A stretch of DNA of 35,830 nt, from contig CP070695.1 of the NCBI GenBank assembly GCA_020353515.1, forward strand, positions 4,092,291 through 4,128,120, in the 5' to 3' direction. Each line of letters opens with the position of its first letter. The stretch's first letter is position 1. The notes under the pieces are model-generated. The model was not told where the DNA came from and did no database searches. It was given only the letters and a program-made list of their open reading frames with translations. Of the stretch, positions 1-35,830 are shown piece by piece. Position numbers and translations under genes: made by a program. This DNA comes from Candidatus Heimdallarchaeota archaeon (lineage in GTDB: Archaea; Asgardarchaeota; Heimdallarchaeia; Hodarchaeales; Hodarchaeaceae).

Positions 1-1226
1 ATTTCTCGAATTAAAAATCCTGCTTCTTTCAGTGCAGCACTATATTCTGAAAGAGTTCGATCAAACTGCCAGATAGGTTCCAATGAACCCCATGAAATTA
101 AGGTTCCTCCTGAATCAAAATATCTATCTATCATCACGTAAAGCCGTTCTTCGTTCCGTGATGTATCAAAAGGAAGTCGATAAAACAAATTACTGACTCT
201 AGCAAATACAGGATGTAAATTTGACCAAATGAATCGGCCTTCTAGTTTCAATACGCGAGCAAGTTCTTTAAATGCCTGTTTGTAATGTAAAATATCTACA
301 AACACGATATTTGAAATAATTAAATCAAATTGGTCATCATCTATTTGGTGCAGATCTTCCAAAGAGCAAGCATGATAATCGATTCCTAATTGTTGTTGCT
401 TTTCTTTATTCTTGCAATAATCAATAAACACCTTTGATTGGTCAACTCCTGTCACTAAAGCACCCCTTAACGCAAGAGCTCTACTGAAATACCCATTACC
501 ACATCCAGCATCAAGAACAGATAGGTTATTTACCTCTCCGATCAATTTCCACAATGCAGGATCAATAATCAACTGTCGATTTATATCCCCAATATCATCT
601 TGAGAGGTGTGGTTCACCAGATCTATCCACTGTTTACTTGTCTGTTCCCACTGTTTTCGAACCTCTGTTTGATTTATTGCAGCTTGGTCTAATAGAGGAG
701 AATGGAATTTAACTGATCCAACACGGTTCGACATTTTCTTTCTCTTCGAAAAGACAGTATTAGGGATTTTGAGCGCTTCATCCACTGTGATCTTCTTACC
801 CCTTCTAACTTTCTCAGGCTTCCATTTCATTAAATCTAAATCTTTAGATTCCACAGGATGAGTGTATTTTTCCATATCTAACTGCCATGGATGTTTTCCT
901 TGAAACTCTGAGTAGTACAAATCAAAATGAGGCTCATTACAATTCGAGCATTTGAAGGAATAGGTATATGTGGTATTCCAAAAGGTAATAGGGTGAAGGA
1001 CTGGTTTGTTGCAATCCCCACAGATTAATTCCTGCTTATTTTCACACCAATAAAGCCAGCTAAAGTGCTGGAATTTTTCACATCGTGAGCACTGGAATTG
1101 GGAATGTAATGTACATCTAAACGCAGTATCATCCACTGAAAAATAGCCTGATCGAACGGGATACGTCGATTCATATTTCCTGATGATCTTACAATAAAAA
1201 CACTCTGAACTTGCCTGTGAATCCAT
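1..1226 (-). CDS. Class I SAM-dependent methyltransferase with N-terminal multi-zinc-finger region (3' end runs off the window)
   Basis: Hand-translated and absent from the ORF track. ATG at 1226 follows GAGG. The frame is open to position 1 (~408 codons). It begins MDSQASSECFYC...CTLH...CSRC...CGDC...CSNCNEPH, then shows motif I VLDAGCGNGY, VTGVD, FDLIISN and ELARVLKLEGRF. Confidence 0.88.
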   Translation of the reverse strand, partial: MDSQASSECFYCKIIRKYESTYPVRSGYFSVDDTAFRCTLHSQFQCSRCEKFQHFSWLYWCENKQELICGDCNKPVLHPITFWNTTYTYSFKCSNCNEPHFDLYYSEFQGKHPWQLDMEKYTHPVESKDLDLMKWKPEKVRRGKKITVDEALKIPNTVFSKRKKMSNRVGSVKFHSPLLDQAAINQTEVRKQWEQTSKQWIDLVNHTSQDDIGDINRQLIIDPALWKLIGEVNNLSVLDAGCGNGYFSRALALRGALVTGVDQSKVFIDYCKNKEKQQQLGIDYHACSLEDLHQIDDDQFDLIISNIVFVDILHYKQAFKELARVLKLEGRFIWSNLHPVFARVSNLFYRLPFDTSRNEERLYVMIDRYFDSGGTLISWGSLEPIWQFDRTLSEYSAALKEAGFLIRE

Positions 1227-1280
1227 GAAACTGATCCTCTCAATGGATATCTTTTATTCTTGTGATCTAGGTAATTTTCA

Positions 1281-2288
1281 TTATTGCTGACTTATACGGA
1301 TAATGACTTCATTATCCATGAAAGGTCCACTTGGGAATCCATAGAACTCGGATTGAGCATTTTGGAATGTATCTAAAAAGGAAACTTCCCATTCCTTCTC
1401 CTCCCCATTGAATGTAACATTCACAGCAAAGTATGCTTCTGATGTTCGTTCAGATTGGAAAATTTTGTAATCTAATGTTTGTCTGGCTTCTTTAACAACC
1501 GAATTAACGATTGTAATATTCCAAGCTGTCTGATTATATGAAAGAGATGCATAATTGTATGTTTTTATGATGTCTTGTGTCAATTGGTTGACCAAACTTA
1601 TTGAAATCTCATTCTCGTCTTCGGTGTACATCCATCTGAATAGGGGAATAATTTCAGGTTTGGTGGATATTGGGGATTGAATGACCATTGTATTGACTTG
1701 AAGAGATCCATATACAACTATTAAGAGAACAAAAAGCATGCTGATTGATCTAGCTGACTTCTTAAAGTGTAAGAACGAATAAGTGCTTGAGTCGATATAT
1801 TTGTTGTAACTTAAGCGAAGAACAATCAGACCAGACAGCACTGATATCAATGGATCCACAACTGAAATTAGGTTAAGGGCTATTCGTTGCTCGCTTAAGG
1901 GGTAGAAGAGAAGTATTCCATTATACGATATAACATCCAATAATAAATGTAAAAATACACCAAAAACCCCCCATAAAAGGCTACGATAATTTAGTTCAGT
2001 ATGTATCGCTTTAAATGGTTCATCTAGTCTTTGGGCGAAATTTATTTTACTTAAAAATTGGGTTGAAACGATTATTGCACCAGCAATGAAAGGAGCAGCA
2101 ATCACTGTATGAAATAATCCACGGTGTTGTAAAATAAATAGTTGAGGAATTATGAATGGAATCCAAGCAATTATTACATCCAGATCAGGAACGATTCCCC
2201 CTAAGATACATGCACGCTGTGAGTTTTCATCTTGACTCAGTTGATTTGCTACTGCTGCATTTACAACTATATGCAAAAAAATGTCCAT
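1281..2288 (-). CDS. Membrane-bound metal-dependent hydrolase (YdjM-like family)
   Basis: N-terminal His, GGIVPDLD, HRGLFHT and HLLLD motifs; several hydrophobic segments. Confidence 0.82.
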   Translation of the reverse strand: MDIFLHIVVNAAVANQLSQDENSQRACILGGIVPDLDVIIAWIPFIIPQLFILQHRGLFHTVIAAPFIAGAIIVSTQFLSKINFAQRLDEPFKAIHTELNYRSLLWGVFGVFLHLLLDVISYNGILLFYPLSEQRIALNLISVVDPLISVLSGLIVLRLSYNKYIDSSTYSFLHFKKSARSISMLFVLLIVVYGSLQVNTMVIQSPISTKPEIIPLFRWMYTEDENEISISLVNQLTQDIIKTYNYASLSYNQTAWNITIVNSVVKEARQTLDYKIFQSERTSEAYFAVNVTFNGEEKEWEVSFLDTFQNAQSEFYGFPSGPFMDNEVIIRISQQ

Positions 2289-2334
2289 GTTAAATTGATT
2301 TTTTCAAATAATTAATATATTGTTATTCACTTTT

Positions 2335-2454
2335 TTATCGAAGGCAATATTTTGGTAACTTCTCTTGACTCATCACGTCCAAGAGTAAATGAAACAGATA
2401 GCCAAGACTAAAGCCTAATATAAGATAAGTGAACATAGATTGCTGCCCAATCTG
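2335..2454 (-). pseudogene. 3' remnant of a paralog of the small YdjM-like gene at 5860..6204
   Basis: The frame reads QIGQQSMFTYLILGFSLGYLFHLLLDVMSQEKLPKYCLR*. It has 22 of 33 residues identical to NQSIFTYLLLRFILGYLSHLLLDTTSQKRLPRY. An in-frame TAG lies upstream at 2464-2466, and the 5' two-thirds of the gene is missing. Confidence 0.8.
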
Positions 2455-2477
2455 TAAATGATCCTATTCGACTTGGT

Positions 2478-3467
2478 TTATTTGGGAAAATCAGCGGGTT
2501 GTATGGGATTGATCCTCCTTCGAAGATAGAAATAATATATGATAATACCAATTAACACAATGGTTAAATACTGTAGATTCAAACCAGGTGTTGTTCCACT
2601 TGGTAATCTAAAATCCATCCATCCTCTTTTATATATTTGTTCTGTAAGAAAATCTTCAACTACATTATAAATCGCATAACCGAATCCAAATCCCGTTATT
2701 GCTCCTAAGCTCTGCCGAACTCTATCGTCAACGATTGCAGGAAGAATCCACATTGTAGCAATCCATAGGAATACAATAATGAGAAATCCTTCTGTTCCGT
2801 GATGAGTCCCAATATGCACTGCATTTGGATAATTTGGTTCTGGTTCTTGCAGGGTTGATTGTCGTGCCCAAAAAATGATACCTAATATTGGGAAATCTGA
2901 AATATAAAAACCTAATTGTGCAAAAATCCAAGGAAGGGAAAGAAAAATAACTAAACCTAATAAAGAATATTCTAAATAATGGGGTCTTGTAATCATTTCT
3001 TGATAGATCTTGTAATTAATTGAAGTCTTTCGAAGATAATAAGCGATAAGTAATAGAACCAAAGCAATAATGAAATTTAATATTGCTATTATAGGAGGTA
3101 AAATGCCCGTTATGTTAAAAGCAATCTCAATTTGGAGGAGAAGTACACCAAGAGCGCCAATAGACCAAATAATCTGGATTCTTCCTTTATTTGGAAAAGC
3201 TTCATCGTATTGTATGAAAGTGTAAGCGATTACAAGAATGGTGATTACGGCAATTAACTGATAAGCTCCATCTAGTTCAGTTAAATATTTATTAAAAGCG
3301 TTAACTAATGAACCATAATGATTAGAAGGTTCATGGACCATATCATTGGCTTGAGTAAATGTGTGAGTCATTAAAATCGCAATGACATTGAGCATGTAAA
3401 TTATAATTATCATAAAAAAGGCTAAGATTACTTTCTGTTGTGAGGTTGATTTTTCAGGTTGTTTCAA
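2478..3467 (-). CDS. Multi-pass membrane protein of unknown function
   Basis: 329-aa ORF with about 8 hydrophobic segments and polar motifs HIGTHHGTEG and EDFLTEQIYKRGW. The TTG start is uncertain. Confidence 0.75.
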   Translation of the reverse strand: MKQPEKSTSQQKVILAFFMIIIIYMLNVIAILMTHTFTQANDMVHEPSNHYGSLVNAFNKYLTELDGAYQLIAVITILVIAYTFIQYDEAFPNKGRIQIIWSIGALGVLLLQIEIAFNITGILPPIIAILNFIIALVLLLIAYYLRKTSINYKIYQEMITRPHYLEYSLLGLVIFLSLPWIFAQLGFYISDFPILGIIFWARQSTLQEPEPNYPNAVHIGTHHGTEGFLIIVFLWIATMWILPAIVDDRVRQSLGAITGFGFGYAIYNVVEDFLTEQIYKRGWMDFRLPSGTTPGLNLQYLTIVLIGIIIYYFYLRRRINPIQPADFPK

Positions 3468-3620
3468 AACTAAATCTTCCTAAACAATTGCTTTTTGTTG
3501 GAATATCTTGGAACTTTTTGATTCTTCTCATTACAGAGATTGTAATCCTATTCTAGCTAAAAGATAGCCAATAAAATATTTGAATAAGACCGAAAATTAA
3601 TCTGGAAAGAGGTCTTTAAA

Positions 3621-4448
3621 ATGTCAAATGAAAACAAGTTCGAACATATAACAATAGAAAAAGAAGAGAAAGGTAATTTTGCAGTAATATCAATAAACCG
3701 ACCTGAAAAGTTAAATGCGCTCCATATCCAAACATTAAAGGAAATTACTGAAGCATTAGAAACGGTAGAAGTCGACCAGAGTGTTCGATGTGTTGTATTA
3801 CGTGGAATTAGGGAATATACAAAGAAACCTGCTTTCTCGGCTGGAGCAGACCTCTCTGATAGGAGAAGTGCCGATCTTGATCCAACTAGTCTAAGACATC
3901 AAAGCCATGCCATGTATCGCAGACATAAATACTACAATTTAATTGAGGAGTTTCCTAAGCCAATCATCGCTGCTATTGATGGATATGCTTTGGGTGGCGG
4001 TTTTGAATTAGTTTTAGTGTGTGATATATCGATTGCTTCAAAACGCTCAATATTTGGATTTCCTGAAATTCAACGAGGTATTTTTCCAGCAAATGGTGGT
4101 ACTCAACGATTAGTCCGGAATGTTGGTAAGATGAGGGCAAAGAGAATGTTATTTTTTGGTGAGCATTATTCCGCTGAACAGATGTTTGAGTGGGGGGTTA
4201 TTTCTTATGTGGTAGATGATGATGAATTTGAGAATTTTGTCCACAAAAAAGCATCGTGGTTAGGAAATGCTGCTACAAACAGTTTATTTCTAATTAAGAA
4301 AAGTATTGATTATGGAACTCAAACACCACTTAATATAGGCCTCCAATTTGAGCAGATGGGTTATGCAATAAACACACGTAGTGAGGACGTTGCTGAAGGC
4401 GTTTCAGCGTTTCTTGAAAAAAGAACTCCAAAGTTCCAAGGAAAATAA
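3621..4448 (+). CDS. Enoyl-CoA hydratase/isomerase (crotonase family)
   Basis: INRPEKLNAL, AFSAGADL, KPIIAAIDGYALGGGFEL and FPEI (both catalytic Glu present); C-terminal AFLEKRTPKF; GAGG upstream. Confidence 0.95.
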   Translation: MSNENKFEHITIEKEEKGNFAVISINRPEKLNALHIQTLKEITEALETVEVDQSVRCVVLRGIREYTKKPAFSAGADLSDRRSADLDPTSLRHQSHAMYRRHKYYNLIEEFPKPIIAAIDGYALGGGFELVLVCDISIASKRSIFGFPEIQRGIFPANGGTQRLVRNVGKMRAKRMLFFGEHYSAEQMFEWGVISYVVDDDEFENFVHKKASWLGNAATNSLFLIKKSIDYGTQTPLNIGLQFEQMGYAINTRSEDVAEGVSAFLEKRTPKFQGK

Positions 4449-4498
4449 CACGATTAAATCTTTTTCAAAAAGAGTCACAGGTAAACAGTGAGAATAAA

Positions 4499-5794
4499 AT
4501 GAATTTAAAAGAAGTTTGGCTTATTGATTATGCTCGAACAGCATTTTCTCGATCTAGACCAAATCAACCTGAACGAGATGTTTTTGGTGAGATCAGAGGA
4601 GACGAATTACTCGCTCAATTATTGATGAAATTTTTTGATGGGAAGTTAGCTGAAAAAGGAATCACAAGAAATGATATTGAAGAGGTTTCTGTTGGAGTTG
4701 CATCAGGAGTATTAGAAAATTGGACTTATGGAGGAAAAATTCCTCTTTATTTGGCAGGATTTCCGAATAAGGTTTCCTCATTTTTTATAGATAAACAATG
4801 TGCCTCCGCTGGTGCAGGAATGCATATGTTGGCGATGGAAATAATGACAGGATATACCAACTGTGTATTAGCGACTGGTTTTGAACATATGACACGAGTA
4901 AGAAGAATTGGAATAGATCCAGCTATAGAGAGATATATGGATGAAAGCAGTATATTTTACCATCCTGAATATGATATGCAAAATTCTGTCAATATGCTAC
5001 AAACAGCACAAAGATTATATGAAGAGGAGATACCAAAATTTACCAAGGAAGACTTAGATAAATTTGGTGTAAGATCACACAATTTAACAATAAAGAGTCA
5101 AGAAGAAAAGTGGTTTACATCTGGGATGAACGGTGGAGAAATCATCCCAATTGAAGGACATGTTGAAGGAAATGTTAACGAGCCAATGATGGTAGAAAGG
5201 GACATGGCTGCAAGAAAATCGACTTTGGAGGGAGTTGCTGGATTACGGAGAATAACCACTCCATTCTACTTAGAGAAAAATGGCGGAAAAAAAGGATATA
5301 TTGAAAGGGAAGGTACTACAGAAGGAGTAATAACTGCGGGAAACTCATCTCCTCTTAATGCAGGGGCTACAGCAGCCATTCTTATGGAAGCAGAAGAAGC
5401 AAAAAAGAGAGACTTGGAACCAATGGCCCGAATAATTTCAATTGGTTGGGGAGGAGTCGATCCTCGAGTTATGGGCCGAGGACCTGTTCCTGCTACTCGT
5501 AAAGCACTAGAACATGCAAATTTAACTGCTGAAGATATTGATTTTTGGGAGATAAATGAAGCATTTTGTATAGTCGCCTTGAATTGTATGGATAAATTTA
5601 ATATTCCTGAGGAAAAAGTTAATATTAAGGGAGGATCAACTGCAATTGGTCATCCATTAGGTGCAACAATGATTCGTCTTACAGGGACTTTGGCACGAAT
5701 ATTAAAAGAGAAGAAAGGTAGATACGGTGTAGCTAATGCATGTGTGGGAGGAGGCCAAGGATTGGCAACTATCATTGAAAATCTAAACGCTTAA
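4499..5794 (+). CDS. Acetyl-CoA acyltransferase (thiolase)
   Basis: DKQCASAG (acyl-Cys), TAGNSSPLNAGA, EINEAF, AIGHPLGAT and ACVGGGQG. Confidence 0.96.
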   Translation: MNLKEVWLIDYARTAFSRSRPNQPERDVFGEIRGDELLAQLLMKFFDGKLAEKGITRNDIEEVSVGVASGVLENWTYGGKIPLYLAGFPNKVSSFFIDKQCASAGAGMHMLAMEIMTGYTNCVLATGFEHMTRVRRIGIDPAIERYMDESSIFYHPEYDMQNSVNMLQTAQRLYEEEIPKFTKEDLDKFGVRSHNLTIKSQEEKWFTSGMNGGEIIPIEGHVEGNVNEPMMVERDMAARKSTLEGVAGLRRITTPFYLEKNGGKKGYIEREGTTEGVITAGNSSPLNAGATAAILMEAEEAKKRDLEPMARIISIGWGGVDPRVMGRGPVPATRKALEHANLTAEDIDFWEINEAFCIVALNCMDKFNIPEEKVNIKGGSTAIGHPLGATMIRLTGTLARILKEKKGRYGVANACVGGGQGLATIIENLNA

Positions 5795-5859
5795 ATGAAT
5801 TGAGAATTATTAAAAAAACTTTAACTCGAAATCTGACATATTTTCGTTAATAACAGAAG

Positions 5860-6204
5860 TTAGTATCTGGGTAGTCTTTTTTGACTCGTTGTATCCAGGA
5901 GTAAATGAGACAAATAACCAAGAATAAACCTTAATAGAAGATAAGTGAATATAGATTGATTTCCAACAATTAAAAAAAGAAACAGAACAGTCAAAATTAA
6001 TAGAACTACAACAGAATGAAAAACGCGCCTACTCTCCTCACCATGAGGATTTTCGATCAGATTAGGCACCACTGAACCGAAAACAGTGAGGCCTATGAAG
6101 ATTATATACAAGATAAAATCAAAATATTCAATGAAACTCTGCTCGTATACCCCCGCGAGTAAAGCAATGACAAATCCCATTATCATATGCTCCTCATTTT
6201 TCAT
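5860..6204 (-). CDS. Small YdjM-like membrane metal-dependent hydrolase homolog with partly degenerate motifs
   Basis: N-terminal His, GSVVPN (usually PD), SRRVFHS (usually HRxxxHS) and GYLSHLLLD; 3-4 TM segments. Confidence 0.72.
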   Translation of the reverse strand: MKNEEHMIMGFVIALLAGVYEQSFIEYFDFILYIIFIGLTVFGSVVPNLIENPHGEESRRVFHSVVVLLILTVLFLFLIVGNQSIFTYLLLRFILGYLSHLLLDTTSQKRLPRY

Positions 6205-6213
6205 AATATCATC

Positions 6214-7143
6214 CTATGAGCTGATGAACATCAAGTCCCCTTCTTCCTCCTGTACTTCTTTTAAGATTTGTTTATACCAAAAGCGTGTTAATCTTTCGAT
6301 GGTTCCTGTGTGGTAGGGTCCTCCCTCAATCCAGGATTTACGGGATTTTCCAGGATGATCTGGATACTCTTGCTTAAAGATCTGTTTTTCAGGAATACCT
6401 TGTACTTTATATTCCCGTAATTTGTCCAAATACGCTTCCATCCATTTCCTGAGCTGAATTAAATAATCTTTTCCGACTACTGGACCACGATTAGGAACAA
6501 TTCTATCGATTTCTAATTCTTCCCATTTACGATACAGATTCACCCCCGTAATCGGCCATATAAAAGGCGGTGAAAAGCTCTGAATGACGTTTCCTGAAAA
6601 GAGAACTTTATCCATGGGACAGTAAATGGAGACTGCTCCTGCTATTGTTACTTCCAGTTCTAAAGGATAAATATCTGAGCCTAACCAGTTATTTTTTGAA
6701 AACCCAGTTGTAGGAACAAAAATACCATATTTCATCAGACTCTCATGGACTTTATTATCTTCTGGGACTTGGCGGATAATCCATTCTCTGTATGAAACAT
6801 CTACTCCCTGTTTTATATTTGTTCGAATACCTGATTTTGTTACGGATGAACTAACAACAGTCACATCCTTAAATGCCTCCATTCCCCAGATTATATCCCA
6901 CGATTTAGTTGTTAGGATTAAATGCGAGGTTTTCTTCTCTGTCCGTTCTTCCATATCCTTCCTGAATTTCAGGGCTAGATCAGCATGTGGACTAGAATTG
7001 ACAAAGATTAATTCTTCTGGAAGGATAATACAACTCATATTAGAGTAAAAATATGGTCTAATTAGCGTTTCTGTTTCCTCAGTCATCAATGCAGTCATAA
7101 TAATATTTGGTGTAACCTCAATGTAGTTTAGGTCTGTTGACAT
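6214..7143 (-). CDS. Metallo-beta-lactamase-fold protein, predicted catalytically inactive
   Basis: The motif order fits the MBL fold (SNMSCI..LIFVNS, HLILTTKSWDIIWG, KVLFSGN, IVPNRGPV), but the His/Asp metal ligands are substituted. Confidence 0.75.
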   Translation of the reverse strand: MSTDLNYIEVTPNIIMTALMTEETETLIRPYFYSNMSCIILPEELIFVNSSPHADLALKFRKDMEERTEKKTSHLILTTKSWDIIWGMEAFKDVTVVSSSVTKSGIRTNIKQGVDVSYREWIIRQVPEDNKVHESLMKYGIFVPTTGFSKNNWLGSDIYPLELEVTIAGAVSIYCPMDKVLFSGNVIQSFSPPFIWPITGVNLYRKWEELEIDRIVPNRGPVVGKDYLIQLRKWMEAYLDKLREYKVQGIPEKQIFKQEYPDHPGKSRKSWIEGGPYHTGTIERLTRFWYKQILKEVQEEEGDLMFISS

Positions 7144-7163
7144 AAAATCAATTCCAAGCTCTT

Positions 7164-10025
7164 CTAAAGATACTCCCTCAGGTATTGACCAGTATAAGAT
7201 TCCTGTACTTTACTTACCTCTTCTGGTGTACCTGCAGTGACAAGATACCCTCCTTCACTTCCTCCTTCTGGCCCAAGATCAATAATGTAATCTGCCATTT
7301 TAATGATATCAAGATTGTGTTCAATCACAATAACACTATTTCCCGCGTCGATGAGCTTATTTATAGTATATAGAAGTTTCTTTATGTCAGCTAGATGGAG
7401 ACCTATGGATGGTTCATCAAAAACATACAGATTGTGTTCATGACGTTTTAATTTACCCAGTTCATTGGCTAATTTTATCCGTTGCGCTTCTCCTCCACTA
7501 AGTGTTGTCGAAGACTGGCCCAGCTTGAGATAACCAAGTCCAAGATCATTCATGACTTTTAATTTGTGGTGAATTAAACGGACATCTTTAAAGACGGTTA
7601 AAGCCTTCTCAACGGGAAAATCTAGGATTTCTGCAATATTATATCCTTGATACTCAATTTCTAATATTTCAGATCTGAATCGCTTTCCCTTACATATAGG
7701 ACACAATGTTCGGACATCAGGCATGAATTGTAATTGTGTCACAATTTCACCTGTACCTTCACATTCTTCACAACGTCCTGAATCTTTTGAATTATAACTG
7801 AATGTAGTTTTTGTATAAGCACGTTTCTTGGATTCAGGAAGTTTTGAGAATATTTCTCTAATCTTATCATAAAATCCAACATATGTTGCTGGATTGGAGC
7901 GTGAGGTTCTTCCTATGGGGGACTGGTCCATAATTCTCACATCTTTGAGGTGTTCTAGGCCTTCAATGTTCCTATGTTTTCCAGCTGTGACCCTTCGATC
8001 ACGGAAACGTGAAATAAGCTTATTCGTTAAAATATCACTTACTAAACTGCTTTTTCCTGAACCTGATACTCCAGTAACACAAATTAACATACCTAATGGA
8101 ATTTTCACATCAATATCCTTGAGATTATTTTCTGATGCTCCAGAGACTGTTATATAATCACCATTAATTGGTCTCCTCTTTTTTGGTGTCTTGATGATCT
8201 TTTTCTTTGAGAGATATTGTCCTGTAATCGAGTTAGAACATTTTTTGATTTCCTCTACGGTTCCCTCTGCAACAATTTCTCCACCATTATCCCCAGAACC
8301 AGGACCTAGATCCACAATCCAATCAGCAGCCTCCATCATCTCAGTATCATGTTCAACAACAATCACTGTATTCCCAATATCCCTTAATTTTTTAAGAGTA
8401 TTGATGATCCGAAAGTTATCTCGATGATGGAGGCCAATACTCGGTTCATCCAAGATATAAAGCATCCCCATTAATCCTGAACCTATCTGAGTGGACATTC
8501 TAACCCGTTGGATTTCCCCACCTGATAAAGTGTGGGCATTCCTGTTTAAACTGACATAACCAACACCAATTTCACAGAGAAGGTCTAATCGCTTTTTAAT
8601 CTCTTCAATTATTGGTTCTTCAATATGTTTACGTTCCTTATCTACTGATAAGGTATCTAAAAAAGATCTGAGCTCAGTTAAAGTCATATCACCAAGCTCG
8701 TGGATATTTTTTCCATTTAAACGTACTAGTAATCGTTGTGAGAGCAGTTTTGCCCCCTGACAATCAGGACAAATGACCTCTGTCATGCCCCTAAAGTAGA
8801 TGTGATCGTCCATGGTTCTTGCAGATCGGCGAGCTTCATTTCGGACTCTTTCTTTGTACCAACGATTAATGGGAGGAATCAGACCTTCAAAAGCTACTTT
8901 TTTACCTACATTCGAAAAAGTTTGTTCTAGGTCATCGGGTTGTTGAAGCACAAATTTTTCTCCTCCTGTACCATAGAATATAATATCACGATATTCTGCT
9001 TTTAAATCTCTGAATGGAGTATCGAGACTAAAATTATAATGTTTGGCTAAGCTCCAAATCACTAGATATTTAAAAGGGTGTTTTAGAGTAAAAATATTCT
9101 CATTGATAGCTCCTTTCCGAATACTTTTGCCTTCTTTCTCAATGATTAACCATGGAACAGCCCTCCGATATACCCCAAGACCACGACATGTTAAACAAGC
9201 ACTATCACCTTCATTAGGAGAGAAATACCATGGTAATAGTTCACCCATTACGAGATGATGATCTGGACATGCGAAATCTTGGTAAAAAGCCGTATAATTC
9301 TCATCCTTTTCTGGAATATGGATCTTAATGTATCCTTCTCCAATTCTCTGACATTCTCGAACTGTATCTAACATAATCTGGTGGAGATCGGAGTTGACTT
9401 CAAATTTATCAATGAAAGCTTCAATATGATAGTCCTTCTTCTCATCAAGGGCTATCTGATCTCCAACATCGAATTCCTGTCCATCGATAAGGATTTTACC
9501 AATCCCTTTTCTTCGCAGGGAATCAAATAAGTACCGATAATCTTCATCGTAGATTTTGAAAACTGGGGCATAAATTTCAACCATAGTATTTTGAGGTAGG
9601 GATAGTAAGTTCTCTACGATCTGATTTGCATTCTTTACTGAGACCTCTTGGTCACAATAAGGACAATGTGCCTTCCCTTTCGTTGCATAAAGAAGACGAA
9701 GATAGGTTGATATATCTGTTAACGTTCCCACAGTAGAACGATAGTTCCGTAAACTCTGATGTTGTTCAATAGACACAACAGCTGATAATCCAAATATGAA
9801 ATCAACATCAGGCCTTCGAACTTGAACGACTCGTGATCTTGCATACGTCGATAACGATTCGAGGAAAAGTCTCTGTCCTTCACCAAAGATTACATCAAAA
9901 GCAAGGCTAGATTTTCCTGATCCACTTACACCAGTTACTACAGTTAATTGGTTCCTGGGTATTTTCACATTGATATCCTTAAGATTATTTTGACGAGCTC
10001 CAATCACTTCAATTGTGTTTCTCAT
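7164..10025 (-). CDS. uvrA: UvrA-family ABC ATPase (excinuclease ABC subunit A homolog)
   Basis: GARQNNLK; two Walker [10 protein letters not shown]; two LSGGE; [10 protein letters not shown] and [10 protein letters not shown]; Zn sites CPYC/CPDH, CLTC/CPDC and CEEC/CPIC; [16 protein letters not shown]. At 953 aa it includes the segment corresponding to the UvrB-binding domain. Confidence 0.95.
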
Positions 10026-10027
10026 CT

Positions 10028-10963
10028 TTATTCCTCTCCTCCAATGTAAAAAACTGTTGTTTCATCCACTGTAACCCGACTTCTTGCCGTGATTCTCTTA
10101 GGTTTTGCCCCTAACATCAAGACACCAAGATCACTCAACCAACTTATTGACTCAAACAAGCTTAAGTTTTGAAATCCAGTTGTTTTCTGAAAGTGTCGGT
10201 CTATTTCGGAATGACTTCTCTCTCCAATGCTTTCTTTTAGATAATCAAATAATGGTTTGAAGAACTTGTTAGTATTTTTATTTAGAAAATCTTCAACAAG
10301 ATTTAATGTGTATTCTACACTTTCTTTAGAAAACCCCTTTTTGAACACATTCGATATTATATTTTCTAATATCTGATTTGTTGATACTTCCTGGGCTTGA
10401 GTAATAATATCTCTCCCTGGAATTTTTCCTTCCAGGAAAATTAAAATCCGTGCAATTTCCTGAGTTGCTAAGATTACCCAGTTAAAGCTATTTTCGAGAG
10501 ATTCCTCAATGTAAAGCGTTTTCTTGATTTTATGTATACTACTTACCAATATTTCAGAGCGTACGAGGATTTGGAGCTCCCTATCTCTCTCTGCAACAGT
10601 AAACATATCCCGATTAAACTCTGAAATCCCTCTATCAATTGAATGAATCAGTTTGCTGGTAGAGAGCATATGATGCATCATACTTCCTTGAAGAAATCTC
10701 TGTTGATTTCGACGATAATCATTTCGAGACATAATATAAGCGTTAATTTGTACGTCATTCTCTCTTACTACAATTAAATCCTGAAGGACTCGTTCCTCAT
10801 TAGTGACAATCACCATGTCGATATCTGATTTTTCCCACACAATACCGTTGGTGTAGCTGCCAAGTACAAACACAGCGAGGATACTATTATCAGGTTCAAT
10901 TCTGTTCATAAATAACTCGAGGGCCTTATCAAACTTCTGACGTAGTTTTTTATCTTCCACCAA
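10028..10963 (-). CDS. Pol-beta-superfamily nucleotidyltransferase-domain protein with helical middle domain and probable C-terminal winged helix
   Basis: VLGSYTNG..WEKSDIDMVIV (hGS..DxD); C-terminal SHSEIDRHF..SISWLSDLGVL followed by a beta hairpin; GGAGG at 10975-10971; start TTG 10963 or GTG 10960. Confidence 0.8.
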   Translation of the reverse strand: MVEDKKLRQKFDKALELFMNRIEPDNSILAVFVLGSYTNGIVWEKSDIDMVIVTNEERVLQDLIVVRENDVQINAYIMSRNDYRRNQQRFLQGSMMHHMLSTSKLIHSIDRGISEFNRDMFTVAERDRELQILVRSEILVSSIHKIKKTLYIEESLENSFNWVILATQEIARILIFLEGKIPGRDIITQAQEVSTNQILENIISNVFKKGFSKESVEYTLNLVEDFLNKNTNKFFKPLFDYLKESIGERSHSEIDRHFQKTTGFQNLSLFESISWLSDLGVLMLGAKPKRITARSRVTVDETTVFYIGGEE

Positions 10964-11185
10964 ACTATTTCCTCCGGTAAATAGAAGAAAGTAATCATTT
11001 AGTAAAAGAAAATCTCTCTTTTAAAAGAGGAGGATTTCCACAAAAGACTGAGGAGAGGATAAATTCCCCTCTATAAAAGTATTTTTTTCATGGCAAGCCG
11101 GAGGATTTTCAATTTGGCAATTTGGAAAATATCAAGCCAAATTTCGTCAGATTATCAATTTTAATTTGATCAAATTTAAAATAAT
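10964..11185 (-). promoter_or_regulatory. Structured leader/promoter region of the NTase-uvrA operon
   Basis: Palindrome AATTTGATCAAATT (11163-11176) overlaps a TTTAAAT box. Stem-loops lie at about 11105-11130, 11054-11072 and 11008-11039, the last followed by a U-tract on the minus strand. Positions 11098-11105 are complementary to the SD region 10970-10977. Confidence 0.45.
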
Positions 11186-11429
11186 TTTTGTTATTTAGAT
11201 TTTGGTTGTGGTAATTCGGCTATTCAAAGGTTAGTTCTGTTTTAAGAATTTCAATGTATCACTTTATCTTACAGGCCAAAAAATAATATGAAACACTAGA
11301 ACAATATACATCTGCGCCTGAAGTTTTTGAACAAACCAGACTCCTTGATTACATGCAAAAAGCCAGTCAAGAAGTCTTTGTGAGACAATAAGATACTTGG
11401 AGAATGAAAAAAATAGGAAGGAGTTGAAC

Positions 11430-11930
11430 TCAGCTAAATAAAGGTTCAACTTCGGGTTTAGTGAGGATGTATAACCCAGCTACCCCAAAAATGGTTCCCA
11501 CAGGAATGACAAAAAGAGAAAAAGCCCCAATAATCATGGTACCAATACGACCAGAATTTTTGTATTGCATCAGTTTGATACCACTCAAAATAGCCGCAAG
11601 TGAAAAAATTACAAAGACAATTGCCATAAAAGCGATAAATACCGCGACAAAAGTAGCGACAGTTTGAGATGTAAGTGCGCCGTCGCTAGCATTTAACACC
11701 CCCTCAGCCATTAAAGCAGGAATAAATGCTGCGAAAAAACCAAAGAAAGCCGAAACAAGTAAACCTACTATTCCAAAAACAATTTCTACAACACCAATAA
11801 TTTGGATATACCCTCGAATTTCTTTTGTCCGAGGTCTGTCAGGGCGAGTCAATGCTGTGCCACATGATTGACAAAAGAATTCATTCGGTTTTGCTAATTC
11901 ACCACAATTGGGACATTCATTTAAACTCAT
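11430..11930 (-). CDS. Zinc-ribbon membrane protein
   Basis: N-terminal CPNCG..FCQSCG followed by 3-4 hydrophobic helices; GGTGG upstream. Confidence 0.82.
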   Translation of the reverse strand: MSLNECPNCGELAKPNEFFCQSCGTALTRPDRPRTKEIRGYIQIIGVVEIVFGIVGLLVSAFFGFFAAFIPALMAEGVLNASDGALTSQTVATFVAVFIAFMAIVFVIFSLAAILSGIKLMQYKNSGRIGTMIIGAFSLFVIPVGTIFGVAGLYILTKPEVEPLFS

Positions 11931-12189
11931 TATTTTCCACCATTATCTTGCTATTATCAGTATTAGAGTTGTTTGCGAAATTTAAATAGCTTGTGAAAGA
12001 GGCTTGTATAGTTCTTTGATGTTGAAGTATTTCAAGAATAGAAGATATAATGATTAGATAATTCATGTTGTTTCAGTTTCTTAGCTTCTGAAAAAATTAT
12101 TAACTGTAATAGAGCCTTATTGTAGTTAAATGTTCATGAAATCCCTAACATTTTTAAGAGGGGCAATAGAATTCGAATAAGACGGTATT

Positions 12190-13635
12190 ATGCCACATTT
12201 TTTAGAGAAACTGATGAATCCTAAGTCAGTCGCTTTTCTTGGGGCAAGTAATAATTTTACAACCATGGGTACTGGACAACTCTACGTCTTACGTACTCGT
12301 TTTAAAGGAAAAATTTACCCAGTTCATCCAACTGAAACATCAATTTTAGGTTTTCCCGCGTTCAAAACACTGGAAGATCTACCTGAAGTTCCAGACATTC
12401 TTATTATTGTCCTGCCAACTCGACTTGTTATTGATTATTTAGAGAAAGCAGGTCAATGTGGAATTCGTCACGTGATCATAGTATCTGCGGGGTTCAGTGA
12501 GGTCGGTGAATCGGAAAATCAAACCGAATTAAATAGAATTGCAGACAACTATAGAATGCGTTTTATAGGGCCTAATTGCATTGGGATAATTAATCTTCAC
12601 TGTTCAGAGGGAATTTTTAATTGTACTTGGTTTCCTTTCGAGCTCCCCGAAGGCCAACACGGTAACGTTTCGCTGATAAGTCAATCTGGTTCATGGATTT
12701 CCCAGATCTTGATTTGGATGGAAAGAAGAGGAATACGCCTCGGAAAAGCGGTCTCTGTTGGAAATGAGGCTAACATTAACATCACAGATTGTATGAAATA
12801 TTTTCGTGATGACCCTGACACCGAGGTAGTTGGGATCTACATCGAAGGAGTGAAATGTGAAGGACGAAGGTTTGCAAAGGCACTTCGTGAATTAGCTAAA
12901 AAGAAACCCGTTGTTGTACATTATGTTGGAGGAACAAAGGCTGGATCAAGAGCAGGAATGTCTCACACTGCTTCATTAGGAGGAAAATCCTCAATTTATG
13001 GGACCGTCTTTAAACAAGCAGGTGTTATCGAAACATCAACAATGGAAGAATTGTATGAATATCTTCACGCGTTTTCCCTCGTTTACCCTCCTAAAGGTAA
13101 CCGGGTTGGACTCATAACAAATTCGGGGGGACCTGCAGTGACATTTGCAGATAGTTGTGAGAGATATGGTCTACCTGTTCCTTCGTTTTCATCTGAACTC
13201 CAAGGAAAAATTAGAGATGTTGTCCGATCAACAGCTTCAGCAAATAATCCTATCGATCTAACTTTCGACATGAATATGGATTTGTTTTACAGGGAGGTTC
13301 CCCGTCTCATATGGCAATCGGGGGAGGTGGATGTTCTTTTAATATACGGTGTTTTTGGGGGAAACATGATGGAGCGAATGTTTAAATTTGGGAACAATGA
13401 ATTCATGGAAATGCTCCCAGCAACATTCTTTGAAAACATGTTGAGAGAAAATTTGAAGGATTTCGTTGCTTGGATTCATGAGAATAAGATTCCAGTGTTA
13501 ATAAGTTGCTTGGATACTGCTGATGAAGCAGTAGCGTATCTTCAGAATCAAGGTATTGCTGTTTTTAAGTGGCCTTCAATGGCAGCAAGAGCAATGAAAG
13601 CTATGGTGGATTATTATTCTAAAAGGGGTAACTAA
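12190..13635 (+). CDS. acdA: ADP-forming acetate/acyl-CoA ligase alpha subunit (CoA-binding protein)
   Basis: PKSVAFLGAS, IGPNCIG, ISQSG, VSVGNEA, SHTASLGG (phospho-His), ITNSGGP and NPIDLT. No ATP-grasp beta domain is fused. Confidence 0.88.
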   Translation: MPHFLEKLMNPKSVAFLGASNNFTTMGTGQLYVLRTRFKGKIYPVHPTETSILGFPAFKTLEDLPEVPDILIIVLPTRLVIDYLEKAGQCGIRHVIIVSAGFSEVGESENQTELNRIADNYRMRFIGPNCIGIINLHCSEGIFNCTWFPFELPEGQHGNVSLISQSGSWISQILIWMERRGIRLGKAVSVGNEANINITDCMKYFRDDPDTEVVGIYIEGVKCEGRRFAKALRELAKKKPVVVHYVGGTKAGSRAGMSHTASLGGKSSIYGTVFKQAGVIETSTMEELYEYLHAFSLVYPPKGNRVGLITNSGGPAVTFADSCERYGLPVPSFSSELQGKIRDVVRSTASANNPIDLTFDMNMDLFYREVPRLIWQSGEVDVLLIYGVFGGNMMERMFKFGNNEFMEMLPATFFENMLRENLKDFVAWIHENKIPVLISCLDTADEAVAYLQNQGIAVFKWPSMAARAMKAMVDYYSKRGN

Positions 13636-13652
13636 CGGAGTATTTATTGATT

Positions 13653-14096
13653 TTAATTTTGGAGCTTCTTTTTCGACCAAAACGTGCCTTTCTGTTCAAG
13701 CCACTGCTGATAACACTGAAGAATAAAGTTGTGATCAAATGCAAGGTTAATTTTAAGAGCTTCTTCTACCGTACACAAGGTCAAGCTCCCAGCATCTGAT
13801 CCTGCTTTTAATTTCCCAATATATTTGCATATAAACACAGTTGATATAACACGTCCTCTTGGATCCCTATCAGGATCAGAAAAAATCCCTAGAATTTCCT
13901 GTAGCTCTACATCTACACCTGTTTCTTCCTTCATTTCACGAATAAGAGCCTCTTCAATAGTTTCACCTTCATCAACGGTTCCACCAGGCAGTGCCCAATA
14001 ATCATAATAGGTGACACCTTTGCGTCGAATAAGAACAATCTTTCCGTTCTCGTTGATCAGAATGCCATCTGCAGCATGTAGCATTTTATTAAGCAT
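13653..14096 (-). CDS. Nudix hydrolase (ADP-ribose pyrophosphatase-like)
   Basis: Nudix box GGTVDEGETIEEALIREMKEETG, plus DPDRDPRG, AGSDA and LAFDH. Confidence 0.92.
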   Translation of the reverse strand: MLNKMLHAADGILINENGKIVLIRRKGVTYYDYWALPGGTVDEGETIEEALIREMKEETGVDVELQEILGIFSDPDRDPRGRVISTVFICKYIGKLKAGSDAGSLTLCTVEEALKINLAFDHNFILQCYQQWLEQKGTFWSKKKLQN

Positions 14097-14120
14097 GGTT
14101 ATTCCACAATCAACTAAGTA

Positions 14121-15485
14121 TTAAGTTTCAGCCATTTTTTCCATTAATCTGGCAAGGCAAACCTGTCCTTGTTTGAAGTCTTCAACCTTAATGTTTTCGT
14201 TAGGAGCATGTCCACGGCTTCCCACATGAGCCACTCCTATTGAGAGAACAGGTATATGATCGGCAAATAAATACAAAGGGCCTGAAGCAGGACTCCAAGG
14301 ATGAATAATTGGGGTATGACCATAAACTTCGAGCATTGTTTCCTTAAGTAGGCCAACAAAAGGAACCGACAATGGTGTAAAGGCAGGACGGTACCCATCA
14401 AACCATTCAATCTCAACATTGAAGTTATTCTTCTTGAAATGATCTCGTAACATCTGAATAACGTCTTCTGGGGTCTGATTTGGCACTAGTCTAAAGTCTA
14501 ATTTAGCGTGAGCCTCAGCAGGGAGTACTGTTTTACCACCTTCTCCTTGCCAACCTGACCAAATTCCACAAATTGTGCAGGTCGGGTTTAAATAGTACTT
14601 CTTAAGTAATTCCTCACCATGTAAGTCCCCTATGAACTTCTTAATACCAAGTTGCTCTTTTTGTTTCTCTTCATCCATAGTGTCTTTAATCTTTAAAATA
14701 GCCTCAAGAACTTCCTTAGACGGAGTAATGATGGGATTATAAAAATTTTCAATTTGAATTTTATCTGTTTGATCATTTCTTAATGATGCAAGAGCTGCAA
14801 CCAAATGATTAGCGGGATTCTCAACGATGGATCCATATGCTGAATGTAAGTCTCGATTTGGACCTGTAGTTTTCAGTTGAACATAACAAATCCCTTTCAC
14901 TCCACCCCAGATTTCTTGCATTCCCAAAGTATTTGTACCTCCAAATTCCCAAATACATGAAGTTTGGTCTGAAAATAAGAAATCGTGGTGAGAATCAACA
15001 TATTCTTTTAAATTTGGGCTTGAAACTTCTTCCTCTCCTTCAATGATGAATTTAACGTTAACAGGTAATTCCCCATGCAGCTCTTGGATCATTTTTATGG
15101 CATAAACTCTTGCTATTATATTGCCTTTATTATCTGCAACTCCTCGGCCATATATCATTCCCTCTCTTATTTCTGGTTCGAATGGAGGACTCGTCCATTG
15201 ATCAAATGGTTCTGCAGGTTGTACGTCATAATGATCATAGAAAAGTAATGTTTTTGGTTTATCTGTTTTTGAGGTACTCGTGAAAACCGGTTCTCCTTTA
15301 GTTTCAGTAGTTAAAGTTTCAAAATCTAAGTCTCTGAAAATCCTATTTAATTCGGTTATTGCTTCAGATGAATATTCTCCTCCTTTTGCAGTCACGGTAG
15401 GTATTCTAGTAAGCTTGAATAGATCCTCAAGAGCATTATCAAGATTTTTTTCTGCAAATTTTTCTAAATCTTTGAGTAAAACCAT
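14121..15485 (-). CDS. M20/M25/M40 metallopeptidase (ArgE/DapE-like)
   Basis: YDHYDVQP, GRGVADNKG, EGEEE, DLHS and HAPNE. Confidence 0.93.
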   Translation of the reverse strand: MVLLKDLEKFAEKNLDNALEDLFKLTRIPTVTAKGGEYSSEAITELNRIFRDLDFETLTTETKGEPVFTSTSKTDKPKTLLFYDHYDVQPAEPFDQWTSPPFEPEIREGMIYGRGVADNKGNIIARVYAIKMIQELHGELPVNVKFIIEGEEEVSSPNLKEYVDSHHDFLFSDQTSCIWEFGGTNTLGMQEIWGGVKGICYVQLKTTGPNRDLHSAYGSIVENPANHLVAALASLRNDQTDKIQIENFYNPIITPSKEVLEAILKIKDTMDEEKQKEQLGIKKFIGDLHGEELLKKYYLNPTCTICGIWSGWQGEGGKTVLPAEAHAKLDFRLVPNQTPEDVIQMLRDHFKKNNFNVEIEWFDGYRPAFTPLSVPFVGLLKETMLEVYGHTPIIHPWSPASGPLYLFADHIPVLSIGVAHVGSRGHAPNENIKVEDFKQGQVCLARLMEKMAET

Positions 15486-15594
15486 TTATAATTCTCCTTC
15501 GATTTGAATATTGCTGAAAAGCACTTTATTTTAAATTATTGTAAAGTCGGAGAGTTATTAAACTCTAGATTATATAAAAATTGCTTCCAAATCA

Positions 15595-15972
15595 TCAGGA
15601 GAAAAGTAGATATAGCGTAATTATTCCCTGGATTACTGAAAGTATTAAAGTTCCAATTAAAATGAACATCGAAATTGGTAGAGTAAATTCATTCCTTTTT
15701 TTAATCTTTATGAAGTACATGTGGATAGTAAATGCAAATAATCCAGCAAAACTGAGTAATAATGATACAAAGTAGCCTTCAGAAGATCCCTGAAATACCA
15801 ATATTAAACCGTACATAAATATGAATAGAATTGGAAAATGAAAAATGAGAAAACCTGTTATACCCCCCTTCATTTTGAACAATTCCCATTCTTGCCAGTA
15901 AGCAGACTCTATTTCATGAATCATCAAGAAAATCGAATTAAATAAGTAGATCCAAAAAAGAATTTCTATCAA
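15595..15972 (-). CDS. Small four-TM membrane protein (DUF6713-like)
   Basis: HEIESAYWQEWELF motif with His residues in TM helices; GGAG upstream of the TTG start. Confidence 0.7.
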   Translation of the reverse strand: MIEILFWIYLFNSIFLMIHEIESAYWQEWELFKMKGGITGFLIFHFPILFIFMYGLILVFQGSSEGYFVSLLLSFAGLFAFTIHMYFIKIKKRNEFTLPISMFILIGTLILSVIQGIITLYLLFS

Positions 15973-16150
15973 AATTGACCATTCTCCTTTATTAATATAC
16001 TTTTAACGTTTCTAGATGGATTGTCAGTTTTACTGAATAAAAGAGTTCGTGTACAACGTACACTTACTTAGAATGATGTGCCAAGGATTGAAATAAAAGA
16101 TGAATCGATAAGTCAGAACCAATAGTGTTATCAAAAAAACAGGTGGTTAC

Positions 16151-18094
16151 TTGAACTCTAATTTTGATCATTCAATACGAGTTGGTTTAGTAGACCTATC
16201 CACGTCCAAAATATCTATCAAATCTCATTCATTCCAAAATAGTGCATTTAATAAGTACCTTGGAGGAGAAGGACTTGCAGCTGATTATCTCCTCCGTGAA
16301 ATGCCTCCTAAAGCGGATCCATTAGGGCCTGATAATATTTTATGTTTTATTACTGGAGTCCTTAGTGGAACTGTCGTCCCATTTTCGGGCCGTTTTATAG
16401 TTGCTGGAAAATCACCTTTAACTGGCACATGGGGAGAAGCTAATTCAGGTGGACGATTTGGCCCTGAACTGCGTCAAGCTGGATTTGATTTATTACTCAT
16501 TAAAGGTAAAGCGGAAGCATTATCAATTCTGAACATCACAAATGATTCTATTGAAATAATCCCCTCTCCTAATCTAAAAGGTTTAGATTGTGTTGAAACT
16601 GAAATAGAATTGAAAAAAAAGTATGGATTAAAAGCTCAAGTGGCTAGTATTGGATTAGCTGGGGAGAATTTAGTCTTAATTACTGGTATTATAACGGATA
16701 AAGCAAGAGTTGCTGCCAGAAGTGGTCTTGGGGCGGTTATGGGGTCAAAAAATTTGAAGGCTGTTGTCGCTCGTGGAACTAAAGATATCCCAATTTTCGA
16801 TCCTGATGGACTTCGTGAACTCCGTACTATGGTTAATAAATGGGTCTCTAAAGGTTTGAACTTTCTATTAAAACCTAGCCTGAAAATGTCCACTACATTT
16901 GCTCCGTGGCTTCGACGCTTCAAAGTAAAGAATTATGAATCCATGAGTACAAGTAGTATGATTATTGAATCATATAAGCGATGGGGAACTGCAGCAGGAA
17001 CAGCAGTGCTAGTTGAGACAGGAGATGCGCCAGTAAAGAATTGGAAAGGGTGTTATAAGGACTTTCCTTTGAAAAAAAGTGCTAAATTAGCAACTGATAG
17101 TGTAACAAAGTATCGGATTCGGAAATATGGGTGTAAAAGGTGTCCAATGGCTTGTGGAGGAATAATGGAGTATAAGGATGAACAGTATGATCTTCCAGAA
17201 ACACAAAAGCCTGAGTATGAAACTTTAGCTATGTTAGGGTCAAATCTCCTCAATGATGATCTTGGTTCAATTTATGCAATGAATGATTATTGTAATAGAC
17301 AGGGATTAGATACTATCGCTGTTGGTTCAATTCTTGGATATCTAATGGAAGCTAAAGAAAACGGGATAATAACTAAAAATGATTTAGGTGAACTAAATAT
17401 AGAGTGGGGAAATTCAAAAGATTTACTTCCTTTGATTAAAATGATCACGAATCGGGAGGGAATAGGGGATTTATTAGCAGAAGGTGTGGGTAATGCAGCT
17501 AAGGAACTTGGCGGTGAGGAGTTTGCGATTCATATTAACAATCAAGCTATCCCCGCGCATGATCCTCGATTCGCAAAAGCTTTCATAATTCCTTACAGAC
17601 TCGATCCAAGTCCTGGGCGCCATACACCCTTTACAGAGGTAATGATTGATATTTCTAAATTTCAAAAATTATATCCCTCTTTAAACAAGATGAATAGAAC
17701 ATTCGACTATTATTGCTATCATCAAACGATTTCAACTCTAGGATTATGTCAATTTGGTCTTGTTATAGGTAATTATCCAGCCCTCGAGTTTGTCAACTTA
17801 GTAACAGGATTGAATTTGTCCATAGAAGATTTCATTAAGATTGGAGAGAGAACTTTAACAGTGAAACATCTATTTAATCTCCGAGAGGGAATCAATCCAT
17901 TGGACTATGAACTACCTAGAAGAATTCTGGAAAAAGCGGAAGACGGACCAAATCAAGATGTATCATTGATTGAGGAAGAAGGAAAAATTATCAAGGAGTT
18001 TCTCACGGCTCTGAAGTGGGATTTAAACACAACTATCCCTGATAGTGATCATTTAAAAGAACTAATGTTGGAAGATTTTATCATAAAATCCTAA
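16151..18094 (+). CDS. aor: Tungsten-dependent aldehyde:ferredoxin oxidoreductase family protein
   Basis: YLGGEG, KSPLTG, ANSGG, GAVMGSKNLKA, CxxCPxxCG (4Fe-4S), PEYET, GLDT, HDPR, LGLCQF and FNLREG. Confidence 0.93.
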   Translation: MNSNFDHSIRVGLVDLSTSKISIKSHSFQNSAFNKYLGGEGLAADYLLREMPPKADPLGPDNILCFITGVLSGTVVPFSGRFIVAGKSPLTGTWGEANSGGRFGPELRQAGFDLLLIKGKAEALSILNITNDSIEIIPSPNLKGLDCVETEIELKKKYGLKAQVASIGLAGENLVLITGIITDKARVAARSGLGAVMGSKNLKAVVARGTKDIPIFDPDGLRELRTMVNKWVSKGLNFLLKPSLKMSTTFAPWLRRFKVKNYESMSTSSMIIESYKRWGTAAGTAVLVETGDAPVKNWKGCYKDFPLKKSAKLATDSVTKYRIRKYGCKRCPMACGGIMEYKDEQYDLPETQKPEYETLAMLGSNLLNDDLGSIYAMNDYCNRQGLDTIAVGSILGYLMEAKENGIITKNDLGELNIEWGNSKDLLPLIKMITNREGIGDLLAEGVGNAAKELGGEEFAIHINNQAIPAHDPRFAKAFIIPYRLDPSPGRHTPFTEVMIDISKFQKLYPSLNKMNRTFDYYCYHQTISTLGLCQFGLVIGNYPALEFVNLVTGLNLSIEDFIKIGERTLTVKHLFNLREGINPLDYELPRRILEKAEDGPNQDVSLIEEEGKIIKEFLTALKWDLNTTIPDSDHLKELMLEDFIIKS

Positions 18095-18161
18095 GAAAAA
18101 AAGAAAATGCTTTTAGATAAATTCAAAGACTGCTTAACTGAATTTTGCGGATGAATAAAAA

Positions 18162-18500
18162 ATGTCAGAACAAGAAGCGATTAATGCAATCAATAAAATG
18201 TTGGAAAATTTTAACACAGAAAAAGCTAAAAAGACCTTCCGAAAATGGACGAAGACTATGGCTTTTGAATTCAGTGATTTAGGAAAGACTTTCTATACGA
18301 ACATCGAGCTTGGTGTCCCAAGTGACGTGGTCGAAGGAGAACCAGAAGGAAAGGTTCATGTACGAATCACAACTGATGCAGCAACATGGAAAGGGATCAT
18401 GTCTGGAGAAATCGGTGGAATGAAAGCGTATACAAGTAAAAAGCTAAAAGTAAAGGGTAGCATGCCCGATCTGTTAAAACTTCAAAAAATAATGAAATAA
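18162..18500 (+). CDS. SCP2 sterol/lipid-binding domain protein
   Basis: 112 aa; the C-terminus ITTDAATWKGIMSGEIGGMKAYTSKKLKVKGSM matches the SCP2 pattern. Confidence 0.88.
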   Translation: MSEQEAINAINKMLENFNTEKAKKTFRKWTKTMAFEFSDLGKTFYTNIELGVPSDVVEGEPEGKVHVRITTDAATWKGIMSGEIGGMKAYTSKKLKVKGSMPDLLKLQKIMK

Positions 18501-18581
18501 CAAGATTTTACTCTTTTTACTCATTTTAATCCTATAAAATCATGAAATTTTCGTTATTATATTCTTTTGGATGATGTAATA

Positions 18582-19202
18582 ATGACTTCTGATCAAGAAA
18601 TAAAAGTAGAATTATGTCAAACCATGAAGGAATTGTATACGGAACGTATCCTTACAGATATTGGAGGAAATTTGAGTTTTCGATCTGAAGATGACGATAA
18701 ATTTTTCTGGATCACTCCTTCTGGATTGCAGAAAAATATAGTTGAACCAAAACATCTGATTAAAATGTCAATGGACGGAGAAGTAATATCTGAAGAAACT
18801 GAGATGAATCCTTCCGTTGAGTGGCCAATGCATTTACGAATTTTTCAGGAGGATGAGGATTTCAAAGTAATTATTCATAGTCATGCTCCCCTGGCTACTT
18901 CTGTTTCTGTTCTTAAAGATCCACCTGAATTTCCCCCTCTAACTGCTGAACTAGGCTTTTTAGTTCCTGAAATTATTATTGTGCCATATGAACAATCAGG
19001 TTCAGAAGAGCTTGGAGAGGCTGTAGCAGACAAACTCTGGGATTCTAGCATATTAATACTAGAAAACCATGGTGTTGTAGCAGTAGGAGAAACATTTAGA
19101 GAAGCTGCAACAAAAACACGAGGGATGGAGGAATATTTCCGTCTTTATCTTAATGCACGACAATTTGGCGGAGAACTACGAAAATTTCCTGGTTTTGATT
19201 AG
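18582..19202 (+). CDS. Class II aldolase/adducin family protein (FucA-like)
   Basis: GGNLSFR, ITPSG, PSVEWPMH, IIHSHAP and LENHG (three Zn His and the catalytic Glu). ATG 18582 is preferred over TTG 18567. Confidence 0.9.
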   Translation: MTSDQEIKVELCQTMKELYTERILTDIGGNLSFRSEDDDKFFWITPSGLQKNIVEPKHLIKMSMDGEVISEETEMNPSVEWPMHLRIFQEDEDFKVIIHSHAPLATSVSVLKDPPEFPPLTAELGFLVPEIIIVPYEQSGSEELGEAVADKLWDSSILILENHGVVAVGETFREAATKTRGMEEYFRLYLNARQFGGELRKFPGFD

Positions 19203-19216
19203 GAGACGATGCTTAA

Positions 19217-20725
19217 ATGAATGATTATTACTTAACTATTGATGCTGGAACAAGTGGAGGAAAGGCGGTAATTGGTAATGAGAAAGGAGAAATAGTAGGA
19301 TATGCGAAATCTAAATGGGCCCACCTCTATCGCATTCCCGAAGATTTAGCTCCATATGGACATGAATTTGATCCAAACCAATTTTGGAGTATACTCATTA
19401 ATACGATACAAGATGCAATTAACTCTGCACAAATCGATCCAAGTCAAATCATAGCAATTTCGGCTACATCTCAAAGGCAAGGATGTGTATTCCTTGATGA
19501 ACATGGAAAAGAGTTGTATGCAGGACCGAATCGTGATGTACGAGGATTAGAAGTTGACACAGAGGAGTTTATGGACAATGATGAGGTTTACGATATCACT
19601 GGGAGGGGACTTCCTTTTATTTTCCCATTAGCAAGACTAGTATGGTTTCAAGAAAATGAGGAGGAAATTTATGAGAAAATCAAGCATCTCCTGACAATTG
19701 ACGGCTGGGTTAATTTTCATTTAACAGGCCAATTCGCTATTGATGAGACTGGAGCAGCTGAAACACTCTTATATGATATAACAAAGAAAAAATGGTCAGA
19801 AAAGATTCTTGATGAGTTTGAAATCCCATATGAAATCCTTCCTAAAAAGATGGAATTTGGTGAACTAATTGGGAATATTCTTCCAGATATAGCGAAAAAA
19901 CTGGAACTAAAAGAGCAAACACCTATTTTTATTGGATGTGCCGATAGTCAGGCTTCATTAATAGGTTGTGGAGCAATTAACCAAGGGTCTTTAGGAGTAG
20001 TTGCTGGATCAACTATGCCAATTTATTTTGTTATTGATAGTCCAATTATGGATCCTGAAAGAAAGGTTTGGACAAATCCCTTCCTAGGAAAGTGGGTGAT
20101 TGAATCAAATGCAGGAACAGCGGGAGATGCCCATCAGTGGTTTGTTGAATCCTTTCTTGAGAAATTAGGTGTAAAAGAACCATATAATCGATTTGAGGAA
20201 CTTGTAAATTCTCAAGTTCCTGGAGCAGGAGGAGTTCAAGCAGATATTGGTCCACAGATTTTCAATGCTCAGAACATGTTACGAATTCCAACTGGAGGGT
20301 TTATCTTCTCTCCAATCGCATATATGTTAGAAGGGAATCTTGATATTAGTGCCTTTGCTCGGTCTGTTGTAGAAAATCTTTCCTTTTCTGTTCGAGCAAA
20401 TATGGAACAAATTCTTAAAGTAGCAGACTCTCCCTTGGAAAGCGTTTACGTTGTGGGTGGATTAGCTCGATCAAAAGCGTTCAATCAAATTCTAGCTGAC
20501 GTGATTCAATCTGATGTTCATGTTTATGTTCCAGAGGGTGCCTCTGTAGCTGGTTTTATCTCTGGGATGATAGGTACTGAGCGATTTAAGACGGTAGATG
20601 AAGCAGTGTCTCAATTGGTCGAGAAAAAAGACATCTACTCACCCAATGAAGATAACGGAGCTGAATATGACAATCTTTTTTCTCAATGGCTAGAGCTTTA
20701 TGAAAAATCAAGGGAAGAAGACTGA
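19217..20725 (+). CDS. FGGY-family carbohydrate kinase, LsrK (AI-2 kinase)-like branch
   Basis: TIDAGTSGGKA, EFDP..W, ISATSQRQG, GPNRD.R, GCADSQ, ESNAG and VGGLARS. Confidence 0.9.
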   Translation: MNDYYLTIDAGTSGGKAVIGNEKGEIVGYAKSKWAHLYRIPEDLAPYGHEFDPNQFWSILINTIQDAINSAQIDPSQIIAISATSQRQGCVFLDEHGKELYAGPNRDVRGLEVDTEEFMDNDEVYDITGRGLPFIFPLARLVWFQENEEEIYEKIKHLLTIDGWVNFHLTGQFAIDETGAAETLLYDITKKKWSEKILDEFEIPYEILPKKMEFGELIGNILPDIAKKLELKEQTPIFIGCADSQASLIGCGAINQGSLGVVAGSTMPIYFVIDSPIMDPERKVWTNPFLGKWVIESNAGTAGDAHQWFVESFLEKLGVKEPYNRFEELVNSQVPGAGGVQADIGPQIFNAQNMLRIPTGGFIFSPIAYMLEGNLDISAFARSVVENLSFSVRANMEQILKVADSPLESVYVVGGLARSKAFNQILADVIQSDVHVYVPEGASVAGFISGMIGTERFKTVDEAVSQLVEKKDIYSPNEDNGAEYDNLFSQWLELYEKSREED

Positions 20726-20749
20726 AGATTTTTTTAAGAGGAATTAATA

Positions 20750-21763
20750 GTGAAAATCCTAATCACCGCTCCTTTCCATGAAAGTGGATTGAAAAAGTTA
20801 GAAGAACACTGTGAGGTAATTTATGAGAGCTGGCGGGACACCGGGAAAATCTATTTTGATGATGAAGAACTCATTAGAAAATTAAATGATAATGAAATTG
20901 ATATCATAATAACAGAGGCAGATGAAGTTGATGCTTGGGTGATTGAGAAAACAAATCTAAAACTTATTGCATCAGCTAGAGGAACCCCTGTGAATGTTGA
21001 TGAGGAAGCAGCTGCAGAAAAAAAAATTCCTGTAATTTATACTCCTCATAGGAATGCCGATGCAGTGGCAGACCTCACAGTGGGGATGATGCTTACTCAA
21101 GCTCGAAAAATGATTGAAATAGACCGTCTCCTTAGAAGTGGTAAATTTAATACTGCAGAACTAGAGAGTGAAGAAGAATTTACAGAGTTTTATAGTCGGT
21201 TTCAGGGAGTGGAATTAGGTGGATTAACAATCGGTATCATTGGATTTGGAGCTATAGGATCGCGAGTAGCACAGAGATTGCATAATGGATTTGGATCAAA
21301 AATACTTTACTTTGATCCTTATATTCCAGAAGATCATGTGATTGTGCTTGAAACTAAAGCTAAACAAGTATCTCTTGAAACTCTGATGAAAGAATCTGAC
21401 ATGATCAGCATTCATACTCCCCCCATTGAAGAAACAGACGAGTTAGTTAATGCGGAAATGTTAGCTTTAATGAAACCAACCGCACATTTCTTCAATCTAG
21501 CTCGTTCTTACTGCATTCAGGAAGATGCCCTATATGAAGCTGTTAAAGAAAAGAGAATAGCTGGAGCGGGCCTTGATGTTTTTGATGAAGAGCCCGTCGA
21601 TTCCGAGAATCGCTTTCTAGAATTTGATAATGTAACAGTTATGCCCCATTTTGGAGGTAATACTGTTGATGTTGTTCGTCACCAAACAAATATGATTACC
21701 GAGGATGTCTTAAACTTCTTGCGGTCAAAACCAATTAAAAACCTATGGAATCCTCAAACTTGA
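20750..21763 (+). CDS. D-isomer-specific 2-hydroxyacid dehydrogenase
   Basis: RGTPVNVD, RNADAVAD, GIIGFGAIG, NLAR, LDVFDEEP and MPHFGG (Arg-Glu-His triad). Confidence 0.92.
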   Translation: MKILITAPFHESGLKKLEEHCEVIYESWRDTGKIYFDDEELIRKLNDNEIDIIITEADEVDAWVIEKTNLKLIASARGTPVNVDEEAAAEKKIPVIYTPHRNADAVADLTVGMMLTQARKMIEIDRLLRSGKFNTAELESEEEFTEFYSRFQGVELGGLTIGIIGFGAIGSRVAQRLHNGFGSKILYFDPYIPEDHVIVLETKAKQVSLETLMKESDMISIHTPPIEETDELVNAEMLALMKPTAHFFNLARSYCIQEDALYEAVKEKRIAGAGLDVFDEEPVDSENRFLEFDNVTVMPHFGGNTVDVVRHQTNMITEDVLNFLRSKPIKNLWNPQT

Positions 21764-21771
21764 ATTATGGA

Positions 21772-23469
21772 TCACAATAAAAGAAACAACACAGAAAAAA
21801 CCGAATAAATTGTGAGTCCACTAAGTATCATGAATATTAGGGTAGAGTGAAACCCCCATTTTGTTCGAATGATCGCACTAATCACTCCTAGTAGTCCAAA
21901 AAGTCCAAATCCATAAACAATGAAACGGATTTCTATCAGATTCCACCATATAATTAAACTGAAAAAAACAGCACATTTGGATAAAAGATAGATTAGTGAC
22001 ATACTTAAGATGTACCAATACTTTTTTTCATTTCTCTTAAGTTTTGTAATAAATTGATGTGTTAGCTCCCAGTAAAAAAGAGATTCTATACCTAAAAATA
22101 TGCCAATTGCAATGAGAATTGGACTTAATCTAATTCCTGTTTCTAAATTAATGAATGGTATCCAAGGGTAATCCGTTAGCAATAACAAGACGAAATAAAT
22201 GACTAGAATGAAAAAAAGCGTAATTCCAGTGTCGATAATCCATTCTTTTATTACTGTGTATGAAGGAGTTCGCAATTTATTATTTTGGAGTTTATAATCC
22301 CCTACAATCATTAAACTAATTGTGCTTAAAGAACTCAAGATAAGTCCTATGAGGGTTGAATAGTGGATTACTACTATGAGAGAAATAAGTACTGAAGCTA
22401 TATGAAGGAGTACAAAGGATAAAACGATGAGTACTAGAAATTTTAATGATGATTCATCAAAAGAAAACCTTTCTGAAGGTTTTTGAAAGTTCCATTTAGA
22501 AAGAATATTTTGATGGACTATTGGAAAAAAAGAAAGAATACTTATCGTAAACAATAAACCTCCAATTAATAACGTAATCCAACTTGCCATAAGATACAAA
22601 TAGGAAGCTGATGGCGGGTTTATTATCCGTGTGTGTGGATTTCTAAACACTTCTCGTAGGAACTGTGTTGTTTCCTGCTTCACCCGATCTCCATTCACAT
22701 TATGTTCTTCCCCTGAAAAAACGATCAGCTTGTGACTATCCGATCTGTTTGAAGCATCAAGGAGATCCTCAGCATGATGAACGGGAACGAGGGGATCAAG
22801 CTCCCCATGTATCACTAATAAATTCTCTATATTATTAACGTAGTTTATCGGAGATCGTTCCTCAAGAGCGGTCAAATTTGAGGGGTCAATTGTTACATAT
22901 GGTCGGTAAGATATTCTCTCATTTGTGCGGAAATCGCGCTCTTTCAACCAAGCAGTTGTATTTGCTGGAGCAGAAACAGCTATTGCAGCCCTGATACGAG
23001 GATCATTACCCGCAGCAAGAAGACTAATCATACCACCAAACGAGGCACCCCAAACAGATATGGCACTAGAATTAACTAATTCTGATCGTGAAATCAAATA
23101 ATCTACTGCAACATTTGCGTCAGCTTGTTCTGCAAGACCTAATGTAGAGACACCACCAGATTCCCCATGACCACGAAGATCTGGAACCAATACTACGAAG
23201 CCTGCTTTAACAAAATCCAAACAATTAGTTAGAATATTTTCTTTTGTACCTCCCCATCCATGATAAGCTAGGATTGCTGGTCTTTGACTCTTAAGATCAC
23301 TTGGATAAAGGAATAATGCTGAAATTCTGACCCCTTTACTATCCAACTGGATTCGGTCAACGTGGATGTTTGAATAAGCAAGATTACCAAAAACACCACT
23401 GATAATCAGTAAAACAGAAGCGGTTCCCAGTAGTAATCCTATTAAAGGATCAAACTTCCTCAAACTCAT
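21772..23469 (-). CDS. Membrane-anchored alpha/beta-hydrolase with C-terminal multi-TM domain
   Basis: N-terminal TM, HGWGG, DLRGHGES, GASFGG (Ser), HGELDPLV (Asp) and GEEH (His), then about 8 TM segments. Confidence 0.88.
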   Translation of the reverse strand: MSLRKFDPLIGLLLGTASVLLIISGVFGNLAYSNIHVDRIQLDSKGVRISALFLYPSDLKSQRPAILAYHGWGGTKENILTNCLDFVKAGFVVLVPDLRGHGESGGVSTLGLAEQADANVAVDYLISRSELVNSSAISVWGASFGGMISLLAAGNDPRIRAAIAVSAPANTTAWLKERDFRTNERISYRPYVTIDPSNLTALEERSPINYVNNIENLLVIHGELDPLVPVHHAEDLLDASNRSDSHKLIVFSGEEHNVNGDRVKQETTQFLREVFRNPHTRIINPPSASYLYLMASWITLLIGGLLFTISILSFFPIVHQNILSKWNFQKPSERFSFDESSLKFLVLIVLSFVLLHIASVLISLIVVIHYSTLIGLILSSLSTISLMIVGDYKLQNNKLRTPSYTVIKEWIIDTGITLFFILVIYFVLLLLTDYPWIPFINLETGIRLSPILIAIGIFLGIESLFYWELTHQFITKLKRNEKKYWYILSMSLIYLLSKCAVFFSLIIWWNLIEIRFIVYGFGLFGLLGVISAIIRTKWGFHSTLIFMILSGLTIYSVFSVLFLLL

Positions 23470-23487
23470 TGGTAATCAATAAAATAC

Positions 23488-24447
23488 TCAGAGCTGATCA
23501 TCTAGCCATTCTAAGAACTCATCTGTAGGCGTCAGGCTAAATTCTAGTTTTTTAGAAAATACATCCTCTCGAGTCTTCTTCCGTTTTATTTTAGATTTAG
23601 CTTGAGGGACTCCTGCTAGCCAATCCTCAAACGAATCCACAACATCTTTTCTCTTCTTTCGCTTGTTCCATTCATCTACAATTTTCTTCTTTTTTAAAAG
23701 CCACTTTGGAGGAGTCATGACTTGTTGAATTCCATCCATACAGCGTAATGTACGCGCTTCATTTGGAGGGATACCATATCCTTGGGACAAAATACGAATT
23801 TCATGCATGATTAAATCAGTAGCTGCCCGAAGAGCATATGGATTGAAAATATCTTTCTGTTCATAATTATAATGGAGAAAGATGGGATTACCAACTCTAA
23901 GAGTGACTTTCTTTCCAGGAGTCGGCCAATTTCCTCCATAAGGTAAAATACCATCCGTACCAATAATACCAACAGGTATAACTGGGGAGTCAGTTTCAAA
24001 CGCAAAACGAGCTACTCCAACTTTTCCCTCCAATTCTTTACGGGAGTAACGAATGTGCCCTTCTGGAAAAATCCCTAGAGCTTGATTGTGACGTAATATA
24101 TCAATTCCCCTTTTGATAGCCTCTTGATTGTCTCGCTTTTTTACTGGAATGACTCCAAAATAATCCATCATGGCTCCCCAGAATCTGTTCTTCCAGAGAG
24201 CACTTTTCTTTCCTAGAAAAAAGATCCTTTTTTCCTTCATTTCTGATGGAACGACTAAACCCATTAGAAATGCGTCAATTACACTTTCATGATTACCTGC
24301 AAAGATAACGCCTTCCCGTAGGTCATTTATATTATCAATCAGATTTTCTTGTCTTCCCTCAATCTCCAATCGATAACCAAAAAGAGCAGCGAACTGAACT
24401 GCCTTTCTAATGACCCCATATTTCGCATCGGAAATATTATCAGCCAT
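23488..24447 (-). CDS. plsC: Lysophospholipid acyltransferase (PlsC family) with charged C-terminal extension
   Basis: NHESVID (HxxxxD), FLGKK, IFPEGH and PVIPVGIIG. Confidence 0.85.
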   Translation of the reverse strand: MADNISDAKYGVIRKAVQFAALFGYRLEIEGRQENLIDNINDLREGVIFAGNHESVIDAFLMGLVVPSEMKEKRIFFLGKKSALWKNRFWGAMMDYFGVIPVKKRDNQEAIKRGIDILRHNQALGIFPEGHIRYSRKELEGKVGVARFAFETDSPVIPVGIIGTDGILPYGGNWPTPGKKVTLRVGNPIFLHYNYEQKDIFNPYALRAATDLIMHEIRILSQGYGIPPNEARTLRCMDGIQQVMTPPKWLLKKKKIVDEWNKRKKRKDVVDSFEDWLAGVPQAKSKIKRKKTREDVFSKKLEFSLTPTDEFLEWLDDQL

Positions 24448-24574
24448 TTTTCGGCAACTCGTGACAATTAAATAGAGAGGAACGGTTTATAAAATGATGA
24501 ACAAGGACTTGTTATTCTTTCTATCAACCAAATAGAAGATAAAAATCTTCTTATGGAAGCAGAACTTGACTTTA

Positions 24575-25132
24575 TTATTTCATCGAAACGACAAGTAAAT
24601 CCTCATAAATAGCGCCCTTTGGTGTTAGAGTACTTTTCTTGAGAATAAATTCATCAACCATTTGAACACCAATGGGAATGGTTTTCGAATCTTGGATAAT
24701 GGTGGTTAATCGTTTTTTGTCAGCATTACGTAATTTTTTAATTCGTGCTAGAGTTAAGTGGGGAGAAAAACGTCTTTTTTCTCTTGGAAATCCTAGAGGA
24801 TTAAGTTTTTCCTCTACAAGATTAGCAAGTTCTTTCAAACTATCACTCCCTTCTTTGATTCCAATCCAAACAACCCTGATATAATTCAGATTGGGGAAGC
24901 AGCCCATTCCTTCTAATGCCATCTTAAACGAAGAAAAATCAATTGTTTGAATTGCTTGTTTGATTGGAGCTATTCGAGATTCTGGTACTTCTCCCAAGAA
25001 CTTTAGTGTAAGGTGTAATTGATACGATTTGACAGGCCGAACTCCATCATATCTGATCCTTGAGATTAATTCTTCTATTTGGGTAACAATCTCAGAATTG
25101 TTGATTTCGACACATATGAAAGATCGAACCAT
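24575..25132 (-). CDS. thpR: RNA 2',3'-cyclic phosphodiesterase (2H family)
   Basis: RSFICV, HLTLKFLGE, FPN..RVVW and PHLTLAR (two HxT motifs), plus STLTPKGAIY. Confidence 0.93.
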   Translation of the reverse strand: MVRSFICVEINNSEIVTQIEELISRIRYDGVRPVKSYQLHLTLKFLGEVPESRIAPIKQAIQTIDFSSFKMALEGMGCFPNLNYIRVVWIGIKEGSDSLKELANLVEEKLNPLGFPREKRRFSPHLTLARIKKLRNADKKRLTTIIQDSKTIPIGVQMVDEFILKKSTLTPKGAIYEDLLVVSMK

Positions 25133-25142
25133 TATTTTTCCT

Positions 25143-26354
25143 CTAGATTTGATTTTTTCTTAATTTTCTTTTTAAGTTTCTTGTCATTATGAAAAGAGTT
25201 GATACTGCAGTTGTGTACATTATAGCTGTGATTGTAAAAGACAGATAAAAATCCTTTGTCTCATCGATGATCATTGCACTTATTGAAGGACTGAAACTAC
25301 GACCCAATCGGTCAGAAACTCGCATGAGCGATTGAATCCTTGCGCGAAACGCCTCTGGTACATAATCTTGCACAATGGTTGTCTGAGCAGGTGAGCTCAT
25401 ATTCATTAACACAATCCTAAATAGAAACGCTATTATTGACAAAGGAAGAAATGTGCTATAAGCGATGATTAATATTAAAGGAATGGATATTCCTTGTGTT
25501 AAATAGATCACCTTGGCATTACTACCTAATATAGAAGATAATAACGGGATAAATCCCATAAATACGGCAGTAAGGACTTGTGCAGTACCCATAATGATAT
25601 TAACCTCAGAAGGGCCAAGGAGAAATCGTTTGACAAAATATGGTTGAGCAAAAGGAACTAGAAAGCCTGCTCCAAACCCAATCATAATAGAAATAGCGAG
25701 AAACCCAATAATATACGTACCTTCTGGTCTTTTTATCATCTCTTTAATCTCTACTTTTAGTTGAGATTCAATATTATTCCTCCATTCTTCAGCATTCACT
25801 AGTAACAGAGAAGGAATTATCGCACAGATAGCAACTAGGAATGTTACAAACATTGTTTGCTGAAGGTTCCTATATGAGAATTCATCTTGGTTAAGAATAA
25901 AGAAGAAGGATGATAAAAAATAACCAAGAGCTAGATTGCCCCATCGCATGGTCTCATTTCTCGTAAATACATTAATCCTATCAGTTGGATTATTATGAGC
26001 TAGAATAGCGACTTGAGATGGCATTATCATACCTTGTCCAAGTCCAACCCCAAATCCTCCTAATAACAAATATTCCCAATGTGGTGGAGGGGTAAACGCG
26101 ATAATGAAGTAAGATATCGCATAAATCACAGAACCACCTAGTATCAAACGTCTGTGACCTACCTTATCTGCCAGAAATGCAGCTGGAAATAAGAATAAGA
26201 GATTGGAGAACGTTTGGATAGATTGAATAAAACCATAATTAACTATAGTTCCTCCTAAGACTTCAACGTAAGATGGAAAGTTCCCACGAGAGAAAGATTG
26301 ACCAAGAGCGAGAAATGCGGTTCCAAGATAGATCAAAATGTTGTTTCTTTTCAT
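25143..26354 (-). CDS. MFS transporter
   Basis: About 12 hydrophobic segments and motif A-like AFLADKVGHRR. Confidence 0.9.
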   Translation of the reverse strand: MKRNNILIYLGTAFLALGQSFSRGNFPSYVEVLGGTIVNYGFIQSIQTFSNLLFLFPAAFLADKVGHRRLILGGSVIYAISYFIIAFTPPPHWEYLLLGGFGVGLGQGMIMPSQVAILAHNNPTDRINVFTRNETMRWGNLALGYFLSSFFFILNQDEFSYRNLQQTMFVTFLVAICAIIPSLLLVNAEEWRNNIESQLKVEIKEMIKRPEGTYIIGFLAISIMIGFGAGFLVPFAQPYFVKRFLLGPSEVNIIMGTAQVLTAVFMGFIPLLSSILGSNAKVIYLTQGISIPLILIIAYSTFLPLSIIAFLFRIVLMNMSSPAQTTIVQDYVPEAFRARIQSLMRVSDRLGRSFSPSISAMIIDETKDFYLSFTITAIMYTTAVSTLFIMTRNLKRKLRKNQI

Positions 26355-26536
26355 CTACGATCGTTAATCCCATTTAATTTTACTTATATTCAGAAATAAT
26401 AACTAAAAATCAGTAAATCGGTGGTATCAGATTCCTTAAAGACAATATCCCAAGCTAATGGTTTAATTAGGTTTGATGGAGCAAATAACTGAAAATTGAT
26501 GAACGGGTTTAAAGAATGGGATAAGTACTGTATAAA

Positions 26537-26905
26537 CTAGTGGAATTGTACAATCTCATGAACATTTCCGTATGGGTCTTTAAAAGCATTAAAAATTCCC
26601 GCAGGGAATTCTATTACTTCAGAATAAAAAAATTCGACCCCTTTCTCTATTAGCTCGTCCATCATTTTTTTTAAATCATCAGTTCTGAATATAATAAGGG
26701 ATTGTGCTTGATTTGGATAGTCGATCACAGTCTGTTTTTGGACTTTGTATAAAAGTAATCGGATCCCTCCTTTCTGGATTAAATCCACAGCTTGAGGAGG
26801 ATAATAATGCTCTTTCGACACTTCAAATCCTAATACATCTGTATACCAAGCGATTGCATCCTCGAGATTAGTAACATTAATTTGATTCATGGCAATTTCT
26901 AGCAC
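26537..26905 (-). CDS. VOC/glyoxalase/bleomycin-resistance family protein
   Basis: VTNLEDAIAWYTDVLGF, FRTDDL..ELIEKGV and FKDPYGNVHEI; GAGGT upstream of the GTG start. Confidence 0.9.
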   Translation of the reverse strand: MLEIAMNQINVTNLEDAIAWYTDVLGFEVSKEHYYPPQAVDLIQKGGIRLLLYKVQKQTVIDYPNQAQSLIIFRTDDLKKMMDELIEKGVEFFYSEVIEFPAGIFNAFKDPYGNVHEIVQFH

Positions 26906-26949
26906 ATGTCATACCTCAACTAGATATCAAGTGATTTTCTTCTTATTTT

Positions 26950-27951
26950 TTAACCCCATTGTCGAAAAGGGGTAGTTGGTTTGTTATCTAGAATTTCCTC
27001 CATTTTTTCCAGCGTTTCTTCATCTAGACTTACATCACTCGCTCCAGTATTCTCAATAACTTGTGTAGGTTTTGAGGCACCCATAATAGTTGATGAAATT
27101 TCAGGATTACGTAATACCCAAGCTATAGCTAACTGACTTAAGGGTATTTCAAGAGAATTTGCTACTTCTGCCAATTTTAATATTTGTGGTCTGCGTTTTT
27201 CAAATATCCCTGTTGGTATACCTTTTTTAATAGGTTCAACAGAGAAACGAGTCCCATTCGGTATACCATCAACATATTTACCAGTATAGAATCCTGATGC
27301 CAAAGCTTCGAAAGCAGTAATTCCTAATCCATGATAGTTTGCAACATCAAAGAGCTCTACTTCAATAAATCGCGCATTTAGATGATAAGGGGGTTCTTCA
27401 ACAGCAGGAGGAATCAATCCATGTTCTTTAGCAATTCCGATCGTTCTTTCAACAAGAAATGGAGGCCACCAGCTAGTACCCCAATAATGAACAAGACCTT
27501 CTTCTATCAGGTTGGTCATGGTTCTGATTGTTTCTTCTAAAGGTGTTTTACGATCAGGTCGATGACAATAATAGATATCAAGGTAATCAGTTTGTAGATA
27601 TTTCAGCGAGTCTCTAATTGATTCTCTAATATGTTTCCGTGATAATCCTCCACTATTTGGGCTCTCACGTAATTGTTTGAACACTTTACTACTAATCACC
27701 AAGTCATCTCGGTCTTGATCCTGTAGGAATTCACCAAGAATGATTTCTGCACGTGTTCGTTGATCTAGCGGAAGTTCTGAATCATCGATACCATATCTAT
27801 CAGCACAATCGATGAAGTTTATCCCCTGATTCAACGCTTCAGTTAAGCACGCGAGCGCAGCTTCTCTTTTAATATATGAACCGTGATACATTGTACCAAT
27901 ACTAATTTCAGAGAGTTTAATTCCATGTTTTCCCATTTTTCTGTATTTCAT
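26950..27951 (-). CDS. Aldo/keto reductase (Kv-beta/YghZ-like branch)
   Basis: The start is probably MKYRKMG at 27951 (GAGG upstream), because the track's longer start overlaps the previous gene. Motifs: IDCADRYG, ISSK, GLSRKHI, YCHRPD and WGTSWW. Confidence 0.92.
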   Translation of the reverse strand: MKYRKMGKHGIKLSEISIGTMYHGSYIKREAALACLTEALNQGINFIDCADRYGIDDSELPLDQRTRAEIILGEFLQDQDRDDLVISSKVFKQLRESPNSGGLSRKHIRESIRDSLKYLQTDYLDIYYCHRPDRKTPLEETIRTMTNLIEEGLVHYWGTSWWPPFLVERTIGIAKEHGLIPPAVEEPPYHLNARFIEVELFDVANYHGLGITAFEALASGFYTGKYVDGIPNGTRFSVEPIKKGIPTGIFEKRRPQILKLAEVANSLEIPLSQLAIAWVLRNPEISSTIMGASKPTQVIENTGASDVSLDEETLEKMEEILDNKPTTPFRQWG

Positions 27952-27973
27952 TTGAAAACCTCTCACATGATGA

Positions 27974-29056
27974 TTAAAATGTCTGTGGGTCTGGAGGGAA
28001 TTTTCCAATTTCAGCTTTGGGATTTTGAAGGACAAAATTATTGAAATCAACAAAAGATTCAGTAATCCCTCTTCTAATAGGTGTAGGCTTATTATCCAAA
28101 ATAGATTCTATTTTCTCACAAATTTCAGGTTTCAATTTAATATCAATTGCTTGAACGTTTTCCTCAATTCGATCAGGATTCCTTGTACTCATTAATACTG
28201 TGTCGATATAAGGAATCTGCATACTCCAAGCATGCACAAGTTGAGGAAGAGTAATTTCCAGCTCCTGTGCAGCTTCAGAAAGCTGTCTTATTTTATCAGG
28301 AATCAGAGGATCTTTCTCCAAATAGCCAGAAAAGTATCTTTCATCTTCTTTGGAAAGCTTTTCAAGTTTTATATCTTCATATTTTCCTGTTAACAATGCC
28401 TCCGCTAATATCCTGTAAGCAACAACGCCCAAACCGTGGTAATCAGCTGTATAAGGTAATTCAATTTCCACTGCATACCTCTGAAACATATTATACTTAG
28501 TTTGATCACACACAGGAGGATTTAATCCTAATCTGGATGTAATACCAAATGTACGTTCTAATTGAACTGCTCTCCAATTGGATGTTGCCCAATGAAGTAT
28601 TTTACCCTGGTCGATCAAATCATTCATGGCACTTATAGTTTCTTCCAGTGGGGTAGCAAAATCATATCTGTGACAGTAATATAGATCGAGATAATCAGTT
28701 TTAAGACGTTCAAGAGTTTTATTTATTGATTCATGAATGTGCTTTTTACTTAGCCCTCTGTCATTTGCATTCGCACTCATTGGAAACATGACTTTACTAC
28801 TGATTACAAAGTTTGAGCGATCATGTTCTTGAATGAACTCCCCAATTATTCTTTCAGCTTGGCCGTAAGCCCCATAGATATCAGCACAATCTATATAGTT
28901 AATCTCTAGGTCACATGCTTTTTCAAGGCATTTCAAAGCGTCTTGTTTTGAAACAGGATTTTCTGTAAAATTGTACTGAGCTCCTCCATAAGCCATTGTT
29001 CCAAAGCTAATGACAGAAACATGCATTCCACTTTTTCCTAATTTTCGAAACTTCAT
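27974..29056 (-). CDS. Aldo/keto reductase (Kv-beta/YghZ-like branch)
   Basis: MKFRKLG, IDCADIYG, ISSK, GLSKKHI, YCHRYD and WATSNW. Confidence 0.92.
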   Translation of the reverse strand: MKFRKLGKSGMHVSVISFGTMAYGGAQYNFTENPVSKQDALKCLEKACDLEINYIDCADIYGAYGQAERIIGEFIQEHDRSNFVISSKVMFPMSANANDRGLSKKHIHESINKTLERLKTDYLDLYYCHRYDFATPLEETISAMNDLIDQGKILHWATSNWRAVQLERTFGITSRLGLNPPVCDQTKYNMFQRYAVEIELPYTADYHGLGVVAYRILAEALLTGKYEDIKLEKLSKEDERYFSGYLEKDPLIPDKIRQLSEAAQELEITLPQLVHAWSMQIPYIDTVLMSTRNPDRIEENVQAIDIKLKPEICEKIESILDNKPTPIRRGITESFVDFNNFVLQNPKAEIGKFPPDPQTF

Positions 29057-29059
29057 TGA

Positions 29060-30088
29060 TTATCCGTCCTTTTTATCTTCCTTATAGTAAGCAAAATTAT
29101 CATAAGAGAAATCTAGTTGCAATTCTGAGAATATTGAATCAATTTCACCCATTATACGTTGTGAGATTGGGCCTAACTCCAAAGATTTTGCATTTTCAGT
29201 TATCTGGTCAACCGTTTTAGCACCTGGAATAGGTATTGCACGGTCATTCTTCGCCCAAATATATCCTAGAATCCCTTGAACTAAAGTTCTGCCTTGTTCC
29301 GTTAATAGCTCCTTTAGCTGGTCTAGAACTTGGAAAGTTTTGATATAACGCTCAGTAGTAAAATCAGTTTTTGATAACATATGGTCTGGACCACGTTTTG
29401 TATCCTTGGTGTATTTTCCTGTTAAAGTTCCACTCGCAAAAGGGCTACGAATAATCCCTGCCAAATTATTTTCTTCACATAATTTGGCCATTGGTGTATT
29501 TATCCGAGTAATCGTTAAAACATACTGTATTGCTGTACAGTGCTTACTTTTGGCAAATTGTTCTGCTCGACTGACATCATCCGTGCTCCACCCATAATAT
29601 CGAATTTTTCCTTCATCTACTAACTCCTCTAAACAATCTCTGATTAATAATGCACTAGAAGAATCTTGTCGAGCATTATGAAGCTGATAAATATCAATAT
29701 AATCAGTTTTTAACCGTTTTAGACTTTTAGTAACAGATTCTCGTAATTTCTCTAGAATAACGGATTTTTCAACGTTTTGTTGCGTTTTTGGGTCATAAAC
29801 ACTTCTGAATTTAGTAGCAATGACAACATCGTCTCTAATCTCTTTCAATGCTTGACCTAGCACTTCTTCACTATGACCATGACCATAGGCTTCTGCTGTG
29901 TCAAACAAGTTAATTCCTATCTCCAAAGCTTTATGGATTGTTTCTAATGATTCATTATCATTTACATTGCCGTACGCATAAATTTGGCCATCCTTGTTTT
30001 TGAATGATCCACCAATAGCAAAACAACCCATTCCCATTGCACTAACTTTGATATTACTTTTACCTAATCTTCTTGTGTACAATTCCAT
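29060..30088 (-). CDS. Aldo/keto reductase
   Basis: FDTAEAYG, IATKF, IDIYQLH, SPFASGTLTGKY and IPIPGAK. Confidence 0.93.
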   Translation of the reverse strand: MELYTRRLGKSNIKVSAMGMGCFAIGGSFKNKDGQIYAYGNVNDNESLETIHKALEIGINLFDTAEAYGHGHSEEVLGQALKEIRDDVVIATKFRSVYDPKTQQNVEKSVILEKLRESVTKSLKRLKTDYIDIYQLHNARQDSSSALLIRDCLEELVDEGKIRYYGWSTDDVSRAEQFAKSKHCTAIQYVLTITRINTPMAKLCEENNLAGIIRSPFASGTLTGKYTKDTKRGPDHMLSKTDFTTERYIKTFQVLDQLKELLTEQGRTLVQGILGYIWAKNDRAIPIPGAKTVDQITENAKSLELGPISQRIMGEIDSIFSELQLDFSYDNFAYYKEDKKDG

Positions 30089-30127
30089 TCCTTCCTTACT
30101 TATTATTAATGAATTTACTACATGAAA

Positions 30128-31117
30128 TTAGACAGAGATTCTTATTTCCTCAAAAATTTCGTTGATAGCTCTCAATAAATCAGGTTTTAATGGACCATAC
30201 TCCAAGATCGCAGCGTTTTCTTCGATTTGCATTACTGTTTTAGCTCCAGGAATAGGAATTGTTTTGTCACTTGTACTCCATAAATAACTTAACAATGCTT
30301 GAACAATAGTCAAATCCTCACCTATAAGCAGCTCTTTTAGTTTTTCCAATTTCTTCTGTCTTTTGATAAACCATTCTTCAGAAATAAAATCTCGTTTATA
30401 CCACATATGATTCTCTGTTAAGTTTTTCATATATTCTTCAGAGTATTTACCTGTTAATGTTCCACTACCTAGCGGAGATCGAATGACACCTGCTAGATCA
30501 TGTTGTTTGCATAATTCAATCATTTTGGGGTTACTACGTGTAATGTGAATAGCGTATTGAATAGCTGTACAGTTTTCACCCTCTGCAAAAATCTTAGCTC
30601 TCATGATATCGTCGGTACTCCACCCATAGCCCCTTATTTGACCTTCTTCAACTAAATCCTCGAGTATATTCATAACATTTTTTGCACTCTCAATATCATG
30701 GTTACCATCATGAAGTTGATATAAATCTATAAAATCCGTTTTTAATCTTTTACAACTTGCATCAAGCGCGTTCCGTATGTAATTAGGATCAACGTTTTTC
30801 CCAATGACCGTCTTTGTTACTTCATTAAATTCATTGGCAAACTTTGTTGCAATAACCAAATCATTACGGTCGTAATCAGAGAGGACTGATCCTAGGATTC
30901 GTTCTGAGTGTCCACATCCATAAACATCAGCAGTATCAAAAAAATTCACTCCTAAATCGATTGCTTTATGAATTGTTTTTTTTGATTCATCATCATTTAC
31001 ATACCCATAAGCCAAGAAATTCCCATTTTTCCCCTGAAATGGGCCTCCAATAGCAAAACACCCCATTCCTAAGGCACTAACTTTAATATTACTCTTACCT
31101 AATCTTCTTGTGTACAA
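30128..31117 (-). CDS. Aldo/keto reductase
   Basis: FDTADVYG, IATKF, IDLYQLH, SPLGSGTLTGKY and IPIPGAK; GAGG upstream of the TTG start. Confidence 0.93.
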   Translation of the reverse strand: MYTRRLGKSNIKVSALGMGCFAIGGPFQGKNGNFLAYGYVNDDESKKTIHKAIDLGVNFFDTADVYGCGHSERILGSVLSDYDRNDLVIATKFANEFNEVTKTVIGKNVDPNYIRNALDASCKRLKTDFIDLYQLHDGNHDIESAKNVMNILEDLVEEGQIRGYGWSTDDIMRAKIFAEGENCTAIQYAIHITRSNPKMIELCKQHDLAGVIRSPLGSGTLTGKYSEEYMKNLTENHMWYKRDFISEEWFIKRQKKLEKLKELLIGEDLTIVQALLSYLWSTSDKTIPIPGAKTVMQIEENAAILEYGPLKPDLLRAINEIFEEIRISV

Positions 31118-31149
31118 TTTGATTCAACCTCTTTTCGTTTTACATTTAA

Positions 31150-32103
31150 TTATTTATATGTGTATTCATATTCTCCTTCCCCAGTAAGCCTGAAGCCATA
31201 GTTCGCATATTCCTTGAAAAATTGTCCTGAACATGATGCCCACATACGAAATTCAGGGATTTCCTTTGATTTGAGGAATTTAAATCCAGCCTTAAACATC
31301 GCTTTACGTAATTCTGGTAGATTTTCATAACTAAAATCAAGTGCTAATTCGTTTAGCACCCCAATAGGATGTGTCAATGTCTTATCGTAATCGTATGGGG
31401 GAAAATTAATTCGAATACTCCACCAAGCTACTAATCTCCCATTTTTAAGAATTAAAGTGGAATTTTCTGGAGAATATTTACCCGATTCAAATCCGGAAAT
31501 TAATTCCTCTTTAGATAAATCACGACCAGCAATCTCCTCTTTAGAGTATCTAAAATCCAGTAGGTCATCAACTTTGTTTTGATTAAAGGGTATAAAGTTA
31601 AAATCCGTAATGTCGTAATTTAGTTCATCAGTTAGAATAACTAATCGCTTGTTTTCACGTATCGACTTAATCGGTACAATTTTTTGATTTTTTAGAAAGG
31701 AATTGATTTCGTTGTAGTTACTGTTATATGTTGAATGAATCCTTTTAGCATTCTTTGATTTTGCTAAATCATAATTTGTTTTAAAGAGCAAATTGAGTGT
31801 TTCTTCAACGCGATGTTTCTTAAGAATTAGGGGATAATGAAGATTGTACGATCCTAATCGGCCATAACATTCTGCATAGCCAACAATTCCGTCTTCTGAA
31901 TGGATTAGAAATTTAATATTCTCAGAATTATACTCGTACCCCATTCTCAGACTTCCATAAATAGGATTTCTTATTCTAATCTCTTCTGGTGTTGTTAAGG
32001 GGATATTTGGGTCAATTTTTGACATTACATTGTTAAAAATTGAAGCTTGGACTTTCTCATCGCCCTCCTGATAGTCTTGAATTGTATATTTTTCATTTGA
32101 CAT
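31150..32103 (-). CDS. Putative tandem GNAT-fold protein (paralog of 32116..33066)
   Basis: Two GNAT-like beta-strand patterns (IKFLI..DGIVGY and LILKNGRLVAW) and a C-terminal YANYGFR; no canonical acetyl-CoA motif A. Confidence 0.6.
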   Translation of the reverse strand: MSNEKYTIQDYQEGDEKVQASIFNNVMSKIDPNIPLTTPEEIRIRNPIYGSLRMGYEYNSENIKFLIHSEDGIVGYAECYGRLGSYNLHYPLILKKHRVEETLNLLFKTNYDLAKSKNAKRIHSTYNSNYNEINSFLKNQKIVPIKSIRENKRLVILTDELNYDITDFNFIPFNQNKVDDLLDFRYSKEEIAGRDLSKEELISGFESGKYSPENSTLILKNGRLVAWWSIRINFPPYDYDKTLTHPIGVLNELALDFSYENLPELRKAMFKAGFKFLKSKEIPEFRMWASCSGQFFKEYANYGFRLTGEGEYEYTYK

Positions 32104-32115
32104 TTTTTTATTCTC

Positions 32116-33066
32116 CTAAGTAAATATGTAGCTGATTTCTCTCTCCCCAGTTGGTTTTAATCCAATCTCATCACATAATTCAATGAATGGACTCGTACTT
32201 ATAACAAACACTCGATATTCAGTAATATTTTTCTTCTTCAAATATTTATAGGATGCTTTAAACATTGCTTTCTCTAATCCAAGGCGATCTTCATGATCCA
32301 GTCTTCGAATATACCCCCCTGGAACCGCAATTGGATGTTTTATTGCTCGTCGTGATTGTGCTTCATTGATGGGTGTGTGAATTGAAACACTCGTCCATCC
32401 AATAAGATTCTCATTTTGATACACAAAAAACGTTTTTTCTGGTGAATATCTCCCAGAGCTAAACCCTCTTGACAAACTTTTAGCAGATATTCCATCACCG
32501 ATAATGTTATTGTTGTTTGAATATCGAAATTCGATTAACTTCTCAATATCATCCTTCGTAAATGGTTTCAAGTCATAGTCAGGCGTCTCAAAGTTTAAAC
32601 TCTCAACTGGAATAGTATATTGTACCGCAATCTGTATTCTATTAATTTTCGCAATATTTTGGTTCTGAAAAAAATCGTGCACTTGAGTATATCTTTCTAA
32701 GTAACTATGCGTAGCAATAGCTACACCTGGATATTTTGATTTTGAAAATGCATAGATAGCTTCAAAGAGCATGTTTAAAGTTTCATCAGATCTATGTTCT
32801 TTCAGTATCAAAGGATAATCTAGATAATTAGTATCCACATATCCACGACATTCACCATAGCCACTAATTTTTCCATTAGGACAAATAAGGAATTTAATAT
32901 GTCCATGTGAAAATATAGGAACCCTTGCCTGAATAGTTTTGATATTTTCTGCTGAGAGGAGAGAAATTCCAGGCTCTATATCTTTCATTACCTGGTTGAA
33001 AATAAAAGCCTGGGATTCTTCATCACCATCTATAAAATCTCTTATCGAGTAGTCTTGGTGATTCAT
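32116..33066 (-). CDS. Putative tandem GNAT-fold protein (paralog of 31150..32103)
   Basis: Shares GDE..QA.IFN.VM, IKFLI, YPLILK.HR..ETLN.LF, FRYS, SG.YSPE, KAMFKA and TGE with its neighbor. Confidence 0.6.
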   Translation of the reverse strand: MNHQDYSIRDFIDGDEESQAFIFNQVMKDIEPGISLLSAENIKTIQARVPIFSHGHIKFLICPNGKISGYGECRGYVDTNYLDYPLILKEHRSDETLNMLFEAIYAFSKSKYPGVAIATHSYLERYTQVHDFFQNQNIAKINRIQIAVQYTIPVESLNFETPDYDLKPFTKDDIEKLIEFRYSNNNNIIGDGISAKSLSRGFSSGRYSPEKTFFVYQNENLIGWTSVSIHTPINEAQSRRAIKHPIAVPGGYIRRLDHEDRLGLEKAMFKASYKYLKKKNITEYRVFVISTSPFIELCDEIGLKPTGEREISYIFT

Positions 33067-33110
33067 TTTTAATTTTCCTTTGTTTATTTTTGGATAATTC
33101 TGATAATATA

Positions 33111-33168
33111 ACGTTTCAAGCTTCTTTTGAAGCGTTCAGAAATTTATTTCAAGTTCAATTTGAAACGT
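33111..33168. promoter_or_regulatory. Two palindromic operator-like sites (TTCAA-N7-TTGAA) between divergent promoters
   Basis: ACGTTTCAA-gcttctt-TTGAAGCGT (33111-33135) and TTTCAA-gttcaat-TTGAAACGT (33147-33168), 33 bp apart, flanked by TATA-like boxes at about 33103-33111 (-) and 33177-33183 (+). Confidence 0.75.
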
Positions 33169-33256
33169 AAAATCTGATATATAGTTTTCGAATGTGGCTA
33201 AGTGAGAACTATAAAAAATAAGTAACAAGTTTACCATCTCCTATAGAATCTTATAA

Positions 33257-33955
33257 GTGAAAAGTGATCTTAAAATGACTGATGAGCACCAAATATTATT
33301 TGATTATTGGGATAAGATCCCCTCCTTCGCATACATAGATGTTCCTAAAGATAAATATTATTCTCACCCAGTGAAAAGTGAAATCATTGGACTTCTCAGG
33401 GAAGGCATTGAAGAAAAGTCTTCAGAAGGTAAATCTAAGGTACGTCATGCGCTTAATGTGATCGAAATCAAAGAATTTCTAGAGCGAAAAAGAGACATTA
33501 ATATGAGTTCAACGAATCTTTACTTCCACTTGGATATTCTCCAAGAGATTGGATTAATCAAGATCGTCGCAACATTGCAGAAAGGCCCTCACGGACGTAA
33601 TAAAGTCAAATATTTTGGACGTGTTGCACGAAACCTTTTCGTTGGAAGTGAAAAAATTAGTCTTTTGAATTATACTAAGCGATTCGAAGAATTTCAAAAA
33701 CTTGCTAATATATTAGAATTATCACTTCCCAGCGATTATTCAATTTTACCACAAAAACTATTAGAAACTAAACAGCAATATTATAAGGTGTTAGGTAACT
33801 GGTTGGTAGATCATGAAGACATAATTGCCAAGGAGAAACTGGATATAGGAACACTATACGATTTTCTTAAAATGATTAATGAAATCAATCCTAAATACAA
33901 CGATCTTTTCAATGAAGTGTTTTCTCTCCTTAAGAATGAAATTTCAGGATTGTGA
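33257..33955 (+). CDS. Winged helix-turn-helix (ArsR-like) transcriptional regulator
   Basis: HPVKSEIIGLL, ALNVIEI, STNLYFHLDILQEIGLI and KYFGR. The start may be ATG 33275. Confidence 0.85.
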   Translation: MKSDLKMTDEHQILFDYWDKIPSFAYIDVPKDKYYSHPVKSEIIGLLREGIEEKSSEGKSKVRHALNVIEIKEFLERKRDINMSSTNLYFHLDILQEIGLIKIVATLQKGPHGRNKVKYFGRVARNLFVGSEKISLLNYTKRFEEFQKLANILELSLPSDYSILPQKLLETKQQYYKVLGNWLVDHEDIIAKEKLDIGTLYDFLKMINEINPKYNDLFNEVFSLLKNEISGL

Positions 33956-33958
33956 ATC

Positions 33959-34615
33959 ATGCAGATTATCCTCACTCCAGATTTAAGGATGAAGTATCCT
34001 GAGTCTATTTTTGGCAGCTTAATAGTAAGAGAGGTTCCCAATAAGAAGATGCATGAGACTCTGGAAATACGTAAGCGAGACCTAGAGCAAAAAATCAGAG
34101 AAGATTCTGAAGACGTTCGAAATTTTGACATGATTCGGTATTACAATACTTATTTCAAGATGTGGAAGAAAATTTATCCCATAGAGTACCAAATAAAGAC
34201 AATAAAGAAAGGTAGACAGTTTCCACGAGTTTCAGTACTTGTTGATAGTATGTTTATTGCTGAACTTAATAATATGATATTGACGTCTGGTCATGATTTT
34301 GACACAATTCAAGGGGATTTAATCTTTGATGTTTCAAAGGGTGGTGAGCAATATTTAAAAATCAATGGAAAAAAACAGGAATTGAAGAATGGAGATATTT
34401 TACTTAAAGATGAAGAAGGTATTCTCGCATGCATTCTTTATGGGCCTGCTAGAAGAACAACCATTACTTCAAATACCAAAAATGCCCTATTTTTTGCTTG
34501 GTGCCCTCAATCCATAAAGGAAGAACTAGTTAAAACCCACTTGCAAGAGATTCTAACAAACATTAACAGTATATTTTCAACTAGTACATCCAAAGTTCAT
34601 CTAACTCGTCCATAA
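33959..34615 (+). CDS. Stand-alone B3/4 (PheRS beta editing-like) domain protein
   Basis: YNTYFK.W.K.YPIE, FPRVSVLVD, SGHDFD.I.G, LKNGDI..KDEEG and TTIT..T.NALF. Confidence 0.82.
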   Translation: MQIILTPDLRMKYPESIFGSLIVREVPNKKMHETLEIRKRDLEQKIREDSEDVRNFDMIRYYNTYFKMWKKIYPIEYQIKTIKKGRQFPRVSVLVDSMFIAELNNMILTSGHDFDTIQGDLIFDVSKGGEQYLKINGKKQELKNGDILLKDEEGILACILYGPARRTTITSNTKNALFFAWCPQSIKEELVKTHLQEILTNINSIFSTSTSKVHLTRP

Positions 34616-34646
34616 ATAAAACAGGATGTATATACATTAATTAGAG

Positions 34647-35324
34647 TTGAGTTTAATGGTAAAAAAGTATCCTTTTATTCCATATCATCTTCAAACTTAT
34701 TCTGAAGACGAAAAGATCAAGAGATCTTATGAAATGTACAATTTTATGAATTCCAGAAGGTCGATACGTAGCTTTTCAGATAAACCTATACCACGAGAAG
34801 TCATCGAAAATATTGTCAGAACTGCTGGTACAGCACCATCAGGAGCTAACATGCAACCTTGGGTATTTGTGATAGTGAGTGACTCTGATCTCAAACGTAA
34901 GATTCGATTAGCTGCAGAATTAGAAGAAAAAGAGTTTTATGACCACAAAATTTCCAATGAATGGCGTCAAGACTTAGCTCCATTAGGTACTAGTTGGGAA
35001 AAACCATTTCTTGAAACAGCTCCCCAGTTGATTATTGTTTTTCAGCAAAAATACCGCTTGGATGAGAAGAATATCAAACGAAAGAATTATTATGTTATAA
35101 AAAGCGTTGGGATTGCCGTAGGAATGCTTATTCTAGCCATTCACAATGCAGGCTTAGCAACATTGACACATACACCTATTAGCATGAATTTTTTACGAGA
35201 TCTTTTAGGTCGGCCTGAAAACGAGAAAGCGTTCGTAATTATGCCTGTTGGATATCCAAAGGAAGATGTTGAAGTACCTGATCTAAAAAGAAAACCCCTC
35301 TCGGAAATTTTGATCTGGAGTTAA
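34647..35324 (+). CDS. Iodotyrosine deiodinase (IYD)-type nitroreductase
   Basis: RRSIRSFS, AGTAPSGANMQPW, EEKEFY, WRQDLAPLGTSWEKPFLETAP, SVGIAVG and LTHTP. The start may be ATG 34656. Confidence 0.88.
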   Translation: MSLMVKKYPFIPYHLQTYSEDEKIKRSYEMYNFMNSRRSIRSFSDKPIPREVIENIVRTAGTAPSGANMQPWVFVIVSDSDLKRKIRLAAELEEKEFYDHKISNEWRQDLAPLGTSWEKPFLETAPQLIIVFQQKYRLDEKNIKRKNYYVIKSVGIAVGMLILAIHNAGLATLTHTPISMNFLRDLLGRPENEKAFVIMPVGYPKEDVEVPDLKRKPLSEILIWS

Positions 35325-35724
35325 GATTTGTTCAATATAACTAGTTTTAATTTACATGTGGCTGCCATATGTATCAAATATGCACCAATTTCCTATTAAT
35401 ATTCCAAATTTTTTAATATAATTCATCATTATCTTAATTAACCTCTTTTTGATTTTTTCTTTTATTTAACCAGATTTATACAATTATATTCAACCTTTAA
35501 TAAGTCTATCATTATTTTCTTTGTTCAAATTTAAAAGAAGATATTCCTTTACACTTGAAAATTGGGGTAGATAGAGAGATTTATTAAGGTCTTTCTTTTC
35601 TCCTTTTAATGGAAGTAAATAGAAGCTATCAAAAATTAATATTACTTTCAGATAAAGAGCCTTACACAAATTATTCTTACGTTAGACTTCGTCTTAGAAT
35701 GGAGAAGTTAAATAATGGTAGCAG

Positions 35725-35829
35725 TTAATCTCCTTTCATCATTTCTACTAGTGCTTTACCATGTAATCGATTAATAATATTCTGAATATAAGTCAGAGTA
35801 ACATAATTATGGGCAATAGAGAAGGTCAT
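35725..35829 (-). CDS. Probable 3' end of a gene entering from beyond the window
   Basis: Open frame ...MTFSIAHNYVTLTYIQNIINRLHGKALVEMMKGD* from the window edge; no motif recognised. Confidence 0.35.
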   Translation of the reverse strand: MTFSIAHNYVTLTYIQNIINRLHGKALVEMMKGD

Positions 35830-35830
35830 T

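Follow-up and report, generated by a model that had tools for sequence, protein, structure and literature searches.

A Full-Length UvrA Paralog Paired with a Nucleotidyltransferase: A Probable, Previously Undescribed Module for DNA-Damage or Genotoxin Response in Bacteria and Asgard Archaea

What could a UvrA protein do when its gene is joined to that of a nucleotidyltransferase (NTase) and not to uvrB or uvrC? This question is raised by a 35,830-nt stretch of DNA (hereafter the window), the minus strand of which carries four co-oriented genes separated by spacers of 2, 20, and 9 bp (Table 1). An initial annotation made from the sequence alone had described this arrangement as a candidate novel operon, and both the common strand and the spacing agree with the list of open reading frames. 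Its statement that the window contains no uvrB or uvrC is also correct. Neither gene occurs within the 35,830 nt; the genome has a single copy of each, at a distance of about 0.5 Mb.

Table 1. Features of the NTase-UvrA Locus
Feature	Position	Strand	Size or evidence
NTase with winged helix	10028..10963	-	311 aa, TTG start
UvrA paralog, full-length	7164..10025	-	953 aa
MBL-fold protein, metal-binding motifs lost	6214..7143	-	309 aa
YdjM-like membrane protein	5860..6204	-	114 aa
Conserved 5' leader and promoter region of the operon	10964..11200	-	alignment, RNAalifold

The conserved core of this locus consists of two genes, NTase and UvrA, which adjoin each other in all 26 informative loci from Heimdallarchaeia. 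Archaeal loci with an NTase homologue contain UvrA directly downstream (17/17), and further archaeal loci of the linked UvrA clade contain the NTase whenever the flank is complete (9/9), either upstream (five loci) or as a tandem double NTase downstream (four loci). In bacteria, the pair is present in 76 of 80 loci from several phyla; no other gene is conserved across these 80 loci, and the upstream neighbors were heterogeneous in the 10 bacterial loci that we sampled. Hence, the adjacency that had drawn attention to this locus is conserved across Asgard and bacterial genomes, but the four genes do not form a conserved unit. A literature search found no paper on this pairing, which is probably undescribed.

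The two remaining genes are add-ons, the MBL-fold gene being confined to this Hodarchaeales genus and the YdjM-like gene to part of it. Homologues of the MBL-fold protein are limited to Hodarchaeales-type MAGs, and the gene follows UvrA in nine loci of the genus. Its sequence aligns with that of P0236, a true MBL hydrolase (PF00753), at 35% identity across 94% of the protein, and there is a weak NCBIfam match to a SoxH-related MBL family (E = 3.4e-7). In the alignment with P0236 every metal-ligand motif is replaced: THLHRDH by TTKSWDI (TxSxDI for HxHxDH), GGHS by a gap and IAGA with loss of the GH histidine, TGD by SGN (D to N), and PGHG by PNRG (H to R). Judged by these residues the protein is predicted to be catalytically dead, as the initial annotation had asserted. 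The description of the YdjM-like protein as degenerate is equally justified, since it lacks the C-terminal third of the YdjM domain (PF04307, match limited to profile positions 1-108 of 176; 37.3 bits, cutoff 29, E = 2.4e-9). This protein is 72-75% identical in three related genomes, in at least one of which (L037) a full-length 335-aa YdjM follows the short gene. Both the dead MBL-fold protein and the short membrane protein of YdjM type would be acquisitions of the module within this genus.

By sequence criteria, the window UvrA is a paralog and not the NER copy of its genome. The genome contains four UvrA-like genes next to one uvrB and one uvrC, which eliminates the possibility that the window encodes the only UvrA. 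The housekeeping UvrA (G000:3733279-3736047, 1360 bits) outscores the window protein, which matches TIGR00630 with 1107.6 bits (cutoff 729.8, coverage 5-937) and falls just under the strict equivalog NF001503 (1138.3 vs 1147). An 825-aa UvrA paralog without UvrB-binding region (class II-type) is encoded elsewhere in this genome. Separate canonical UvrAs were also found in five of five bacterial genomes, with 1335-1500 bits vs 1117-1234 for the linked copy. The phylogenetic tree unites the 37 linked UvrAs in a single clade (SH-aLRT 100, stem length 0.5) that does not group with canonical NER UvrA. The archaeal members are monophyletic (98) inside a Bacillota-containing group (100), and the NTase tree contains the same subclades. 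The module would have been transferred as a whole from Bacillota-like bacteria into Heimdallarchaeia.

In length and domain order the window UvrA resembles class I UvrAs (E. coli UvrA; G. stearothermophilus UvrA, PDB 2R6F), with two ABC ATPase modules, three zinc modules, a UvrB-binding-type domain, and an insertion domain. PF17760 (UvrA_inter) matches at residues 133-238 (E = 7e-18) and PF17755 (UvrA_DNA-bind) at residues 293-400. Both Walker A lysines and both LSGGE signatures are intact, consistent with the intact ATPase motifs of the initial annotation, and the diverged signature strings quoted there are indeed found in the protein. Like class I proteins, the linked UvrAs retain the Walker A lysines, the signature motifs, and the DNA-binding arginines; within the linked clade no variation occurs at the Walker A lysines or at R712, and 33 of 37 sequences have R724.

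The positions that distinguish this clade from class I lie elsewhere. In E. coli UvrA, R216 and E222 belong to the surface that contacts UvrB and Mfd (PMC3025350). The R216 equivalent is Arg in 15 of 15 canonical UvrAs, which came from both domains, but in only 1 of 97 NTase-linked UvrAs; the E222 equivalent is Glu in 15 of 15 and 75 of 97 sequences, respectively. The window protein contains I217 and R223 at these two positions, and its UvrB-binding domain is 25% identical to that of the canonical UvrA from the same genome, compared to 46-59% for the ATPase modules. In addition, zinc module 1 has His in place of Cys as its fourth ligand in 95 of 95 linked UvrAs (in the window protein CPYC and CPDHH flank the PF17760 domain). 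Unlike class I UvrAs, the linked proteins form a separate clade beside a true housekeeping copy, and their genes are tied to an NTase gene instead of uvrB. These residues indicate that the NTase-linked clade has diverged at the UvrB surface with its ATPase and DNA-binding residues kept. Since the UvrB-binding-type domain is retained and most of these proteins still have Glu at the E222 position, a residual interaction with UvrB is possible.

The nearest functional analogy to the window UvrA is provided by the class IIa proteins DrrC and Ecm16, which are extra UvrA homologues outside NER that act on drug-bound DNA in an ATPase-dependent manner without UvrB or UvrC (PMC9328131). This parallel, already drawn by the initial annotation, fails at the level of architecture. 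Class IIa UvrAs miss zinc finger 1 and the UvrB-binding domain (PMC9328131), whereas the window UvrA contains zinc module 1 and a UvrB-binding-type domain, so that a DrrC/Ecm16-like architecture can be ruled out. Furthermore, class IIa proteins act alone and are encoded in antibiotic biosynthetic clusters; the window UvrA has an obligate NTase neighbor and no such cluster.

The NTase gene matches the Pfam Polbeta NTase family PF18765 (E = 2.6e-7), and its own family comprises 1148 representatives at E ≤ 1e-3. The protein (AF2 model, pLDDT 87) consists of a Pol-beta/ANT(4')-like NTase domain with the hallmark motif GS...VWEKSDID, a helical bundle, and a C-terminal winged helix. Foldseek matched this model to 3C18, an NTase-like protein from Exiguobacterium (TM 0.64/0.68) that is also found by sequence profile (E = 8e-7), and to ANT(4'), kanamycin nucleotidyltransferase (6UN8/1KNY, TM 0.54/0.65, E = 6e-8). 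The similarity extends over the NTase domain and helical bundle (TM 0.54-0.68) and includes a common GS...DxD catalytic motif, at only 13-15% sequence identity. The NTase family shows no variation at G35, S36, or D49 and little at D47 (conserved in at least 90%); the first Asp of DxD is Asn in f3 sequences such as those of L049 and L030. In contrast to ANT(4'), the window NTase is obligatorily paired with UvrA, carries many invariant basic residues, and ends in 82 additional residues with a winged-helix fold (winged-helix proteins match at TM 0.5-0.65); conserved aminoglycoside context is absent around its gene. Assignment to a curated resistance NTase family was rejected, because the best NCBIfam match, ANT(9), reached 18.8 bits vs a cutoff of 340.

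The proposal that UvrA works together with this NTase is supported by co-folding of the two proteins, which gave ipSAE values of 0.72, 0.73, and 0.69, while the best of three controls gave 0.00. The partner was modeled with pLDDT of at least 83, and at least 90% of the contacts were common to the runs. In the calibration of this tool 58 of 80 solved complexes and 2 of 110 mismatched pairs scored at or above the applied mark, figures that are only a rough guide here since we used our own alignments. The modeled interface comprises residues 146-224 (including 216-217) and 316-406 of UvrA and residues 80-127 and 245-307 of the NTase. In the linked clade these interface residues are no better conserved than the rest of the same domains (0.53 vs 0.54). 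The NTase is predicted to dock on the former UvrB-binding domain and on the insertion domain of UvrA. As in the UvrA-UvrB complex, the modeled partner sits on the domain that interrupts ATPase module I of UvrA and covers a surface that includes the R216 position; unlike UvrB, a helicase to which it is unrelated, the NTase partner is predicted to touch the insertion domain as well. This model modifies the idea of a DNA-binding wing on the NTase: the winged-helix fold is present, but it may be a surface for protein docking rather than for DNA binding, or may serve both.

The region upstream of the NTase gene is also conserved. Alignment of eight loci of the genus gave a mean column identity of 85% for the leader, and the Shine-Dalgarno sequence GGAGG and the TTG start of the NTase gene are invariant in 8 of 8 orthologous loci. 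RNAalifold predicts a helix between an anti-Shine-Dalgarno segment of the leader (UCCUCCGGC) and the Shine-Dalgarno region of the NTase gene; one G-C pair of this helix is replaced by A-U in two loci. A search of Rfam returned no family matching the leader. In this Hodarchaeales genus the module would be preceded by a conserved leader able to sequester the ribosome-binding site. In one archaeal family the module directly follows an ArsR-HTH plus GyrI-like small-molecule sensor, which may hint at a role in drug resistance. In Paenibacillaceae, 17 of 45 loci carry a Cheo-box-like site upstream vs 2.4 expected, a count inflated by related species.

The presence of the NTase as a neighbor in archaea and many bacterial phyla, together with its predicted docking at the UvrB site, argues that the pair is probably an undescribed module for response to DNA damage or genotoxins. 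With some confidence we favor the view that the two genes encode a dedicated complex of a full-length UvrA paralog and an ANT(4')-fold NTase with C-terminal winged helix, operating as follows. The UvrA paralog would remain an ATP-driven scanner of distorted DNA, as its retained ATPase, zinc, and DNA-binding residues suggest. Contact to UvrB would be lost, and the NTase would occupy the former UvrB-binding and insertion domains instead. UvrA would bring nucleotidyl transfer to DNA lesions or DNA-bound genotoxins without UvrB and UvrC, and the candidate targets of this transfer are the bound compound, the DNA, or UvrA itself.

Alternatively, the locus may encode a signal transduction system. The UvrA paralog would sense the damage, and transcriptional output would come from the NTase-winged-helix protein, by itself or as a fusion with an ECF sigma or AraC domain; a lesion would release or activate the NTase protein, which would control a regulon independently of LexA. 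Such fusions do occur. The NTase relatives P0058, P0074, and P0199 are N-terminally fused to ECF sigma regions 2 and 4 and P0082 to an AraC HTH, and in L164 and L165 the sigma-fused NTase directly precedes a UvrA paralog. These architectures are no less compatible with regulation than with an effector function. The resemblance of the C-terminal winged helix to PadR/MarR regulators and the position of the NTase gene as the first of the operon, behind a conserved leader, also fit this idea. However, true repair enzymes such as Ada can be fused to regulators as well, and therefore the fusions do not tell a regulatory from an effector reading. The catalytic GS and DxD residues, which would be needless in a pure regulator, persist across the family and in its sigma-fused members, and the modeled winged helix contacts UvrA and is not free for DNA. 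We consider signal transduction rather unlikely; it is compatible with the favored complex, and the two are not exclusive.

It is distinctly improbable that the window UvrA is a backup or specialized NER protein that still passes lesions to the single UvrB and UvrC, with the NTase as an accessory or regulatory factor. The full class I architecture with its PF17760 domain, a score above the TIGR00630 equivalog cutoff, and the frequent retention of E222 are what such a protein might display. The Cheo-box-like sites of Paenibacillaceae loci suggest uvrA-like SOS control. Against this stand the loss of the otherwise invariant R216 in 96 of 97 linked UvrAs, their deep, separate, and well-supported branch, the genomic linkage to NTase instead of uvrB or uvrC, and the modeled occupation of the UvrB site by the NTase. 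Defense against phages or mobile elements, with an ABC-ATPase as DNA sensor and the NTase as effector acting through signal synthesis or modification of invading DNA, is very hard to credit. Such a function could account for the patchy occurrence of the module in the genus (10 of 21 genomes) and for the transfer across phyla and domains suggested by the trees; in addition, the NTase fold weakly resembles Hailong HalB, and the PADLOC model mad3 hits UvrA in its C-terminal half. This last match, however, reflects the shared ABC module only. Within UvrA, the C-terminal ABC half alone matched PADLOC models (mad3 and mad8), the MBL-fold and YdjM-like proteins gave no PADLOC matches, those of the NTase were at noise level (E = 1e-4 or worse), and no PADLOC system was matched as a whole. 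Homologues were absent from 72,556 plasmid and 50,697 phage records, and the bacterial loci contained no conserved defense-island neighbors.

Returning to the dedicated NTase-UvrA complex, a bolder version is conceivable, if doubtful: UvrA may have swapped UvrB for the NTase, and nucleotidyl transfer, combined with an output through the winged helix, sigma, or AraC domains, may turn lesion sensing into a response, transcriptional or chemical, that depends neither on LexA nor on excision repair. If true, this would be a new pathway for sensing DNA damage or genotoxins that is common to bacteria and Asgard archaea.

The open reading frames bear out the initial annotation in that the four co-oriented genes are separated by gaps of only 2, 20 and 9 bp, and the UvrA motif strings quoted there are present in the window UvrA, which scores 1107.6 bits against TIGR00630 (cut-off: 729.8). 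The TTG start of the nucleotidyltransferase (NTase) gene and its GGAGG Shine–Dalgarno sequence are invariant at eight orthologous loci. Judged by the names given to proteins nearly identical to its own, the organism belongs to the Hodarchaeales of the Asgard class Heimdallarchaeia. The proposed four-gene operon holds as far as the tight spacing in the window is concerned, but the conserved unit consists of NTase and UvrA only: the MBL gene follows UvrA solely in the genus of the window, and YdjM does so in only part of that genus. Homologues of the MBL-fold protein came from Hodarchaeales-type genomes only. Aligned with an intact MBL hydrolase from Bathyarchaeota (35% identity), this protein has lost every metal-ligand motif and can be called dead, as the annotation had it; in G011, which has diverged furthest within the genus, several histidines remain. 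Immediately downstream of its MBL gene, the same G011 genome encodes a Ras-family small GTPase. The YdjM-like protein had been described as degenerate, and its Pfam match is partial. Since the protein is conserved in three genomes (72–75% identity) and is followed by a full-length YdjM in at least one of them (L037), it is, judged by this conservation, a maintained short form and not debris.

Positions of the features discussed (window coordinates unless a genome, G, or a compared locus, L, is named)
Feature	Position	Strand	Remarks
NTase, 311 aa	10963..10028	-	Pol-beta-type NTase domain, PF18765
UvrA, 953 aa, full-length	10025..7164	-	TIGR00630, UvrA_inter and UvrA_DNA-bind domains
MBL-fold protein, 309 aa	7143..6214	-	only a weak MBL match, NCBIfam
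YdjM-like protein, 114 aa	6204..5860	-	Pfam YdjM, N-terminal two thirds matched
Operon 5' leader	10964-11200	-	
Fatty-acid/acyl-CoA metabolism genes	3621-5794; 12190-13635	+; +	operon flanks
Canonical UvrA	G000:C1:3733279-3736047	+	1360 bits, above window copy
Other two UvrA-like genes	G000:C1:3573621-3578453; 4643086-4645497	+; -	
Ras-family small GTPase gene	L042:13133-13738		
ArsR-HTH + GyrI-like/Cass2 regulator	L044:7159-8022; L046:7313-8182; L047:6897-7763		family f4
Clostripain (C11) peptidase, about 700 aa	L043:3921-6032; L047:11684-13777		after module
Linked-clade UvrA, then 626-aa double NTase	L057-L060		family f4 genomes G043, G027, G029, G047
Sigma-fused NTase genes (metagenomes)	L164:3224-4660; L165:244-1683		UvrA paralog directly after
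Aminoglycoside 3-N-acetyltransferase	L075:3844-4614		NTase neighbour, single locus
Pentapeptide-repeat protein	L115:4223-4981		neighbour of NTase without UvrA, single locus
SocA/Panacea antitoxin-like protein	L140:5945-6541		neighbour of NTase without UvrA, single locus

Conservation is unusually high in the operon 5' leader (column identity of 85% in 8 loci), which includes the invariant block GAAAAAAATACTTTTATAGAGGGGA. Its UCCUCCGGC segment is able to pair with the Shine–Dalgarno region, and one compensatory change (G-C to A-U, 2 loci) occurs in this pairing. An Rfam search of the leader returned no family; the sole match was below threshold and due to chance. The operon is flanked by genes of fatty-acid and acyl-CoA metabolism (enoyl-CoA hydratase, thiolase, acetate-CoA ligase alpha-type). 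These flanks vary between genomes of the genus, so the module occupies variable surroundings.

Among 61 related genomes we found the NTase at 17 loci in three families, with identities down to 26%, and at all 17 a UvrA that is 51–92% identical to that of the window lies directly downstream. Searching the class Heimdallarchaeia with UvrA gave a bimodal result, with one group at least 50% identical and the remainder at most 47%. Retrieval of 13 more loci of the former group revealed an NTase upstream of UvrA in five, a 626-aa tandem double NTase downstream of UvrA in four, and a contig end interrupting the other four. The two-unit form would fit an NTase that works as a dimer. In family f4 of this class, a regulator with an ArsR-type HTH and a GyrI-like/Cass2 small-molecule-binding domain precedes the module by 10–16 bp or overlaps it, and at one f4 locus (L046) an MFS transporter follows the module in place of the clostripain peptidase.

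The linkage extends to bacteria. The NTase profile reached 1148 representative clusters at E ≤ 1e-3, proteins from Paenibacillus and Clostridium included, and a scan for the hallmark peptide VWEKSDID in one genome per species yielded 334 loci. The best 80 of these are all bacterial (Paenibacillaceae, Chloroflexota, Armatimonadota, Latescibacterota, Gemmatimonadota, Acidobacteriota and Abditibacteriota). At 76 of them the NTase is succeeded on the same strand by a full-length UvrA; one further locus is incomplete and three are without UvrA. The NTase–uvrA adjacency seen in the window is a strict linkage, conserved across Heimdallarchaeia and many bacterial phyla. No other gene is conserved across the best 80 bacterial loci. 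Among 10 upstream genes sampled, the sole regulator was one of AraC type, so a drug-sensor regulator beside the module is not a general feature of this bacterial set. Plasmid and phage collections contained no NTase homologues, and none of the PADLOC defence models fits the module. Two pairs of loci (L113/L133 and L119/L122) have nearly identical UvrA and NTase in metagenome-assembled genomes labelled Latescibacterota and Gemmatimonadota (branch lengths of about 0.03–0.07), a sign of either recent transfer or genomes with wrong labels or faulty binning.

In a quick IQ-TREE phylogeny (LG+G4, 62 UvrA sequences), the 37 NTase-linked UvrAs group together in a single clade (SH-aLRT 100, stem length 0.5) apart from canonical bacterial and archaeal UvrAs, double forms and class II forms. 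This widespread clade of full-length proteins comprises sequences from Bacillota, Chloroflexota, Armatimonadota, Gemmatimonadota, Latescibacterota, Acidobacteriota and Heimdallarchaeia. The archaeal members are monophyletic (98), fall within a group that includes Bacillota copies (100), and adjoin a Symbiobacteriaceae sequence (87). If the root lies outside the linked clade, this topology indicates a single transfer from Bacillota-like bacteria to Heimdallarchaeia. The NTase tree, likewise from a quick search and resolved only at its shallower nodes, contains the same sub-clades; both genes thus move as a unit.

The window UvrA is a paralog and clearly not the only UvrA of its genome (4.94 Mb, single contig), which encodes four UvrA-like proteins including this one. 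An 825-aa form is without the UvrB-binding region and is encoded about 12 kb from uvrB, and a 1643-aa protein is a tandem-duplicated form. Other families of the class commonly have double UvrAs of 1900–1980 aa. As the initial annotation stated, the window is devoid of uvrB and uvrC; since single copies of both are located about 0.5 Mb away, their absence from the window is uninformative alone. A separate canonical UvrA was also present in all five bacterial genomes checked (1335–1500 bits vs 1117–1234 for the linked copy).

The sequences of the linked UvrAs (E. coli UvrA numbering, L163) retain the core functional residues. No sequence of the clade deviates at the Walker A lysines K37 and K646 or at the DNA-binding R712, and 33 of 37 keep Arg at R724. 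R216, on the UvrB/Mfd interaction surface of UvrA (PMC3025350), is Arg in 15 of 15 canonical UvrAs from both domains. Just 1 of 97 linked proteins has Arg there, and Gln is the commonest residue among them. At position 222, 75 of 97 linked UvrAs have Glu; the window UvrA has Ile at the R216 position and Arg at the E222 position. All 95 aligned linked UvrAs have His as the fourth ligand of zinc module 1, in contrast to canonical UvrAs, where this ligand is Cys and never His. Further signatures lie in the UvrB-binding-type domain (E161 and R171 invariant, 37/37; Q135, L143 and E150 at least 93%), where the window protein is only 25% identical to the canonical UvrA of the same genome, compared with 46–59% in the ATPase modules. 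Membership of the window UvrA in class IIa (DrrC/Ecm16) was rejected since the defining domain loss is absent.

The confident AlphaFold2 model of the NTase (pLDDT 87) combines an NTase domain with a helical bundle and, at the C-terminus, a helix-helix-helix-hairpin unit. Its best structural matches are the uncharacterised 3C18 protein (TM 0.64/0.68 over full length), which the NTase sequence profile also reaches (E 8e-7), and kanamycin nucleotidyltransferase ANT(4') (TM 0.54/0.65). The 82 C-terminal residues folded alone match winged helices of PadR and MarR regulators, ORC/Cdc6 and a chain of the Wadjet JetABC complex (TM 0.5–0.65), with weak E-values of 0.06–0.3. Catalytic residues of the GS and DxD motifs are conserved, and the median isoelectric point of 5.4 gives no clear pointer to the substrate.

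Co-folding UvrA residues 1–620 with the NTase (27-row alignment each) afforded ipSAE values of 0.72, 0.73 and 0.69, as opposed to 0.00 for the best of three controls, with partner pLDDT of at least 83 and at least 90% of contacts common to the runs. Of 80 solved complexes in the calibration of the co-folding tool, 58 reached this mark, as did 2 of 110 mismatched pairs; these counts apply only roughly here because we used our own alignments. No solved complex of such a type is known to us, which makes recall of a known structure by the model unlikely. The predicted interface involves residues 146–224 of UvrA (the former UvrB-binding domain, including 216–217 at the R216 position) and 316–406 (the insertion domain), and residues 80–127 and the winged helix (245–307) of the NTase. 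Because these residues are no more conserved than the surrounding domains, conservation lends the interface no independent support. The co-folds themselves support binding between UvrA and NTase, with the NTase predicted to dock on UvrA.

Several features hint at function. NTase family members P0058, P0074 and P0199 are fused to N-terminal ECF sigma regions 2 and 4, and P0082 has an N-terminal AraC-type HTH. A Cheo-box-like site (GAAC-N4-GTTC, at most one mismatch) lies 30–150 bp upstream of the NTase gene at 17 of 45 Paenibacillaceae loci (L063–L131), where 2.4 were expected from the rest of the loci, a statistic inflated by related species. This observation suggests that the Paenibacillaceae modules may be under LexA control. 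The GyrI-like sensor in one archaeal family points to small-molecule genotoxins. The best fit to these data is a dedicated complex in which the UvrA paralog and the NTase would act together on DNA that is damaged or bound by a toxin, separately from UvrB and UvrC; we infer its biological role and its catalytic output as well as the independence from UvrB. A serious alternative, compatible with such a dedicated complex, is that the module serves in signalling.

In textbooks, UvrA follows a single known partner logic, in which the lesion is passed to UvrB. To our knowledge, the only recognised exceptions are truncated class II paralogs. In the literature, which we covered incompletely, we found no UvrA–NTase pairing, no ECF sigma group tied to UvrA and no class of full-length UvrA paralogs; the paper on ECF reclassification does not mention UvrA. 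In the linked UvrA, the UvrB-binding domain appears to be rewired to accept a nucleotidyltransferase. Should the complex prove real, it would represent a new output of the UvrA damage sensor, would assign a function to a large NTase family that is so far uncharacterised and has more than 1000 representative clusters, and may uncover a new way of resisting DNA-binding toxins or a new pathway of damage signalling. Such a pathway would bear on archaea since these organisms, as far as we know, are without LexA. The phylogeny also makes this module what looks like a clear case of a bacterial two-gene module that moved into the archaeal lineage closest to eukaryotes.
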